The translations under genes and the position numbers were made by a program. This document shows, one piece after another, positions 1 through 64,000 of a DNA stretch of 64,000 nucleotides. Position 1 is the first letter of the stretch. Each line of letters opens with the position of its first letter. The DNA is from a virus. Location: the IMG/VR virus record IMGVR_UViG_3300046170_000449, positions 1-64,000 of that record. One strand, given 5' to 3'. The notes below the pieces were generated by a model. The model worked only from the letters and a program-made list of their open reading frames with translations. It did not search any database and was not told the DNA's origin.

Positions 1-456
1 AAACAAAACCGCGCTGGGTTTCTCTCCCAAAATGCGCGGGAAGTCGAGGTTAATGGCCTAAGTTTAGACACAATTAGTAACATATTCAGTTATTTCTAAC
101 TTTCACGTTACTTTCACGTTAAACTAAACTTAATTCCAACCTTACTTCCCTATACTTTCTATACTCTCATCTCTTTCCCACCCTATACAATCCCGCCCTT
201 TCTTTTTTTTCTACCCAGGTTCCCAGTCGGAGACACTGTGTGAGACACGTCAGGGAAATCTAATCTTTTTTCGGGTAAAAAGTGAGGCTCAGTACAGAAA
301 AAAGCCTGGAAAAGTAGAAGATACTCTATTTGTACCTCAATTTTCCAAGCAAAAGGTATTTATTAATAATTTATACTTAAATATAAAATTTTATAGCAAA
401 AAAACCACCGAAACTCGGCAGTTACCCCAAATATTTAACCCAAAGCCCCGTTCTTT

Positions 457-693
457 TTACTGCCCGGTGGCTAAAATTTGGTATTTTTTAGATGCTGCCG
501 CTGCTTCACCCATCTTTTGGGTGTCAGGTAACTTACGGGCTAGCTCACGCTCGGCTCCCTGGATGAAAGTGTTGACTGTTAGGTCATCACCACCTGCATC
601 CTGTATATCCATTGCCTTCGAGGCAATGGTTTCAAGTGCAATTGCCCTTGCAAGTTTACCGTCAGCGTTTAAAGCTCCCGGAAATTCTTTCAT
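457..693 (-). CDS. hypothetical protein
   Basis: 78-aa ATG ORF with normal composition, divergent from the structural block. Confidence 0.5.
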   Translation of the reverse strand: MKEFPGALNADGKLARAIALETIASKAMDIQDAGGDDLTVNTFIQGAERELARKLPDTQKMGEAAAASKKYQILATGQ

Positions 694-790
694 GACTATT
701 TATTTTGTCATCTAATAGCTTACAGTCTATATGAGATAAGTTTTCACCGTTAAAATAAATATATTAAAGATAATAGTTTGATACCTGCTG

Positions 791-3772
791 ATGAACTCTT
801 ATTACGGCCAGCCTCCTCAACGAGAAGAGAATAATAATCTTGGTACAGCAATTGGACTTGGCCTGTTAGGTGCTGGTGCAGCAGCAGCTTTTGGCGGCCC
901 AGCTTTGCTTAAAAACATTAAGGCTCGTCGAGCAAAGTCGCAAGCAACAGGTGGACCACGTGGTGGACAAGGTGGAACTACTACTAGGGATAACCCAACA
1001 GCAGCTGAAGTTTATGGCTCTTTGGGTACTGAGGCAAAGCCAACAAAAGGTCAGGTATACGACAGAGTAAACCGTCAGCCAAGAACAGATTTTGAATATC
1101 AAGAATACGACTTTCCTTTAAGAAAAGCTTCACAGAGACAAACTGTGGTTGATACAGATACAGGTGAGATCATGGCCCGTGGAGGCCCTACTGCTTATTA
1201 TCAACAGTTTGAAAATGTTCCTACGGGGAATACACAAACACCTGAGTTGTATTTGAGTAAATTTCTTGATTCTTATTTAAAATCTCTTCCTACAAAACAA
1301 GAAACAACAAAAGGAAAATCATTAGCTATTGTTCCTAAAGTTAAAACGGCTGCCTATGAAGAAGGTTCAGCAGTTGATAAGTTAATGAAGTCACTGCTTC
1401 CAGAAGTAAACAAAGAAGCTGGTCAAATGACAGCTACTGAATCTTCACGTCAAACACGAGCACTGGCAAAGCAAGATGATCTGGCTACTCAAGAAGCAGC
1501 CCGTGGCATTCTGTCTGAGCTAAAAGAAAAACAAGCTGTTGGCACTCAAGTAAACCCTGAAAAATTAGCAAGGATTGAAGTTAACCGTAATAAAGATCTT
1601 CAAAGAATTGGTGGTTACATGTCAAATGTAATTGAGTCGGTAGTAGATGAGGATATGTATGACACAACACCTTCTGCTATTTTACAAATTAACAATAAGG
1701 CAATGGAAGGCACTCTTAGTGCTGATGACGTAGCTGCTTTCCAACAATGGTCAAATACGACGTTTAAAAATGACCCTACAGTATTAAGTGAAATCAATGA
1801 AAACATATATGGTATCAATGATCTTTTAGCGCCAAAAGTTAAACAGTCAGTTGGTGAGCAACTAAAAAGTAAAGGTCTCGGCATGGCAGGTATGCCAGGT
1901 GAAGGCCCATTACAAATTGATGTTGGAATGGGGTTGATTAATATTGACTCTCCCGCAGGTGTAGAAATATTATCGAATGCAGGCGTTACTCCAGAACAAG
2001 CTACTTCTTATTGGATCGATAAATTAAAAAGAGAAGGTATTATAGCAGAACAACCCACAACTTTGGTTCAAGTACAAGAAAGTAGGGAGCCACAAGTTGC
2101 GGTTAACGCAATGGAAACTGTCAATACAGCAGATGACCAATCTGATGGCAGGTTCTTGCGTAACCTTCAGCGAAATGAAGACGTGAACATGGCTGCAGTC
2201 AGTGAAGCTGTTGTTGATAATAAAGAGGCTGTTTTAGATTCACGTATCTCTGATGCTTTACGTTATCTCCGTGGAAAAGAAATTGATACTAACTTTGATT
2301 ACTCAACTGAAGAAGCAATACAAGCCAGACAAGTAGGCCAAAGGTTTGAAACTCTTCAGTCCTTAGGCAACCAAGTAATTGATGAAGTACAACCAGGTAC
2401 TCCTACTACTACTACTTCTGCACAACGTTTTTTCACTAATGAAAGAGATGAGATTGCATCTTTGTTAGGTGAACAGGGTATTAGTATGACGCCAGGAAAT
2501 ATCGAGAAAGAATTGGCTCTTCGTTTAGGGAGTGAAGCATACAAGTATGGGCCAAAGTATACGAAACGTAAACAGGCTCTTCAGCTAGGAGCGACTTATG
2601 ATCCTGCTTTATTTGATAATTTAGCCAAAGAATCTGTTGTTATTGCAGGAGAAAATATTCCTACTGGCCGCGTAGCAGAAACTAAAATTTCAACGACTTC
2701 TATGTTAGGTACTCCTTTTCAAGAAACAGTGGAGCTTGGTTTACGTGAACCTACCTACATGAAAGAAACTGCTGAGAGGTTAAAAGAAAAAGCAGAAAAG
2801 AAAAAAGATTGGCTTGGAAGTGTACGTTTAGAAGCTGCTAGTGAAAAAGCTCCTTCTAATGCAGAATTAATTAATACTCAACGTGATCTTGATTCTACAC
2901 TTGCTTATAAAGGTGAACTAGAAAATTATTTAGATTCAGGTCGAGGATCTTTATCTGAACGTACTCGTGCCAAGCAAAGACTTGATGATGTTATTTATGA
3001 ATTAGATAGGCTTGATACTAAAGCAGAGGCACTGACGCAACAAGTGTACGGAGGGCAAAGCGGTGCACGTGTACGTGGAGCACAAAAATACACTGCTGAT
3101 TATATTCAAAACTTAGTTTCTCCTTCTAAATTAAAATCTGGTATTGAAGAAGGACAACGTCTTTTTTATGAGCTTAATCCAGAAACCGGTGAACCTATTC
3201 CAGGTACACAGGAACTTCGTTCAGAACGTAAGATGGTCGACATGACTCCTAAAGGCGGCGGTGGACGCAATGTTGCTGAATTTAGTGCAGGGAATAGAGA
3301 TGAAGGCGGTGGTGATATAGATGTAGAAGATATTCTTAGGCAAGCAAGAACACCTAGGGATCAATCTGGGCGTGTATATGCAAAAGATCAATTTGGTTAT
3401 CGGCCTGGCACTGGCCTCACTGGTAAGCCATTAGAAGGAAGACCTTTTACAGATGATAGTACTCAAACGGGCAGGGTTATTACAAAGACAGGTATTCAAC
3501 CAACAAAACCACAACCAAGTTCTTTCTTAGATGCTAAAGCTATAAATTCTTTTGCACGTTTAAGTGACGAACAACTTGGACAAGTTTCCATGCAAGGAAC
3601 AGAAGCTGAGGCGTATAATGCAGATAAGATGTTAGCTAAACGCCGTAGCTTTGATGTTGCACAAGACATTCGCCGCATTCAAAACTCTGGGCGTCCAGAC
3701 GCACAGAAACAAGTCAAGTCATATCTTGATGAACTGATGGCAAACGAAATCCCAGGGGTTGACTTCTCATGA
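791..3772 (+). CDS. large putative internal virion/ejection protein
   Basis: 993-aa ORF with an N-terminal Gly/Ala hydrophobic segment (LGTAIGLGLLGAGAAAAFGG); heads the virion gene block; function inferred from context. Confidence 0.55.
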   Translation: MNSYYGQPPQREENNNLGTAIGLGLLGAGAAAAFGGPALLKNIKARRAKSQATGGPRGGQGGTTTRDNPTAAEVYGSLGTEAKPTKGQVYDRVNRQPRTDFEYQEYDFPLRKASQRQTVVDTDTGEIMARGGPTAYYQQFENVPTGNTQTPELYLSKFLDSYLKSLPTKQETTKGKSLAIVPKVKTAAYEEGSAVDKLMKSLLPEVNKEAGQMTATESSRQTRALAKQDDLATQEAARGILSELKEKQAVGTQVNPEKLARIEVNRNKDLQRIGGYMSNVIESVVDEDMYDTTPSAILQINNKAMEGTLSADDVAAFQQWSNTTFKNDPTVLSEINENIYGINDLLAPKVKQSVGEQLKSKGLGMAGMPGEGPLQIDVGMGLINIDSPAGVEILSNAGVTPEQATSYWIDKLKREGIIAEQPTTLVQVQESREPQVAVNAMETVNTADDQSDGRFLRNLQRNEDVNMAAVSEAVVDNKEAVLDSRISDALRYLRGKEIDTNFDYSTEEAIQARQVGQRFETLQSLGNQVIDEVQPGTPTTTTSAQRFFTNERDEIASLLGEQGISMTPGNIEKELALRLGSEAYKYGPKYTKRKQALQLGATYDPALFDNLAKESVVIAGENIPTGRVAETKISTTSMLGTPFQETVELGLREPTYMKETAERLKEKAEKKKDWLGSVRLEAASEKAPSNAELINTQRDLDSTLAYKGELENYLDSGRGSLSERTRAKQRLDDVIYELDRLDTKAEALTQQVYGGQSGARVRGAQKYTADYIQNLVSPSKLKSGIEEGQRLFYELNPETGEPIPGTQELRSERKMVDMTPKGGGGRNVAEFSAGNRDEGGGDIDVEDILRQARTPRDQSGRVYAKDQFGYRPGTGLTGKPLEGRPFTDDSTQTGRVITKTGIQPTKPQPSSFLDAKAINSFARLSDEQLGQVSMQGTEAEAYNADKMLAKRRSFDVAQDIRRIQNSGRPDAQKQVKSYLDELMANEIPGVDFS

Positions 3773-3984
3773 CAAAAGAAAAGAAAGATAAAAAGTGGAT
3801 TCAAAAAGCCACTAAAAATGAAGGTACCTTTACCGCCAAAGCAAAACGTAAGGGAATTACGTCTGCTCAACTACAAGCTAATGTGGAAAAAAATCCCGAT
3901 GATTACGATGAAAAAACAAAGAAGCAGGCACAGTTACGAGAAACGCTTGTAAAATTAAACAATAATAAAAAGTCTAAAAAATAA
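3769..3984 (+). CDS. small Lys-rich basic protein
   Basis: ATGA overlap with upstream stop; KKWIQKA...GTFTAKAKRKG pattern common in phage small basic proteins. Confidence 0.7.
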   Translation: MTKEKKDKKWIQKATKNEGTFTAKAKRKGITSAQLQANVEKNPDDYDEKTKKQAQLRETLVKLNNNKKSKK

Positions 3985-4553
3985 TGCCAAGGGATCCTCG
4001 TTTAAATACAGCCGACAATGCTATCAAAAAAGTTGATAGTGTTTTCAAAAAGAATTCCAAGATTGACTATGCGAGTTCTTTTAAAGCAAAACCTAGCCAA
4101 CCTCCTTTTGATATCAATCGTTTTGATGAAAGTGATTTACGTAATAAGTTATTAGCAAAGAAACAAGTCCAAAACCCTGGACTTAATTTTGTTTCTGATG
4201 ATCCTCAAAATTTTGAATTGTTTGCTGGCCTTGGTCGTTTTGATACAAACCGTGGTGAACTATATAGTTTTGAAAATGGTGGGCCAAACACCCGTAATCG
4301 TTTTACTGAAACCTCAGAATTTAATCCTATGTGGGCAGAATTGTATAAAGTAAGTCCAACAATTAAACCAGGAGATAAGATATCAAATCCTTTCCCCAGA
4401 ATGAAGAATCCAGATCCGAAGGGTTACATTATGGCTGCTGCGGAAAACCGAGCAGAGAATGAATATGAGGAGGAGTACTCTGTTGCGCGTTTATTAAGGG
4501 ATCCCGATCCAATAGGAGAGGATGATGAAAGTAGTGAAGATAAAACGGTTTAG
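3984..4553 (+). CDS. hypothetical protein
   Basis: TAATG coupling with previous gene, 189 aa. Confidence 0.7.
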   Translation: MPRDPRLNTADNAIKKVDSVFKKNSKIDYASSFKAKPSQPPFDINRFDESDLRNKLLAKKQVQNPGLNFVSDDPQNFELFAGLGRFDTNRGELYSFENGGPNTRNRFTETSEFNPMWAELYKVSPTIKPGDKISNPFPRMKNPDPKGYIMAAAENRAENEYEEEYSVARLLRDPDPIGEDDESSEDKTV

Positions 4554-4577
4554 ACTTAGTAGATAAGGAATAGCATT

Positions 4578-5168
4578 ATGGCGAAGGCAAAGCTAGCAGG
4601 TGCATTATTAGATTTTTTAAAGAAGCCTATTGTTGGTGAAGCACTAATGAGTGGTGGTATAAATACAGGTTTATCTTTATTTACTGGTGCTAATCCAGCA
4701 GAAGCACTTTTGTACGGTGGTGCTGATGCTTTAGCATCTGGGGCTTCTCTTGGTGCTGTGCGTAAGCTAAATAATAGCGGTCTTAGAAAGAAACTTGGGC
4801 TTCGTGAACTAGGTACGCAAACAATCAAGAGAGATGGTAAGAGTGTAACCACACCTGTTCGGTCTAACTTAGAAATACCGGCTAACGTTGCGGCTTCTGT
4901 TGCTTCCACAGTTCCTGTCAGTATGTTACTGGCAGCAGAGCAAGGTGTTCAAGGTGCACAAACAAAACAAATTGATCAACAAACAGTACAACGTGCAGTA
5001 ATTAACGATGCACCTAATCAGTTAGCAGGTGCTTACATGCCCGCTACATTATTACAAAACATTGGGTTACCTTCTAATAATTCGTTAATGGAACAAATGC
5101 AAAATGATCAAGGTCCGACAGGTCAGATGGATGAACGGGCCATGGCCAGAATTATGGGGTTAGGTTAA
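4578..5168 (+). CDS. putative internal virion protein
   Basis: 196 aa, Gly/Ala/Leu-rich, AAGGA upstream. Confidence 0.6.
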   Translation: MAKAKLAGALLDFLKKPIVGEALMSGGINTGLSLFTGANPAEALLYGGADALASGASLGAVRKLNNSGLRKKLGLRELGTQTIKRDGKSVTTPVRSNLEIPANVAASVASTVPVSMLLAAEQGVQGAQTKQIDQQTVQRAVINDAPNQLAGAYMPATLLQNIGLPSNNSLMEQMQNDQGPTGQMDERAMARIMGLG

Positions 5169-6259
5169 TGGGTTTACGTAGCGATTACAAAACAGGTTGG
5201 ACAAAAGCAGTCCAGCAGATGGGTAACAAGGATTATGGGCATACCGTTCTGCCTATAACGAAAGGTGCTAGAAATTTTTATAAAGGTTTAAAAAAAGAAG
5301 GTATTGGTTTAGATACTCCTGTACAACTCGCAGGTGCCATGGGTGCTCGCTTGTTGACTGATTTAGGTACAGACTCGACACGCCAGATGTACTGGCGATA
5401 TAACCATCCAATGGCTATATCTGAAAAAATAGGAGAGCAGATTATCGGAGAAGGAATCCAGTCGTATTCACCTACACAACGTGCAGCAATTGGTTTAGCT
5501 TCAGTCGGCCTACCAGTGGGAGCATCTTTAGGTACTTTTGATGCAACCAATCTTTCAGAGTATGGACGACCTAAGGGCTTTGCTCAGTCTTATGCTGAAC
5601 AAGGTTCTGAGGATAGGCGTGAAACAGGGCAGCTTGCACCTGAGTTAGTTGATCGTTTTGTATTGGGTCGCCAAGGTCGTCCTTTAAAATATGAAACCGC
5701 AAAAGAAGATATTCCTAATTTAACGAAAGAACGTTATGCAAACTATATGAATTATCTGTATAACGATAAAGGTCCACTTGGTATTGGTGTAGTAAAAGGA
5801 ACGATGGAGAATCTTCAAGGAGAACCTGAAGTTCGTATTGTTGGTTTTCCAGTTGGTTTACAAGCAGCAGGCGCCTTAGTTGGAGGAGCAGCAGCAACTC
5901 GTGGGGCTCTTGGTTTAACCACCGGAGAGGAAACGGTACCTGGAGGAATTGGACCAAAGCAAAGACGTACTAAAAAATCTGTTGACACATCTACTGATAC
6001 CCCCGGTCCCTTCCCTAGGGATACAAATGTTTACCGTAAAGGCGAAAGAGCAGTTAAAGTAAATAGTGGTTCAGCCGGACGCACTGGTACCAGGGTTGAT
6101 ACACTTGGACCACGTGCTCGAACTGTTGCTGCATTAGGTGCAGCCGGTGCATTGGGAGGAGCTTTAGCAGGTAAGTTTGTTAATACAATGATTGCCTCTG
6201 CTGGACAATCTGATTTACCAACCACACAAGAGTATGGTGTTACTCGCCCCATGGTTTAG
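5168..6259 (+). CDS. putative internal virion protein
   Basis: 363 aa, TAATG coupling, several GxxxG Ala-rich hydrophobic segments. Confidence 0.6.
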   Translation: MGLRSDYKTGWTKAVQQMGNKDYGHTVLPITKGARNFYKGLKKEGIGLDTPVQLAGAMGARLLTDLGTDSTRQMYWRYNHPMAISEKIGEQIIGEGIQSYSPTQRAAIGLASVGLPVGASLGTFDATNLSEYGRPKGFAQSYAEQGSEDRRETGQLAPELVDRFVLGRQGRPLKYETAKEDIPNLTKERYANYMNYLYNDKGPLGIGVVKGTMENLQGEPEVRIVGFPVGLQAAGALVGGAAATRGALGLTTGEETVPGGIGPKQRRTKKSVDTSTDTPGPFPRDTNVYRKGERAVKVNSGSAGRTGTRVDTLGPRARTVAALGAAGALGGALAGKFVNTMIASAGQSDLPTTQEYGVTRPMV

Positions 6260-6298
6260 TTGATATAGAATTTACATATTGAAAGTAGTATCTTAGAC

Positions 6299-7111
6299 AT
6301 GGCTAGTGGAGAAAGGACTCGTGTTGGGCAAGGCGGGGCGCTAGTTCCATATAGTGCACGTACTGCCGCAGGTAGTGCGATGCGTGACCCAAGAGGAGCA
6401 GCTGGATATTATTCACAACAACTTGGACAAGGAGCTTTGTTTCCAAGAGGGCAGATGATGGGAGGTCTTTTAAGTACTGGTTTAGCAGCCGCTCCACTTA
6501 TTGGCCAAGTAGCACAAGACGTTGGTCAAGGTAGAACTTTAGATGCAGCAGTGACAGGCGGTGTAGGTGGTGGCCTTCTTGCCGCTACTGAACTAGGAGG
6601 ACGAGCTGTTGGCGGTGTCAAAGGAAATTTGATCCGTGGTACTGGTGCAATTCTTGCACCTCTAATTGGCAATGCAGCAGGTAACTTTGCCGAAGGCCAA
6701 AGAGCTGAAGATACTGGTGTAGCACCCGCAGGAGCAAGTGAAGTAGAACAGAGGAAAGCAGATCGTTCTAGAATCAAGCAGGATGCTGCAGACTTTCTTG
6801 AGATGAGCGTAAATGCAATGAGTGCATATACTCAACAGAATATTGATTTAATGAAGGCAGCTTCTGATCAAACTTATCTTGATAATCAACGTAATGCACC
6901 GATGATTAAGAAGTATCTTGATGAACAGATGGTTCGTCAGCAAGCATTGAATGCTTCTAATACTAGTAACTATGCAATGCTTGGTACAGTAGCTACTGCA
7001 GGTAAACTAGCCACAGGAGCACAACAGCAAACTAGCACAACCATGCGAACTATGCTGTCAAACAATCCTTATTCAAACAGCGTAATGCAAGCCCCTAATA
7101 TTAGTTTCTGA
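6299..7111 (+). CDS. putative internal virion protein
   Basis: 270 aa, Gly/Ala-rich N-half, helical C-half. Confidence 0.6.
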   Translation: MASGERTRVGQGGALVPYSARTAAGSAMRDPRGAAGYYSQQLGQGALFPRGQMMGGLLSTGLAAAPLIGQVAQDVGQGRTLDAAVTGGVGGGLLAATELGGRAVGGVKGNLIRGTGAILAPLIGNAAGNFAEGQRAEDTGVAPAGASEVEQRKADRSRIKQDAADFLEMSVNAMSAYTQQNIDLMKAASDQTYLDNQRNAPMIKKYLDEQMVRQQALNASNTSNYAMLGTVATAGKLATGAQQQTSTTMRTMLSNNPYSNSVMQAPNISF

Positions 7112-7113
7112 TC

Positions 7114-7632
7114 ATGAGTTACTTCAATAGACAACAACGGCCTCTTGCTGGGTATGCGGATATTTTTAAAGGAGGTACAACTGATTTTCAGTCTTTACTG
7201 AATGCGAATGCGTTTGATCTAGGTACAGCATCTAATGAAGATCTTACTCGGACCACCGCTGCACCAGCTACAGGGCCTAGTACACCCCTGGGTGCTGATG
7301 CTGAACGACCTGCACTTCCGACCATAAATGGAGTAACCTTTGGCCAAGGATATGAAATCAGTGATAAGGATAGATTGAACATTGACCTTGCCAGAGCACT
7401 CCAGCCTGATGATTCAAAGTATGATCAAAAGTTAGAAAAATTAAGAACAGCAATGCGTGAAGAAGCAGATTATGCAAATAAAATGGGCAGAGAGAATATG
7501 CTCTTAGGATCACTTCTAAAAGATATTCCTAAAGCAGTCACCAATATGGCAATGGCAGGTACTGTATACAATGCACAGAATGCAGTGGGCCCATACAATG
7601 CAGCTCAATATGGTAGAAAGTATTTCACCTAA
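7114..7632 (+). CDS. hypothetical virion-region protein
   Basis: 172-aa ORF in tightly packed operon. Confidence 0.6.
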   Translation: MSYFNRQQRPLAGYADIFKGGTTDFQSLLNANAFDLGTASNEDLTRTTAAPATGPSTPLGADAERPALPTINGVTFGQGYEISDKDRLNIDLARALQPDDSKYDQKLEKLRTAMREEADYANKMGRENMLLGSLLKDIPKAVTNMAMAGTVYNAQNAVGPYNAAQYGRKYFT

Positions 7633-7671
7633 AACTTTTTGCTTGTAAAATAGTTAAAATAGGTAGAAAAA

Positions 7672-8178
7672 ATGGTGGCTTCTAAATTTAATCCAGGTGT
7701 TTTTAATTCTGGTGCTTTTGATTTAGGTGCAACTGCAGGCCAGTTCACCCCTGGCGTCTCATTAGGTGATTTTCAAACAGGTGTTGACTTAGGTAGGGGC
7801 TTTGGTGAGACCAAATCAAACAGTGGTTTCCTTAGTGGTTTAGCAGGTAAGTTTGGGGGTTTGTTTGGTGGTGATAATACTACTGGTCAAGCATTAGGTC
7901 TTGCTACCTTGCAGGGTAATCTTGGTATTCAAGCAGCCAATATTAGTAATATGGCAGCTGAAGTTGCAGCTGAAAATGCACAAAATAGTCTACTTACTGA
8001 CTATAATTTACAACGGATTGCTAAAGGTGATCGTCAACGCTTTAATATAAATCGCCTTGGAAGACAAGAGAACTTAATGGCTGTCGTTCCACAGTTGGTA
8101 AACAACGTCACATACTCAACTAAGAATCCAAACGTGGGTGCTGCAATGGGTGCACAATTAGCCGGTATGATTGGTTAA
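7672..8178 (+). CDS. hypothetical virion-region protein
   Basis: 168 aa, Gly/Phe-rich N-terminus. Confidence 0.6.
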   Translation: MVASKFNPGVFNSGAFDLGATAGQFTPGVSLGDFQTGVDLGRGFGETKSNSGFLSGLAGKFGGLFGGDNTTGQALGLATLQGNLGIQAANISNMAAEVAAENAQNSLLTDYNLQRIAKGDRQRFNINRLGRQENLMAVVPQLVNNVTYSTKNPNVGAAMGAQLAGMIG

Positions 8179-8227
8179 TAGATACGTATAGTTTAGAATA
8201 ACAATATTAGTTGAAATGCACTAAATA

Positions 8228-8935
8228 ATGGTATTCGGAAAGATCTTTCAGGGCTTAGGAGGTGCAGCATCAGGCGCAGCGGCTGGTTCTGTATTCGGTC
8301 CCATTGGTACTGGAATTGGCGCTGTTGTTGGTGGTTTAGGTAGTCTTGGTGGTTCTTCCAGTGGTGGAGGGTCAGCTGGAAACATGGGTGGCCTGGGAAA
8401 CGCTAAGGCATATGTACCGAAACCTTTGCCAACACCATTTGGTAGCGTGGAAGATGCAGATGATTTCCTTAGGCAATACACGGAAGGTAATCTTGGCGGC
8501 CTGCGTAGAGATGATGCCTTAGAGATGGCATACAATAATTTATCTCCTTTTGATAGGAATGAGTTATTAACAACGTCTGATGCAGCTAAAGAAATTGTAG
8601 GTTTCCAGTATGACCCTGGCAAACGCCGTGAGTTAGCTTCTACTTTTAGTGATGCAGCCTTTGGTGGTTCATCTGCAACTCCTGGAGTTGTAGATCAAGT
8701 CTCAGCGCAAGCAGAAGCCCTGGGAGCAACTACTCCTGAGGAAATTCAACGCCTTGCGTTTAATACCGCAGCTAGGACACCTAGAGGTCAGAGAATGGTT
8801 GCAACAGGACCACAAACAGAACGGGAAGCACAATTCGGTCAACTCCTTCGTGATGGCGACGGTACTCTTACTGGTAAGTATGATGTAGGCCGAGGCATGG
8901 AAAAACTTATCAGTCGGCGTATCGCAAACGCATAA
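8228..8935 (+). CDS. putative DNA pilot/ejection-type protein
   Basis: N-terminal GGAASGAAAGSVFGPIGTGIGAVVGG glycine-zipper segment typical of ejected proteins. Confidence 0.55.
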   Translation: MVFGKIFQGLGGAASGAAAGSVFGPIGTGIGAVVGGLGSLGGSSSGGGSAGNMGGLGNAKAYVPKPLPTPFGSVEDADDFLRQYTEGNLGGLRRDDALEMAYNNLSPFDRNELLTTSDAAKEIVGFQYDPGKRRELASTFSDAAFGGSSATPGVVDQVSAQAEALGATTPEEIQRLAFNTAARTPRGQRMVATGPQTEREAQFGQLLRDGDGTLTGKYDVGRGMEKLISRRIANA

Positions 8936-8947
8936 CGGAGTTTAATT

Positions 8948-9676
8948 ATGTCAAGACAATCTTTATCCGAAATTGCAAATCAGTATGGCAAAGGCTCAGA
9001 CTTTGGCCATTACGATACCCAAATTGCTAAGCAACAGGGTTACAGTAACCAAGAAATCCTGGATTATTTAGATGCTAATCCTGACAGGCTAGGCTATAGT
9101 AATAAACCCGGAAATGAGGGTAATTTATATAATGAGCTTCTTAGTAATAACGTTGACTTTAGTAAGGGTTTCAAAGCAAATCGTGGTGGAGCGTCTGGTG
9201 CTGAGATAGCCGAATCCAATGCACAACGAGATCAGCAATTTACTTTGGATCGTATTGCTGCCCAAGGAGCCGCAAATGCTAATATCCAACGTTTAATTAA
9301 TATATCTAATAAATATGCCGCTGATAGTACAACTACGCGGGGGTTGTACGCAGCAGATGCCGCAAAAGATGCAACCATTTTTTCTTCAGAGTCACAGGAA
9401 CGTACTAGTAAATATGTAGCTGATATAGGTCGGTTATCAAAAAATGAAATAGCAAAGATTCAAGGTAACTTTGGATTGGCGTTACAGGAAATTGTGAACT
9501 CTGGGGCAAAAGAGGCGGAAGCTGTACGTGGTGAGTATGGACTCGCTAATACAAATTTAACGGGTCAGTATCAACTAGAGAATACCCGTTTACAAGGTGC
9601 AACCGAACGTGATGTCGCCTCCCGTAATCGAGATGCGACTATCTTTGGGTCCTTGATGTCAGGTTTTTGGAGTTAA
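8948..9676 (+). CDS. putative internal virion protein
   Basis: 242 aa, GGAG SD; Ala-rich helical repeats; N-terminal domain shared with ORFs at 28915 and 52855. Confidence 0.6.
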   Translation: MSRQSLSEIANQYGKGSDFGHYDTQIAKQQGYSNQEILDYLDANPDRLGYSNKPGNEGNLYNELLSNNVDFSKGFKANRGGASGAEIAESNAQRDQQFTLDRIAAQGAANANIQRLINISNKYAADSTTTRGLYAADAAKDATIFSSESQERTSKYVADIGRLSKNEIAKIQGNFGLALQEIVNSGAKEAEAVRGEYGLANTNLTGQYQLENTRLQGATERDVASRNRDATIFGSLMSGFWS

Positions 9677-9724
9677 TAAAGTTTAATTGATAGTATAATT
9701 AAAACATAATCGCTTTTATAAAGA

Positions 9725-9901
9725 ATGTCAAGTTCTGCCGGTGGTAATTACTCAAGTGACGCATCTTTACCTTTAGCTGATTTTCAAGCATTGCTTGATA
9801 GGTTAGAAGGTTCTAAAAAGCGTCAGCAACGCCAAAAATCTGTAGAAGGTCGTCGTGACATCTACAGCCAAGGTCTTGCTTCCATGATGAGCAACTTCTA
9901 G
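9725..9901 (+). CDS. small hypothetical protein (not in ORF track)
   Basis: ATG 9725 to TAG 9901, 58 aa MSSSAGGNYSSDASL...GLASMMSNF; TATAAT upstream. Confidence 0.65.
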   Translation: MSSSAGGNYSSDASLPLADFQALLDRLEGSKKRQQRQKSVEGRRDIYSQGLASMMSNF

Positions 9902-9936
9902 TAGCCTTAGTTAACACTTTTATTTAAAGGAAAATC

Positions 9937-10203
9937 ATGGTCGTCGGTGCAACACCTCCTGCTTCAGGAATAGATGATACCTATGCAAATGACGACTGGT
10001 TTGATATTGACCAGTATAAAAAGGCAGCGCAAGTTGCCTATGATTTTTCTTTAGGTAAGATGGAAAAAGCTGGTGACGAAGAAAGAGAAACAATTGGAAA
10101 AGGCGCAAGTGAGCAAAGATCAACTAATCGACAGCAACAAACCTTCTCTGAAAAAGACGAAGAGCGCGATTATCAGCAATCCCAAAAGGGATATCGATTC
10201 TGA
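9937..10203 (+). CDS. hypothetical protein
   Basis: 88 aa, AAGGA SD. Confidence 0.65.
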   Translation: MVVGATPPASGIDDTYANDDWFDIDQYKKAAQVAYDFSLGKMEKAGDEERETIGKGASEQRSTNRQQQTFSEKDEERDYQQSQKGYRF

Positions 10204-10702
10204 TATAAACGTCCAGTCTTTTACTATTTGGCTGGATAATTTAGACTCTGCTTCCAGAGAATCGTTTAATGCCTTTGCTGAAGATACCTTTTCTCCTATT
10301 CAAGTTTATATCTATGCCAAGTTCCTTGGTTATGACGGCAGTATTATCTGTGTAGATGATTGGGTGGCAAAGGTTTATCCAAAGCCTGATCATCTAAAAG
10401 TCTTGCTGTATGAAATCGAACAGATGCAAGAAGACGTACGTAAATTACGTTTAGATATTGAAAACTATACTGTCAAACGTGATGCTGGTGTAGCACGTAT
10501 TGCACAGATGCAGAAAGAAATCCGTGGAACAATTGCACAAGTAGATGCTTTTGTTTCTTCTAAGGACAGGAAGGGGCTACTCCTTGCGGGAGCAGATCGA
10601 GCTATCCGTGAACTTAACTCTGTATTTAAAGATGATCCTATTGAAGGCCCATTACAAGAAGCAGCAATGTCTGTCTGGGCTAGAATTCAATTTGAAGATT
10701 AA
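10073..10702 (+). CDS. putative terminase small subunit (start uncertain)
   Basis: helical/coiled-coil protein shortly upstream of TerL; 5' end overlaps previous gene; role from position only. Confidence 0.45.
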   Translation: MTKKEKQLEKAQVSKDQLIDSNKPSLKKTKSAIISNPKRDIDSDINVQSFTIWLDNLDSASRESFNAFAEDTFSPIQVYIYAKFLGYDGSIICVDDWVAKVYPKPDHLKVLLYEIEQMQEDVRKLRLDIENYTVKRDAGVARIAQMQKEIRGTIAQVDAFVSSKDRKGLLLAGADRAIRELNSVFKDDPIEGPLQEAAMSVWARIQFED

Positions 10703-10710
10703 TTTTTAAA

Positions 10711-10896
10711 ATGTTCAATCCTGAGCAACAAAATAATAGTCCGTTTGATAAACGGGATATTCAACAAATGCTTCTGGATCTTGAGCGCAATCGTGAGCTA
10801 AGTGCACAAGGACTTAACGCCCCTGCCCCTGAAGGACAAAACATTGAGTTATTTCAACAGTTATTAAATCAAAAAACAGAAGAAGAAAATGGATAA
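10711..10896 (+). CDS. hypothetical protein
   Basis: 61-aa ATG ORF in operon. Confidence 0.55.
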   Translation: MFNPEQQNNSPFDKRDIQQMLLDLERNRELSAQGLNAPAPEGQNIELFQQLLNQKTEEENG

Positions 10897-11032
10897 TGTA
10901 AAAGTACCTTTAGAGCTACTGGAATATTATAAAAAGAAAGCAGCTTCAGAGGCGGGTGTACAAGCAGAAGAATTAGCTACAAAAGGTTTAAAGGCATCAC
11001 GTGCAGCTAAAAAGCATAAAGGCAAAAAGTAG
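10889..11032 (+). CDS. small basic protein (not in ORF track)
   Basis: 47 aa MDNVKVPLELLEYYKKK...AAKKHKGKK, overlaps upstream stop. Confidence 0.6.
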   Translation: MDNVKVPLELLEYYKKKAASEAGVQAEELATKGLKASRAAKKHKGKK

Positions 11033-11065
11033 AGTACTATTTAACTTACGTACCTAACAGATATT

Positions 11066-12592
11066 GTGCCTTCTCATCTTCATCTTGCTTATCGCAGGAA
11101 TGCTAAAGCTGCTGCAGCCAACCATCGCATTCGCAAGACTGATCAGGAGGATATTTTTGAGAAAGCCAGAGAAGACTTTGGCTTCTTTTGTGAATATGTA
11201 GCGGATAAAAAACCAGCAGCACATCATCTCGAATGGCACAAACAACTGGTAACCAATCAAGATAGCTCGTGTCTTACAGCTATCGCTGGCCCTAACATCG
11301 ACTTACTAGGACCCAGGGGGTCCGCTAAATCAACTGTACTAGGTTTATATACGGCATGGGCCATTGGTATCCATACGATGGCAAAGAAGCCTCTACAGAT
11401 CCTTTATCTTAGTTATACGGTTGATATTGCACGTTCTAAATCAGCCACAATTAAACGAATTATTGAATCAAAAAAATATCAAAATGTTTTCCCTAGAGTC
11501 AAGCTACTAAAGAACGTAACCTCGAATGAATACTGGTCGATTGATCATAAGTTTGCAGGTATTGATACCACAGGTGAAGAACAGTTCACTTTATGTGCAG
11601 CTGGCCTAAAAGGTTCAGTGACATCTAAACGTTCTCATCTTGTAATTATTGATGACCCTGTAAAATCAGCTGCGGATATTGGTAATCCTGATATTCGGAA
11701 GATGATGCAAGATAACTGGAATGCTGTTATTGCCCCCACTATGTTTGAAGGGGCCAGGGCAATCTGTCTTGGTACCAGATTCCGACATGATGATATACAT
11801 GCAACAACTTTCAGTCCACAGAATAATTGGATGCAAATTGTGTTGTCAGCGATTTTAAATGATGAAGAGACAGGTGAAGAGGTTTCGTATTGGCCAGAGA
11901 TGTGGTCACTATCTTATCTAAAAGAAAAGAAACGACAAGCACCAATTGCTTTTAGTTTTCAATACATGAATCAAATTATTAGGCAGAATGAGTTATCTCT
12001 TGCACCTGAACTTTTAGTTAAAGCAGAAATTGCAACTGAATTTGATTGCCTAGGTATTGGTGTTGACTTATCAGCAGGCATTAAAGAAAAGAATGACTAC
12101 ACGGTTATGGTCCTAGGCGGACGCATTGGAGACAAGATTCATATTATCGATTACCGTCGAATTCGTGTAATGGGTAATTTAGAAAAGTTAGATGCATTAA
12201 AAGAATTATTAAATGACTGGTCAATCATTGGTAAACAAGCAGACGGTCTTTGGTTTCCTACTTACAATACATGTGACATTTGGTCAGAAGCCGTGCAGTA
12301 TCAGGCATCACTGGAAGCAGACTTTAAACGCGTATGTTTAAACGAAGAAAATCTTTATAACCTTATTTGGCATCCTGTCAAAGGTTTCCGTGCAGATAAG
12401 CTTGCACGTTTCCGTGGAATCATGGGCATGTTTGAAGATCGAAAAATTGTATTTAATAGGTATCGAAACTTTACCAATATGTTTGAAGAACTAACTAATT
12501 TTGGTGTTAGCTCCCATGATGATTGTGTGGATGCTTTAGTATGGTTAGTAACAGGATTAATGAAACGCGGAAAATTACAGCTTGATTATTAA
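11066..12592 (+). CDS. terL: terminase large subunit
   Basis: Walker A GPRGSAKST, Walker B LVIIDD, coupling motif LGTR, RNase H-like GVDLS and HDDCVDA. Confidence 0.93.
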   Translation: MPSHLHLAYRRNAKAAAANHRIRKTDQEDIFEKAREDFGFFCEYVADKKPAAHHLEWHKQLVTNQDSSCLTAIAGPNIDLLGPRGSAKSTVLGLYTAWAIGIHTMAKKPLQILYLSYTVDIARSKSATIKRIIESKKYQNVFPRVKLLKNVTSNEYWSIDHKFAGIDTTGEEQFTLCAAGLKGSVTSKRSHLVIIDDPVKSAADIGNPDIRKMMQDNWNAVIAPTMFEGARAICLGTRFRHDDIHATTFSPQNNWMQIVLSAILNDEETGEEVSYWPEMWSLSYLKEKKRQAPIAFSFQYMNQIIRQNELSLAPELLVKAEIATEFDCLGIGVDLSAGIKEKNDYTVMVLGGRIGDKIHIIDYRRIRVMGNLEKLDALKELLNDWSIIGKQADGLWFPTYNTCDIWSEAVQYQASLEADFKRVCLNEENLYNLIWHPVKGFRADKLARFRGIMGMFEDRKIVFNRYRNFTNMFEELTNFGVSSHDDCVDALVWLVTGLMKRGKLQLDY

Positions 12593-12816
12593 TGGAACAT
12601 TTAGTTGCTATTGTTATTGCAGGAATAACAGGTGTTGGTTGGGGAACAGGAAAAATCTTTGCACGTCTTCGTACCTTAGAAGATCGCATTGATCATTTCC
12701 CTGTAGAGTACGTTTTGAAACAGGACTACATTAGAGAAATGGAAAAGATGAATAGAGAATTTGATAGTATAAATGATAAGCTTGACAAATTAATAGAAAG
12801 GGTTTTGACCAGATGA
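12592..12816 (+). CDS. small membrane-anchored coiled-coil protein
   Basis: N-terminal TM segment, then YVLKQDY...KLDKLIE coiled coil. Confidence 0.65.
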   Translation: MEHLVAIVIAGITGVGWGTGKIFARLRTLEDRIDHFPVEYVLKQDYIREMEKMNREFDSINDKLDKLIERVLTR

Positions 12817-12992
12817 GTTACTTCATTGAACTAGAGGAAAATGCCGATGGTGATTTGATTATGCAGATTCCAGAAGAAGTAATGGAAACACTTGACTGGC
12901 AAGAAGGCCAATTGTTGACTTGGGATCTTAAAGGTAATGGCATTATTGTTTCAGCTTTAGATGATACTTCAGGTTACGAACAAGTAGAATAA
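12813..12992 (+). CDS. AbrB/MazE/SpoVT-like DNA-binding protein (not in ORF track)
   Basis: 59 aa, GDLIMQIPEEVMETLDWQEGQLLTW matches the swapped-hairpin pattern; ATGA overlap. Confidence 0.65.
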   Translation: MSYFIELEENADGDLIMQIPEEVMETLDWQEGQLLTWDLKGNGIIVSALDDTSGYEQVE

Positions 12993-13012
12993 CTTGTAGT
13001 GATTGTAGTTTT

Positions 13013-13432
13013 ATGCGTACTTATATTCAACAACCAGGCCAAGTAGGTGTCCAAGGTGGAACCATTGGTAATGCTGGTTACCTTGCTCAGATGCCACCAG
13101 CTATTAATCCTGCGGCACATAGAGGTGCACAGAAGGGAGCAAAAATTTACAATAAAGGAGTAAACACAGAGAATCCATATGAGAAAAAAACTTTTTTAGA
13201 TAGGACCGGACCACAGCTTCCACCTATGGCCAGGATGGATGGACAGCGGCCTGCAAACTTAGGTCAAGTTGATGATGCTTTTTATGAGCAACAGCAAAGG
13301 GAGCAGTTACAAGCATTAATAGAACAGCAAGAAACCCAGTTAAATAATGGGCTTTATGGCGGCGGCCAATATGATCAAGCCGATCAATTTCCAGCAACAG
13401 GTGCTGGCTTCCAAGCAAAGTACGTAAGCTAA
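13013..13432 (+). CDS. hypothetical Gln-rich protein
   Basis: 139-aa ORF. Confidence 0.6.
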   Translation: MRTYIQQPGQVGVQGGTIGNAGYLAQMPPAINPAAHRGAQKGAKIYNKGVNTENPYEKKTFLDRTGPQLPPMARMDGQRPANLGQVDDAFYEQQQREQLQALIEQQETQLNNGLYGGGQYDQADQFPATGAGFQAKYVS

Positions 13433-13433
13433 A

Positions 13434-13625
13434 ATGGAACTAGCAGGTAAGTGGTTACAAGAAGCACCACCTAAAAAACGTGATTATCGAGGTGTACCTA
13501 TCTATCAAACAGAAGGCAACGTTAGATCTGCACGTCCACCACGCAATGCGCCCTCTTCTTTCTTCGCGTCTCCTGGAAGAAAAGGTTCAGGTTTTGCAAA
13601 CATTGACACATCAAGACAGTTCTAA
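13434..13625 (+). CDS. small hypothetical protein with N-terminal LAGKW motif
   Basis: 63 aa, coupled to neighbours. Confidence 0.55.
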   Translation: MELAGKWLQEAPPKKRDYRGVPIYQTEGNVRSARPPRNAPSSFFASPGRKGSGFANIDTSRQF

Positions 13626-13729
13626 TGACACAAGACAGTGATAGTTCCAAATATACAAAGTCAGGACTGCGTGAACGGATTAAAAACCGTGTCATGAAAG
13701 GCACTAAAGGCGGTAAAGCCGGTCAGTGA
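13625..13729 (+). pseudogene. truncated 5' copy of the small basic (DUF5872-like) gene
   Basis: 34 aa MTQDSDSSKYTKSGLRERIKNRVMKGTKGGKAGQ*, paralogous to 14366-14467; TGA falls where the paralog has TGG (Trp). Confidence 0.8.
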
Positions 13730-13764
13730 TTTTGTGCTATTGTAAGAAAAGCACAAATTAACCG

Positions 13765-14373
13765 ATGCAAAAGTTTTGCCGGGAATGCGGAATTAGGAAA
13801 CCACATGAAAATTTTAGAACTAAAGGGTATAACTCCGCTGGTAATATAAAAAGAGACAGTGTATGTAAAGATTGCAGATCCTTAGTTAACCGTCGATTAC
13901 GGCTTTTATATGGAGTAGATGGTCGAAAACAATGTTCTAAATGTGCTCATTATTTAGATTGGGATTGTTTTAGAAGGCGAAAGCAAGATGGTAAATTGTA
14001 TCTTCATTCTTCATGCAAAACCTGCAATAAGCTAAGTTGGGATAAATGGGTAAACAATAACAAAGAACACTATCAAAAAGTTAAAAAACAAGGGCAAAAT
14101 TTATTGCATCACAACCACAAAAAATACGAACGCAGAGGGATAACAAAAGAGCAATATGACATTGTCTTTGAGGCCCAAAAAGGTTTATGTGCAATTTGCC
14201 AAAAGCCTCCCAAGGATAAACAATCTTTAGCCATGGACCATAATCATCAAACCAATGAGTTTAGAGGTCTATTGTGCAAAGAGTGTAATAGAGCGCTAGG
14301 TTTATTTGGTGGTAACATAGATGTATTGACAAACGCAGTTACTTATCTTAAAGAGCGAGGAAGTTATGGCTGA
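13765..14373 (+). mobile_element. free-standing homing endonuclease, Endonuclease VII-type HNH
   Basis: two N-terminal CxxC-CxxC Zn ribbons, then GITKEQY...QKGLCAIC...MDHNH...RGLLCKECNRALG; lies between two copies of the same gene start. Confidence 0.85.
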
Positions 14374-14680
14374 AGACAAAAGCAAGTACACGAAACCAGA
14401 CCTGCGTGAGCGCATCAAAAACAAAGTTATGCGTGAAGGCCGTGGGGGTAAACCGGGAGAATGGTCGTAGCCGTAAGGCTAACTAATTATTTCGGCGCGT
14501 AAAGCACAGCTCGTAGCTTCCGAGTATAAGAAAGCTGGTGGCGGGTACAAAGGTGGAGAAGGAAAGAAACAAAAATCTTTAAAGAAATGGGCTAAAGAAG
14601 ATTGGCAAACTAAAGATCAATATGAAAAAGGTAAGAAAGCTGCTACTGCAGCCAAAAAAGCTAAGGAGAAAAAATCATGA
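14366..14680 (+). CDS. small basic DUF5872-like protein, interrupted; predicted 95-aa product via ribosomal bypass (14366-14467 joined to 14495-14680)
   Basis: KYTKPDLRERIKNK...GGKPGEWS and ARKAQLVASEYKKAGGGYKG...SLKKW...DWQTK form the contiguous family sequence once the 27-nt gap is removed; GAGG SD at 14357-14360. Confidence 0.75.
14465..14494 (+). other. candidate programmed translational bypass element (T4 gene 60-like)
   Basis: TCG take-off (14465), TAG, hairpin TAGCC-GTAA-GGCTA, ACTA-ATTATT, TCG landing (14492); three in-frame stops in the gap. Confidence 0.7.
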
Positions 14681-14892
14681 AAATAGCAGGTAGATATAAT
14701 AATTACACACCTGAAATTTTTCCGAATCAAAAATTAATGCAATCTCTTGCACAACACACTAATAATGCAGAGCTTCAAAAAGCTTTATTAGATTTTCAAT
14801 ATCCTTTTACAGTAGCTGAATTAAAAAATAGCGGCTATGCTCCTCAAGTTGTTAATGAGATTTTAAACATTACTAAAACTGTATCATCATGA
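14677..14892 (+). CDS. hypothetical protein with N-terminal IAGRY motif
   Basis: 71 aa, AAGGAG SD, ATGA overlap. Confidence 0.65.
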   Translation: MKIAGRYNNYTPEIFPNQKLMQSLAQHTNNAELQKALLDFQYPFTVAELKNSGYAPQVVNEILNITKTVSS

Positions 14893-15011
14893 AACAAGCC
14901 AAAAAAGATTTACAGAAGATCTCTAAGCAATTGAAAGGTAGTGCAAAGATGCATGCTAGCCAAGCCAAAAAGATTGACAAACTTGCCGGTAAGTATATGG
15001 AGAAAAAATAA
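14889..15011 (+). CDS. small basic protein (not in ORF track)
   Basis: 40 aa MKQAKKDLQKISKQLKGSAKMHASQAKKIDKLAGKYMEKK; overlaps both neighbours. Confidence 0.65.
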   Translation: MKQAKKDLQKISKQLKGSAKMHASQAKKIDKLAGKYMEKK

Positions 15012-15700
15012 TGGGCTTAGCAGAAAAGTTTCTACCAGCATTTAAACGTGAAGGTACTGCCTTTGTGCCTACCGAAGAAATGAATAATGTAATAAATTTA
15101 ATGCAAAGTAAAACAAATAATCCTATTAAGATTCAACCTGCACCATCTGTTTTAACTGGTATAGATGGAAGGGGAATGTGGGGATCAGGAGGAGGAGTAA
15201 ATATTGGCGGTGTTGGAGGCACAACTTATGTTGATCCTGTTGGTGGCGACGTAACAGTTGCTGCACATGAAGCAGCTCATCAAGCTTTTCCAAGTAGTTT
15301 AGCGACTAATCCATATGCTGATCAGAAACGTCTGGAATTATTTACAACCATGACTCCAGAAATGGTTGACTCTGGAGCAGCAATGCGAGCTGGCTATGAA
15401 AATTTAGGCAAACGTTCTCTTATAGAAGAAGCTAATGCACAAGGTGTTGCTTATGAAGCAATGACACAAGCTGGTTACGAACCTAATAAACTTGGGTGGG
15501 CAACCATGCTTAGTTACCCTGCAGAATATAGGTTTGGTGGGCGTTACGATAATGCTGCACCAGCTTACAAACAGGTATTTAATAAACCTGGCTTAGCTAC
15601 TTTGATGCCAGGAGAAGCGCGGGAACTAGATCAAATGCTAGGTTCTTTTGGTCCAGCAATAGAAAGACAATTTGGCTATGGCCGGAGCATGCTTAGATAA
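15011..15700 (+). CDS. zincin-like metallopeptidase domain protein
   Basis: AAHEAAH (HExxH) plus downstream EEANA third-ligand-like motif. Confidence 0.55.
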   Translation: MGLAEKFLPAFKREGTAFVPTEEMNNVINLMQSKTNNPIKIQPAPSVLTGIDGRGMWGSGGGVNIGGVGGTTYVDPVGGDVTVAAHEAAHQAFPSSLATNPYADQKRLELFTTMTPEMVDSGAAMRAGYENLGKRSLIEEANAQGVAYEAMTQAGYEPNKLGWATMLSYPAEYRFGGRYDNAAPAYKQVFNKPGLATLMPGEARELDQMLGSFGPAIERQFGYGRSMLR

Positions 15701-15909
15701 TGGCAGACAAAGCAATCCAATCTGACGGTACGACCAAACGTTACCTTCCTAAAAAAGCCTGGGCATCTCTTTCTAAAAAAGAAAGGGAAGATACTGATCG
15801 TAAAAAACGAGAAGGTTCCCGTAAAGGCAAACAATTTGTCAAGAATACTGAGAAAGCAAAAAAGGCTGGTAAAGCTGCTAGAATGTATAAATCAAAATCT
15901 GGGAAATAA
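15700..15909 (+). CDS. small basic protein, C-terminal half of DUF5872-like family
   Basis: DGTTKRYLPKKAW...DRKKREGSRKGKQFV. Confidence 0.7.
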   Translation: MADKAIQSDGTTKRYLPKKAWASLSKKEREDTDRKKREGSRKGKQFVKNTEKAKKAGKAARMYKSKSGK

Positions 15910-18263
15910 TGTCTGAAGTAACTGGCCGTATTAAAGAGATTATTGACTCCTACATCGAGCGCGATGGTGGACAGTATGTAGATACGGGTATTGTTGCCAG
16001 TCATATTGCACAGATGAAACTCTTTGGTATTCGCCAAGGTGTTGAGTTTTTTCCTGCACAAGATAACTTCGGTAATCAACGAAAGGACTTTATTAGTAAA
16101 GTAGTTAAATACAATAAGTTAGATACAAGACTTGACTCGATCTGGGATTATTTTCTCTGCGATGGAAAAGGGATTTTCTACATTAGACCTACTCAAAATA
16201 ATTATCGTCTCTATTATTTCCGTAGTCATGAGTATCGTTCTTATTACAACGTAGACGGTGAGCTAGAAGAAGTCGTAATCATCTATAGCTATAAGGTTAA
16301 GACTGGTAAGGGCAACATGTACCAGGATATAGGTATTGGTGGTATGGATTCTTTACAGGGTGCTACCCCTGGAGATACCCCTGGACAGAAACGTTATATC
16401 CGTTTATCTATTAAAGCTAATACAATTGAAGAGACTCATTCAGTAGGCGAGATGTCTTTTGATAATGTCAATGCAGTATTACCAGGAAAGACAAAAAAGT
16501 TTCCTAATCAATTACGCTTTATTCCCTGCGTTGAGATCTTCAACAATTCCAAGGGATTCACCATGGATGGCAGTGGTGAATTTGATCAGCTGGCAAATCA
16601 TATTGTTGCTCATGATGATCTTGTACGCAACATGAAAAAGAACTTACAGTTCTTTGGTAATCCTACGTTGCTGTCGTCTAGACCTAAGACAGATTTAATG
16701 GAGCCAGGAAATTCAGACTCTGGTCCACAGCGTCCTTCTATTGCAGCGAACTCTGGTTTTACCAGTATGGCACCGTTATCACGGTCCACATTTAAACAAG
16801 ATCCAATCACACGGGGACTTGATGGTCAGATGCGTGTACCACGGGTCATTGCAAATCTTGAGCCTAATGATCGAGTTGGTTACATTGTTCCTGATGCAAT
16901 CTCTGGTGATCAGAATGCTTTTGTACGTCAGTTTAGAGAAGAAATTCTAACTTCTTTAGGTGGTGTTGATGAGCTATCAATTTCTGCTGGTGTGACTGCA
17001 ACTGAGTATAAATCACTATTCGGACGTGTTGCTGCAACAAGCAAGAAAAAAGCTAATTCTATTTACACGCATGGTATCTGTCGTTGTTTAGAACTAATTA
17101 TTTATCAAGAAGAACAGCTATTTAAAGACACCTTAGCTGCAGCTGCAAAATTCGAGAAACCTGTAGCTCCTTCTGAGAATGCTGGACCAGAAGAACAGCA
17201 AGCTTATGACCAAGCAATGGTTCAATATGAGGCCATGCTTAAAAAGCTTTTAATGGCTTGCGTGGAAGCAAAGATGATTCCTCCTGGTGTTAAAGGTTTA
17301 ATCCCAGACGGCGACATCACCATGCAATGGCGTTGGCTCGGACCTGTTTATGAAGAATCAACGCAAGATATTTTGAACAATTCAATTGTTGTACGTAACC
17401 TACAAGAGTTAGGTGTTGATAGCATTGAAGCACTGAAATATCTTTTCCCATCAAAAACAGATGAGGAAAGAGCGGAAATGCTTTCGGGCTTCCCGTTCAG
17501 GATGGTAAACGAACTACAAGGAGCCTATTCAGCTTTTTCTCGTTTGGTAGGGGGCATGATGCAGACCCCTCACCCTCAGGCCCCAGATCTGCCCATGGCG
17601 GCAGACCCAAGGTTAGACCTAACACCTTATCTGTATCGAACCCTAGAAGCGTTACAAAAGGAGATGAGTTATGCAGGACGCTACCGTCCAATCGATCCCA
17701 CAGACGAGCCCCCAGTCAGTGGCACCAAGCAATTACGTGGCGGCAGCCCCGCAAGCTCCGGTGGCACCAGTGGCCCAAGCTCCAGTGGGGACGTACTTCC
17801 CCCAGGCGGTGCCCCAGGCGGCACCACAGGGAACTACCAGTTACCAATCAAACCCGTCAGTATCCGTCCCCCAATCCCAGGACTCGACGGCACCCCAGGG
17901 GAATCCATGGGAATCGGCGTTCAACAAGGTGGTGAACCTGTTGGGCAGTCCGGCGCAATCCCCGTTCCAGGGAGCACCATCACAGGTCCAGGATCAGGCT
18001 CCGATTCAGTATACCCAGGCAAACTGGGGTACTCAGGCAGCTCCAGCCCAGGCTCCAACTTGGGGACAATCGGCTCCGCAGACCTCGCAAACAAGCCAGA
18101 CCTCATACAACAACTCTTCCCCAACTTACTCAGTCAGCTCCTTAGCGGACGTGGCGGAAGTCCTGGACTGGAGTCCAGAGAGTCGGATGGTGGTGGAGAA
18201 CTACGGGACCGAAGCACCAGCGATTCTAAACCAGTACGCTCTAAATCTCGAAAACGTCGTTGA
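15909..18263 (+). CDS. portal protein with long Gly/Pro/Ser-rich C-terminal extension
   Basis: 784 aa between TerL and scaffold/MCP; FIPCVEIFN...GSGEF portal-like segment; last ~197 codons overlap the next gene. Confidence 0.75.
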   Translation: MSEVTGRIKEIIDSYIERDGGQYVDTGIVASHIAQMKLFGIRQGVEFFPAQDNFGNQRKDFISKVVKYNKLDTRLDSIWDYFLCDGKGIFYIRPTQNNYRLYYFRSHEYRSYYNVDGELEEVVIIYSYKVKTGKGNMYQDIGIGGMDSLQGATPGDTPGQKRYIRLSIKANTIEETHSVGEMSFDNVNAVLPGKTKKFPNQLRFIPCVEIFNNSKGFTMDGSGEFDQLANHIVAHDDLVRNMKKNLQFFGNPTLLSSRPKTDLMEPGNSDSGPQRPSIAANSGFTSMAPLSRSTFKQDPITRGLDGQMRVPRVIANLEPNDRVGYIVPDAISGDQNAFVRQFREEILTSLGGVDELSISAGVTATEYKSLFGRVAATSKKKANSIYTHGICRCLELIIYQEEQLFKDTLAAAAKFEKPVAPSENAGPEEQQAYDQAMVQYEAMLKKLLMACVEAKMIPPGVKGLIPDGDITMQWRWLGPVYEESTQDILNNSIVVRNLQELGVDSIEALKYLFPSKTDEERAEMLSGFPFRMVNELQGAYSAFSRLVGGMMQTPHPQAPDLPMAADPRLDLTPYLYRTLEALQKEMSYAGRYRPIDPTDEPPVSGTKQLRGGSPASSGGTSGPSSSGDVLPPGGAPGGTTGNYQLPIKPVSIRPPIPGLDGTPGESMGIGVQQGGEPVGQSGAIPVPGSTITGPGSGSDSVYPGKLGYSGSSSPGSNLGTIGSADLANKPDLIQQLFPNLLSQLLSGRGGSPGLESRESDGGGELRDRSTSDSKPVRSKSRKRR

Positions 18264-18666
18264 CGGCGCTCTTACGTGGGGCAATCAAGCTCAACATGCT
18301 ATGGCACGTTCAGCCGAGTTCATGGTTAATGAGCACCAAGAGAATCTCGCTTATAACGAGATGCTTACTAATCCTGATATCTTGAGTGACTATACACTTA
18401 AGTTCTTTGGTCCTGAAGGTCCATACCCCGTGTATGAATCTGAAGCTGAGTTGGCTACCCCTGGTTATCCAACTGCTGCTGTTCCTATGCAGCAAAATAA
18501 TGTTGCTGGTCTACCTGCTCCCCCACAAGCAAGTGCGCCACAAGCTCCCCAAGATTTCTGGGGTTCTTTCAAGCAACAAATGGACCAAGATCCTAGCCAG
18601 GCCTGGCGTGTCATCAACCAAGCCTCTCCTCAAGCGATTGCAAATAAGCTTTTCGTAATGGAGTGA
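17671..18666 (+). CDS. putative capsid scaffold protein
   Basis: AAGGAG SD; Pro/Gln/Ala-rich N-half, acidic helical C-half; upstream of MCP. Confidence 0.65.
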   Translation: MQDATVQSIPQTSPQSVAPSNYVAAAPQAPVAPVAQAPVGTYFPQAVPQAAPQGTTSYQSNPSVSVPQSQDSTAPQGNPWESAFNKVVNLLGSPAQSPFQGAPSQVQDQAPIQYTQANWGTQAAPAQAPTWGQSAPQTSQTSQTSYNNSSPTYSVSSLADVAEVLDWSPESRMVVENYGTEAPAILNQYALNLENVVDGALTWGNQAQHAMARSAEFMVNEHQENLAYNEMLTNPDILSDYTLKFFGPEGPYPVYESEAELATPGYPTAAVPMQQNNVAGLPAPPQASAPQAPQDFWGSFKQQMDQDPSQAWRVINQASPQAIANKLFVME

Positions 18667-18670
18667 TCTA

Positions 18671-19399
18671 ATGATTGCAGGTAAATATGCAAAACTAATG
18701 CAATCTCCTGCGACTGCTATGGCAATCGGCGGCCTTGGTGCTGCCGGTATTTCTTTAGCAAGCAATCAAGGAGAAGACAAAAGCTATGGTCGCCAGGCTT
18801 TAGAATCTCTTGGTGCTGGTGCTCTTGGTGCTGGTGTTGGCCATGTGTTACCTGCAGTTTATGCACGTTCTGCACAACGTGCCACAGCTGCAGGTCGTAA
18901 CTTTACTGATGAGTTGCGAGGTATTCAGTCTCCTATGGGAGGACTTGAGCGTGAAATCGCAAAAGCCCGTGCAATGAGTGCACGAGGTATGATGGATGCA
19001 GGCGCATCACAAGAAACTACTGCTAAAGCAGCTGCCATGGGTATCCGTGGTGCCCAAGTTGCAACAAATGCCACAGCTGCTCTTGGTGGCTTAGGTCTTG
19101 CCACTGGCTTAGGTGGACAGATTGGTGGTGGTGTAGCCAACCTTGGAAACATGGCTGGTCTCGCTATTGATCCTGAATCACCTGGTTCAAGTAACACACA
19201 GGGTTCGCGTATGAGTATGCAACCTCAAATGAGTGATCCAGGGCAGACTGGAATGCAATCTGACATTCGTGCAATGCGTGAAAGACAAGAGCAAAGAGAT
19301 CAGCGTGTGGAACTGGGCAACTTAGCTGGTATAGGCGCAATAGGTCTTGCTGCTTTAGGAACTGCTGGTCATGCAGCAGCTAAACGTGGTAAAAGGTGA
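18671..19399 (+). CDS. Gly/Ala-rich virion-region protein, N-terminal IAGKY
   Basis: 242 aa, GGAG upstream. Confidence 0.65.
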   Translation: MIAGKYAKLMQSPATAMAIGGLGAAGISLASNQGEDKSYGRQALESLGAGALGAGVGHVLPAVYARSAQRATAAGRNFTDELRGIQSPMGGLEREIAKARAMSARGMMDAGASQETTAKAAAMGIRGAQVATNATAALGGLGLATGLGGQIGGGVANLGNMAGLAIDPESPGSSNTQGSRMSMQPQMSDPGQTGMQSDIRAMRERQEQRDQRVELGNLAGIGAIGLAALGTAGHAAAKRGKR

Positions 19400-19462
19400 T
19401 GCGTATGTTTTAAACATGAGTATTCACTTCTAGTAGTTATTTATGTAATCAACATTACAGAC

Positions 19463-19545
19463 TGCTAAAATTTAATGTAGATAGGACTTTTTGTCCGATC
19501 TTTCATCCGACAAAACTATTCCTGCGAACTGGAGGATAAAAGACT
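19463..19545 (+). promoter_or_regulatory. putative MCP promoter, structured leader and SD
   Basis: extended -10 TGCTAAAAT (19463-19471), TTTTGTC...GACAAAA hairpin, GGAGG at 19531-19535. Confidence 0.45.
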
Positions 19546-20709
19546 GTGTTCTTAGACAACGATTTTCCTAAGATTTTAGGTGCGGAACTATACCGCCCTC
19601 ATCCCGCTTACATTTGCGAGATGGCCGTTGAGCCTGTAGTCGTACATGACTTTACCTCACAGCCTGGTCAAACTGTACAGCTGGATCGCTACAAGTTCTG
19701 GGGAACGCCCGGCACTAAAGATAGCCGTGAGCGTATCTCAGATCAGACTATTGGTACTGCTAATAGCCGCAACATCACTAAAGAAAAAGTGCTTGTTGTA
19801 CTTAAAGAGTACACCGGCCCTGCGGATCCAAGTGATCCTACACAGCCTTCTACCTTTAAGATTGCTCGTGAAACTCTGATCACTGCTCAGCGTTTGCTGC
19901 TTGATACCGGCAACCTGAACATGTTCCACCAGTCCATCGGTAGCTTGACGCTGCTTGATGACTATCGTCGTTGGCGTGACCGCGTCTTCATTGACGAACT
20001 TGCCAAAGCAGAAGCACAAGGCCAATCATCTTCGACCCAAGGTGGTTACTACTTCGCTGGTGATAAGGCCAAAGATTCACAAGGCCGTGTTTCTTACACA
20101 GCTGCAGAATACACTGCACAAGTACAACAGTTTTCTGTTCGTACCGACCTTCTTGAAGTCGTAAAAGATCTTCGTAAGCGCAACGTACCTACCTTCGCTG
20201 ATGGTCTGTATCGTTGTATTTGCGATCCCGTTTTCATGATGCATCTGCGCCGTGACGAGGACTTCCGTGAGATTGCTCGTTATGCAGGTAATCCTGGACA
20301 AGGCATGTACATGGCTAACCCCATGATGCCTAATAACTCCAGTTTCTACATGGGACCACAAGCTGGCCAAGGTTATTTCCTTGCTGGTGAGCCCGTTATG
20401 CCTACTGGCGTTCAGTTCGAGGGTGTTAAGTTCTTCGAGTCAACCAACTTCCCTAACAAGAGTGTTAACGCATCATTCGATGCAGGTGCTAATTATGCTT
20501 CTGAAGAAGTTGCACAAGGTTACTTCTTTGGTCCTCAGGCAGTTGGTGTTGGTATCGGCGGTCCAAACGCACAAGTGCTCATCAACAACAACGATGACTT
20601 CAGTCGCTTCATCATCTTGATTTGGCAGCTTTACGCAGGTTTCGAGGTTCTGAACAAGGACTTCATCACCAATGCATTCAGCTTCCTGTCTGACGATGGC
20701 GCGGTTTAA
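19546..20709 (+). CDS. major capsid protein (HK97 fold, N4-gp56-like)
   Basis: 387 aa, GTG start with strong SD, highly biased codon usage, PGQTVQLDRY...VLKEYTG pattern. Confidence 0.85.
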   Translation: MFLDNDFPKILGAELYRPHPAYICEMAVEPVVVHDFTSQPGQTVQLDRYKFWGTPGTKDSRERISDQTIGTANSRNITKEKVLVVLKEYTGPADPSDPTQPSTFKIARETLITAQRLLLDTGNLNMFHQSIGSLTLLDDYRRWRDRVFIDELAKAEAQGQSSSTQGGYYFAGDKAKDSQGRVSYTAAEYTAQVQQFSVRTDLLEVVKDLRKRNVPTFADGLYRCICDPVFMMHLRRDEDFREIARYAGNPGQGMYMANPMMPNNSSFYMGPQAGQGYFLAGEPVMPTGVQFEGVKFFESTNFPNKSVNASFDAGANYASEEVAQGYFFGPQAVGVGIGGPNAQVLINNNDDFSRFIILIWQLYAGFEVLNKDFITNAFSFLSDDGAV

Positions 20710-20741
20710 GTTAGAACTATAAACCTCTATTGAGAATGTAA

Positions 20742-21515
20742 ATGGCATACTTATCTGCTAAGAAAATTTATCCAGCCGACATGGCTGAGCCGCTTAACGG
20801 TTGGTATCAGAACATTGATACCAATGAAAGTGGAACTAATGATGGTTCCAAGGGTGGCCCTACTTCTGTACTGGCTAATCCCGGCTGGCGTTTCTTCCAG
20901 CTCCGTGGTTATGTTCCTGTAACCAATGCTTCTGGTGACGGTTATGTCACTACTGCCGAAGTCATCATCCCTTCTCCTTATAAGAATGATGATACTCGTG
21001 TAAACATCACTGGCATGGTTGTCGGCGCTACTGCTGACCGTCCTGCTTATGTTTATCGTTCTTCTGTTTCAGTCGCCAGTGGCTGGGGCGATGGACGTGT
21101 AGCTGTTGATGGCATCACCACCTCCGGTGCTACTCAGGTAATCGGTTTCGGTCCTGGTACCGCTTCTGCCCCTACCACCTTCTCAGGTGTTGTACAAGGT
21201 GCTAACGTCACCGCTGTATCGAACAACATCCCAGCAGGAACAGGCGGCTTGGGTACTAACCCTTTCCAGACTGCAACAACCTTGACAGCTCCAATGCTCT
21301 ATAAAGAGTACACAGCTGATCAAACGTTCCGCGTCTATTCAAAGGCAGCCACTAACTCCACCGCTACTAACGGTGGTTGGGCTATCTCTGATGCTGATAA
21401 AGCAGCTGGTCGCTACGGCTACATCCTGGTTGAAGTTTGCTTCGTCCAGCCTGATGTACCTGTTGATTACGATGATCTTGAACAGTATCTTCCTTACAAA
21501 ATTGCTTCTAATTAA
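20742..21515 (+). CDS. structural protein (capsid decoration or tail-tube candidate)
   Basis: directly after MCP, same codon bias, Thr/Gly/Val beta-rich. Confidence 0.6.
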   Translation: MAYLSAKKIYPADMAEPLNGWYQNIDTNESGTNDGSKGGPTSVLANPGWRFFQLRGYVPVTNASGDGYVTTAEVIIPSPYKNDDTRVNITGMVVGATADRPAYVYRSSVSVASGWGDGRVAVDGITTSGATQVIGFGPGTASAPTTFSGVVQGANVTAVSNNIPAGTGGLGTNPFQTATTLTAPMLYKEYTADQTFRVYSKAATNSTATNGGWAISDADKAAGRYGYILVEVCFVQPDVPVDYDDLEQYLPYKIASN

Positions 21516-21573
21516 TTTTGTAAAAGTTTAATAAATAAAGCTAAGATAGGACCAGTAAATAAACACTGGTCCT

Positions 21574-21984
21574 ATGCTTTATAAACATAACAAAACAGGG
21601 GCACGACTTAAAGTTGTAACTGAATGGGACGAAGGAGATTGGTTCATGGTCGAAGATCAGGACGGTAAAGTTTTCACTGTATACAAAACAGAACTTGTCC
21701 CAGATGAGCAAGCGACCAAACAAGTCAAAACTCTTCAAGTTAAAGATGCAGCAAAAGGTGATGAACCACGTAAGTTCCCTACTGAAACTCGTTTAAACAT
21801 TAATGGCGCAACTGCTCAAATGATCGCTGATCATATTAAAGGAGTTGGTATAAAAACAGCCAGAGATATTAAAGATTTACAGTCTTCTTTGTCGGGTGAA
21901 AGGTTTAACAATCTTGAACAGTTGAGACAGATTTCACGAGTTGATTGGGATTCAGTGTTTGCTGCAGACCTTGTCCGTGTTTAA
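21574..21984 (+). CDS. helix-hairpin-helix domain protein
   Basis: LNINGATAQMIADHIKGVGIKTARDI, a ComEA-like HhH motif. Confidence 0.65.
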   Translation: MLYKHNKTGARLKVVTEWDEGDWFMVEDQDGKVFTVYKTELVPDEQATKQVKTLQVKDAAKGDEPRKFPTETRLNINGATAQMIADHIKGVGIKTARDIKDLQSSLSGERFNNLEQLRQISRVDWDSVFAADLVRV

Positions 21985-21986
21985 TC

Positions 21987-22007
21987 AAAGCCCTTCGGGG
22001 CTTTTTT
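21987..22007 (+). terminator. rho-independent terminator
   Basis: AAAGCCC-TTCG-GGGCTTT plus T-run. Confidence 0.85.
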
Positions 22008-22029
22008 AATTTATAATTAAAAGATACGG

Positions 22030-22521
22030 TTGTGGAAAGTGTCACAGTTATCCAATTTCAACAAAAGTCGTATTAGATACCATTTGGGTTACTACATTGT
22101 TAGTGTCCCAGCAGGCGACTATGCGCGTTTAGAAGAAGCAATGAATTCTGTACCAGATTCAGTGTTTGCAGATAAACTTGTTTATCAGATTGGACGTTGT
22201 GATGCAGCTGAACGCAAGACGCAATTAGCTTCTTACGAAACAGATTTCCAACCACCAAGCACAAGAGTTGAAGGCATTGTTGGAGACGTTGATCGTACGA
22301 TCCGTTCTAGTAATGTCAAAGAAGCTTTAAAAGTATGGGACGAAGTATATCTGTATGAGACCAATCGTCTTGCACAGATTCTTTACGTACCTAACTATAA
22401 AGATCCTTTCCAGGCGCGTTATCGATATGAACGTTCTGGAGCAGAGTTCATCATGGCTCTACCAGGCCCAGCTGATACAGCAGTTGGTGCAAACTTATAC
22501 CTCCACGTTAATTACAGATAG
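22030..22521 (+). CDS. putative head-tail adaptor/completion protein
   Basis: KSRIRYHLG N-terminus, size and position. Confidence 0.5.
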   Translation: MWKVSQLSNFNKSRIRYHLGYYIVSVPAGDYARLEEAMNSVPDSVFADKLVYQIGRCDAAERKTQLASYETDFQPPSTRVEGIVGDVDRTIRSSNVKEALKVWDEVYLYETNRLAQILYVPNYKDPFQARYRYERSGAEFIMALPGPADTAVGANLYLHVNYR

Positions 22522-22523
22522 TC

Positions 22524-23717
22524 ATGGGAATACTAGGAGCAGCTGGACAGCTTTTTAACACAGCAAGAAAAACACCTATTGCTGGTAAGTTTCTACAGAA
22601 GGTCTTCAAGGGTGGTGCATCAAAAGCAGATGATGTATTACGGGGCACTCCCTTAGTCAATAACCCTGTTGTTAGGGTAGGCACACCCCCAGTCACTAGT
22701 CTTAGTCCTGTACGTTCTGCTGCTAGTAAAGGAAGAGTTCCTAAAGGCTTTACACAAGGAGCAACACCTGCACCAGCAGGAACAACTGTAGGACGTGCCG
22801 TTTATCCAGGACAGCCCAATCCGATTACTGGAGGAGCCCCAACGAGATTATCTGGTAAAGGAGGAGGATTCAATTCAGTAATGAACTTTGTTGCCCCAGG
22901 CCAAAATCTTGGGGGCCGTGCATTGGGATTAGGTGGAAGAGCACTTAACGCAGTTGGACTTTATGAAGGAGGGAAGCAACTTCTTCAAGGTGATGTTGGT
23001 GGTGCGGCTCAGGTCCTAGCGGGGAGTTTCCCTGGACGTACTTTAGGATTAGCATCAAAGGTGCTTGGGGGTACAGGTCTTGCCGGTATAGCGAAACCTT
23101 TAATTGGAGCAACTGCTTTACTAGCGTTAACTCCAGGTAGTGGAGGCAATTCAACAATGGATGATTACTATAAAACGCTTACACCAGAACAAAAAGAAAA
23201 GTTTCAGAATAATATTAGAAGTGAGCAAGAAAATATGTCTGACGCACAGAAGCGAAAAATGGGCATTACTCCTGCTGATCCCTTAGTGACAAGGCTTCCT
23301 GATAGCTCTCCTTTCGTTCCTGCCCCTACTAATTTACCGTCTTCCCCTGAAGCTGTAGTAGCTAATCCCTTGCAGCAAAAGATGGCTGAATACGAACAAG
23401 GCAGAGCTAAAGCAACGACGCAAGAAGAGATGGATGCAGTAAGAGACCTGGGAATGTCAATACATCAAGCGGCTAATCCACAGATGTATGAGGAGTCGTA
23501 TAACCCTCTGATGGCAGCCACCTTCCCTGAGCGTTATACCAAAACACCTGAAGATTTTATTCTTCAAGGAGGCATTCAAGCACCTAGAGGAATGAGTGAT
23601 AAAGATGCCAGACAAGCAACGGCATTTGGCAATAAGATACAAACTATGCAAAGTGCAGAAGTTGAGCCCACTAGATTACAAAAAGCTCTAGCTGCAGTTA
23701 AACGTTACAAGTCTTGA
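22524..23717 (+). CDS. putative internal virion protein
   Basis: 397 aa with Gly/Ala/Leu-rich segments and an IAGKF motif. Confidence 0.6.
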   Translation: MGILGAAGQLFNTARKTPIAGKFLQKVFKGGASKADDVLRGTPLVNNPVVRVGTPPVTSLSPVRSAASKGRVPKGFTQGATPAPAGTTVGRAVYPGQPNPITGGAPTRLSGKGGGFNSVMNFVAPGQNLGGRALGLGGRALNAVGLYEGGKQLLQGDVGGAAQVLAGSFPGRTLGLASKVLGGTGLAGIAKPLIGATALLALTPGSGGNSTMDDYYKTLTPEQKEKFQNNIRSEQENMSDAQKRKMGITPADPLVTRLPDSSPFVPAPTNLPSSPEAVVANPLQQKMAEYEQGRAKATTQEEMDAVRDLGMSIHQAANPQMYEESYNPLMAATFPERYTKTPEDFILQGGIQAPRGMSDKDARQATAFGNKIQTMQSAEVEPTRLQKALAAVKRYKS

Positions 23718-23765
23718 TTAGTTTTGAAATTACTTTGTTTACTCCTTTCATTTCTCTCTTGTACC

Positions 23766-24533
23766 ATGCCCACTACTTCTCAGCTTTTTAACTTAACTCC
23801 ACAAGAGAGAAACGCAGCAATTAATACTATTGCACGAGAAGCTTATCAAGGTGGCGGCGGTAAGGATATTGCAGCTGTAACGGCTAACTTGCTATCACGC
23901 AGGCTAGCTAACTATGGAGGCAACACTAATCTTGTCGATATTGTTAAGCAGCCAGGGCAGTATGAAGCTAACTTTCATTTAAATCGTGATCAGATTACCA
24001 ATCCAAAGTTACTCACTGAGGCTGATTACAAACGAGTATCAGCTGTTTTCGATAATCCTGCCATGATTAGAGACGCTTACCAGAAGAGTGGTGGCGCTTT
24101 ATCTTTCCGTGGCGTGTCTGCTTATGGTAATCGCAAGCAGGGCGACTATGTTCCTGTTGAAGGTAAGAGTAATTTTTACTTTGATCCATTAGATAAACAA
24201 ACTTATCAAAAAGGTTTAGACGTATTTGCCAGCGTACCTGAAGATAGCAATAAGCCTATTATTAATGCCCAGCAATTCCTTGATGGTTACAAAGGTCAAA
24301 CAACGCAACAAATCCCTAGTAACTATACCGGTGCTCTTACAATAAACAATTACTACACCGGAGACGGTACTGAAACACAGCAAAGTAAAACAAAAAGCAT
24401 GACTCAAAATTTACTAAATTCTTTAGTTGACTCACAAAGTAAAGGGCAAATGGCTGACCCACTTACATTAATGATGGAACAGGTAATAGAAGGAAAAGGA
24501 AAGATCAATCCTCTGATGTTGTATAGCATGTAA
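23766..24533 (+). CDS. virion-associated cell wall hydrolase (SleB/Hydrolase_2-like)
   Basis: IAREA...VTANLLSR...DIVKQPGQYEA; ATG 23766 preferred over TTG 23724. Confidence 0.6.
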   Translation: MPTTSQLFNLTPQERNAAINTIAREAYQGGGGKDIAAVTANLLSRRLANYGGNTNLVDIVKQPGQYEANFHLNRDQITNPKLLTEADYKRVSAVFDNPAMIRDAYQKSGGALSFRGVSAYGNRKQGDYVPVEGKSNFYFDPLDKQTYQKGLDVFASVPEDSNKPIINAQQFLDGYKGQTTQQIPSNYTGALTINNYYTGDGTETQQSKTKSMTQNLLNSLVDSQSKGQMADPLTLMMEQVIEGKGKINPLMLYSM

Positions 24534-24542
24534 AATATATTT

Positions 24543-25268
24543 ATGACTTATTATCGTCCTGTACAAATTGGTGTGACTGGCCCTAAAGGGCGCATGGGAA
24601 GTGGTACTGGTTATCATATTGATAGTAAGTATTCAACATCCTTACCTTGGGAAGATATTGCCAAACGATTTGATTCCAAGGCAAATCTTTATGGCCAGGG
24701 AGGTCGCAATATAGTTTTCTCTAATCAAGGGATGGACTATGCTGCATATAATCCTCAAGCAGAGATGGCTGCAAAGGTTGCACTACTACAAAAAGCAGCT
24801 GGAGCACACGAACAAAGAGAAGGGTTCCATTCATTTGACTACTTTGCACCAAAGGGTAAAGATGTTTGGGACAAGAGTGCAGAAGGCGCACCTATTTATT
24901 TAGCAGTAGAAGAAGGGCGTACACCGCTTATTGGACAAGCTCAAGACTACGGTGTCTATGGGACAGTCACAGACTCTCAAGGAAACGTCCTAGGTAAGTC
25001 TGGTCACGGCGATACTAAGTATGCAGGTCAAACGTATGACACAGAGATTCCAGAATTAGGAGATCCAACTAAAGCACCGATCACAATTAATAATTATTAT
25101 GGAGCAGGCAAAAAAGAAGCGTCTAAAGAACCTTCTTTAACTCAAAGATTGCTTTCTAGTTTAGGTAGAAAGGCTAAACAAAAAGACCCGATTACTGCTA
25201 TGATGGAAAGTATGATTGCATCCAGGTCAGGTAAGTTAGACCCTTCCGCTCTTTATAATTTCCTCTGA
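24543..25268 (+). CDS. virion protein, possible permuted M23-like peptidase
   Basis: GRMGSGTGYHID, HSFDY and YGVYG...GHGD motifs; C-terminus paralogous to upstream gene. Confidence 0.45.
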   Translation: MTYYRPVQIGVTGPKGRMGSGTGYHIDSKYSTSLPWEDIAKRFDSKANLYGQGGRNIVFSNQGMDYAAYNPQAEMAAKVALLQKAAGAHEQREGFHSFDYFAPKGKDVWDKSAEGAPIYLAVEEGRTPLIGQAQDYGVYGTVTDSQGNVLGKSGHGDTKYAGQTYDTEIPELGDPTKAPITINNYYGAGKKEASKEPSLTQRLLSSLGRKAKQKDPITAMMESMIASRSGKLDPSALYNFL

Positions 25269-26062
25269 TGACCGCTACTAATACCAACAAGCAACCTGTA
25301 TTTGTCGATCGTCCTTTAATTGCAAGGGCTAAGATTACCAATCAAATCGTTGGTACTCCCAATGATTTAAACGTACAAGGTGGACAGAATCCAGCCTTAG
25401 TCGTTGATATGGATGCAACGCTTAGTTTAGATAACAACAGCGGAGGTATTATTGATGCCATCCGTATTGTTCGTGATAATTACTCTAACGCTTCTCAGCA
25501 AGACTATGTAATTAATGCTACTACTTCAGGAACAAATATCAGCCTGGTCAGTGGACAGGTTGTGTATGTAGAAGATGCAGCAGTTCTTACTAACCCAGCT
25601 GAAAGCGGTATTGGTTATTATACTTACACTGGCTCTGTTATTTACGAAGGACCAAATCAAGATATTACTTTTAGTGGTTTAGCTACTCCAACAACATCAG
25701 GTTTTAGTTATAACTCATTAGCCCAAACGACACTTCCAATGGTGACTTTTGTTTGCTACCACACCCGTGGAACAACAGTACCGATTCCAGCTGATGGAGA
25801 TTACACTGTACTCTTCAGTAAGACTGTGCCTTTAAATTCAGGTAGCGTTGATTGTAGTGATGTAATGCCTGAACTATTAGCTCCTATTCCAGCTGCTGGT
25901 AACACTGCCGGATTAGGTTCAGCAACACCACTTAAGGAGCGTGGAATTAATCTACAACGTGGTGATCGCCTTTACGTAGGTGTTCTCCAACAAGGCGTTT
26001 ATAACAATACCTCTGGCTATATCCCAGGTGCTCATGTGATTGCGCAAGGCGGTTACTATTGA
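25268..26062 (+). CDS. structural protein
   Basis: 264 aa, beta-rich, NKQPVFVDRP N-terminus, in virion block. Confidence 0.6.
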   Translation: MTATNTNKQPVFVDRPLIARAKITNQIVGTPNDLNVQGGQNPALVVDMDATLSLDNNSGGIIDAIRIVRDNYSNASQQDYVINATTSGTNISLVSGQVVYVEDAAVLTNPAESGIGYYTYTGSVIYEGPNQDITFSGLATPTTSGFSYNSLAQTTLPMVTFVCYHTRGTTVPIPADGDYTVLFSKTVPLNSGSVDCSDVMPELLAPIPAAGNTAGLGSATPLKERGINLQRGDRLYVGVLQQGVYNNTSGYIPGAHVIAQGGYY

Positions 26063-26063
26063 G

Positions 26064-27755
26064 ATGACACGAAAAAGACCTGGAGGAAACTTTGGAAACT
26101 TTGGGTCTTCTTCGTTTAGTAAAAATGAAAATCCAAAGCTGAAGAAGTATAAAGTAAAACCTGTACAAGGAGCTTTTGGGGGCAGTGTACCAGACTCTCT
26201 TTATACAAGTAATAAAGAATCAGCCTGGGCACGATGGAGAAGAGGATGGGAGTTAGCAACCGCTAATGGTGTTTTACGTCCTTTCTTTTATGACTTTAAG
26301 TATGAAATTCCTTTAGGTGGAATTACTGTTGTCGGTAATCGTGCACCGTTTGTTAGTGGTGCCCTTCAAGGTTTTCTTACTGAGAACAAAGAATATGGAA
26401 TGCATTGGGCAGGAAGAATCAATTCAGGTAACTTACGGTTTGACAATTTAGAAGATCAGTATAATGTAAAACTAGCTGTCTCAGGTGAAATACCTTTTGA
26501 CCAACTCTTTATGGCCAGTGGCCAAGACAATGAAAACTTTTGGTACATACAGCTGAGCGGTACGTTTGATACAGCTAATCCAGTTCCACCTCCTTTATTT
26601 ACACGGTTGCCGTTTGGAACGTCAATCAAACCTATTAATGGCGATATTTTAGAAGATACTATTGTTGAAGTATCAGGACAACCGATTGACTCTGAGACAC
26701 GTGATCCTTTAACAGCTAAGCGTTATGGTTTTGTACAAGCAATCATGACGGATATTGATCAAGACACAGGAGTCATGAAGGTCAGAAAATTAGGCTCCAC
26801 TCAATCAACAGAAGACGGTGTTCTTCAAACACCTTCACGCATCCCCTTTGAACCAGGGAGATTTTTACAAACTGGCACTCGTTATTGTTGTAGCTGCCAA
26901 GACTTTACTCGTCGTAATTACGCTTATCTTTCTTCTTTAGGTTTACGTACAGGAGCTAAGTTTCCAAAATCAAAAGTAGCAACAGTAAAACCAGGTCGTT
27001 ATGAAGAGATGAAATATCGCGGCAACATTTTAAATGCAGCGCAGGCTGAGATCATGAGTGGTGTTGTCCAGAATCGTTTAATGACGATTGTTTATCCTAG
27101 TGGTGAACTTTACTCTTATCCTGTACCAGGAGCTACATTACAAGCATCAGGTAAAGACATCAGGCAACCAGATAATTTATATAGAGATTTTCCTGCAGTA
27201 TTTGAGGACTTTGGAAGTATTTATACGAGAGGCTTTGGAGATAAACCAAACCCTAGTGGTGTTGCAGAAGGCATGCCCAAGTATGGAGACTATAAACAAA
27301 GCGGGTTAGATATTACTGAGGTTTCTGACTACTGGACTTATACCTTAGATCAGTATCGTTACTGTAAACACATTTATGCGATGCGTTATGCAGACGGTGT
27401 ATTTCCAAATGAGCCCTCTGACTTTCCAGTTAAGATAGGTTCAATGGCCGAATGGGAAAATAATTTAGTTGAAAAAACTAGGAACTCACAAACCAAAGCC
27501 TTTGAAAAGCTGGCTTACTATGGATTAGGTTACATGGATACACCGCCTTTTAATTTACAGGCGCCCATGATGAGTCCGATGCTTCAACGCATTCTGAATG
27601 TACCGTCTGAATTTATTGTTCTACAGAACTTTTTCATGGTAGATAAAGATGGTAACACTTACAACATGGCATCTGGCCAAAAGCCTGACAGTACAGGACA
27701 ACCCAGTGGTTTCCAAATTAATAATTGGGATTTTCCTCTAGGTACTAATTACTAA
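26064..27755 (+). CDS. hypothetical protein with split SWIM-like Zn motif
   Basis: YCCSCQDF ... YCKHIYA; ATG at 26064. Confidence 0.6.
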   Translation: MTRKRPGGNFGNFGSSSFSKNENPKLKKYKVKPVQGAFGGSVPDSLYTSNKESAWARWRRGWELATANGVLRPFFYDFKYEIPLGGITVVGNRAPFVSGALQGFLTENKEYGMHWAGRINSGNLRFDNLEDQYNVKLAVSGEIPFDQLFMASGQDNENFWYIQLSGTFDTANPVPPPLFTRLPFGTSIKPINGDILEDTIVEVSGQPIDSETRDPLTAKRYGFVQAIMTDIDQDTGVMKVRKLGSTQSTEDGVLQTPSRIPFEPGRFLQTGTRYCCSCQDFTRRNYAYLSSLGLRTGAKFPKSKVATVKPGRYEEMKYRGNILNAAQAEIMSGVVQNRLMTIVYPSGELYSYPVPGATLQASGKDIRQPDNLYRDFPAVFEDFGSIYTRGFGDKPNPSGVAEGMPKYGDYKQSGLDITEVSDYWTYTLDQYRYCKHIYAMRYADGVFPNEPSDFPVKIGSMAEWENNLVEKTRNSQTKAFEKLAYYGLGYMDTPPFNLQAPMMSPMLQRILNVPSEFIVLQNFFMVDKDGNTYNMASGQKPDSTGQPSGFQINNWDFPLGTNY

Positions 27756-27811
27756 AGTTGACTTGACACCTCTGAATCATTTATAATATCTTTATTAACT
27801 ATTAAGGATCC

Positions 27812-28228
27812 TTGATTCATCTTCATCTACCGTCGGATCAACACATTGTGGATGCTGTATTTTCTTTGGCTGCCCTTCCTAATTTAGAGAAAGCGTCTTG
27901 GTTACTTGCAATGATTGCAACGTTTGGTAAGACACCAAAGCAACTAAAAGGTTTCTCCTGGAACGAAGATAACACTATTAATATCCTTTCTAAAAAACGT
28001 TCTGTTAAACCTCTCCATCCCCAGTGGGTGTATTTATTTCAACTCAAAGAAAAGCAGCCGTCTGATTTGGACAGCTGCTGGGAAAGTTTAATCGTAGATT
28101 TAAAAAGAATTACTGATGAAAAAGCAATCCTTTTAACTATTGAAAACCTTTTGCTTTCCTATAAAGTTAGGAAGATTTGCTACGTGCCTATTAAGCAACA
28201 GCTTCGGCATTTGACGACAGCTCACTGA
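27812..28228 (+). CDS. degenerate tyrosine-recombinase-like fragment
   Basis: WLLAMIATFGKTP...VKPLHPQWV.LFQL resembles the cyanobacterial/cyanophage integrase core but lacks the catalytic Arg and C-terminal motifs. Confidence 0.4.
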   Translation: MIHLHLPSDQHIVDAVFSLAALPNLEKASWLLAMIATFGKTPKQLKGFSWNEDNTINILSKKRSVKPLHPQWVYLFQLKEKQPSDLDSCWESLIVDLKRITDEKAILLTIENLLLSYKVRKICYVPIKQQLRHLTTAH

Positions 28229-28409
28229 GCATCGCTTTTACTGCAGGAATATTCCAGTAGTATGTATCACGTGACCGCGTCAAGGGACCAGAGGTATAGT
28301 GCTTACCCAGCTTGAAGGCTTTGTTATTACACAAACCATTTAGCTCATTTCGAGGCATGTCCAGGATTTTAGCTGCTTTGAAAGCTGGAGCCCAGTTGTT
28401 AATAGCCAT
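28191..28409 (-). CDS. excisionase/AlpA-like small DNA-binding protein
   Basis: KAAKILDMPRNEL...FKLGKHY...YYWN winged-HTH pattern. Confidence 0.5.
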   Translation of the reverse strand: MAINNWAPAFKAAKILDMPRNELNGLCNNKAFKLGKHYTSGPLTRSRDTYYWNIPAVKAMLSELSSNAEAVA

Positions 28410-28539
28410 GTAGCGGAAGATGCGTACTATTTAAAAATACAGGTTTTTTGCGTAATGCCAAAATCTTTACATAATTTTTTTGTATTGTTGCTGTTCTTAA
28501 AGATAGGCGGTTTTAAACTGAGATAACGGCTAGATTGCT

Positions 28540-28911
28540 ATGTTCAAAACGGAGAACGAACCCCTCGCACTCCTACTTGAACTACGCCCTAAACACGCAA
28601 AGAAACGCTTCCGAGACGAAATCTATAAAGCCTGGGACCATGACTGTGCGTATTGTGGTAAAGCTGCTACAAGTCTTGATCATATTGTGCCACGGTTTAA
28701 ATCTGGCTCTAGTAACTGCTATAACTTAATTCCTGCTTGTCGCAGCTGTAATGCAAACAAAGCGTCAAGTCCTATGGAAGAATGGTATCGTAACCAGTCG
28801 TTTTTTGAAGAGCAACGATTAACGGCAATCAAAAACTGGATGGACGATAAAATTGTTTACGTTTTAGATAATGAATTAGAATCATTAGACATGATGTTTA
28901 AACCAGCGTAG
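28540..28911 (+). CDS. HNH endonuclease
   Basis: CAYCG...LDHIVP...NLIPACRSCNANK. Confidence 0.85.
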   Translation: MFKTENEPLALLLELRPKHAKKRFRDEIYKAWDHDCAYCGKAATSLDHIVPRFKSGSSNCYNLIPACRSCNANKASSPMEEWYRNQSFFEEQRLTAIKNWMDDKIVYVLDNELESLDMMFKPA

Positions 28912-28914
28912 ATA

Positions 28915-31900
28915 ATGCCTAGACCCGGAAGAGCCCCAGGCAAAAGCCTAGCATGGCATGCAGGAAATAATGGCGAGAATAAAAAGATGGGCCACCTGTC
29001 GTGGTCTTCTGCTTACAACGATGGCTACACCAACAATGAGATAATTAACTGGATTAACGGTGATCCAGGTAATCGTAAAGCATTTAATTTATATAACCAA
29101 GCAATACAATTGCGTAATGTCTCTGAACAACTTAGTGGCACAGTTGATTTAATTTATCTACAACAACTTGGTAGAGAAGCAGACGATGGCGGTAGATTAA
29201 ATAAGATGGAAAATTTTGAAAGGTACTTCATAGAACAAGGAAGAAATAACCCTAATTTAGGTACTGCTACTAAAAGAGATAGGGCCTACAATCGAATGCG
29301 TACAGGTATGGCGAACAGCGCCGAAGGGCAAAACACACAACAAGTAGCTAAAAATGCTTATGAAACTTTCTTAGGTAGGCCATGGACACCAGCAGACGGC
29401 CAAGCTGCATTGAATCAATCAGCACTGGAAATCATGAAAAGTGTTGAGGCGGGTCAATTCAGACAATCTTTGGAATCGTATGGAAAAAGTTATGGAGGAG
29501 GAGGAACTGTTAAGTATGACAGTAGTCAGGCAAAAGGTTATTACGGAAATGGTTATCAATTAGGTTTACTAACTAAGTGGAAACAAGTCGGTAGAAACAG
29601 TAATCAAATTATTCCTTCGCAGCAAATTTTACAGTACAACCCTAGTACAAAAAATTTAGAATATACCAAGGGAGCTAGTAAATTATTAGGCAATCAAGCT
29701 AGACAAAAATACAATAAAATCATTAACGATTTTAGGCGTAGTAAAGGTGGTAATTATAAACAAATAATGAGTACTTTTAAGGGCTTGGACTCAGTTGCTA
29801 AAGCGCATTTTAATAAAACTGATAGAAAAGCTACTGAAGCGTACTACACACAGCAAAAAATTAGAAACCCTTGGACGTATAAAAAGAATGGAGTCAAACC
29901 GCCCACAGGGGGCTTTGATTTTAACTACTACATGAAACAGGGGAATAACAATAAAACCCTTAATCGTCAATGGAATGCAGCCAAGAATAACAAGATTGGA
30001 GGTTATTCATTTGCTGACTTGGATATTACTGCACGCTACGCAAATTTAACCACTTACGCTCAAGCAGACTACAGTCAAAGAGTAAAATCAGAACCTACAT
30101 TAAGAGCAAATGCAGCAGCAGACATTGGCGAATACAGTGAAGCATACGATGATTTAACTGATGCTCAACAGCAGCTATATCGAGACGAGCTCCTAGGACT
30201 AACCAAAAAGGGAGCTAGTGGACAGTTATCGATTGACTACACCGATGATCAAGCAGAGAATTCTAGATTTGAAAATCAAGTTTTAAGCAATCTATCGGGA
30301 CAAGAACTGTTAGAGCAGGATAAGTTTGGAACATTAACGCAAGACTCATTAAAATTTGCAGCAGACAAATTAAAAGAACAGCAGGAGAACGAGAGGACCC
30401 TGGATCTGTACAAAAACCTACCTGGGTTTAATGAAATTTATTCTGCTAATTCTTCGCTAGCTAATTCACTCCTAGGAGATAGCGGTATAGGTGGCTATCT
30501 TTCCATGCTAGGTAAAGACACAGAGGCAATCCAAGAAGACTTAGAGGAACAGTTTGCAGGTGTCACTGGTATACCTAGTAATAACAGCACCATTTTTAAT
30601 TGGCAGAAATGGTTTGACGAAGAGATGGTCAAACGATATGACGAGATGGAAACCATTACGGTTGAGTTTGATGATACTATTACCGATTTAGATTTAAATT
30701 CTGAGACAGGAAAAATACAATATGAAATTCAACTCACTCGTATGGGGATTGATCCTTATGATGAAGACGGTAATTTAATTGATAAATCAGTTGCATTAGA
30801 AACACTAGAAGCTAATAACTTCCAACGTATCTACGAAATCGATGAAAACTTTAAAACTAATTTTATTGAAAATTATTTAAAGCCACGCTTTGATCAATCT
30901 AAATCCATGGATGAGTTCATCTCTTATATGGATGTAAAAGAAGATGAACAAAACATTTTCCAGACACAAAGTGCTCTTGATAGTCTAAAAACATTAGCTA
31001 GTAAACAATCACGGTTACTTCTGGAAAACATCCAAGATCTCCCTGGAGATTTCAATTATAAATTTTACTTTAATCCTGATGATGAGAACGAAGTAAAACA
31101 AAGCACATACAATATTCAGAAACGGCAAGTGACACGTGATTGGGAAAAGGCAAAGAAGAAAGGTAACAGCATTCCTCCAGGGCAAGTTGCTGATAAGAAT
31201 GGTAATAATTATACCTGGAATCAGTGGGCATATTTCTACGGTTTAAATATCAATAACAAGCAGGAGTTTGCACGCTTACATTACAAAGTGGTTGGCGCTG
31301 CAAAAGGTTTTGATCCTGCGGCTGATATTCTTACCCAGGAAAAAGTCGATGATTACTTCGTTGATAATGTTGTACCTGCACTTAATGATGCTCGTTTAGA
31401 TCTCGACAGCGCCACCTTCATGAACTTCGTGACGCCAGAGCAGTTTGCTGATGAGGTTCTACGTGGCATTGATCCAGAGAAAGACGAGGAGGCTTGGAAA
31501 AAAGTCTTGGATATGTATGGCCTAGAAGGAACAGAAGCCATTGACGAGGTCCGTAATGTAATTATTGAAGCTGTACGAACAGGATCAGCCCAACGGATCC
31601 GAGAGTCAATTAAATTCTTAAATGAGAAAAAGAAAACACCTACGCAAAAAGAACTAGGCGTCAACTACATTGAGCGGGAATCAGATAAGAAATTTGTTGA
31701 AGATGAGAATGCCACAGAGTTGTACAAAGTATTTCAGAATGCAGGCTATTCAGGTACTGAAGACGAGTTCTTTGATACGTTTATGCCAGACGCAGACAGG
31801 GCCGATCTCGATTTTATACAACGAGGTTTAAGTGGCGATTTTGAACTTAAAGATATTAACACTGAGGATCCGTTTGAAGCATTAGCCAGTGTTGGAAGCT

Positions 31901-32067
31901 TTCTTGGCGACGGTGGAAATATTTTTGGCACAGATTCTGATAATGAAAATCAAGATAAAAACGACACAGAAGATAGTTACTTTAATTTTTTTGATGATGA
32001 GGATGATGATTATGCCTCAGATACTGGACGATCTATAATTAATGGGTATACAGATTTTTTTAAATAA
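28915..32067 (+). CDS. large virion-region protein
   Basis: 1050 aa, basic N-half with DUF4214-like YxxxLGR motifs, acidic C-half. Confidence 0.6.
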   Translation: MPRPGRAPGKSLAWHAGNNGENKKMGHLSWSSAYNDGYTNNEIINWINGDPGNRKAFNLYNQAIQLRNVSEQLSGTVDLIYLQQLGREADDGGRLNKMENFERYFIEQGRNNPNLGTATKRDRAYNRMRTGMANSAEGQNTQQVAKNAYETFLGRPWTPADGQAALNQSALEIMKSVEAGQFRQSLESYGKSYGGGGTVKYDSSQAKGYYGNGYQLGLLTKWKQVGRNSNQIIPSQQILQYNPSTKNLEYTKGASKLLGNQARQKYNKIINDFRRSKGGNYKQIMSTFKGLDSVAKAHFNKTDRKATEAYYTQQKIRNPWTYKKNGVKPPTGGFDFNYYMKQGNNNKTLNRQWNAAKNNKIGGYSFADLDITARYANLTTYAQADYSQRVKSEPTLRANAAADIGEYSEAYDDLTDAQQQLYRDELLGLTKKGASGQLSIDYTDDQAENSRFENQVLSNLSGQELLEQDKFGTLTQDSLKFAADKLKEQQENERTLDLYKNLPGFNEIYSANSSLANSLLGDSGIGGYLSMLGKDTEAIQEDLEEQFAGVTGIPSNNSTIFNWQKWFDEEMVKRYDEMETITVEFDDTITDLDLNSETGKIQYEIQLTRMGIDPYDEDGNLIDKSVALETLEANNFQRIYEIDENFKTNFIENYLKPRFDQSKSMDEFISYMDVKEDEQNIFQTQSALDSLKTLASKQSRLLLENIQDLPGDFNYKFYFNPDDENEVKQSTYNIQKRQVTRDWEKAKKKGNSIPPGQVADKNGNNYTWNQWAYFYGLNINNKQEFARLHYKVVGAAKGFDPAADILTQEKVDDYFVDNVVPALNDARLDLDSATFMNFVTPEQFADEVLRGIDPEKDEEAWKKVLDMYGLEGTEAIDEVRNVIIEAVRTGSAQRIRESIKFLNEKKKTPTQKELGVNYIERESDKKFVEDENATELYKVFQNAGYSGTEDEFFDTFMPDADRADLDFIQRGLSGDFELKDINTEDPFEALASVGSFLGDGGNIFGTDSDNENQDKNDTEDSYFNFFDDEDDDYASDTGRSIINGYTDFFK

Positions 32068-32072
32068 TATAA

Positions 32073-32369
32073 ATGTCTAAAGCAAAGAAAGCTGCTAGTG
32101 CAGCCAAGCTGCATAAAGATAAAATGGCATGTAATAAACCAAAGAAAACACCTGGTCATAAAACTAAATCGCATGTCGTAAAAGCATGTGAAGATGGTAA
32201 AGAAAAGATTATTCGTTTCGGCCAGCAAGGAGTTAAAGGAGCAGGAAAGAATCCAAAGACAGCCAAAGACAAAGCACGTAAAAAATCATATTATGCACGG
32301 CATAACGCACAAGATAGTAAACCAAGTAAAATGAGTGCTAGGTACTGGTCACACAAGGTAAAATGGTAA
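32073..32369 (+). CDS. small basic protein
   Basis: KIIRFGQQG...RKKSYYARH...SARYWS pattern found in many phages. Confidence 0.7.
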   Translation: MSKAKKAASAAKLHKDKMACNKPKKTPGHKTKSHVVKACEDGKEKIIRFGQQGVKGAGKNPKTAKDKARKKSYYARHNAQDSKPSKMSARYWSHKVKW

Positions 32370-32554
32370 TGAATTTAGCAGGAAAATATCAATAACAAAT
32401 GCCTACCCTTCAAGAAGGTTTAAATCATTTAAAAGGTAAATTAAGAAATCTTGCACCAGGTAGTTTAGAGTATCAACATATATTAAATATGATTGGAGAG
32501 TTTGAAAAGGATATGGCTATGGTTGCTAAAGATACTCAACAGTACATAAGGTAA
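32369..32554 (+). pseudogene. small gene with in-frame TAA (CAA-TAA-CAA); pseudogene or recoded
   Basis: MNLAGKYQ*QMPTLQEG...QYIR*; TAATG-coupled start, stop at 32393-32395, second ATG at 32399. Confidence 0.5.
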
Positions 32555-32583
32555 AGTGGTGATAAAATTTACTTTTTAAACCC

Positions 32584-32697
32584 ATGAAAAAAGGTGGCGG
32601 CTACATTGTTGGCACTCCCAAAAAAACAAAGCAAGGACAAGGAAAGCATTCCAGGCCAAATCACGGACGTAAAAAACTCCGTGGACAAGGAAAATGA
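32584..32697 (+). CDS. small basic protein (not in ORF track)
   Basis: 37 aa ...PKKTKQGQGKHSRP...KKLRGQGK, a common cyanophage type. Confidence 0.65.
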   Translation: MKKGGGYIVGTPKKTKQGQGKHSRPNHGRKKLRGQGK

Positions 32698-32726
32698 GTT
32701 ATTATTAAATTGATTTAAATAAAACA

Positions 32727-33386
32727 ATGCCCTCATTAAAGGAAGCCCTTAGGCTAATTAAAACTTTTGAGGGCTTTAATGAAAAGGCTTTCTCTGATCC
32801 TACAACGGGTGAGGAAGAGTACATCATTGGCTACGGCACTACCTACTACCCAGATGGCACGCAGGTGCGTCAGGGGCACCTATGCACAGAGCACAAGGCT
32901 GAAGAGTATTTAAAAAACGAAACAGATCTTATCGCAAGTGAAATTCTTAAGCTGAATCTTGGTTTAGATGCTTGCATGCTTAATGCCCTCGTATCGTTTG
33001 TGCATTCAGTAGGCTGGGAACCTTTTCTATATAGCAGTATTATCGATTGTTGCGAGCAAGAGAATTATGTAGATGCTGGTAGGGAAATTACAAAGTGGGT
33101 TTATGGTAACGATCATAAAATAATTGGTACTCTCGTTGATCGTCGGAGACATGAAGTAGACCTTTTCATGTCAGAGTACAATTCAAATGCCTGGACCTCA
33201 AACGATATTTTGCTAAAAGCTTTTCGTAACTATACAGCAGCCCCTTGCCAAGTTCGTGCCATCAGAAAACTACAAGAAAGGGTAGATCCGTATACACTGT
33301 CAGAGTTTGCGAATGATTTTGATGTCCACAATAATCCTTATATGGATTTTTCATCAGATGAGTTTGACTCTATTTTCACGTTTTAG
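32727..33386 (+). CDS. lysozyme (GH24)
   Basis: LIKTFEG...IIGYGTT...ALVSF...LVDRRRHEVDLF. Confidence 0.85.
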   Translation: MPSLKEALRLIKTFEGFNEKAFSDPTTGEEEYIIGYGTTYYPDGTQVRQGHLCTEHKAEEYLKNETDLIASEILKLNLGLDACMLNALVSFVHSVGWEPFLYSSIIDCCEQENYVDAGREITKWVYGNDHKIIGTLVDRRRHEVDLFMSEYNSNAWTSNDILLKAFRNYTAAPCQVRAIRKLQERVDPYTLSEFANDFDVHNNPYMDFSSDEFDSIFTF

Positions 33387-33418
33387 GCTTAAAATATAAA
33401 GACAACGAAGACTAACAA

Positions 33419-33712
33419 ATGGACGAGACAAATACTGATACGCAAAAATTTGATATGCCTTTACATTTAGAGCTTGCAATGCGCAAGGCTGAGTTAGATT
33501 CTATGGAAATGACATGGGATCAACTACAGCTTGCTTTGTTAAACTTGTTTCATAAACGCTTGATCGAAACACAAGCAATCAAAGACATGTTGTTAGCAGA
33601 AAATATTGAATTAGAATTTGACGTGCCAACGCATATTGAATTAACGCAATTGGCACTGACGACGATGCAAGACGATGAAGATGAAGAAGACTTTCAACCC
33701 TTCTTTGGTTGA
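33419..33712 (+). CDS. hypothetical acidic protein
   Basis: 97-aa ATG ORF. Confidence 0.6.
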   Translation: MDETNTDTQKFDMPLHLELAMRKAELDSMEMTWDQLQLALLNLFHKRLIETQAIKDMLLAENIELEFDVPTHIELTQLALTTMQDDEDEEDFQPFFG

Positions 33713-33988
33713 TCAGCTCTTTTTCTTTTTACCACGCATACTACGCAGGTGCTCCATTCTTTCCTTCATGGATTGTTTTGGACCACCTTCTTTTTTACCT
33801 ACTTCTGCACGATCTCCGCGACCCTCTTTCTTTAAGCCACGTACTTCTGCACGAAGCCTCTTGTTTTCTTCTCGTAATTTAGAGTCACCTGTTTTACTTG
33901 CAGGTCTAGCTGCAGGACGAGCCGGACGCTTACTTCCACCAGCTGCAGGACGAGCTGGACGCTTAGAAATTGGTGCCATTGTAGTCAC
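33713..33988 (-). CDS. small highly basic protein with internal SKRPARPAA repeat
   Basis: K/R-rich; near-identical ~23-nt direct repeat at about 33909 and 33942. Confidence 0.65.
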   Translation of the reverse strand: MTTMAPISKRPARPAAGGSKRPARPAARPASKTGDSKLREENKRLRAEVRGLKKEGRGDRAEVGKKEGGPKQSMKERMEHLRSMRGKKKKS

Positions 33989-34020
33989 TCAAGTACCTTC
34001 CTAGTTTAGAAGTACTACTG

Positions 34021-34206
34021 CTAATACCAACCAGGAGGAGGAAGAACATCTGGAGGAATAAGATTTTTCCCGCATCTACGACTGAGATTATGCAGCACTT
34101 TTGTTTTATGTTCTCTACTAAGAACAGGTGTATGGATGATTTCCCAGGCGACCTCCGCACAAAGCTTTACGGGCAATGGCGGAGGATTGTATTGAAGACT
34201 CACCAC
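34021..34206 (-). CDS. hypothetical protein
   Basis: fills gap after hli, GTG start overlapping hli stop. Confidence 0.5.
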   Translation of the reverse strand: MVSLQYNPPPLPVKLCAEVAWEIIHTPVLSREHKTKVLHNLSRRCGKNLIPPDVLPPPGWY

Positions 34207-34391
34207 ACGCCAGGAATCAATTGGCCTGTGGAGGCGTAGGCACCAATAGCAGCCATCACACCTAACATCGCAAACCGCCCGTTAAGGCGCTCTGCTAAAA
34301 CACTATGCTCTTCAAGTGTTTCCATGACCTTCATCTCAGGCTCTTTAGCAAACACGTTGTGTTGTCCGTGTTCGTTCTTGGTTACTGTCAT
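34200..34391 (-). CDS. hli: high-light-inducible protein
   Basis: AERLNGRFAMLG chlorophyll-binding motif and TGQLIPG C-terminus. Confidence 0.95.
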   Translation of the reverse strand: MTVTKNEHGQHNVFAKEPEMKVMETLEEHSVLAERLNGRFAMLGVMAAIGAYASTGQLIPGVW

Positions 34392-34410
34392 AACACTTAA
34401 AAATGTGTTC

Positions 34411-34869
34411 TCAGTCTAAATCAAGAAGCCTGTTGAGGTACCATTGACATTTCTGAACTGACTGGCGACCACCTTTATATTTTTCTCTCCACAAATATTT
34501 AACGCAGTTCCCCTTTAAATAACCTTTATATTCTTCTGGTGTTAGTTGGGCCTCAATTGCTTCAATGCATTCAATGCCACCATTAGTTGTGTAATGTACT
34601 GGATGATTCACATCATCTTTCGTTGCCCAAGGCACAGGACAAATACCCCCTGGGCAATCTGAAATATCTTCTTGATTTAAATCGCCAGATTCTGAAGGAC
34701 TGATCCCGACCGGTTTAAACCAGCCTTCAGCTTCCTTTGGTTGGTCGTTGCCACTGCTTGCTCTTCGGGGGAGAGCTGCCCCATGTCCACCAAGAGCTGT
34801 CGTGGTTGTGGTGTCGCTCCCTGCATTATTCCCTCTTCCGCCGATGGAATCGCTCCTGTTACTCCGCAT
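34411..34869 (-). CDS. DUF3310 family protein (start uncertain, probably downstream of 34869)
   Basis: DDVNHPVHY...IECIEAI...KGNCVKYLWR...KCQWYL. Confidence 0.75.
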   Translation of the reverse strand: MRSNRSDSIGGRGNNAGSDTTTTTALGGHGAALPRRASSGNDQPKEAEGWFKPVGISPSESGDLNQEDISDCPGGICPVPWATKDDVNHPVHYTTNGGIECIEAIEAQLTPEEYKGYLKGNCVKYLWREKYKGGRQSVQKCQWYLNRLLDLD

Positions 34870-35072
34870 CTTGGTTGTGCTCTAGGATCAATAGCTAAAT
34901 TAGCACGATCCGACATATCTTGCTGAGTTACAGCTAAACCAGTGTTGTACTGGTCGTACATAGGAACATCATTTGCTTCATTATCTAATGGCTGACCAAT
35001 ATCATTCATATCAACCATGCGTTGACGAAGAGTATCGTTCTCTTCCATAAAGGCACTAAGAAAGCCGTCCAT
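34677..35072 (-). CDS. hypothetical protein
   Basis: 131-aa ATG ORF, AGGA upstream. Confidence 0.55.
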   Translation of the reverse strand: MDGFLSAFMEENDTLRQRMVDMNDIGQPLDNEANDVPMYDQYNTGLAVTQQDMSDRANLAIDPRAQPRCGVTGAIPSAEEGIMQGATPQPRQLLVDMGQLSPEEQAVATTNQRKLKAGLNRSGSVLQNLAI

Positions 35073-35118
35073 TGTTATATTGTCCTGGGTTAAACTTAAT
35101 TATAAGTTATAGAATCTG

Positions 35119-35448
35119 ATGGTAGCAGGCACTTCTGGCGGAGGCGTTAGCGATTTAAATCCTGAAAGAGCTTACGACGTTGACGCTCGTCGCCTAGATG
35201 AAACTGAGAGGAGAATTGATCGTGCTGCGGACACAAGCAACGATCGCAAGCAAGATCGTGTTGGTAAGTTTCTGAGATCAGCACGTTCAGCTGGAAAGTT
35301 TCAACAGAAGCGTCAGATTGATGCACCATGGATGAATCGTGAGGGACAAGTCCCTGCGTTCACTGAAGGAGATCAGTTTGGCAGGGCCGGCTCAACGAAC
35401 TATGCAGATAAACCGCAACCGTCAACCAGTAGGCTCTATAACAATTGA
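35119..35448 (+). CDS. hypothetical protein
   Basis: 109 aa, divergent from 35072, fills gap. Confidence 0.6.
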   Translation: MVAGTSGGGVSDLNPERAYDVDARRLDETERRIDRAADTSNDRKQDRVGKFLRSARSAGKFQQKRQIDAPWMNREGQVPAFTEGDQFGRAGSTNYADKPQPSTSRLYNN

Positions 35449-35465
35449 GCCTTTAACTAGTCTAC

Positions 35466-36050
35466 TTAAACTTTAGATAAAACAACTTTGTAAGGTTGCT
35501 TGTTATACTTTCCTTTTCTTTCTAAGTAAGACACTTCACAAGGATCACCTTCATAGAACAAGAGCTGACAGATGCCCTCATTAGCATAAATTTTATTAAA
35601 CAAGCTAGTACAATTACTAATCTCTAACGTTAAATGACCCTCCCAGCCTGCCTCCGCTGGTGTAATGTTGACGAGGATACCTGAACGCGCATACGTCGAT
35701 TTGCCAACTGCAACAACTGTGACGTTCCTGGGAAGACAAAGATGCTCCATAGCAACGCCAAGGCAATAACCATATGGCGGGATAATGAAGTATTTTCCTT
35801 TCTCATCTTCGTGTAGTTCAGTCTCTTTTAAGATTTCAGGATCAAAGTTTTTAGCATCGCATACACCGTGTTGGACACCACCAAAAAGAAGGCACTGACT
35901 AGGCGACAACCGAATATCGTACCCATAACTCGATAAACCATAGCTTAGAATCGGCGTATTGTTTTCTGTGCTTATCAGTTTACCTTGGAAGGGTTCAATC
36001 ATACCTTCTTCTGCAAATCTTTTGATCTGCTTATCGCTTAGAACTGACAT
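35466..36050 (-). CDS. dcd: dCTP deaminase
   Basis: LSYGLSSYGYDIRL, GKSTYARSG, TPAEAGWEGHLTLE, NEGICQLLF. Confidence 0.95.
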   Translation of the reverse strand: MSVLSDKQIKRFAEEGMIEPFQGKLISTENNTPILSYGLSSYGYDIRLSPSQCLLFGGVQHGVCDAKNFDPEILKETELHEDEKGKYFIIPPYGYCLGVAMEHLCLPRNVTVVAVGKSTYARSGILVNITPAEAGWEGHLTLEISNCTSLFNKIYANEGICQLLFYEGDPCEVSYLERKGKYNKQPYKVVLSKV

Positions 36051-36074
36051 GCTTGCCGCTTGAGTGATCCAACT

Positions 36075-36671
36075 CTACAGCAAAATCCTACCTTTTTCAC
36101 CGTAGATATCACAAAAATCTTCAGTCGCTTTCTCAATATTGTCTTTAGGTTGTAAATAAATAATTGCACTAGCGCCTGTAGTGCGAGAGTCTGTCGTGTC
36201 ATCACCAAAGTAATGGCGTAACAATTTCGGACGGGACTTTAAAATACACACAGGGTGATCAAAGATATCCTGAGAGTAAATCACAAGATCGATATAGTTA
36301 GTAAAAAAGATTGCTTGTTCAACATTCCCGATCAGCCATTGGTGCTTTAAAGTTTTCCACCAGATAGCAGAGCCTGAAGTCAATGTAGGGGACAGACCCC
36401 TGGTTGGAATCCACCGTGCTTCATATTTGTTGTAGTACAAACAAGCAGGTGGATGGAAACAATAAACCTTTCCAAACCAGCGGGCTTCATTGATTGGATC
36501 GTCTTTAGCCGTAAAGAACTTATCAGCTCCTACGTAAGTGTTAGCAAACTCTGAGCTAGCAGGATCCAAATCGATGTTACCCATAAGCATATGAGCGCTG
36601 TCAATAAGGTCTCGGTTACTGATCCACTCATAGCCTTCGACTCGGATGTTGTTAGCTCTTCGAACCGTCAT
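36075..36671 (-). CDS. phage Dam-like DNA N6-adenine methyltransferase (possibly degenerate)
   Basis: IDLDPASS...WFGKVYCFHPP, with NPPY replaced by HPPA. Confidence 0.55.
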   Translation of the reverse strand: MTVRRANNIRVEGYEWISNRDLIDSAHMLMGNIDLDPASSEFANTYVGADKFFTAKDDPINEARWFGKVYCFHPPACLYYNKYEARWIPTRGLSPTLTSGSAIWWKTLKHQWLIGNVEQAIFFTNYIDLVIYSQDIFDHPVCILKSRPKLLRHYFGDDTTDSRTTGASAIIYLQPKDNIEKATEDFCDIYGEKGRILL

Positions 36672-37039
36672 TCTGAAGCCTGGTTATAGTCGATGTTAAA
36701 GTATCGCAGCCCTTGGTGATCGTTGATAATGTAACCAGCGCCAGCTGCAGGGTCGATTTTTTGAGCTGCTTCAAGGATCCTTTTAAACGTTTCTTTGAGT
36801 TCACCATCAGAGGTCTCTTCAGCAGAGTGTAACTCTTTCAATGTTAACCAAAACATAGATCTTTCGCTACTAGTTGGCTGAAAGCACATAACCCCTGGGC
36901 CTTCTGTCTCCCAGAATTTAATGCTCTGCTCCCCCATATCACCTAACAAAAGCTTAATAGTGGCATCAGCATACTTAGCACTGGCAGGATCCATGTCCTT
37001 ACCAATGACTGAGGCTAACAAGTCTTCGCGTCTACTCAT
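36668..37039 (-). CDS. hypothetical protein
   Basis: 123 aa, overlapping neighbours. Confidence 0.65.
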   Translation of the reverse strand: MSRREDLLASVIGKDMDPASAKYADATIKLLLGDMGEQSIKFWETEGPGVMCFQPTSSERSMFWLTLKELHSAEETSDGELKETFKRILEAAQKIDPAAGAGYIINDHQGLRYFNIDYNQASE

Positions 37040-37493
37040 GGCTCAATAGTTTTTGACGGTTTAATACCGTGAGCATCTTTGGTAATGGTTCATAGATAAC
37101 AACCATCTTTCCTAGGACACCACGTTTTTTTATTAGCTTACCATTGTCATCGCGCATTTTGGAAAGTTCGCCTGCCCGTATAAGATACTCGGCAACACAA
37201 CGCAATCTACGCTTCAAGGGCAGGTCAGCATTAGGAAAACGACTACAGATTGTCTCTGGAATCATATCAGAAAAGGCCAGTCGTAATCGATTGGCTAATG
37301 TCATATTGCTATTTGGATCTTCGATTTCAAAATCTCGGATCATTCTGATGTAACGCTGTAGAGTTGCGTCATCAAAAGAACCAGTGGGAGGGAGAAAGGG
37401 TGCGACCTGTTGCGCCAAACTTTCTGGTAGATACGACTCGTAATTTTTTAATGTTAAAACATCAATCAGGATAGAGTCAAAGCGATGTTTCAT
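37032..37493 (-). CDS. hypothetical protein
   Basis: 153 aa, overlapping neighbours. Confidence 0.65.
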   Translation of the reverse strand: MKHRFDSILIDVLTLKNYESYLPESLAQQVAPFLPPTGSFDDATLQRYIRMIRDFEIEDPNSNMTLANRLRLAFSDMIPETICSRFPNADLPLKRRLRCVAEYLIRAGELSKMRDDNGKLIKKRGVLGKMVVIYEPLPKMLTVLNRQKLLSHE

Positions 37494-37942
37494 TTATTTT
37501 GCCCCTCATTTTCTTTTAATGTTTCAAAGAAATCTCTATTGTTTTCGTATAGGTTAGGTCCATCAGGGTTATCAAAAGTACGCAGGCTAGCTTCTGGTCC
37601 TTTCGAGTATGTCAAAATCAATTGATTCCAAGGAATCCTGACCATTTCTTTTTTTGTTCCTACAGGGATAACGATGTAATGGATACCTTGAGTCCAACCT
37701 TTAAACCTTTGACCAGGTTGTTTTTTCTTACCTTGTAAGATCCAATTGCGAATCGTCTGATCAGTTACACCTAAACGCTTTGCACACTCTTCTGTAGAGA
37801 CATATTCATCTGCATAGATTTCAGGACTGACTTGATCTGTTTCTTTATTTGAATATCGCGAATGCCACATAGAAGCAAGGATATTTCTAATACCTTTAAG
37901 TTCTGCGGCTATTGCTTGCAGGTCTTTATTTGTTTCAGCCAT
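37490..37942 (-). CDS. HTH DNA-binding protein (excisionase/MerR-like)
   Basis: YVSTEECAKRLGVTDQTIRNWI. Confidence 0.75.
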   Translation of the reverse strand: MAETNKDLQAIAAELKGIRNILASMWHSRYSNKETDQVSPEIYADEYVSTEECAKRLGVTDQTIRNWILQGKKKQPGQRFKGWTQGIHYIVIPVGTKKEMVRIPWNQLILTYSKGPEASLRTFDNPDGPNLYENNRDFFETLKENEGQNK

Positions 37943-37984
37943 ATCAAATAAGTGTTACACTTTTACAAAGATACAACTTTATCC

Positions 37985-38425
37985 GTGGAAGAGCAAGTAC
38001 CGGCCAGTCAACCACCTGGTAATTACTACGAAAATCCAGAAGGTCCAAGATATCAAAATCCTGCTGAATACGATCAAGCAGCTCAACAACCACCACAACA
38101 ACCAGGGGTGGTTTATAACCGACCAGATTTCAAGGCAATGCGAGAACAGGCATTGCAAGATGCCATTGCACAGGTAACTGAAAGGCAAGCTACAGGTCAA
38201 GTACCCCAGCAGTTCGTGCAAGTACCAGCTCCTATCCCTGCTCCTGTCCCACAGGTTTTACAACCTCCAGCTGCAAAACCTCAAGTTATTTATGTAAGAC
38301 GCAACTTAACTTGGGCAGAGCTTATTCTTATTTTTGCTATTTCAACAGGTTGTGTTCTAGGCATCCAAGGCATCTGGACCCTGGCAACAGACATTTTACC
38401 AAGGATTGAAATTAAAGATAAATAA
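37985..38425 (+). CDS. Pro/Gln-rich protein with C-terminal TM segment
   Basis: GTG at 37985 likely start; ELILIFAISTGCVLGIQGIW hydrophobic segment. Confidence 0.55.
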   Translation: MEEQVPASQPPGNYYENPEGPRYQNPAEYDQAAQQPPQQPGVVYNRPDFKAMREQALQDAIAQVTERQATGQVPQQFVQVPAPIPAPVPQVLQPPAAKPQVIYVRRNLTWAELILIFAISTGCVLGIQGIWTLATDILPRIEIKDK

Positions 38426-38465
38426 GCCAGCTTATAATTAAGTATAAGACTTGGCTTAAAGTAGG

Positions 38466-40685
38466 GTGGCAAATAGAAAAATTACGCAATTTCCAGCGAT
38501 CAGTCCCATCGACATAGTCGATGATGATTTGGTAACTCTGGTCTCAGTATTTGAGATTGATCCTGCATTACGTAATAAGAAATTAAATTTTAGTGGTCTT
38601 CGTGTTTACCTAGACCAGTATTATATCAACCAAGGTGAGACGGATCCGTTCACTGTTGGCAACGTATTGGTTACTGGACACGCCTCTATTTATGGGGATC
38701 AAAATCTCCGTGGAAATTTAACAGCATCAGGTACTAGTTTATTTGAATCAGAAGTAGCAATAAATTCAAATTTAATTGTCGGTAATAATGTTTCAGTAAC
38801 GGGTAATATCACAGCCAACCAAGTCGATGCTCAGAATTTACTTGGTGATTATCTTGAAGTAGTCTCAGGTAACTTTACTATTGCTACTGGTACAGTAAGC
38901 GATTTTACGAGTGGGTATTTTGATTATGCTTCTGGTACCACAATCACTGGTGATAATGTCGGCATTGAAAGCGGTACGGTCGTTGACTTAACCGTTATTC
39001 GTGGTATTGATGCTGTCAGTGGTTATTTTGATTATCTGATCGTTGATGAATTTGTTGTCTCTGGTGTCACTACTACTGGGGATATTAATGCTAACAATAT
39101 TAATTCAATAGGAACGATTTCAGGAGCCATCATTACTGGTGACAGCGGTCAGTTTACTAATATAACTGGAATCCTTGGTGTATTTGATACAGTTTCAGGT
39201 GCCACTATTACTGGTAACACGGTTTTATTTACAGAAGCAACAGGTACTAATTTACGTGTAACCTCGGGTGACTTTAACCAGCTAGTAGCTAGCGGTTTTT
39301 ATGGGGAGACTGTTACAGGCATTGTAGCAACTTTTACTGACGCATTTATACAGAATAATTTAACAATCACGGGTAATTTAAATATCACAGGTGACTTAAT
39401 TGTTGATGAACTTACAGCGATCAGTGGTGATTTTTCTTACATATCTGGGACCACGATCACGGGAGATACTATTAATGCTGATTTAATTAACGTAGATATA
39501 TTAAATGCGGCTAACTTAAGTTTCTCCGGGGACCAAACGGTTAGTGGTAGTTTTACCATTGTTGAAAATTTATTCCTTAACGGATCAGGTTTTATTGGTG
39601 GTGATTTATCTATCACTGGATTGGTTTCTGGTACAACTATCACAGGCACCAGTGGTACATTTAACACAATTGTCTCTGCACCTATCATTAGTGGTACAGA
39701 TGGTTTCTTTGATGTCTTAGTAGTCTCTCAAACTGCTACAATCACGGGTGACCTACAAGCACACGACATCACAGCAACTGGAAACCTTGATGTTACTAGT
39801 GGTTTGGTTGTTAATGGAACAACAGAACTAAGTGGAGACCTAAACCTGAGCGGTGATTTCTCTATCGTCAGTGGCAATATTACAGGCGATGGTAACACTA
39901 CTATTAGTGGTATTGAATATATCCATGCGGCTAGTGGTTTATTTACTAACGATCTAGATGTTGATGGCAACGTAATTATTTCAGGAAACCTGGACGTAAG
40001 CGGTACAACAACTTTTGATGAATTAAATATTTTAAGTGGATTAGTTGTAAGTGGTGACCTATTCGTTTCTGGTCAAGTCATTGTTGATGACAATGTTATC
40101 GTCAGTGAAAATATTACTGCTATTACTGGTATCTTTACAACAATTACAGGTAATGCTGCAAACTTTACTTCAGGCAGCTTTGTTGATTTAAAAGCTATTA
40201 CGGTTAGTGGTACAAATTTAAATTATACAAATGTCACGGGGATCACTATTACTGGTGAAAACCTCTTAGGCACTAACGGTACATTTACTCAGTTAACCGG
40301 TGTAACAATTACTGGTTCAAGTATTTCAACAACTACTGGACATTTTGATAATTTATTAGTTGGTAATGAAATTATTATTGACGCAGATTTAAGCATCAGT
40401 GGAAATGCTTTTGTTACAAGTGGTGTAAATGTCGGAGGTGATGTCACTGTTAGCGGAACAGTTACTTCGCACTCTGATTTTATAGTACTCTCAGGCCAAG
40501 CTGAATTCCCATGGGGTACTCAAACTGCACCAGGTATTACATTCACAGGTGATTTAAATACAGGTTTCCATAACCCATCCGGTGAAATGATTGATGCAAC
40601 AGTCAATGGTAAGCGAGGATGGACAATTGAATCTGGAACAGGAAACAGTGAAGGACGACATGTCTTAACGATTTGGAATATTTAA
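38466..40685 (+). CDS. tail fibre/spike protein with beta-solenoid repeats
   Basis: MANRKITQFP N-terminus; repeated SGxTITG and G[DN]LxVxG units. Confidence 0.7.
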   Translation: MANRKITQFPAISPIDIVDDDLVTLVSVFEIDPALRNKKLNFSGLRVYLDQYYINQGETDPFTVGNVLVTGHASIYGDQNLRGNLTASGTSLFESEVAINSNLIVGNNVSVTGNITANQVDAQNLLGDYLEVVSGNFTIATGTVSDFTSGYFDYASGTTITGDNVGIESGTVVDLTVIRGIDAVSGYFDYLIVDEFVVSGVTTTGDINANNINSIGTISGAIITGDSGQFTNITGILGVFDTVSGATITGNTVLFTEATGTNLRVTSGDFNQLVASGFYGETVTGIVATFTDAFIQNNLTITGNLNITGDLIVDELTAISGDFSYISGTTITGDTINADLINVDILNAANLSFSGDQTVSGSFTIVENLFLNGSGFIGGDLSITGLVSGTTITGTSGTFNTIVSAPIISGTDGFFDVLVVSQTATITGDLQAHDITATGNLDVTSGLVVNGTTELSGDLNLSGDFSIVSGNITGDGNTTISGIEYIHAASGLFTNDLDVDGNVIISGNLDVSGTTTFDELNILSGLVVSGDLFVSGQVIVDDNVIVSENITAITGIFTTITGNAANFTSGSFVDLKAITVSGTNLNYTNVTGITITGENLLGTNGTFTQLTGVTITGSSISTTTGHFDNLLVGNEIIIDADLSISGNAFVTSGVNVGGDVTVSGTVTSHSDFIVLSGQAEFPWGTQTAPGITFTGDLNTGFHNPSGEMIDATVNGKRGWTIESGTGNSEGRHVLTIWNI

Positions 40686-40725
40686 AGTAGAATACATTTA
40701 TATGTGTTAAGCACAAGGTAAAAAA

Positions 40726-43242
40726 ATGGCTCCTCAGTACGGCGAAGTTCGCGTTGATTATATTACATATACTACGGGTGTTTCTCCAAACGAAGGAAAC
40801 GCTACCCTTTATGTTTCTGGTTTAGTAAATAAGCCAACTTTTAGTGGCGATGTTGTAATAAAAGGAGACCTTACTGTTGAAGGTGATATTGTTGCCTCTG
40901 GTGATGTCACTTTTGATCAAGGCTTAACTGTCAGTGGGAATACAAATTTAAATGTTCTAACGGTAACTGGTAATTCTCAACTTGATGATCTGTTTGTTGG
41001 TAATGATGCTACTGTCACAGGCAATACAAACCTTAAAGGTAATTTAGTTGTAGGTGGTACCACAACAGTCACTGGTATCAGTACTTTTATAGCCGATGGT
41101 TATTTCAGTAGTAGCCTTTATGTTAGTAATAACGCAACAGTAACAGGAAGCTTATCCGTAGAAAAAATAAGTGTTAGTTCTGGTACTGCTGCAGCACCTA
41201 CTTATACGTTTAGTGGTGATACAGATAACGGTTTATATTATGCAGGAACTAACAGTATTGGTCTAGCCACTAATGGCACCAATGCAATATTAATCGACAG
41301 CGCGGGCAACGTCGGCATCGGCAGTTCATCGCCAATTAAACCATTAGATATTCAAGGTCCGCCTGCCGAACTTAGGCTTAACTCTACTTCGAATGCTTAT
41401 GCTCGTTTTACTCATGCTCATAGCGGCGCATCACTATGGACTGTAGGCACTAGAACAGACGAAGATTATTATATTTGGAGAGAAAGTGCTGCTACAACTG
41501 CAGATGCCAATGTTCTAATTCCTAGCGGCAACGTCGGCATCGGAACTAGCTTGCCCAGCGAAAAACTTAGTGTAAGCGGAAATGGTGCTTTTACTGGCAA
41601 TGCAAGTGCTGCAAGTTTTATTCCCACTGGCAGCACAACACCTACAAATGGTGTTTATTTACCTGCGGCGAATCAGCTAGCTATCAGCACTAATGGTGTT
41701 GAGCGCGTTGAGTTTGGCACCAGCGAAGTGGTGTTCAATGATGGCGGTGCTGATGTTGACTTCAGGGTTGAAGGCGACACTAAATCTAGTTTGTTCTTGA
41801 TTGACGCAGGAAATAATAGCATTCAGACCGATGGCCCTATTGGCGTAGGCGGTGCTAACTATGGAACAGCAGGTCAAGTACTTGTCTCTAATGGATCCAG
41901 TGCAGCCCCAACCTGGGAGCAAATTACTCCATCCGCAGTCTTTGGCTGGGACCACGACGATGATACTTATGGGCTTTATCTGCCAGGTACCAGCATCAAA
42001 GTCAGCGACCTTACGGGCGCGGTAGACATTGACGTTCAATCGCGAATGCGTCGTTGTGTCATTAACGATGCTGGGGTTGTTCAGTATTACCTAGACGCTG
42101 ATGACAGCGACATGAAAGCAGGCGATTGGCTTCGCATTATAGAAACTGAAGCACTTGACACTGCTTATACTGGCACAATTAGTGAAAGCACAAATAGTTC
42201 ACTTCGTGTCGGTGTACCGGCATGGGCTGCTGGTACGTTCACCGTGGGGCAGCGTGTTACGAATGGCGGGTACTTGTGGGAATGCCTTGCAGCCACTTCA
42301 ACGGCTACACCTGCCGCTGGCGCAGTAGCAAGTGACCTTACAGGTACTGATGGTCAAGTGGTTGTTGAGGTGCCTGCATTCAGCGTACGTTACGGCTTCT
42401 TAAATGGTGTTCACACCCGTGAAGTCAAATTGGGTTGTAACGATGTTCTTATTGCCCAAGGTTTCCGACCACATCCTGCATTTATCAAGACAGACGGTAC
42501 TTACAAAAGTGCGTTTTATTTTGGGGCTTATCACACCTATGCCGATGCTGGCACTGGATCTAGCGTAAGCGGTCAAATAAATACCCGCAACCAAGACCGC
42601 AACACCTTCCGCACCGAAGCCGCAGCACGTGGCACTGGATGGCATGTATTGTCTTACTTAGAGCTGGCTGCTATTCAAACACTGCTTGTTTGCGAGTTTC
42701 AGGATTACAACTCACAAAAAGTGATTGGTAATGGCTCTGATACTGGCACAACTTATGGAGTGACAACAGGTCAAAGTGATGGTGATGGTAATCACAGCGT
42801 CAACAGCACTGATAACGTTTCCAAGAGTGATAATTACATGTCATATCGCGGCATTGAAAATCTTTATGGTCGCGCGTGGCAAGTAGTTGACGGCATAAAC
42901 GCTTATGAGCGAGTGGTCTATTTGACGAATGATCAAACAGCTTTTGCAGACGACACTGCTGATGGTTATGACTTTTACGCTCAGGTTCCAATTGGATCAT
43001 CGTCATACCAGAAAGAGCTACATCCGTTAGCAGATGTATTTTTACCGTCTGTTGTGACGGGAGCAAGCAACACGACGTACCTGGGAGATGCTTTCTGGAG
43101 CTCTACCGGGTGGCGTATAACCATTGTGGGGGGCCGTTCCGCCATTGCCTTTGCCGGTGGGGCCTTCTGCTTGGATCTGGAACGTAATTCGGACATTGCG
43201 CGCGCGAGCATTGGGTCTCGCCTGGCGTATGCTGAAAATTAA
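40726..43242 (+). CDS. receptor-binding tail fibre with C-terminal CLec (Mtd-like) domain
   Basis: GNVGIG repeats; YRGIENLYGRAW...DG and terminal VGG...GAF...IGSRL. Confidence 0.75.
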   Translation: MAPQYGEVRVDYITYTTGVSPNEGNATLYVSGLVNKPTFSGDVVIKGDLTVEGDIVASGDVTFDQGLTVSGNTNLNVLTVTGNSQLDDLFVGNDATVTGNTNLKGNLVVGGTTTVTGISTFIADGYFSSSLYVSNNATVTGSLSVEKISVSSGTAAAPTYTFSGDTDNGLYYAGTNSIGLATNGTNAILIDSAGNVGIGSSSPIKPLDIQGPPAELRLNSTSNAYARFTHAHSGASLWTVGTRTDEDYYIWRESAATTADANVLIPSGNVGIGTSLPSEKLSVSGNGAFTGNASAASFIPTGSTTPTNGVYLPAANQLAISTNGVERVEFGTSEVVFNDGGADVDFRVEGDTKSSLFLIDAGNNSIQTDGPIGVGGANYGTAGQVLVSNGSSAAPTWEQITPSAVFGWDHDDDTYGLYLPGTSIKVSDLTGAVDIDVQSRMRRCVINDAGVVQYYLDADDSDMKAGDWLRIIETEALDTAYTGTISESTNSSLRVGVPAWAAGTFTVGQRVTNGGYLWECLAATSTATPAAGAVASDLTGTDGQVVVEVPAFSVRYGFLNGVHTREVKLGCNDVLIAQGFRPHPAFIKTDGTYKSAFYFGAYHTYADAGTGSSVSGQINTRNQDRNTFRTEAAARGTGWHVLSYLELAAIQTLLVCEFQDYNSQKVIGNGSDTGTTYGVTTGQSDGDGNHSVNSTDNVSKSDNYMSYRGIENLYGRAWQVVDGINAYERVVYLTNDQTAFADDTADGYDFYAQVPIGSSSYQKELHPLADVFLPSVVTGASNTTYLGDAFWSSTGWRITIVGGRSAIAFAGGAFCLDLERNSDIARASIGSRLAYAEN
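41305..41543 (+). repeat. 17-nt direct repeat GGCAACGTCGGCATCGG (41305-41321 and 41527-41543)
   Basis: identical copies encoding GNVGIG, 222 nt apart. Confidence 0.8.
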
Positions 43243-43347
43243 GAAAAGCTATACTTATACGGTGATGCCAAGGATCTTTTTGCGGTTGGCTTCGGTAAGC
43301 TGATACTGCTAAACTAATAAACGAAAGCGTATTGCCAGCCAAATCCC

Positions 43348-43716
43348 GTGTCAAAGCCTAACTTCGTAAATTACGGCAGCGATTATCCCAGACCTCGCTT
43401 CGTCAAGAATGAGTGGCTTGTTCCGTATGCCGTTACCCCAAGCACTGATGAGGATGGCGTAATTAGCTACGAAGCAAGCGAAGTTGCAAGCAAGACGCTA
43501 TTTGCACACGATCTTAATGCCGTGGTTCCAGCAGGTAATGATGCTGACGTGATTGAAGCCGTTAAATACGGGATCAGATTGCAACGAGCAGCGAAATACC
43601 CACCGATTCAAGATTTTTTAGACGGGACCGCCAAAGGCGATCAAGACCAAATCGATAAATACAAGGCTGCCTGTCTTGCAGTGAAGGCAAAGTACCCGTT
43701 CCCCGAGGAGCAGTAG
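43348..43716 (+). CDS. tail fibre assembly/chaperone-like protein
   Basis: RAAKYPPIQDFLD...AVKAKYP motif, after fibre gene. Confidence 0.65.
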   Translation: MSKPNFVNYGSDYPRPRFVKNEWLVPYAVTPSTDEDGVISYEASEVASKTLFAHDLNAVVPAGNDADVIEAVKYGIRLQRAAKYPPIQDFLDGTAKGDQDQIDKYKAACLAVKAKYPFPEEQ

Positions 43717-43750
43717 TATCAAAAGCGCACACCAACCGAAGAGACAACTG

Positions 43751-44434
43751 ATGTCAATCAATCTGAACAAGGCAGCTAAATACTATAAAGAAGAGCCCCA
43801 TCAACTAGCTGCCTGGAACTGGTTAGAAAGCCAGTTATCCGAAGCTACGCTTGATCAGTTTGCTGAGATGTACCGCGCTGGTCCAGTAAATCCCAGCACT
43901 AACATCATTACACCACAGATCTGTCAACAATTAACTGGTTATTCAGCCAGTGCTTTTGACGATACCTTCTGTGGTGACTTTAATAAGTTGTTATCTATGA
44001 CTGGCTTTGACCAACATAGAGAAGCAATGTGCATGTTGATTGCGAATCTTATGCATGAAACTGGTAATTTCAAGTGGATGTCTGAGATTGCGGACGGCTC
44101 AGCCTATGAGGGCCGTACTGATCTTGGAAACACGCACCCAGGTGATGGGAAAAAGTACAAAGGAGCTGGAGTTTTAATGCTGACAGGCAGGTATAACTAC
44201 TCACGTGCAGCAGAAAAACTACAGGATCCGCTTATCTTGGAACGCGGATGGAAATATGTAACAGATCATTATCCGTTTAGGTCTGCCTTAGGCTGGATTG
44301 AAGATAATAATCTGTTAAATGTCTGTCTCACAAAAGGATTCGACGACTGTTGTTACCGAATCAACGGAGGTTGGAACGGATATCAGGACCGAGCAGACAA
44401 GTATGCCATCGCTAAAAAGGTCTTCGGGGTTTAG
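43751..44434 (+). CDS. endolysin, glycoside hydrolase family 19
   Basis: HETG...E...YEGRTDLGN...DGKKYKGAG..LTGRYNY...INGGWNG. Confidence 0.9.
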   Translation: MSINLNKAAKYYKEEPHQLAAWNWLESQLSEATLDQFAEMYRAGPVNPSTNIITPQICQQLTGYSASAFDDTFCGDFNKLLSMTGFDQHREAMCMLIANLMHETGNFKWMSEIADGSAYEGRTDLGNTHPGDGKKYKGAGVLMLTGRYNYSRAAEKLQDPLILERGWKYVTDHYPFRSALGWIEDNNLLNVCLTKGFDDCCYRINGGWNGYQDRADKYAIAKKVFGV

Positions 44435-44505
44435 TTCTACCATTATTCTTTTTCTTGGGTTATGGGCTCTTACGTCCATAACTGTTTTACTTCGGGCGAT
44501 GTACA

Positions 44506-44655
44506 ATGTCTAAAGATAAAGACATCAAAGTAAACCTTTGCTACGAGCTTAATAAAGAACGTAAGTGTCAAACTCTTTCCAAAGAAGATGCTTACACTAC
44601 TCGTAAGTGGGTTGAAGGAGAAGGCGGTTTTGTTTGGTGGTTCAATCCTCTTTGA
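44506..44655 (+). CDS. small hypothetical protein (not in ORF track)
   Basis: 49 aa MSKDKDIKVNLCY...GGFVWWFNPL. Confidence 0.5.
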   Translation: MSKDKDIKVNLCYELNKERKCQTLSKEDAYTTRKWVEGEGGFVWWFNPL

Positions 44656-44884
44656 TCCATGGAGCTTTTGCACGTAGCTTCCATCCATCAATACTAATCT
44701 CTGGCTCCTTCACTTCAGTAGGTTTCCAGTTAGATTCTTTTTTATATTGCTCAACCGCAACATCTAAACGATGATGAGTTAATGCAAGGTTTTTTCGCCG
44801 TTGAATTTCTTCTTCGATATCTCTGCTACCAGCAGAATTCCACTCCCATAGGGAAAGAGAATCCATGGGAGTGAGTCCTTTCAC
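44642..44884 (-). CDS. hypothetical protein
   Basis: GTGA overlap with upstream minus-strand gene. Confidence 0.55.
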   Translation of the reverse strand: MKGLTPMDSLSLWEWNSAGSRDIEEEIQRRKNLALTHHRLDVAVEQYKKESNWKPTEVKEPEISIDGWKLRAKAPWIKED

Positions 44885-45030
44885 TTTTTTAGCGTCTTGG
44901 GCTTTAAGTTTAACAAAGCACGAAGAATAAGTTCGACGACACTATTGTCTTTATACTTACTCATGCCAATAATTTCACTGGCAGCAGCAATAATGATCCA
45001 GGTAATTGGACTAGAAAGTACGTCTTGCAT
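44881..45030 (-). CDS. holin-like small membrane protein (not in ORF track)
   Basis: 49 aa MQDVLSSPITWIIIAAASEIIGMSKYKDNSVVELILRALL..., basic C-terminus, near endolysin. Confidence 0.55.
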   Translation of the reverse strand: MQDVLSSPITWIIIAAASEIIGMSKYKDNSVVELILRALLNLKPKTLKK

Positions 45031-45054
45031 TTTTAAAGTGCGGCTATAACTATT

Positions 45055-45792
45055 CTACCGGTCAAATTCCTGGTGAATACAATCTAGATCTAAGTGTTTA
45101 AAAACATGCTTATTGATTTTTTTCTTTTCTGTTTTTGTTTCCCAAAAGTATTCTTCACTTTCACCTAGTCTTCCCCATTTAGCAGAAGGGGTTTCTACAT
45201 TAAAATAGCGCGATGAGACGAGGAAGTCGGGGGTTTCAAGTCCTTCAGGGGACAACGATATGTCAATAACACAACACCTGTTATTAGGGTAGGCCGCCAA
45301 CTGACCAGTAGACAGTTCGATGATGTTGAAAGACTTGTGTTCTTCTGGCGTTTCGGAGAAAGATAAATCAGCCCTATCGCGGTCCCCATGAAAAGAGTCG
45401 ATAGTAAACAAATAACTACCGGAGATTGAGCCTTGAGTCTTTGTCCTGACTTCCCAGCCCATTGAATAGGGAAGATTTTTTTCGATACAGGTGATGTCAT
45501 GACTAAAGCAATTCCAGAATTGTAGTTCTTCTAAAGGCAAGTCTGGCACAGGCTTTTGAGGTTTATCAGGTGAGTCAGAGTCCCAACTTAAAAAGGCCGA
45601 GATCGGGAGCTTGTCGTAAAGCGCACCATAAGACGGGATATAAGTTTCAAAATAAAACGCCCTCCCAGGTAAAGACTTAACAGAAACCCAATAACCAATA
45701 ACATATTCACCATGGGAATGACGACAATCATAGAGGTATTCTTTTCTAATCCAAACCTTCACAGGTGGGACGTTGGCTATTAAGGTCGCCAT
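45055..45792 (-). CDS. conserved marine phage hypothetical protein
   Basis: LIANVPP..VWIRKEYLYD...LYDKLPISAF...AYPNNR. Confidence 0.7.
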   Translation of the reverse strand: MATLIANVPPVKVWIRKEYLYDCRHSHGEYVIGYWVSVKSLPGRAFYFETYIPSYGALYDKLPISAFLSWDSDSPDKPQKPVPDLPLEELQFWNCFSHDITCIEKNLPYSMGWEVRTKTQGSISGSYLFTIDSFHGDRDRADLSFSETPEEHKSFNIIELSTGQLAAYPNNRCCVIDISLSPEGLETPDFLVSSRYFNVETPSAKWGRLGESEEYFWETKTEKKKINKHVFKHLDLDCIHQEFDR

Positions 45793-45795
45793 CAA

Positions 45796-45942
45796 TTAAA
45801 GGTCGAATATCTTGCACTCTAATGCCCAAGGCTCTTCTTTGCAGTACACTTTGAAGAAATCTTTAGGTTTTGTTTTAGGTTGTTTGTTGTTCCAGTACTT
45901 TTTAATTAACTCAGTCCGTTCAGCTACGACAGGAAAAGCCAT
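45796..45942 (-). CDS. CP12-like protein (C-terminal Cys pair only; not in ORF track)
   Basis: 48 aa ending YCKEEPWALECKIFDL, the CxxxPxxxxC CP12 C-terminal signature. Confidence 0.55.
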   Translation of the reverse strand: MAFPVVAERTELIKKYWNNKQPKTKPKDFFKVYCKEEPWALECKIFDL

Positions 45943-45968
45943 GTGTTTATTGTTTTTTATATTATAAA

Positions 45969-46901
45969 TTATTGTGTGTTTGCGTAAGGCGTAAAGATTC
46001 CAGATGGAAACTTTTCATCCATACCATGGTCTCGTGCCCAAGCTTCTTTCCATTCTGTTAACGAGAGTTCGTGAAGAGTATCTGTCCAGTTTTCTGTTGC
46101 GTCCAAAATAATTTTCCCTGTATCTTGACCTAAATCAGGACCGATGACCCAGGTGATTACACCGCTAGTGGTTGGGTTATTATCATTTACTTGTACAAAA
46201 ACACCACTTGCTATATCTGCATAGGTGACTGAGTAAGCTGAATTTACAGCAAGAGTAATGTCAGTAATAATGTCAGAAGAAATACTAATAAATGGTTCAA
46301 AGCCAAAGACATTTACTCCACTTTCTTGTAATACATAAGAAAGGATTGTGTCTTCCGTTAAAATATATTGTTCACGATCGTCATTGATATCGATAACTAA
46401 ACCAACGCCGTAATTAAACTCCTCATTCCTGGTGGCCGAGACACAGATTAAATAGTTACCTGGCTCCAGCTCGTAGAACATTTCATCGCCTTTATCAAAG
46501 CGTTTAGTATTAAAAGTATTATATAAATCCGACTGTGCGCCAGCCACATTTCCACGGTAAGCTTCAGGCTCTTGTTGGATGATCATACCTTCAATCGGGT
46601 TACGATTTTGGTCATAAACAGCTAGCATTAACCTGCTGTTTACATCTTGATATAAATTCTGTCGTGATGTATTAGTAGTTGAAAGAACAGTGCCTCCCTT
46701 AATTAAAATAATCCAGCCTGCTTTTTCAAGCGTGACTTGAAACCAGTTGTTATATGTATTATTTCCTATACCACCTTCAATAATTTGGGAACGCATACCC
46801 AAAGTACTAGTCAAAAACCTAAGGGAGGTGCGATCAAACTTCCCTAGGTTTAAAGGATTAAATTGCGACCGCTCCCGCTGACTTAAATTTGAATTGGCCA
46901 T
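45969..46901 (-). CDS. hypothetical protein (beta-rich, possibly virion)
   Basis: 310-aa ORF. Confidence 0.65.
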   Translation of the reverse strand: MANSNLSQRERSQFNPLNLGKFDRTSLRFLTSTLGMRSQIIEGGIGNNTYNNWFQVTLEKAGWIILIKGGTVLSTTNTSRQNLYQDVNSRLMLAVYDQNRNPIEGMIIQQEPEAYRGNVAGAQSDLYNTFNTKRFDKGDEMFYELEPGNYLICVSATRNEEFNYGVGLVIDINDDREQYILTEDTILSYVLQESGVNVFGFEPFISISSDIITDITLAVNSAYSVTYADIASGVFVQVNDNNPTTSGVITWVIGPDLGQDTGKIILDATENWTDTLHELSLTEWKEAWARDHGMDEKFPSGIFTPYANTQ

Positions 46902-46927
46902 TCGAGAACTACTGCTATCACACTATT

Positions 46928-47680
46928 CTAAGATTGATTATTTTTTAACGTATTCCAATCAATAATTTTAGTTAAAGGATCTGTTGCCTCCTCAATTTGC
47001 TGCACAACTTCATCGCCTGCTTTAATTTTTACACGATGAGATTCAATTAACAATCTGTTGACTCCGATTCCTAAAGCATTACGTGCATCAAAGGTTGCCA
47101 TCTTATCCTTTTCTAACTCCAAATGTAAGTAATCAAACTTAGTAGGAGGGTGTAGAAAGTTCCATGAAGAAGTCAGGTGCAGAGGATTTAAACACTGCTT
47201 GTTACCACAGGACCTGGTGACGCTCATCTTTCCGATGTCACCATGGAACAGTGTGTACATAACCTTGGGCAGATTTTCGCGGTAGTCACGACCCTTTGAA
47301 TGAAAGTGCGTCTTCCAAGAGTCGTAAGTCAACGTCTTTTTTGACCAGCCTGATTCAGCTTTTGGCGTCCAGCACTTACCTGTATCAGTTATGGACACAT
47401 CAGCTTCTTCTAAGACCTCATTAAAAAAGTGGTAGAACTTCGTTCGATATTGATACTCCATGTAATTAAAGTCAACGCCGCAGAGACCGCTTTGGATCAT
47501 CTTGACGCAGTGGTAGCACCAATGCTTCTCCTTATCCCTAATGGTGTGTCCGCGATGGCATGGTGTGCCCTCATAGAAGCCTTGTTCATCAAGAGATTTA
47601 TAAGGAGAAATGACTCGGAAGCCCAGGCTTTCAATTGCAGCACGTCTACGGAAGGGTCTTTTATGCCTTGGATTAGCCAT
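46928..47680 (-). CDS. HNH-like/Zn-finger protein (degenerate)
   Basis: CHRGH...CYHC and VTRSCGNKQCLNPLHL, with the first His of the HNH motif replaced. Confidence 0.55.
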   Translation of the reverse strand: MANPRHKRPFRRRAAIESLGFRVISPYKSLDEQGFYEGTPCHRGHTIRDKEKHWCYHCVKMIQSGLCGVDFNYMEYQYRTKFYHFFNEVLEEADVSITDTGKCWTPKAESGWSKKTLTYDSWKTHFHSKGRDYRENLPKVMYTLFHGDIGKMSVTRSCGNKQCLNPLHLTSSWNFLHPPTKFDYLHLELEKDKMATFDARNALGIGVNRLLIESHRVKIKAGDEVVQQIEEATDPLTKIIDWNTLKNNQS

Positions 47681-47737
47681 TTAAAGTCATGTCTTTTAAA
47701 AATTCTAGGGGTTTTTGGGGCGATAAACCTTCTGTTT

Positions 47738-48225
47738 GTATCAAGGTGATACCAAAATAACTGAACTTTTAAAAGTTGGGCCTGAACTTTTTGAACTAAG
47801 AAGCCAATGGTAGCAAGGAGTCTCAGGGATTTCAGAAAAGTTGGGGCAGTTTCGGGCCTTATTTCATACCTTTTACTAGAGGATTTGGGGTTTTTGGTGC
47901 ATGTGGCTTTTGTTAGAAAGCTTTACATTTGTTTTTTTTAATTGGTCTCCTTCAAACCCCCCGCTCCCCCCGAGCGCCACCACCACAGCCTTAGATATGA
48001 AGGCAGCCAGGGCCCCTGGTCATTCAAAAAATAAACGTAACGAAATACAACAAAATCCACGCGCCCCAAAAACTACAAATCCCTTAGAGAAGGAGTTAAA
48101 TAGGGGTCTAAACCCCCTGAACTTTTTCTCAATAAGGTGAGAATGACTGGTATGACTGGTGTTTGGGGCACAAAAAGTTCGCAAAAGTTCAGCCGAACTT
48201 TTAGAGCTTTGTATCACCTTGATAC
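47738..48225. repeat. long imperfect inverted repeat (~200-bp arms) with terminal 15-bp palindromes; ori candidate
   Basis: GTATCAAGGTGATAC (47738) and its reverse complement GTATCACCTTGATAC (48211); multiple GAACTTTT/AAAAGTT copies; C-rich spacer. Confidence 0.75.
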
Positions 48226-48242
48226 GTAGAATCTAAAGGAAT

Positions 48243-48265
48243 AAAAAAGAGGCCCTTTCGAGCCT
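48243..48265 (-). terminator. rho-independent terminator for the primase/GT operon
   Basis: GAGGC...GCCTC stem preceded by A6 on + strand. Confidence 0.65.
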
Positions 48266-48291
48266 CCTCTGTCTTTATATTTCCTAAATCA

Positions 48292-49548
48292 TTAGGCCAT
48301 ACCTACTGCTGCCTTCTTGCGTTTCTTTGGCCTCTTGATTACCGGAGCTTCCTTCTCGATGGCAGGCTTCAGCGCCTCCAGGAACTCCTCCTTGACTTGT
48401 GTAGCAACTGTGTCCCATTGATACTTAGGATCCGTTGCACGCTCGTAGCAGGCTTCTCCGACGGCCTTGAGCTTGTTTCGGTCGTTATACAGCTCAGTCA
48501 TCAGCTCAGCTAGGTGCTCAGCTGATGGGACGTACATGTCGCGGTTATAATTCGTGTCAACGTCACAGAAACACGAATCAATCAGTGGTGCTGCACCATC
48601 AAAGATTTCTTTACAGCTCGTGTGAGCAGGCACAATCTGAGCGATACCACAGGCTGCACTCTCATGATTGACTAAGCCGTGACCCTCACCTTTGCAGGTG
48701 TTGACTGAGATGTCAGCGGAGTTATAGATGCAATTCAACATATCAACTGGTACTGATGGCGGCTGCGGCGACTCGGTCGTTCGGATAATGCGGCCATTCG
48801 GATCAAGACCTTGTTTACGCATCTCACGTCCAAATAAAGACATGATGTCCCAGCCTTGATCTTTTCCGCCCATGTGAAGGTAAAGCATGGCGTCAGGCTT
48901 ACCTACTGCAAATTGGGCGAAGGCATCAATTGTGATATCGATACGTTTACGTTGCTGATTCCTATTGCCATTAAAAATAATAAATTTGTCTTCTGGAATG
49001 TTTAGCTTTTTACGCGCTTCAACCTTGTCCATCGGAAAGAATTGGCCGTCCGTAATGCCGTGTGGAATCACAGCAACAGGTTTTGATACGCCACCTGCAT
49101 GTAGTTCACGTACACCAAATTCCGTGTAACAGATCAAACCATCCCACAGATTGGAATGATCAGCAATAGCTCCAGTCCAGCCATACGAATCCATGGGTAC
49201 ATAGGCCAGGAACCGGAACCTGCCCTCACCATGGAAGTCTTTGATTTGACTGTAGAGTTGATTTACTATCCACAGGTCGTTGTTGACAAAGATTAGATCT
49301 GGCTTCTCTCGCTCAGTAACTTCTCTGATACGTTGCACACCAAAGGGTTCCTGCTGGAAGCGATTCGACGAAGGATAGACTTTAAAATCTCTATCGAATT
49401 CACATGGATCTCCCCAGTGATTGTTCGCTAGTACAACAATTTCAAAGTCATCTTTGAGTCGAACAATCAAGTTTTCTGTGACACGAGCGAATCCAGTCTT
49501 TGCTACTAAATCACCCGAGTACAAGATTTTTGGCTTTTTGATTTTCAT
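48292..49548 (-). CDS. glycosyltransferase (GT-B, GT4-like)
   Basis: TGFARV, VIPHGI, NRNQQRKRID, GEGHGL..HESAACG. Confidence 0.85.
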   Translation of the reverse strand: MKIKKPKILYSGDLVAKTGFARVTENLIVRLKDDFEIVVLANNHWGDPCEFDRDFKVYPSSNRFQQEPFGVQRIREVTEREKPDLIFVNNDLWIVNQLYSQIKDFHGEGRFRFLAYVPMDSYGWTGAIADHSNLWDGLICYTEFGVRELHAGGVSKPVAVIPHGITDGQFFPMDKVEARKKLNIPEDKFIIFNGNRNQQRKRIDITIDAFAQFAVGKPDAMLYLHMGGKDQGWDIMSLFGREMRKQGLDPNGRIIRTTESPQPPSVPVDMLNCIYNSADISVNTCKGEGHGLVNHESAACGIAQIVPAHTSCKEIFDGAAPLIDSCFCDVDTNYNRDMYVPSAEHLAELMTELYNDRNKLKAVGEACYERATDPKYQWDTVATQVKEEFLEALKPAIEKEAPVIKRPKKRKKAAVGMA

Positions 49549-49985
49549 TAACCGTTTAATTGCTGTTGTAATGTTACACGATTTCCCTTGCTAAAGTTCT
49601 CTTTAGCTGGCAAATAACGCAGATTACTTTCTACATGCAAGCCGCACATGATGGGTGAGATAAGAGGGAAATAGTGATCCACATGATGACCAGGTGGGCA
49701 GTTGAGATAAATCTCTTCAATTTTTTTTAGGTCAGCCCACGCCGGGGTTGCTTGTAGCTTTGCTGCTCTACGCTTGGCAGTTTGTGCGCGACTTTTTTCG
49801 CGGTTGGCTTTGTAATAAGCTTGGATTTTTTCACGGTTAGCTTTGTGATAAGCTAAGCCTCGTTTTTTCTGACAAGTTTTGCAGTCTCTACGATAAATGT
49901 TTTGGTCTTTCCTAAAATTATAGCCTGACAGGGGCTTTTCAAGTCCGCATTTAGTGCAGACTTGAGTCTCAATTGTTGCCTTCAT
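49548..49985 (-). mobile_element. free-standing HNH homing endonuclease
   Basis: CTKC...CKTC ribbon, duplicated YxKANREK, ATPAWAD...HVDH..PL...CGLHVESNL...N. Confidence 0.8.
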
Positions 49986-49991
49986 CCATAC

Positions 49992-52562
49992 TTAGTGATG
50001 CTTAACTTGAATCTTACCGTATATTTCGACATATGAGTCAGGGTTAAGGGACAATTCAACGATTGAAGGATAATAATTATCAACGTCAAATTGTCTGATT
50101 TTGACATTAAACAAAGAGACAGTCCTGTTATTGGTCTTTGAAACATTCACGTTGAGCTGGTTCTGCAGGATGTCAATTAAGTTGGCCTCAAAACGTGAGC
50201 GAGACTGGGCACCTACGTTGTTATTCCTAGAGAATTCACAGTAGTTTGCGTACAGTTTGCGATCAGCGTTTGCGTAGAACGTAAGCGAGTCTTTCCCTGC
50301 TGGTTTCGCGTCACCGATCATGACTTTGTTTTGCGGCACGAAAATAATATTTTGGTTTAACCAGTCGATGATGGGGTTAGCTCGTGTGAGTTGCTTAACA
50401 GAATGTTCTTTGAAGTATTTGACTCGCTCGTTAGTCTCTAAGAGGTAGGACTCCATCTCTTCTGTGCTCATCTCAAGCAGCCAGTTGACCAAACCGGGAA
50501 GCTCTTTTGCAAATTTACCTACGATGTGACCATTCTGTAGGACTTCGACTAATGTAGTTTGCTCCTTAGCGGAGCCACGGAAGACACGATCGAAAGGAAC
50601 TGTTAAGCGACGACGAGCCAGACCAGATGTTGCATCTGTTGTAGCAATCTGCTCGTTGGCAGAGATCATGCATAAACCTTTGAAGATAAAGTTTTCACTA
50701 CCGCCGAACTTGTGTTCGGCTAGGACTTCATCACCACCAGTAATAGCTTTTAGTTGGGTTACATTACCTGCATACCGCTCGACATCATTGAAGAGCAGTA
50801 GTTTTTTACCAGCAATACCTGATAGCCCAAACCGATTCTTTTCTAAACGTTCGAGGTTAGATACTGCAGCACTCTCCCGGCCAACCAATGCAGTGCATAG
50901 TTTCATGAAGGAAGACTTACCTGACTTACCTGGGCCAACTACCTCCATAAATTTTTGGATGTGACCAGAGCAGGTGAGGACTGCACGCATCCAGGCACGT
51001 AGTAATTGAACTCGATCTTCATCACCGAACTGTGTAAAACTTAACCAGTTCTTAATTTGATCGCAAGTATTTGATGGATCGTATTGGAAACTCAAAGCGT
51101 GCGTAATTTTCTGTTCCCTTTTTGGCTCGGAAAGTTCGCGGGTTGTCAGATCAAAGACCCCATTTTGAAATAGGATTTGGTTTACGTCCTGCTCCCAGTC
51201 ATTATCTTCCAGAAGGAATGAGAGGTTCTCATACATCTGCTTAACAAAGGCATTATCGAAACCGTTGGGCAGGCAGGAGCTTTTCAGCTCAACACATTTG
51301 CTCCAGATTTCGCTCATCATCTTGCTTTTATCTAGGCTCACCCATAGTCCTGGAGTAGATCTGTCATGGTCGTACTTAAGGAAGGAGTTACTGGCGGGAT
51401 CAAACAGCAAGTTACCTTCATACATTCTTAACAATGAATGTGCCACATGATCACTGGACATGTTCTTGGTGCTTTTCTTCTCCTTACCTGGTGGCTCAAT
51501 ACGCTCAACACGTGTTTGCCTAGGTGTTTCAGTAGGGTTGAAGAGTAGATTGCCCATGTTTTCGATTAGATTTTCCAAGTCTTTTTCAGCCATTTCTAGC
51601 TGTTCATCACCGACGTTATTAACCAAGTACTCTTGATTAGGAGACCAACCGGCTTCTTTAGCGTGATGAAAGAGAGTACCAGGTCCAATGCCACCATTTC
51701 TATTGAATGATTTCCAGCGTCGTTGGCACTCGCCTTCCTTATACTTGTCCGATTGTTTGGACCACTCGTCCCATTGGTCTAAAAGTGAGTCATCAACTGA
51801 ATGAAGTGATTGTCCAATTGCTATCCAGACGTCGTAGTCATCTGTAGCTTCTGAAGGCAAAGCCCACATTGCTTCAGTCGCTTCCTGGATGGTGCGCTCT
51901 AGTCCAATGTTTGCAGTGAAAGCAAAGTTCCCACCAAAGGTGCGGATGTTTTCTTCATTAGGTGCACCCTGTTTAATATTCTTTAATTTAATTTTACGAA
52001 GAACCCACTGTGGCAACTCAGGTAAGCAATCGATGCGTTCAAAACCTTCACCTGTTTTTGTGTGGTAGCCATCAGTCTTTGGATGCACCCCCATCAAAAC
52101 TCCTTGGTGTCGCTTCCAAAGAATCTCTAACTTCTCACCGGCACCATCGGCGTGCCATGCATACTTATTTCGTAGGAAGTATTTCCAATTTTCTTTTGAC
52201 AGTTTATAAAGTTTTCTTTCACGGCCTTCACGACCTGAAAGGATAGTCAATGTTTTTGGTAAAGCTTCTTCAACTGTTAATTCCGACTCTTCCTCAATGG
52301 TTTTATAAACGGTTGGGCCATCGACATCAACCCAAACAAAGCCATAGGGTTGGTTGTAACAAGGCCCAGAGATCAGACCGATTGCTTTACAGTCGCCCTT
52401 TTCTATTTCAAGTTGTATCTCTTCTTTTGTTTGTGGCTTGTTTTGCCACCCAGTCAGATATGGATTTTTGTTACTGCCGACCGGTGTCAAGGGCCAGTCA
52501 ACAGGGATTAAATCAAGATTTATTTCACCGGGTTGTACTGTTTTTTCCGTCATGTTGCTCAT
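49992..52562 (-). CDS. primase-helicase (Prim-Pol + PriCT-2 + D5/SF3 helicase)
   Basis: N-terminal KNPY..GWQ and WVDVDG; DYDVWIAIG...WDEWS; Walker A GPGKSGKS, LKAITGGD, ARRRL. Confidence 0.9.
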   Translation of the reverse strand: MSNMTEKTVQPGEINLDLIPVDWPLTPVGSNKNPYLTGWQNKPQTKEEIQLEIEKGDCKAIGLISGPCYNQPYGFVWVDVDGPTVYKTIEEESELTVEEALPKTLTILSGREGRERKLYKLSKENWKYFLRNKYAWHADGAGEKLEILWKRHQGVLMGVHPKTDGYHTKTGEGFERIDCLPELPQWVLRKIKLKNIKQGAPNEENIRTFGGNFAFTANIGLERTIQEATEAMWALPSEATDDYDVWIAIGQSLHSVDDSLLDQWDEWSKQSDKYKEGECQRRWKSFNRNGGIGPGTLFHHAKEAGWSPNQEYLVNNVGDEQLEMAEKDLENLIENMGNLLFNPTETPRQTRVERIEPPGKEKKSTKNMSSDHVAHSLLRMYEGNLLFDPASNSFLKYDHDRSTPGLWVSLDKSKMMSEIWSKCVELKSSCLPNGFDNAFVKQMYENLSFLLEDNDWEQDVNQILFQNGVFDLTTRELSEPKREQKITHALSFQYDPSNTCDQIKNWLSFTQFGDEDRVQLLRAWMRAVLTCSGHIQKFMEVVGPGKSGKSSFMKLCTALVGRESAAVSNLERLEKNRFGLSGIAGKKLLLFNDVERYAGNVTQLKAITGGDEVLAEHKFGGSENFIFKGLCMISANEQIATTDATSGLARRRLTVPFDRVFRGSAKEQTTLVEVLQNGHIVGKFAKELPGLVNWLLEMSTEEMESYLLETNERVKYFKEHSVKQLTRANPIIDWLNQNIIFVPQNKVMIGDAKPAGKDSLTFYANADRKLYANYCEFSRNNNVGAQSRSRFEANLIDILQNQLNVNVSKTNNRTVSLFNVKIRQFDVDNYYPSIVELSLNPDSYVEIYGKIQVKHH

Positions 52563-52732
52563 AAGTCGATCCTTACTTTAAACCTTTTTTGAGTTGCATC
52601 TTGTTTTTTTGCAATTTCATAAGCATGTAAATGAGCACAGGAAGGTAGTACAAAGCAATCACCATCCATGCCATTGGCCATGGCATGCGAGATAGCTGCT
52701 ACCCACTGCCCCGAACAAATGTGAATGTCCAC
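52559..52732 (-). CDS. small hypothetical protein (not in ORF track)
   Basis: 57 aa, GTG start with AAGGA upstream, ATGA overlap with primase start. Confidence 0.55.
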   Translation of the reverse strand: MDIHICSGQWVAAISHAMANGMDGDCFVLPSCAHLHAYEIAKKQDATQKRFKVRIDL

Positions 52733-52854
52733 GGGGTCCTTTGGTTTGTTTGTTTACTTATCCTATAGGAAGTTCATCAAACCTAATTCATCCTAATTTG
52801 GAAAAAATTAGGAGTTTATTTGGAATAGAATGAAAAGACCAGACGGTATAGAGA

Positions 52855-53457
52855 ATGGTAGTAGGACAGGCAACACCAGGAGCAGGAATGGTAGGAGCAA
52901 CTTCCACTTCCCCTGGAAGAGAGTACGGAATTAAAGGTTCTTTTGACAAGGATTATATCAATGAGATCCTTGCAGGCTCAAGAAGTCGAGTCGATGATAT
53001 TTTAAATCAATCCAACAATGAGTCCAGAAGAGATGCGATTATTAGAAAAAACCAAGAAAGGATTAGAAGTGATCTTGAATATTTGAATGAAACCATTGGT
53101 GACCCAATTGATCGTGAAGCTGAAAGAGATAGAGCAAATCCTCGTTTTGATCCATACGATGCCGAGCGTAGGCAACGTTTGCTCAATGACTACAAGCAGA
53201 TGAACGGAAAACAAAGCCTTGCAGAATTAGCTGGCAGGTATGGCGCTGATTTTAAATTTGGACACAAGCCCTATCAACAAGCAAAGGAACTAGGTTATTT
53301 AGATTCTGAAATTCTAAGTTTCTTAGATGAAAATTCTGGATATCGATCTTCCAATCTCTACAATGAATTGAAATCAGGAAACGTTGACATGAATAATATT
53401 GCAAGTAATGAAGACCGTGGCATGTATGGCTTCAGAAACATTATTGACATGATGTGA
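52855..53457 (+). CDS. hypothetical protein sharing a domain with virion proteins
   Basis: C-terminal SLAELAGRYG...FGH...GYLDSEILSFLD...NLYNEL paralogous to 8948. Confidence 0.65.
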   Translation: MVVGQATPGAGMVGATSTSPGREYGIKGSFDKDYINEILAGSRSRVDDILNQSNNESRRDAIIRKNQERIRSDLEYLNETIGDPIDREAERDRANPRFDPYDAERRQRLLNDYKQMNGKQSLAELAGRYGADFKFGHKPYQQAKELGYLDSEILSFLDENSGYRSSNLYNELKSGNVDMNNIASNEDRGMYGFRNIIDMM

Positions 53458-53458
53458 T

Positions 53459-54307
53459 TTAAATTAAACTAGGGTCGTACATTTCCTCACGAGCAGGATT
53501 AGAGTAGTATTCATTTACTACTTTAAGCCACTTGTCTTGTGCAGAGTTCAGGTGGTTGCGTGTAATTTTAAATAACTGTGTACCTTCTGGTGTAGAGACA
53601 AGGATTGCTGCTTGTTGAACTTTCATGTTTAGTGTTTGCTCAATTCCCAAAGCGTAAGCACCAAGCTGGAGGCAACATTTATTAAATTTCATGTAGCCAC
53701 CTAGACGGTTACGCCATTCAATCGAACCTTTTTCTAAATCTTTAGGCCACCATCGACAATAAGGCTTGGCACTAGTCTTCAAGTCTGCTAGGGTTAGTTT
53801 CCCATTGGCAACGCCAATGATATCAGGCGATCCCACCCATGAATGTCCAAGTTCATTCCTGCCCCAAACACGTCCCACTTCATCTGAAGATAAACAATAC
53901 TGGTGATGGTCGTACAAAGGTGTTTCGGCCCAGATCACTTCCTCGAACTGGTCGAGCATTGGCTCCATACCTGTCCAAAAATCTGAATACTCAGGCGGAA
54001 CATTCACTTCTTCTTTCTTCAGGTACATCTCCATACAGCTATGTATCGCAGTACCACGTTCTGCTGCAGCTTCTTTGACACCAGGATTATTCTTAGACCA
54101 CATCTCCAATTTTTTCTTATTGGCTTCGGATGCGGTCTCTGAAATAATGGTGGTTACTGATGGAGTTGGCTTTGTACCAAAGGGATTATGGTAGTGACGC
54201 TTGCCATTTAAAACAATCCTTGCGTCCTTGTCGTTTATTTGGTCGTAGACCTCAGGGCTAGATTGATAAATTTCGTAAGGACTTGGTAAAGGAGTATTGA
54301 TTTCCAT
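53459..54307 (-). CDS. PD-(D/E)XK exonuclease (MGME1/Cas4-like)
   Basis: PSVTTII, RGTAIH, GSPD, ADLKTS, QLGAY. Confidence 0.85.
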   Translation of the reverse strand: MEINTPLPSPYEIYQSSPEVYDQINDKDARIVLNGKRHYHNPFGTKPTPSVTTIISETASEANKKKLEMWSKNNPGVKEAAAERGTAIHSCMEMYLKKEEVNVPPEYSDFWTGMEPMLDQFEEVIWAETPLYDHHQYCLSSDEVGRVWGRNELGHSWVGSPDIIGVANGKLTLADLKTSAKPYCRWWPKDLEKGSIEWRNRLGGYMKFNKCCLQLGAYALGIEQTLNMKVQQAAILVSTPEGTQLFKITRNHLNSAQDKWLKVVNEYYSNPAREEMYDPSLI

Positions 54308-54345
54308 CAATAGATGTGTATATTGATTTAAGTATACACAAAAAA

Positions 54346-55077
54346 ATGAAAAAAATAGAACTAATTGCAGTCCCCGTTATGGTTCAAGGCGAGAAGTTGC
54401 TGCGCCATATCAAAACAATTGACGTTCCGTTGAAGCGTTACTACATCCTGGACAATTCAGAAGGTAAAGATCCTAGTGTTGACGAGGCTATTGATGAGAT
54501 CTGCAATAACCATCCAGAGAATATCGATGAGATTGTAATCGTTTCCAACAACCAGAACTCTGGTTACCCCGGCGCAGTAAATCAAATCATACGTGACAAT
54601 ACTGATTGTGCACACTGGTTAGTAAGTGGGTTCGACTGGTGGGCAGCCCCAGGGCAGTATAAGAAAGTATTAGAAAAATTACCATCATTACAGAATGGTG
54701 CGTTCCTTGGCACAGGTGATGACTCAATGTGTGGCTTTCTCTTCACTAAAAAATTAATCAGAACAGTGGGATACCTAGACGAAAACTTTTTCCCTGGTTA
54801 TTTTGAGGACAATGACTACAAACGACGCATTCAAGTAGCCAATATCCAAGTACCAACCGTTCAGCTTGACGCTGAACATGAGCGATCAAGTACATTAAAT
54901 AGCTCAGAACAATTTAAGAAACGAAATCAATTTACTTTTCAACAGAATTTCAGCTACTATGTGAATAAATGGGGTGGTAAACCCAATGAAGAAATCTATG
55001 TCAGACCTTTCAATCAACCCGTTGGACTTGACTACTGGAAGTTTGACCCAGAGCGAAGAGAAAAAAGCCGTTGGTGA
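54346..55077 (+). CDS. glycosyltransferase (GT-A, GT2-like)
   Basis: ILDN...NSGYPGAVN...VGYLDENFFPGYFEDNDY. Confidence 0.8.
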   Translation: MKKIELIAVPVMVQGEKLLRHIKTIDVPLKRYYILDNSEGKDPSVDEAIDEICNNHPENIDEIVIVSNNQNSGYPGAVNQIIRDNTDCAHWLVSGFDWWAAPGQYKKVLEKLPSLQNGAFLGTGDDSMCGFLFTKKLIRTVGYLDENFFPGYFEDNDYKRRIQVANIQVPTVQLDAEHERSSTLNSSEQFKKRNQFTFQQNFSYYVNKWGGKPNEEIYVRPFNQPVGLDYWKFDPERREKSRW

Positions 55078-56227
55078 AAAGATCTTATTGAATTTAGGGC
55101 TGCAACCCTTGGTAAATAACCTTTGCCTTGGGTCTGCTGCTGCTATTGCTGCTAAAAAGTATCCTCTTTGCGCAACAATTACTGATGATTTAGAAATCAA
55201 ATTGAATCATGAGGTACCTAGCGATGAGCTATATGGTAACTACCTTTACTTCAGCGGCATTAGTTCACCCTACATAAATCATTGTCGTCTTCTATGGCAT
55301 AAAGTAAAACATCTAAAGCATGACACAATCTTAGACATTGGCGGTAACGATGGTACTTTGCTTCGTGCATTGCAATCACAATCGGATGACAAGTTAAATC
55401 TATATAACGTAGATGCTTGCAAGACTTTCCGTCCAATGAATGAAAGCAGTGGGATTAATTTTGTTAATGATTACTTCAGCAAAGATACAGAGGTGCCAAA
55501 AGCAAATCTAATCTTCACTACAAATGCTTTCCAGCACACACCTGATGCAGAAAAATTTGTGGAGGGCATTGCCGAAAAGCTAGATGGCACCTGGATTCTT
55601 GAGTTTCCTTACACCTTACGTACTATTCAGACTCTACAGTTTGATCAGTTCTACCACGAGCATTATTACTACTGGCTAGTAAAACCCTTAAAAAAATTAT
55701 TCTCCCAATATGGGTTAAATATCTATCACGCTGAAGAAGTAGATATCCATGGTGGATCAATGCGTCTTTGGGTAACCAATAAAGATATCTATGGCAATAC
55801 AGAAGCTACTGAAAAGTTTATCAAAGAAGAAGAAGCATTTAATTACAAAGATTTCTACGGGCTCTGTATCCAAAAGATGATGGAGGACTACCTCTTCCTA
55901 ACTAAATTAGAAGGTAAGACTGTTTTCTTTGGTGCAGCTGCTAAGGGTTGTGTCTATCTAAATGCTTTGAAAACATATGGTTTGTTGCGTGAAAATTCGT
56001 ATGTAGTTGACGATACGTTTGCTAAGCAAGGTAAGTTTATTCCAGGAACCGGAATGAAAGTACAGCCACGAGAATTTTTCTTAGCTGATGAGCCAGAGAA
56101 TATTGTCATCCTTGCCCATAACTTTGCTGGTTATATCACTCAATCATTACGGAGTGACGGTTACAAAGGTCGCATCATTGTGATGCTCCCTTCTATTTAC
56201 ATTGATCAACTTGATGATCACCAATGA
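54974..56227 (+). CDS. NDP-sugar C-methyltransferase-like protein (start uncertain)
   Basis: LNLGLQPLVN, LDIGGNDGTLL, FDQFYHEH, IHGGSMR, FGAAAKG. Confidence 0.85.
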   Translation: MVNPMKKSMSDLSINPLDLTTGSLTQSEEKKAVGEKILLNLGLQPLVNNLCLGSAAAIAAKKYPLCATITDDLEIKLNHEVPSDELYGNYLYFSGISSPYINHCRLLWHKVKHLKHDTILDIGGNDGTLLRALQSQSDDKLNLYNVDACKTFRPMNESSGINFVNDYFSKDTEVPKANLIFTTNAFQHTPDAEKFVEGIAEKLDGTWILEFPYTLRTIQTLQFDQFYHEHYYYWLVKPLKKLFSQYGLNIYHAEEVDIHGGSMRLWVTNKDIYGNTEATEKFIKEEEAFNYKDFYGLCIQKMMEDYLFLTKLEGKTVFFGAAAKGCVYLNALKTYGLLRENSYVVDDTFAKQGKFIPGTGMKVQPREFFLADEPENIVILAHNFAGYITQSLRSDGYKGRIIVMLPSIYIDQLDDHQ

Positions 56228-57513
56228 AAAAGCTAGCTATTTTTTATCATGTATACCCTGGAACAAACTGGGAAGAAATATTCCAATCCCAGATTGGTGC
56301 TCTATTGGTCTCAGGTTTATTTCATGCAGCTACTCATATCCATCTTGGTATTAATGGTGATAGCGATATTATTCCTAGCTTCTTTGCCGGAAAATATCCT
56401 CAGATTGTTGTCAAAGAAAACGATAACAAGTTTGAAGAGACTGATACCTTAAAGGCTTTGTATGAGTACAGCAAAGAAAACTCTGGTCACTACGTCTTAT
56501 ACATGCATACTAAAGGAGCTTCAAGACAAACCAGATATACAGAAGACTGGCGTCTTTTAATGGAGTACTTTTGTATTCATCAATGGCGACAAGCTACTAA
56601 AGCTTTATCCGAGGGCTACGAAACAGCTGGTGTTAATTGGCAGGAAGATACAAGCATGGGATATCACCCACATTATTCTGGCGGCTTTTGGTGGGCAAAG
56701 TGTTCTTACATTGCAGCGTGTGCTGATGTGAAATATTTACAGCATCCCCTCCGTTTTATGCGAGAGTTTTTTGTTGGTAGTGGAAAGCCTAAAGCTAAAA
56801 ATCTTTGGGAGTCTAATCTAAATAAAAAAGATATTGCCATGCATTATGTCCAACCTTACTCAAAAAAGATATATAGTAGAAACTATCTAAATGATCAACA
56901 ACTAATGAGTGCACCAGCCTGGGAAACCCCGAGTGAAACTATCGTTAAAATCTTAAAAGATTGTGATGTACATGGATTTGAAAGTGAAGGAGGCACTGAC
57001 AAAAATACATTACACAATTTCACGGGCATTTACCATTACCTTCTAGATCAGTATCGCGACAGCAAAGGACGTTTACTTGAGATCGGTGTTCAGCATGGGG
57101 GATCTTCGCTTTGTTGGCATGAGTATTTAAAGGAATTTCATCTTGATCTTGTTGACATTCAAGACATTGTGCCAGATAAAATTTGGCATAACATGGATCC
57201 AGAACGCTATGAATTCTATCTAGCTGATGCCTATACCAAGTCAGCTATCGAAGTGTTCAGTGAATTTAAATACGATGTCATCATTGATGATGGTCCGCAT
57301 TCATTACATACCCAGCAATTCACAGTTGCAAATTACTTCAATCTTCTGAGGCCAGGTGGAGTGTTAATCATTGAAGATATTCAAAACGTTCACCACTTAA
57401 CATTGCTTACCGAAACCTTGGAAGAAAAAGACAGAAAAGGTGTACGAATCTTTGATGTACGTGAAACTAAAGGTAGGTATGATGACTTAATTTGGGCTGT
57501 GGTTAAAGAATAA
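56224..57513 (+). CDS. fused glycosyltransferase-like and class I SAM methyltransferase
   Basis: LYMHTKG...HYSGGFWW N-domain; GTDK...LEIGVQHGGS...IIDDGPH...GGVLIIED C-domain. Confidence 0.75.
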   Translation: MKKLAIFYHVYPGTNWEEIFQSQIGALLVSGLFHAATHIHLGINGDSDIIPSFFAGKYPQIVVKENDNKFEETDTLKALYEYSKENSGHYVLYMHTKGASRQTRYTEDWRLLMEYFCIHQWRQATKALSEGYETAGVNWQEDTSMGYHPHYSGGFWWAKCSYIAACADVKYLQHPLRFMREFFVGSGKPKAKNLWESNLNKKDIAMHYVQPYSKKIYSRNYLNDQQLMSAPAWETPSETIVKILKDCDVHGFESEGGTDKNTLHNFTGIYHYLLDQYRDSKGRLLEIGVQHGGSSLCWHEYLKEFHLDLVDIQDIVPDKIWHNMDPERYEFYLADAYTKSAIEVFSEFKYDVIIDDGPHSLHTQQFTVANYFNLLRPGGVLIIEDIQNVHHLTLLTETLEEKDRKGVRIFDVRETKGRYDDLIWAVVKE

Positions 57514-57617
57514 TCTTTGCTAACTAGTTAAACTATTGGTAGCCCCAACGTCGACGGGGTTTTCCATCCTAGTTACAGACACGTCTCGCAAGTTAAACGG
57601 TTACACGGAAGTATCAA

Positions 57618-57642
57618 GGAGCCTTAGTCGGCTCTTTTTTTT
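57618..57642 (+). terminator. rho-independent terminator
   Basis: GAGCC-TTAGTC-GGCTC plus T8. Confidence 0.75.
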
Positions 57643-57643
57643 G

Positions 57644-58186
57644 TTAGTTACATCTTAGGCAGGCTTTAATTTGCCAAGCTGCAGTGAAACAATCTTCAAT
57701 AATTTCACCACAGTAATTTTCAATATCAAAAGCATCCATCTTAGACGCTAGTTTAGCTACGTCTTTCGCACACATACCAAAAGCTTCTAAGTTTTCGTAG
57801 TAAGTTATAAGCATGGCAGTACCTTCATATGCTTTAATATGTTGAAACTTTTTACAAGAACCAAGCAAACCTTTACCACACATCGGCATAAGAAAATCAA
57901 GAGACCGTGTAAGTTCCCCGAGTCTGTCAAGTTGTTTCTGGTGTTTTTTATATTGTTCCTTGGTAAATTGGTGAACGCCAAAGAAGTTACCACCTTCAAA
58001 ATTCAAATGTACGAGGTGAGATTGCAAAATCAACTGAGCAGCAAAGCCAGACAACTGGATGAGTTCATTAGCCAGTCTGCTTACGGGTTCCTTTTTACTT
58101 TGGGGTTGTGGTTGATAGGATACTTTTTCTGGCTGCCTTTCAGGAGCGGATTGCGTTGGTTCAACAGGAGCAGCAGTAAAGACCAT
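57644..58186 (-). CDS. Dps/ferritin-like protein
   Basis: SHLVHLNFEGGNFFGVH...QY...DRLGE matches the Dps HWN..G..F...H...Y...D..AE pattern. Confidence 0.75.
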   Translation of the reverse strand: MVFTAAPVEPTQSAPERQPEKVSYQPQPQSKKEPVSRLANELIQLSGFAAQLILQSHLVHLNFEGGNFFGVHQFTKEQYKKHQKQLDRLGELTRSLDFLMPMCGKGLLGSCKKFQHIKAYEGTAMLITYYENLEAFGMCAKDVAKLASKMDAFDIENYCGEIIEDCFTAAWQIKACLRCN

Positions 58187-58243
58187 TTTCTTATTTATTT
58201 GTTATTCTTTATTCTAAACTAGAATTATATCTGATAAAAAACA

Positions 58244-58351
58244 ATGTCACATGTGTGGTACGGCAATACGATTATTCCTTTTCGTTATATTGTTAATCCA
58301 ATTAATGCAAACATCGAACCATCAGCTGATTGGGAAGAAGTTACAAGATAA
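58244..58351 (+). CDS. small hypothetical protein
   Basis: 35-aa ATG ORF after TAGAAT, abuts next gene. Confidence 0.4.
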   Translation: MSHVWYGNTIIPFRYIVNPINANIEPSADWEEVTR

Positions 58352-58576
58352 ATGCATCTATCACAGAAAGAAAAAGTGTTAATTAGCTTTCTGGGTATTA
58401 TTTTTTCAGCCCAGATCATTCTCTACGGGATTGGTCTGGCTTATTGCATGCGTACTGGTGGATTAAATGCATGTCCTGATATCGGAAAAAGAGGAGAGAT
58501 AATGTTTGCAGGAATGACCGCTACAGTATTAGCATTAATAACAAACATTGGCACTGGTGGACAAACACCAAAGTAA
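58352..58576 (+). CDS. small two-TM membrane protein
   Basis: two hydrophobic segments with an intervening Cys pair. Confidence 0.6.
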   Translation: MHLSQKEKVLISFLGIIFSAQIILYGIGLAYCMRTGGLNACPDIGKRGEIMFAGMTATVLALITNIGTGGQTPK

Positions 58577-58580
58577 ACTA

Positions 58581-58727
58581 ATGGACAAACATACAAAAGA
58601 AAATTGGGCAAAAGTAAAGGCGGCCTTGAAGACCGCCAATAAAACAGACACTTACTTTTATAAACGTGCTGTAGTTATTTGTGAAGGAGGATTAGATCCT
58701 TTAGAAAAAAGAACTAAGATCATTTAA
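58581..58727 (+). CDS. small conserved cyanophage protein (not in ORF track)
   Basis: MDKHTKENWAKVKAAL...KTDTYFYKRA. Confidence 0.6.
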   Translation: MDKHTKENWAKVKAALKTANKTDTYFYKRAVVICEGGLDPLEKRTKII

Positions 58728-58913
58728 GATTTGTTGTTCACTAGCGTGCCAGTCTTGTTGATTCTTAATGGCTTGTTTAAACGCCTGGTAAATTTCTCCA
58801 CCAGTCAAACCTTCTTTGTTCTTTGAACGTTCAACAAACGTACAAATAGTATCTTCAAAACATTCAATACAACTTTTGTATTGGTGTTCGAAGTTATTGG
58901 AGGTTGTAGTCAT
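58701..58913 (-). CDS. hypothetical protein
   Basis: coupled minus-strand ORF. Confidence 0.55.
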   Translation of the reverse strand: MTTTSNNFEHQYKSCIECFEDTICTFVERSKNKEGLTGGEIYQAFKQAIKNQQDWHASEQQILNDLSSFF

Positions 58914-59215
58914 CAGTCGTGGAGATTAGGTACGAAGGGTTGAGTGCAGGTTTCATCTTTGCAAGGTTCTTCTGGCAAAGGTAATGTTTCTAGCTGGCGC
59001 AGATCAGTCTGTTCAATAAATTTTTTGATGGCTTGCTGCTGCTCAAACCACATGGCCTTGCAGTAAGGGCCAGCTTCTTCCATACAAAACTCTTGCCAAA
59101 GACCTGTATACAAACCATTGGTACGACCTGAGTAGTCATACATGTGATCCATAAAGACAGTTCGTTGGTTTTGTTCATGGATGTTCCAAGTAGCCAGGTA
59201 TTTTTCTTCAGACAT
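58913..59215 (-). CDS. hypothetical protein
   Basis: FMDHMY..SGRTNGLYTGLWQ, a cyanophage-type motif. Confidence 0.6.
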   Translation of the reverse strand: MSEEKYLATWNIHEQNQRTVFMDHMYDYSGRTNGLYTGLWQEFCMEEAGPYCKAMWFEQQQAIKKFIEQTDLRQLETLPLPEEPCKDETCTQPFVPNLHD

Positions 59216-59408
59216 TTGAATCAGATAGAGTAACGTTTTCTATTGTAGAGAAGATGCCTTCGATTTCATCCTCTCGAAACTCTTTTAAGATTTCATGCAG
59301 ATCCGTTTGAAGTAAGTCTGCATACTCTTCTGGTGTACGACCTTTGAAAGGGTTGTACTTACACTCGAAGTCTAAAGAAAATCGAACGTTAACAATGGGG
59401 TTGGTCAC
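59208..59408 (-). CDS. hypothetical protein
   Basis: coupled minus-strand ORF. Confidence 0.55.
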   Translation of the reverse strand: MTNPIVNVRFSLDFECKYNPFKGRTPEEYADLLQTDLHEILKEFREDEIEGIFSTIENVTLSDSNV

Positions 59409-59439
59409 AGGTAGTTAAAAAGACTTTTAGATTATAGGC

Positions 59440-59709
59440 TTAATCAATCAAACGTTCAAGCGAATGGATCTTTGCATTTTGATATTCGCCTAACTTAGCT
59501 TGAATGATGTTGGCATAGTTAATAGCAGCTTCTACAATTTCCTCAGCATCTAATGAAGCTGAGATATTTGCATTAGCTAGCAAGCCAGCAACTAACGTTG
59601 TGACTTGCCACTCTTGTTTGGAACCGACTAAAGCAGGAAGAGGAGTACCACCTTGGGTTAGATTATCGAGAATGTAATAGATGTGTTGTTCGTAATCTTT
59701 GGACGTCAT
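59440..59709 (-). CDS. hypothetical protein
   Basis: 89-aa ATG ORF. Confidence 0.6.
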   Translation of the reverse strand: MTSKDYEQHIYYILDNLTQGGTPLPALVGSKQEWQVTTLVAGLLANANISASLDAEEIVEAAINYANIIQAKLGEYQNAKIHSLERLID

Positions 59710-59733
59710 GATGATACCCTTTTCTTTACTTTA

Positions 59734-60039
59734 TCATCCTTCGACAAAGAACCAGTATGCACGAGATGCATTCTTGTGATAACGTTTCGCATTAATTAAT
59801 TTAATACGACGCTCTTGCAAGTGTTGGATTTTGTTTTGATTGTAAGGTACCTCTTGATCTTCTTCAAGAGTTAACTCAGCATTCAATACATCCATCTGTA
59901 GTTCGATATCTTCTACTGCATGTTCATGACACTGTTGTTTAATTTCAGCATCTTCTTTGCTAGTAGGAATTTCTAATGTTGCATAAAAGTTTTTCTGTAA
60001 AGAAGGATGGAACTTATTCCAAGAATTAGTCTTTGTCAT
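59734..60039 (-). CDS. hypothetical coiled-coil protein
   Basis: likely start ATG 60039 (MTKTNSW), overlapping upstream stop. Confidence 0.55.
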   Translation of the reverse strand: MTKTNSWNKFHPSLQKNFYATLEIPTSKEDAEIKQQCHEHAVEDIELQMDVLNAELTLEEDQEVPYNQNKIQHLQERRIKLINAKRYHKNASRAYWFFVEG

Positions 60040-60670
60040 TAAGGATTCTTTTGGTTCTGATTTGATAGTTTTGTTTGACTGAGACCCCAGGGGGTAATTG
60101 TTTCCCATGGGTGTGACTTTCAAGGATGGACTCGACATTCGGTATACATCGATATTTGGTTTTTTCATCTTTCCGTAAGATTGTACTGCCATCAGATGAT
60201 CTACAAATAGTAGTGGTTGTGATCTCTTCTACGATACTGTATTCAGATTGTTCTTGTGCAGACCAATCTTCAATAGAAGAACTTACTTTAACAGTAGGTT
60301 GCGCATTGGGAATCACATGGTAGACGTATTTGTTACCAGTGAGTTTGTTTCCATCAGCGAAACCTCTTCGTCTAACTTCTGACAAAATAGATTTGAGTGC
60401 TGCAATCTCTGCTTTGTGGTGTTTCAAAGCAGCATCAAGAAGTTTCTTTTCTTCTTGTCCTACCTCAATTAGTTTTTCATGCTTAGTAATGTGGTAGTGA
60501 ATCCCATCTAATTTAGTAGAACGTAGATGAGCACACGCTTCAAGCTCGGCTAGGGCTAGCTCTTGCGACTCTTGTGTTAGTAGTGAAAGACTACTAGTAA
60601 GAGCTGAGTAATGCTTGTATAGCTCAAAGGTGTTGAGCTTATCAAGTTTGGTGTGAGTGATTTGAGTCAT
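60026..60670 (-). CDS. siphovirus Gp157-like protein
   Basis: KLDGI...coiled coil...GKQLPPGVSVKQNYQIR C-terminus. Confidence 0.6.
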   Translation of the reverse strand: MTQITHTKLDKLNTFELYKHYSALTSSLSLLTQESQELALAELEACAHLRSTKLDGIHYHITKHEKLIEVGQEEKKLLDAALKHHKAEIAALKSILSEVRRRGFADGNKLTGNKYVYHVIPNAQPTVKVSSSIEDWSAQEQSEYSIVEEITTTTICRSSDGSTILRKDEKTKYRCIPNVESILESHTHGKQLPPGVSVKQNYQIRTKRILNDKD

Positions 60671-60780
60671 CAAAATAAAGAGGTAACGTAGTTCATAGCC
60701 ATAGCAACACCAAAGGCTACTAGACCAGAGACAACTTCAGCTACAAAGTTGCCAGTAATAGATGCAAAGAAAGAGAACAT
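60670..60780 (-). CDS. small hydrophobic protein (not in ORF track)
   Basis: 36 aa single TM segment, TGATG coupling. Confidence 0.5.
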   Translation of the reverse strand: MFSFFASITGNFVAEVVSGLVAFGVAMAMNYVTSLF

Positions 60781-60787
60781 GAGTTAG

Positions 60788-61726
60788 TTACTTGGTTTTG
60801 AATGCGTGTGAGATGTGGCCGAGAGCTGTAAGAGGGAATGGAACAAAGCTATTACCCAGCATGTTGTCCAACAGATTCCATGCATCTTGTTGGGTATAGG
60901 TGGTGTCCTTGTTATAGAGACGCCACTTATCTAGTGTAGCCATTTGACCAGCTCTTGTGTAGATCACTTGGAAATGACCGTACTGTTCGTTGGCACCAGG
61001 TGGTGTGTAGTGCCAAGCCGTTGTGTTAGATGCAACGTTACCTCTGGACGCTTCGATCAATTCACTGCGCTTCACACAGTATTCACGAAACTTTCTGTGA
61101 TAAGCAATGTGCTTACAGATGGGCTGGTACCCTGGGATCTCTTTTCTAATCTCAGCTAGATGCTGTGACTGTTGTTGGAATGAACCACAGTTGCAATAAG
61201 GAAGAGTCTTTTCAGCTACATCTTCTTCTGCTGGTAGCTCTTCTTCAGTACCAATTGTAACCTCCTTCTGGCCTTTGACTCGGCCATCAGGAGAAACTAT
61301 GTAGCCTAAGTTGTATTCGTTTAATACATTTGTAATCTTTTCTTCGGAATCTAACAAGGAAAACTTGTCAGCCCATCGGTACTGTGCTTGAGTTTGAAAC
61401 AAACGTTCCGCTCCCTTTTGGGAATACAACCAACCTTTGAACAGAATATAGCAATTGTTTCTCCAGATGCTAGGCCCACGATAGTTAGGACCAAGGTAAG
61501 AGAAAAAGTCTGGAACACGAGACGTAAACTCTTGGAAGGCATTACGAATCAAAGCAGCATTGTACTTTTGACTTGACCCATCATGTCGCACGACAAGAAT
61601 GTTATCGTGTTGTTTGTGGATGCTTGCGATTTCAGTGTCATCAAACTCAGGAAAAGCACGCCTTATGTTTGATACAGAATAGATTAGTGCTTGTGCACTG
61701 TTCTTTTCAAGTAGTTGATTAGTCAT
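60788..61726 (-). CDS. SWIM Zn-finger protein
   Basis: YCNCGSF...CKHI. Confidence 0.6.
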   Translation of the reverse strand: MTNQLLEKNSAQALIYSVSNIRRAFPEFDDTEIASIHKQHDNILVVRHDGSSQKYNAALIRNAFQEFTSRVPDFFSYLGPNYRGPSIWRNNCYILFKGWLYSQKGAERLFQTQAQYRWADKFSLLDSEEKITNVLNEYNLGYIVSPDGRVKGQKEVTIGTEEELPAEEDVAEKTLPYCNCGSFQQQSQHLAEIRKEIPGYQPICKHIAYHRKFREYCVKRSELIEASRGNVASNTTAWHYTPPGANEQYGHFQVIYTRAGQMATLDKWRLYNKDTTYTQQDAWNLLDNMLGNSFVPFPLTALGHISHAFKTK

Positions 61727-61752
61727 GTAGAATAAAATTAAAATTTGAACAA

Positions 61753-61968
61753 ATGCTCAACTTCAAAGAATCACCCGAAGAAGAGTTTTGGAAAATAAAG
61801 ATGAAGCGTTACATTGATGAATGCCATTCAAAGAGTGAGTTGAAACAAATAGCAGCAATGCTTGTGGACATTGCTGCTACAAGACAGTGTGTTATCAAAG
61901 GCCTAGTTAAAGATACCCTTGATAACATGCACTCGCATTTAAATTACAGACGTGAGTCTGCACCATAG
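61753..61968 (+). CDS. hypothetical protein
   Basis: 71 aa, divergent, TAGAAT upstream. Confidence 0.55.
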   Translation: MLNFKESPEEEFWKIKMKRYIDECHSKSELKQIAAMLVDIAATRQCVIKGLVKDTLDNMHSHLNYRRESAP

Positions 61969-62939
61969 CTGTCTTTGCTTGCGGCTGGTAGTGCAGTGAC
62001 TACTTCCGCTTCAATTGTACGGGACTGAGGAAGGATTAAAACTCCTTCTTGGATTCCGTACGAACCACCAAGGCGACTAGCATCCTGCCTGGAATGCTGG
62101 TTGATGTAATCGCTGTACATCTCTTGGTATTTCCAGGTTGATTCACGATCTTCATCGGGGATTGAAAGATTACCAAGTGAGGTGAGTGCTGAGTCATTGT
62201 CTGAGTAATCAGGAATGTCAAAGGACTCAACAGCGCAGATCTCTACGTTGTTACTGCCTCTCATGTCACTAGTTAACGTAGGACAAAAGATTGTAGTAGC
62301 AAAGAACTGTTCGTTGTACTGCATAGGCACTTCAGTATCAAGTGCTTTAGATAAACACTTAGACATTTCTTTTTCAAAGAGGCGAATCTTCTCTGAAATA
62401 TCAGTGCCATTTAATCCTTTCAAGGTAAGAACAATAGGAATCTTGTGAGCCCTTTTGTTTTCCTTTGTCAGGATATAAATGAGGTACTTAGTACGTACAC
62501 TGTACTTACGTTTGTACATCTCATTCTTGCTAGCTGCAAGATCAGCAGCTGCTTTGTCTGCTTCAAACAGTTCTTTAACTGAATCGTTTTCAAAGGTACC
62601 GATGATTTGACGCATACCAAATTGCTGTTCAACCATAAGAGGTGAACGCAATAAGACTTGAACACGTGGAGTTTGGAAGTTTAAACCAAGTTCTTTTGAT
62701 GTGTTCGGTGGCATTCCAAAGGTTTGTTCGTAGTCAAAGATGACTGAACCCTTATCAAAATCAGATTCAAATGCAGTCCAGCCACAGTTCTCTAACTCTG
62801 ATTTACGAATAAACCAACCACGTTTCTTTGATTTGTTTAGGGGTTGGATCGTAACGAGTGGTTGATAGCCACTAACAAATCGTTTGTCATTGAATAGAGC
62901 AAAGCTATCCAACGAACGTTTAGCAAGAGCTGTTGACAT
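61944..62939 (-). CDS. conserved replication-module protein (DUF5895-like, possible SSB/annealing protein)
   Basis: likely ATG 62939; YLIYILTKENKRAHKIPIVLTLKG; directly downstream of polA. Confidence 0.55.
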   Translation of the reverse strand: MSTALAKRSLDSFALFNDKRFVSGYQPLVTIQPLNKSKKRGWFIRKSELENCGWTAFESDFDKGSVIFDYEQTFGMPPNTSKELGLNFQTPRVQVLLRSPLMVEQQFGMRQIIGTFENDSVKELFEADKAAADLAASKNEMYKRKYSVRTKYLIYILTKENKRAHKIPIVLTLKGLNGTDISEKIRLFEKEMSKCLSKALDTEVPMQYNEQFFATTIFCPTLTSDMRGSNNVEICAVESFDIPDYSDNDSALTSLGNLSIPDEDRESTWKYQEMYSDYINQHSRQDASRLGGSYGIQEGVLILPQSRTIEAEVVTALPAASKDSYGADSRL

Positions 62940-62997
62940 AGTAAAGGGGTGAGAAAGTAAACAAGCAAGGGACTTACACCGAATGGATGCCCTTGCC

Positions 62998-64000
62998 TTA
63001 GTGCGTATCATACCAGCTGTGGCCTGTCTTTACGTCGCCTTCGATCTTACATAAGAAGTCAAAACCTTCTCCGGCCATTACGTAAGAATTTAATATGTAT
63101 GGAATTAAGTCTTGCTCTATCCCTGGGCGACAAGACATTTGAATTTCATCATGGATAAAAGCATGCTGTACCCAATCCTTATCATAAACATAGCCCGCAT
63201 CATTTAATTCTTCATGGATATTAATAACTACTTGTTTCATTATTACTGCACCTGCAGCTTGTAACAAAACATTTAATGCTTTAAATTCAGAACGGCAATA
63301 AAGCGGTCTCTTATCAAGGCCAATGAGAAAACCTCGTGAGCCAAGAGTCGCTGCAAGTTGGCGTTTAAGTTCTTGTAATGCTGGTATTCCTTCAAGGAAT
63401 GAATTGATTGCTGTTCTTCCAAAACTTCTAAGTTTGTCTGGATCTTTTTCATTTGGATTAACAATGCCACCCGCTTTAAGAAAGCCAGCACCATAAAGAA
63501 CAGCATAAAGAAGACGCTTACTGATGTCTCTTGTACCCACTCCAAACATCTTTTGGTTATAGGTATGGATGTCTTGCGTGTCATCGATAACAACATTTCC
63601 ATACTCACCATCATCCCATAAAGCTAAATAACCTGCCAAACACCTTAACTCCAATGCTTTTGCATCCGAACCAATTAAGATCCAATCATTGGGAGCATGA
63701 AATAATTCTCTACATTCTTTACCATAAGGTGAATAAACAGCAGGTACTTGAGCCATGTTGGGATTACGATGACTAGCTCTGCCTGTGATACAACCATTAG
63801 TAATTAAATCTCCATGCATAACACTGTCTTCGTCTACTAGTTTCAACCAAGCATTGTTACCTTCTTTCATTTGGCCCAGGCGTTTCTTTAACAACATGTA
63901 CCTGGACAAAGGCTTAGCTTCAGGGTATGAAAGTTGAGCAAGGACTTCATCATTCAAGATTGCATTACCTTTATCTGTTACGTCTTTAGGTATCCATTTA
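62998..64000 (-). CDS. polA: DNA polymerase family A, C-terminal part (5' end outside window)
   Basis: TGRASHRNPNMAQVP, motif A DAKALELR, motif B RDISKRLLYAVLYG, motif C IHDE; frame open to window edge. Confidence 0.95.
   Translation of the reverse strand, partial: KWIPKDVTDKGNAILNDEVLAQLSYPEAKPLSRYMLLKKRLGQMKEGNNAWLKLVDEDSVMHGDLITNGCITGRASHRNPNMAQVPAVYSPYGKECRELFHAPNDWILIGSDAKALELRCLAGYLALWDDGEYGNVVIDDTQDIHTYNQKMFGVGTRDISKRLLYAVLYGAGFLKAGGIVNPNEKDPDKLRSFGRTAINSFLEGIPALQELKRQLAATLGSRGFLIGLDKRPLYCRSEFKALNVLLQAAGAVIMKQVVINIHEELNDAGYVYDKDWVQHAFIHDEIQMSCRPGIEQDLIPYILNSYVMAGEGFDFLCKIEGDVKTGHSWYDTH

What the first reader, a model, noticed from the sequence alone, without database searches (positions are those of the whole stretch)
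13625..14680. Homing endonuclease + duplicated gene start + bypass gap form a self-immune mobile cassette
Seen in sequence: copy 1 (13625-13729, SKYTKSGLRERIKNRVMKGTKGGKAGQ*) stops exactly at the conserved Trp codon. An EndoVII-type HNH gene follows. A diverged copy 2 of the same N-terminus (SKYTKPDLRERIKNKVMREGRGGKPGEWS) then starts within the last codons of the endonuclease, with its SD inside that gene, and is itself interrupted one codon further on by the gap. Both copies are therefore broken at the same conserved site. Established knowledge: in T4 the mobA homing endonuclease and the 50-nt gene 60 bypass sequence act as a mobile cassette, and the gap disrupts the cleavage site. Inference: this endonuclease targets GQWSARKAQ-coding DNA, carries a replacement 5' half to rebuild the host gene, and uses a ribosome-skipped insert rather than an intron or intein for immunity.
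Basis: partly seen in the sequence, partly recalled or inferred. Interest (0 to 1): 0.88.

Follow-up and report, generated by a model that had tools for sequence, protein, structure and literature searches.

The report
Mobile endonuclease cassette with ribosome-hop gap
A 763-base selfish DNA cassette (a homing-type endonuclease gene, a spare copy of the first third of the gene it invaded, and a 27-base untranslated gap that ribosomes most likely hop over) sits inside a small conserved phage gene; it appears to be the first relative of the phage T4 gene 60 "bypass" found outside topoisomerase genes.

Summary
Comparative data support most of the interpretation.

- **Insertion.** Cassette-free relatives, 84-95% identical in the flanks, carry one uninterrupted 94-97 aa DUF5872 gene. 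The window has 763 nt (13729-14491) inserted at the Trp codon.
- **Cassette contents.** A hairpin, an EndoVII-motif (DHHRN-type) HNH gene, a replacement 34-codon 5' half (copy 2), then the gap.
- **Gap.** UCG take-off, UAG, stem-loop UAGCC-GUAA-GGCUA, an A/U-rich stretch, then UCG landing. T4 gene 60 has the same 5-bp stem.
- **Relatives.** About 90 related loci (the two collections overlap) all combine this endonuclease, or its remnants, with a gap of 23-33 nt. The length is often not a multiple of three. Take-off is always UCG+UAG, the loop is almost always GNRA, and landing is UCG (rarely UCU or UCA).
- **Controls.** None of 85 uninterrupted alleles has the endonuclease within 1.5 kb.
- **Origin of the copies.** Copy 2 forms one cassette lineage (dN/dS about 0.15). 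Copy 1 is the resident allele and decays in many genomes. Copy 2 and the 3' half stay intact everywhere.

Translational bypassing is therefore the best reading (about 0.75). The cleavage site and self-immunity are inferred, not shown. I class it as a new variant of a known kind, of high interest.

The parts
13625..13729 (+). Copy 1: the resident 5' part of the DUF5872 gene (34 codons), cut off by TGA at the Trp codon. A relic.
   Evidence: It is co-linear with cassette-free alleles L070, L071 and L076 up to 13728. It sits among native alleles in the tree. In other genomes it has lost its start, is frameshifted, or is deleted.
13729..14491 (+). Inserted mobile block (763 nt), absent from cassette-free relatives.
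   Evidence: Searches give the boundaries. The block is 85-91% (endonuclease) and 90-98% (copy 2) identical among loci whose copy 1 and 3' half are only about 70-84% identical.
13731..13757 (+). Hairpin at the cassette's 5' end (8-bp arms TTTGTGCT / AGCACAAA), between the copy 1 stop and the endonuclease start. Role unknown.
   Evidence: -9.9 kcal/mol, z -2.1; 6 pairs kept in 19 loci, with one compensatory U-A to C-G change. There is no U-run after it.
13765..14373 (+). Endonuclease gene, 202 aa: a Cys-rich N-terminal part plus a C-terminal EndoVII / beta-beta-alpha-metal motif (D158 H159 H161 R167 N175).
   Evidence: (PF02945, E 1.7e-21), (catalytic residues invariant down to 50% identity).
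14357..14360 (+). Shine-Dalgarno-like GAGG for copy 2, inside the endonuclease ORF, 5 nt before the ATG.
   Evidence: Read directly from the sequence.
14366..14467 (+). Copy 2: the cassette-borne replacement 5' part (34 codons), ending G-E-W-S. The take-off codon is TCG at 14465-14467.
   Evidence: ATG plus 34 codons intact in all loci; dN/dS about 0.15; one lineage.
14468..14494 (+). 27-nt gap that is not decoded: TAG stop, stem-loop, A/U-rich stretch, and the landing codon TCG at 14492-14494.
   Evidence: Relatives have gaps of 23-33 nt with the same parts.
14468..14481 (+). Take-off stem-loop TAGCC-GTAA-GGCTA (5 bp, GNRA loop).
   Evidence: Loops seen in relatives: GTAA, GTGA, GCAA, GGGA, GAGA, GAAA, TTAG. 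T4 gene 60 has TAGCC-TTCG-GGCTA.
14495..14679 (+). Resident 3' part of the DUF5872 gene (61 codons plus stop), with no start codon of its own.
   Evidence: It is 88-94% identical to cassette-free L070 and L071. It is open and full-length in all loci.

Best explanation
The window holds a homing-type mobile cassette inside a small conserved phage gene (DUF5872, function unknown) of a complete 78-kb genome related to Synechococcus phage S-EIVl.

Shown by comparison:
- A 763-nt block has been inserted at the Trp codon of the invariant GQWSARKAQ motif.
- The insertion turns TGG into a stop, so the resident 5' part (copy 1) becomes a dead 34-codon stub.
- The block carries an EndoVII-motif (DHHRN-type) HNH endonuclease gene. 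Overlapping its last codons, it also carries its own ribosome-binding site and a full replacement of the first 34 codons (copy 2).

Inferred:
- Ribosomes translating copy 2 reach Ser-34 (UCG) with UAG in the A site.
- The hairpin UAGCC-GNRA-GGCUA, which starts at that stop, hinders termination.
- Peptidyl-tRNA-Ser lets go. The ribosome slides over the A/U-rich rest of the gap, which holds no other UCN codon, and re-pairs at the UCG 27 nt downstream.
- Translation resumes at Ala (GCG 14495). The product is a 95-aa protein of native length.

Inferred by analogy with T4 MobA and gene 60:
- The endonuclease cuts or nicks cassette-free alleles at or near the conserved motif in mixed infections.
- Repair copies the cassette, plus a few dozen flanking bases, into the broken allele.
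- The gap in copy 2 and the stop plus hairpin after copy 1 keep the two halves of the target apart, so the carrier is not cut.
For: **Insertion and mobility**
- Homology to cassette-free relatives ends at 13728 and resumes at 14492.
- Near-identical genome pairs exist with and without the cassette. Their differences cluster within about 12 nt to the left and about 35 nt to the right of the junctions, as co-conversion tracts would.
- The cassette is much more conserved than its flanks across loci.
- Copy 2 forms one lineage and copy 1 is scattered among native alleles.
- Association is complete: no uninterrupted allele out of 85 has the endonuclease nearby, and every endonuclease locus with readable downstream sequence has a gap.
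- The endonuclease's catalytic residues are invariant.

**Bypass**
- 30 distinct gap sequences have lengths of 23, 24, 26, 27, 28, 29, 32 and 33 nt. Neither readthrough nor a single frameshift can join the halves.
- Take-off is always UCG+UAG. Landing is UCG in over 90% of loci and otherwise UCU or UCA, although UCG is the Ser codon in only 11 of 85 native alleles.
- UCG is also the rarest Ser codon in this genome, at 6.4%.
- No TC dinucleotide occurs inside any of the 16 gap variants checked.
- Loop variation stays within GNRA, or UUAG.
- The stem is identical to that of T4 gene 60.

**The joined gene is maintained**
- Copy 2 is under purifying selection (dN 0.17, dS 1.13).
- Copy 2 and the 3' half are intact in all 37 + 58 loci, with 46 distinct 3' proteins.
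- The redundant copy 1 has decayed or vanished in at least 12 loci.
- The 3' half has no ATG, GTG or TTG.
- The gap persists after the endonuclease is lost (L037, L038, L044, L055, L051, L061).

**Other**
- A metatranscriptome contig of a relative runs across copy 2, gap and landing site with no letters missing.
- No Rfam family matches the region.
Against: - There is no direct evidence of translation, of a joined protein, or of cleavage.
- The hairpin has only 5 bp, against about 10 bp in T4, and its folding z-scores are modest (-1.5 to -2.8).
- One lineage (L021, L185, L199) lacks the G+C hairpin altogether.
- No GAG-type Shine-Dalgarno-like element sits 6 nt before the landing codon as in T4. 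The nearest (R)AGG lies in the hairpin's 3' arm, 9-13 nt away in the four gaps checked by eye.
- Take-off and landing codons never co-vary, because take-off is always UCG. The stem never varies either, so there is no covariation proof.
- A frequently homing element keeps meeting fresh intact alleles. The intact 3' halves are therefore weaker evidence of selection than they look.
- The metatranscriptome contig could be carried-over DNA.
- The host, and so its ribosomes and tRNA-Ser set, is unknown. The window encodes no tRNA.
Confidence: 0.75

Rival explanations
1. Selfish insertion that simply kills a dispensable gene. The gap would be only a spacer that destroys the endonuclease's target, or a recombination scar. 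Ribosomes would stop at UAG and the 3' half would not be made.
For: DUF5872 has no known function. Frequent homing could explain intact 3' halves without selection. No expression data exist.
Against: This does not explain several things. The cassette carries and conserves a complete in-frame replacement 5' half with its own SD (dN/dS 0.15). Take-off and landing codons match in more than 90% of loci, using a rare codon. The gap avoids any other UCN. Loops stay GNRA. In genomes where copy 1 has already decayed, implying long residence, copy 2 and the 3' half are still intact.
Confidence: 0.1
2. Split gene: the protein is made as two peptides. Translation would terminate at UAG after copy 2, and the ribosome would re-initiate just downstream to make the 3' half. 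The two pieces would then associate, as in the mobE-split nrdA of phage Aeh1.
For: The window has in-frame ATT ATT just before the landing codon and an AAGG 8-11 nt upstream. Split genes created by homing endonucleases are known (Manning and Atkins preprint).
Against: The 3' half has no ATG, GTG or TTG in frame. In the gap variants read by eye, the bases before the landing codon offer no in-frame start; one ATG seen is out of frame. What is conserved instead is the UCG/UCG pair.
Confidence: 0.06
3. The hairpin plus T-rich tail is a transcription terminator, attenuator or RNA-stability element serving the endonuclease and copy 2 message. The resemblance to gene 60 would be coincidental.
For: The simple terminator scan flags 14468-14481 plus its tail. 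CC-tetraloop-GG hairpins also act as RNA stabilisers in T4 (preprint).
Against: A 5-bp stem with 3 G-C pairs is weak. One terminator-like site is no more than the shuffles give (mean 1.6). The idea explains neither the matched codons, nor the stop placed exactly after the take-off codon, nor the intact in-register 3' half. The hairpin-less lineage keeps the matched UCG codons. This reading is compatible with bypass rather than exclusive of it.
Confidence: 0.04
4. The mobile cassette is real, but the endonuclease targets a different site (for example in a neighbouring gene). In that case the gap does not serve immunity, only restoration of the gene.
For: Free-standing homing endonucleases of T4 often cut tens to hundreds of bases from their insertion point (my own knowledge). 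In T4 the bypass lies about 20 nt from the MobA nick. No cleavage data exist here.
Against: The insertion point is the same codon in every genomic background. The flanking genes differ between backgrounds: the window's neighbours are found in only a few loci. The DUF5872 motif is therefore the only sequence shared by all recipients. Co-conversion tracts are short, about 12 and 35 nt, which fits a cut close to the junction.
Confidence: 0.15

Closest known systems
Phage T4 gene 60 coding gap with the MobA homing-endonuclease element (Bonocora et al. 2011, from my own knowledge; Manning and Atkins, bioRxiv 10.1101/2022.08.31.505936)
   Same: - A free-standing HNH-superfamily endonuclease gene lies inside a conserved phage gene.
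- The element brings a new start and an N-terminal piece homologous to the displaced host sequence, overlapping the end of the endonuclease ORF.
- The untranslated gap is the last part of the insert and ends at the landing codon.
- Take-off and landing codons match, with UAG directly after take-off.
- The stem UAGCC/GGCUA is identical and capped by a stable tetraloop; GNRA and UUAG loops also occur in the MobA family.
[quoted passage not shown]
- The endonuclease decays while the gap stays.
- Some lineages have a short gap and little or no hairpin, like the 20-nt Aeromonas clade.
   Different: - The target gene is DUF5872, not the topoisomerase II large subunit. The preprint states the elements are 'exclusively' in Topo2L.
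- The endonuclease shows no detectable similarity to MobA and belongs to the EndoVII-motif family.
- The codons are Ser UCG, not Gly or Asp.
- The gap is 23-33 nt, not 50.
- The stem is 5 bp, not about 10.
- There is no C-terminal extension on the upstream fragment. The upstream fragment is not reused as a subunit: it is replaced outright and decays.
- The host phages are S-EIVl-like aquatic phages, not T4-like myoviruses of gamma-proteobacteria.
F-CphI / DHHRN family of homing endonucleases with the EndoVII catalytic motif (cyanophage S-PM2; PMC6083498)
   Same: The EndoVII motif is C-terminal, with D, H, H, R and N conserved. The gene is free-standing and sits in an aquatic phage.
   Different: F-CphI sits beside psbA, next to a group I intron, with no gene duplication and no bypass. 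I did not compare the two sequences directly.
Genes split by free-standing homing endonucleases: mobE in nrdA of phage Aeh1, and 'fractured genes' with split inteins (PMC2677866; preprint discussion)
   Same: An endonuclease gene is inserted within a coding sequence, and the element carries a device that restores gene function.
   Different: In those cases function is restored at the protein level, by subunit association or trans-splicing. Here it is restored by a duplicated 5' half plus a translational hop.
Other proposed translational hops: candidate bypassing in Streptomyces phages (PMC10732093, abstract only) and the mitochondrial 'byps' of Magnusiomyces (from my own knowledge)
   Same: Non-decoded inserts within ORFs, bounded by matched codons.
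   Different: Different signals. They are not linked to a homing endonuclease and do not have the UAG-hairpin architecture.

Membership tests
Gene 60-type programmed translational bypass | Matched take-off and landing codons read by one tRNA | tested here: met
   UCG/UCG in the window. UCG/UCG in over 90% of about 95 loci, otherwise UCG/UCU or UCG/UCA. Native alleles use UCG in only 11 of 85.
Gene 60-type programmed translational bypass | [quoted passage not shown] | tested here: met
   UAG follows the take-off codon in every locus.
Gene 60-type programmed translational bypass | Take-off stem-loop with a stable tetraloop starting at the stop codon | tested here: met
   UAGCC-GNRA-GGCUA, with the same stem as T4. 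It is shorter (5 bp), and it is absent in the L021/L185/L199 lineage.
Gene 60-type programmed translational bypass | Gap cannot be crossed by readthrough or a single frameshift | tested here: met
   Three in-frame stops in the window. Gap lengths of 23, 26, 28, 29 and 32 nt in relatives.
Gene 60-type programmed translational bypass | Shine-Dalgarno-like element about 6 nt 5' of the landing codon | tested here: inconclusive
   The only (R)AGG is in the 3' arm of the hairpin, 9-13 nt before the landing codon in the gaps read. The spacing is not that of T4.
Gene 60-type programmed translational bypass | Nascent-peptide signal in the exit tunnel | not testable with these tools
   Copy 2 is conserved, with cassette-specific residues such as E32 in place of the near-invariant Q, but there is no functional test.
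Gene 60-type programmed translational bypass | A single polypeptide is made from the two ORFs | not testable with these tools
   Indirect evidence only.
MobA mobile element (Manning and Atkins) | Inserted in the topoisomerase II large-subunit gene | tested here: not met
   The host gene is DUF5872 / phrog_17747.
MobA mobile element (Manning and Atkins) | Encodes a MobA-type HNH endonuclease | tested here: not met
   BLASTP against the homing endonuclease annotated at the mobA position in phage PD112 finds nothing (E 8.5). The Pfam families differ.
MobA mobile element (Manning and Atkins) | N-terminal extension with a host-homologous region, followed by the bypass at the 3' end of the insert | tested here: met
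EndoVII-motif (DHHRN) homing endonucleases | EndoVII catalytic motif with conserved D, H, H, R, N | tested here: met
   PF02945 at 76 bits against a cut-off of 23.6. D158, H159, H161, R167 and N175 are invariant in alignment A2.
EndoVII-motif (DHHRN) homing endonucleases | Site-specific cleavage of the element-free allele | not testable with these tools
Homing (mobile) genetic element | Presence/absence polymorphism at one site in near-identical genomes, with co-conversion of flanks | tested here: met
   L030 against L082 and L011 against L070. Window against L070, L071 and L076. The cassette and flank phylogenies are discordant.
DUF5872 (PF19197) | Match to the family model | tested here: inconclusive
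   The read-through translation scores 19.1 bits, below the 27.5 cut-off. It is nonetheless 70-77% identical to proteins that carry PF19197 and aligns along its full length.

The most novel reading that the evidence does not exclude
The UAG + tetraloop-hairpin + A/U-rich gap would be a portable bypass module, not a one-off of T4-like topoisomerase genes. It has either moved between, or evolved twice in, unrelated homing endonucleases (MobA-type and EndoVII-type), unrelated target genes and distant phage groups, and it works with a different tRNA (Ser) and a gap half as long. Programmed ribosome hopping would then be a general third route, beside introns and inteins, by which homing endonucleases invade conserved coding sequence. 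The roughly 30 natural gap variants found here would form a ready-made mutational series for working out the minimal requirements of bypassing.
Probability: 0.45. Interest if true: 0.92.

Novelty: new variant of a known kind. Interest (0 to 1): 0.85.

Why it matters
For over 30 years gene 60 has been the textbook case of programmed translational bypassing in bacteria and phages. The most recent survey I could find (Manning and Atkins 2022) found relatives only in topoisomerase genes of T4-like phages and calls the cassette unique.

A second, independent family would show that the mechanism is not tied to one gene, one tRNA or one enzyme. This one has a different gene, endonuclease family, codon and gap length, and sits in aquatic S-EIVl-like phages.

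It would also give a natural series of minimal gaps (23-33 nt, a 5-bp hairpin, and even hairpin-less forms) for mechanistic work. It would strengthen the idea that bypass gaps exist because they let homing endonucleases sit inside conserved codons while protecting their carrier.

Finally, gene callers annotate such loci as two fragments plus an endonuclease, so further cases are probably hidden in metagenomes.

Tried and rejected
- **Readthrough or a single frameshift.** Rejected: the window has three in-frame stops, and many relatives have gaps that are not multiples of three.
- **Intron or other known RNA.** Rfam finds nothing in 13400-14900 except a chance snoRNA-like hit at E 0.97. A gap of 23-33 nt is too short for a self-splicing intron.
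- **Homology of the endonuclease to MobA.** None detectable.
- **Covariation proof for the take-off stem.** Not possible: the five pairs never vary where the hairpin is present.
- **The same hairpin in other genes.** An exact search for the 14-nt hairpin in IMG/VR gave 73 hits that I examined. Apart from DUF5872 loci, the hits I read through were ordinary coding sequence in another frame or antisense. The tempting CCG...CCG case in L232/L290 lies antisense to a 290-aa Gly-rich gene.
- **Distant relatives of the endonuclease (32-44% identity; L039-L041, L045, L046 inspected).** These look like free-standing genes among other ORFs, with no DUF5872 fragment beside them.
- **Solved structures for DUF5872.** None.
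- **Literature.** No paper in the library links bypassing with DUF5872, cyanophages or EndoVII-type endonucleases.
- **Sequencing runs.** Only contigs were available. The one metatranscriptome contig keeps the gap, but DNA carry-over cannot be excluded. Runs with small shares were not used for any habitat claim.
- **Promoter scan.** No more sites than in shuffled sequence.
- **tRNAs.** None in the window.
Full report
**1. The observation**

- Copy 1 (13625-13729) encodes 34 residues ending ...KAGQ. Its TGA stands where relatives have Trp.
- A 202-aa ORF (13765-14373) follows 35 nt later. It matches Pfam Endonuclease_7 (PF02945, E 1.7e-21) and PHROG 'endonuclease VII' families.
- Copy 2 begins at ATG 14366, eight bases inside that ORF. 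GAGG lies 5 nt upstream of the ATG. Copy 2 encodes 34 residues ending ...GEWS (TCG 14465-14467) and meets TAG at 14468.
- The rest of the gene resumes at GCG 14495 (ARKAQ...) and ends at 14679.
- Copy 1, copy 2 and the 3' half share one reading frame. The 27 nt between copy 2 and the 3' half hold TAG, TAA and TAA in frame.
- The genome is a complete 78,033-bp virus record with terminal repeats. Its only isolated relative is Synechococcus phage S-EIVl, with 70% portal protein identity. 'Cyanophage' is therefore an inference.

**2. What the interrupted gene is**

Reading through the stops gives a protein 70-77% identical to hundreds of 94-97 aa proteins of family DUF5872 / phrog_17747. All of them are uninterrupted, including the S-EIVl homologue. 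In the alignment, the window's only difference in length is a nine-codon insert right after the invariant G-Q-W-S. The function of the family is unknown, and it has no solved relative.

**3. The insertion mapped against cassette-free genomes**

I fetched loci through the downstream neighbour gene. This gave genomes 84-95% identical to the window in both flanks. Their homology runs to window 13728 and resumes at 14492.

The inserted block is therefore 13729-14491 (763 nt). Its first base converts the resident TGG into TGA. In other loci the junction stop is TAA.

Two other pairs are almost identical outside the cassette: L030 against L082 (98.8% left, 97.3% right) and L011 against L070 (about 98%). 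In these pairs the few differences cluster within about 12 nt to the left and about 35 nt to the right of the junctions, as expected for co-conversion during homing. In L011 the landing codon is TCG where its cassette-free twin has TCT. The landing codon therefore usually travels with the cassette.

**4. A population of cassettes**

Searches with the endonuclease protein and with the gap sequence gave 37 non-redundant IMG/VR loci. A metagenome search with an endonuclease alignment, which is blind to the gap, gave 58 loci with readable downstream sequence. The two sets overlap.

The architecture is constant. Positions below are relative to the first base of the gap:

| Part | Position |
|---|---|
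| Copy 1 | about -840 to -738 |
| Hairpin | between copy 1 and the endonuclease gene |
| Endonuclease gene | -702 to -97 |
| Copy 2 | -101 to 0 |
| Gap, then 3' half | from 0 |

- Every locus with readable sequence has a gap.
- Conversely, 85 uninterrupted alleles have no endonuclease within 1.5 kb.
- Four loci keep only the last 21-62 residues of the endonuclease, and two keep none. All six retain copy 2 and the gap. The MobA family shows the same order of decay.
- Among the loci closest to the window, the endonuclease and copy 2 are 85-98% identical, while copy 1 and the 3' half are about 70-84% identical.
- In a tree of the 75-nt core, the 36 copy-2 sequences are compatible with one clade. 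The constrained tree is 50 log-likelihood units better than the free quick search (AU p 0.84).
- In the same tree, the 22 copy-1 sequences are scattered among native alleles: 17 changes, against 20.8 when labels are shuffled.
- So copy 2 belongs to the mobile element and copy 1 is the resident allele.

**5. The gap**

The loci carry 30 distinct gap sequences.

- *Invariant:* the take-off codon UCG and the UAG after it.
- *Nearly invariant:* the stem UAGCC/GGCUA and a landing UCG. Landing is UCU in two IMG/VR and two metagenome loci, which may overlap, and UCA in two loci.
- *Variable:*
  - the loop: GUAA, GUGA, GCAA, GGGA, GAGA and GAAA, which are all GNRA, plus UUAG;
  - the A/U-rich spacer;
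  - the length: 23, 24, 26, 27, 28, 29, 32 or 33 nt.

Because many lengths are not multiples of three, only a hop from UCG to UCG joins the two halves in frame.

UCG is the Ser codon at this position in just 11 of 85 native alleles, and it is the rarest Ser codon in the window at 6.4%. No gap variant checked contains another TC dinucleotide, so a scanning peptidyl-tRNA-Ser would meet no earlier cognate codon.

One lineage (L021, L185, L199) has a 24-nt A/U-rich gap without the G+C hairpin but keeps UCG-UAG...UCG.

T4 gene 60, read from the T4 record, has GGA|UAGCC-UUCG-GGCUA...AUUAUU-GGA. The five stem pairs are the same, and the same six bases precede the landing codon as in the window.

RNAfold gives the hairpin in each context tested. 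It also gives a closing helix between GUCG at take-off and CGGC at landing. The z-scores are modest, -1.5 to -2.8.

**6. Is the joined gene used?**

- In all 37 + 58 loci, copy 2 has its ATG and 34 open codons.
- In every locus where the contig allows, the 3' half is open for 47-62 codons; one locus has 120. There are 46 distinct 3' proteins.
- Copy 2 evolves under purifying selection: mean dN 0.17 and dS 1.13 over 36 distinct sequences.
- The 3' half has no ATG, GTG or TTG.
- The redundant copy 1 serves as an internal neutral control:
  - it has lost its start in L002;
  - it is frameshifted in L016;
  - it is reduced to a few codons in L019, L178 and L190;
  - it is absent in L028, L032, L034, L050 and others.
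- A 696-nt contig from a metatranscriptome library covers 14007-14511 of a relative with the gap present and no indel. This argues weakly against removal at the RNA level, since DNA carry-over is possible.
- Rfam finds no RNA family.

**7. The endonuclease**

Eight cassette endonucleases, 50-94% identical, keep all Cys pairs of the N-terminal part. They also keep D158, H159, H161, R167 and N175 of the EndoVII motif. These are the 'DHHRN' residues that define the family of the cyanophage homing endonuclease F-CphI (PMC6083498).

The enzyme shows no detectable similarity to the homing endonuclease annotated at the mobA position in a T4 relative, phage PD112.

Its target is not known. The DUF5872 motif is the only sequence shared by all recipient backgrounds, and the co-conversion tracts are short. 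Both points favour a cut close to the insertion point.

**8. Mechanism proposed**

- *Shown:* the insertion, its mobility, the replacement 5' half, the strict association with the gap, and conservation of the bypass signals.
- *Inferred:* ribosomes take off from UCG at the UAG-hairpin, slide 23-33 nt and land on the next UCG, giving a native-length protein. The endonuclease cuts intact GQWSARKAQ-coding alleles. The gap in copy 2, and the stop plus hairpin after copy 1, keep the target halves apart and protect the carrier.

Rivals are a dead gene, two peptides made by re-initiation, a terminator hairpin, and a target elsewhere. They are listed with their evidence; none explains the matched rare codons.

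**9. Comparison with what is known**

The closest system is the T4 gene 60 / MobA element. Manning and Atkins (bioRxiv 2022) found dozens of homologues. All are in the topoisomerase II large-subunit gene of T4-like phages, with Gly or Asp codons and mostly 50-nt gaps, and they describe the cassette as unique.

The present family works like that element and may be distantly related to its RNA part. It fails two membership criteria: it is not in Topo2L and it has no MobA. It also differs in these ways:
- the codon is Ser UCG;
- the gap is shorter;
- the stem is shorter;
- the upstream fragment is replaced rather than reused.

I found no paper describing it. I therefore class it as a new variant of a known kind.

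**10. Verdict**

| Claim | Confidence |
|---|---|
| Mobile cassette | about 0.9 |
| Bypass | about 0.75 |
| Target site and immunity | about 0.55 |

Those notes were unchecked and agree with what I tested.

Noticed in passing
window 13730-13761: In copy 1's frame, the cassette's 5' end reads F-C-A-I-V-R-K-A-Q after the TGA. The 12 bases AGAAAAGCACAA (13746-13757) are the same words that encode R-K-A-Q in some cassette-free alleles (L079, L110). They are conserved in all cassettes and form the 3' arm of the hairpin. This may be a relic of an older target half carried by the element.
   Followed up: partly
window 13434, 14677, 32370; L001:4156: Several small ORFs start with M-x-(L/I)-A-G-(K/R)-(Y/W): MELAGKW, MKIAGRY, MNLAGKY, and S-EIVl MKLAGKY. 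This is a shared N-terminal tag of unknown meaning.
   Followed up: no
window 32368-32400: A short ORF has CAA TAA CAA (a stop between matched codons), noted earlier by the scan (e1-6091054). I only read the sequence. It has no hairpin like the one at 14468.
   Followed up: no
window 14464-14496; L029:3695-3735; L008:3695-3740: RNAfold pairs GUCG (end of the Trp codon plus the take-off UCG) with CGGC (landing UCG plus the start of the Ala codon). This closes the whole gap into one compact two-helix structure that brings take-off and landing codons together.
   Followed up: partly
L021:3560-3900; L185; L199: This cassette lineage has a 24-nt A/U-rich gap that lacks the G+C hairpin, and the endonuclease ORF has lost its usual stop. 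It occurs with at least two different 3' halves (L185 and L199), so it seems to spread.
   Followed up: partly
L037:2900-3300: The first 140 codons of the endonuclease are deleted between TGTGCTAT of the 5' hairpin and TGTGCAAT in the L-C-A-I-C codons, which looks like a microhomology deletion. L044 fuses copy 1 directly to the RGLLCKECN codons.
   Followed up: partly
window 14456-14467 and all cassettes: Copy 2 always has Glu (GAA or GAG) where 83 of 85 native alleles have Gln. This creates GGAG or GGGG about 5 nt before the take-off codon. It could be a Shine-Dalgarno-like pause signal, a nascent-peptide residue, or a change that spoils the endonuclease's target.
   Followed up: no
L136, L137, L139 (IMG/VR): These DUF5872 homologues have an uninterrupted GQWSARKAQ motif but a match about 120 nt longer than usual, so they have some other insertion or extension in the gene.
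   Followed up: no
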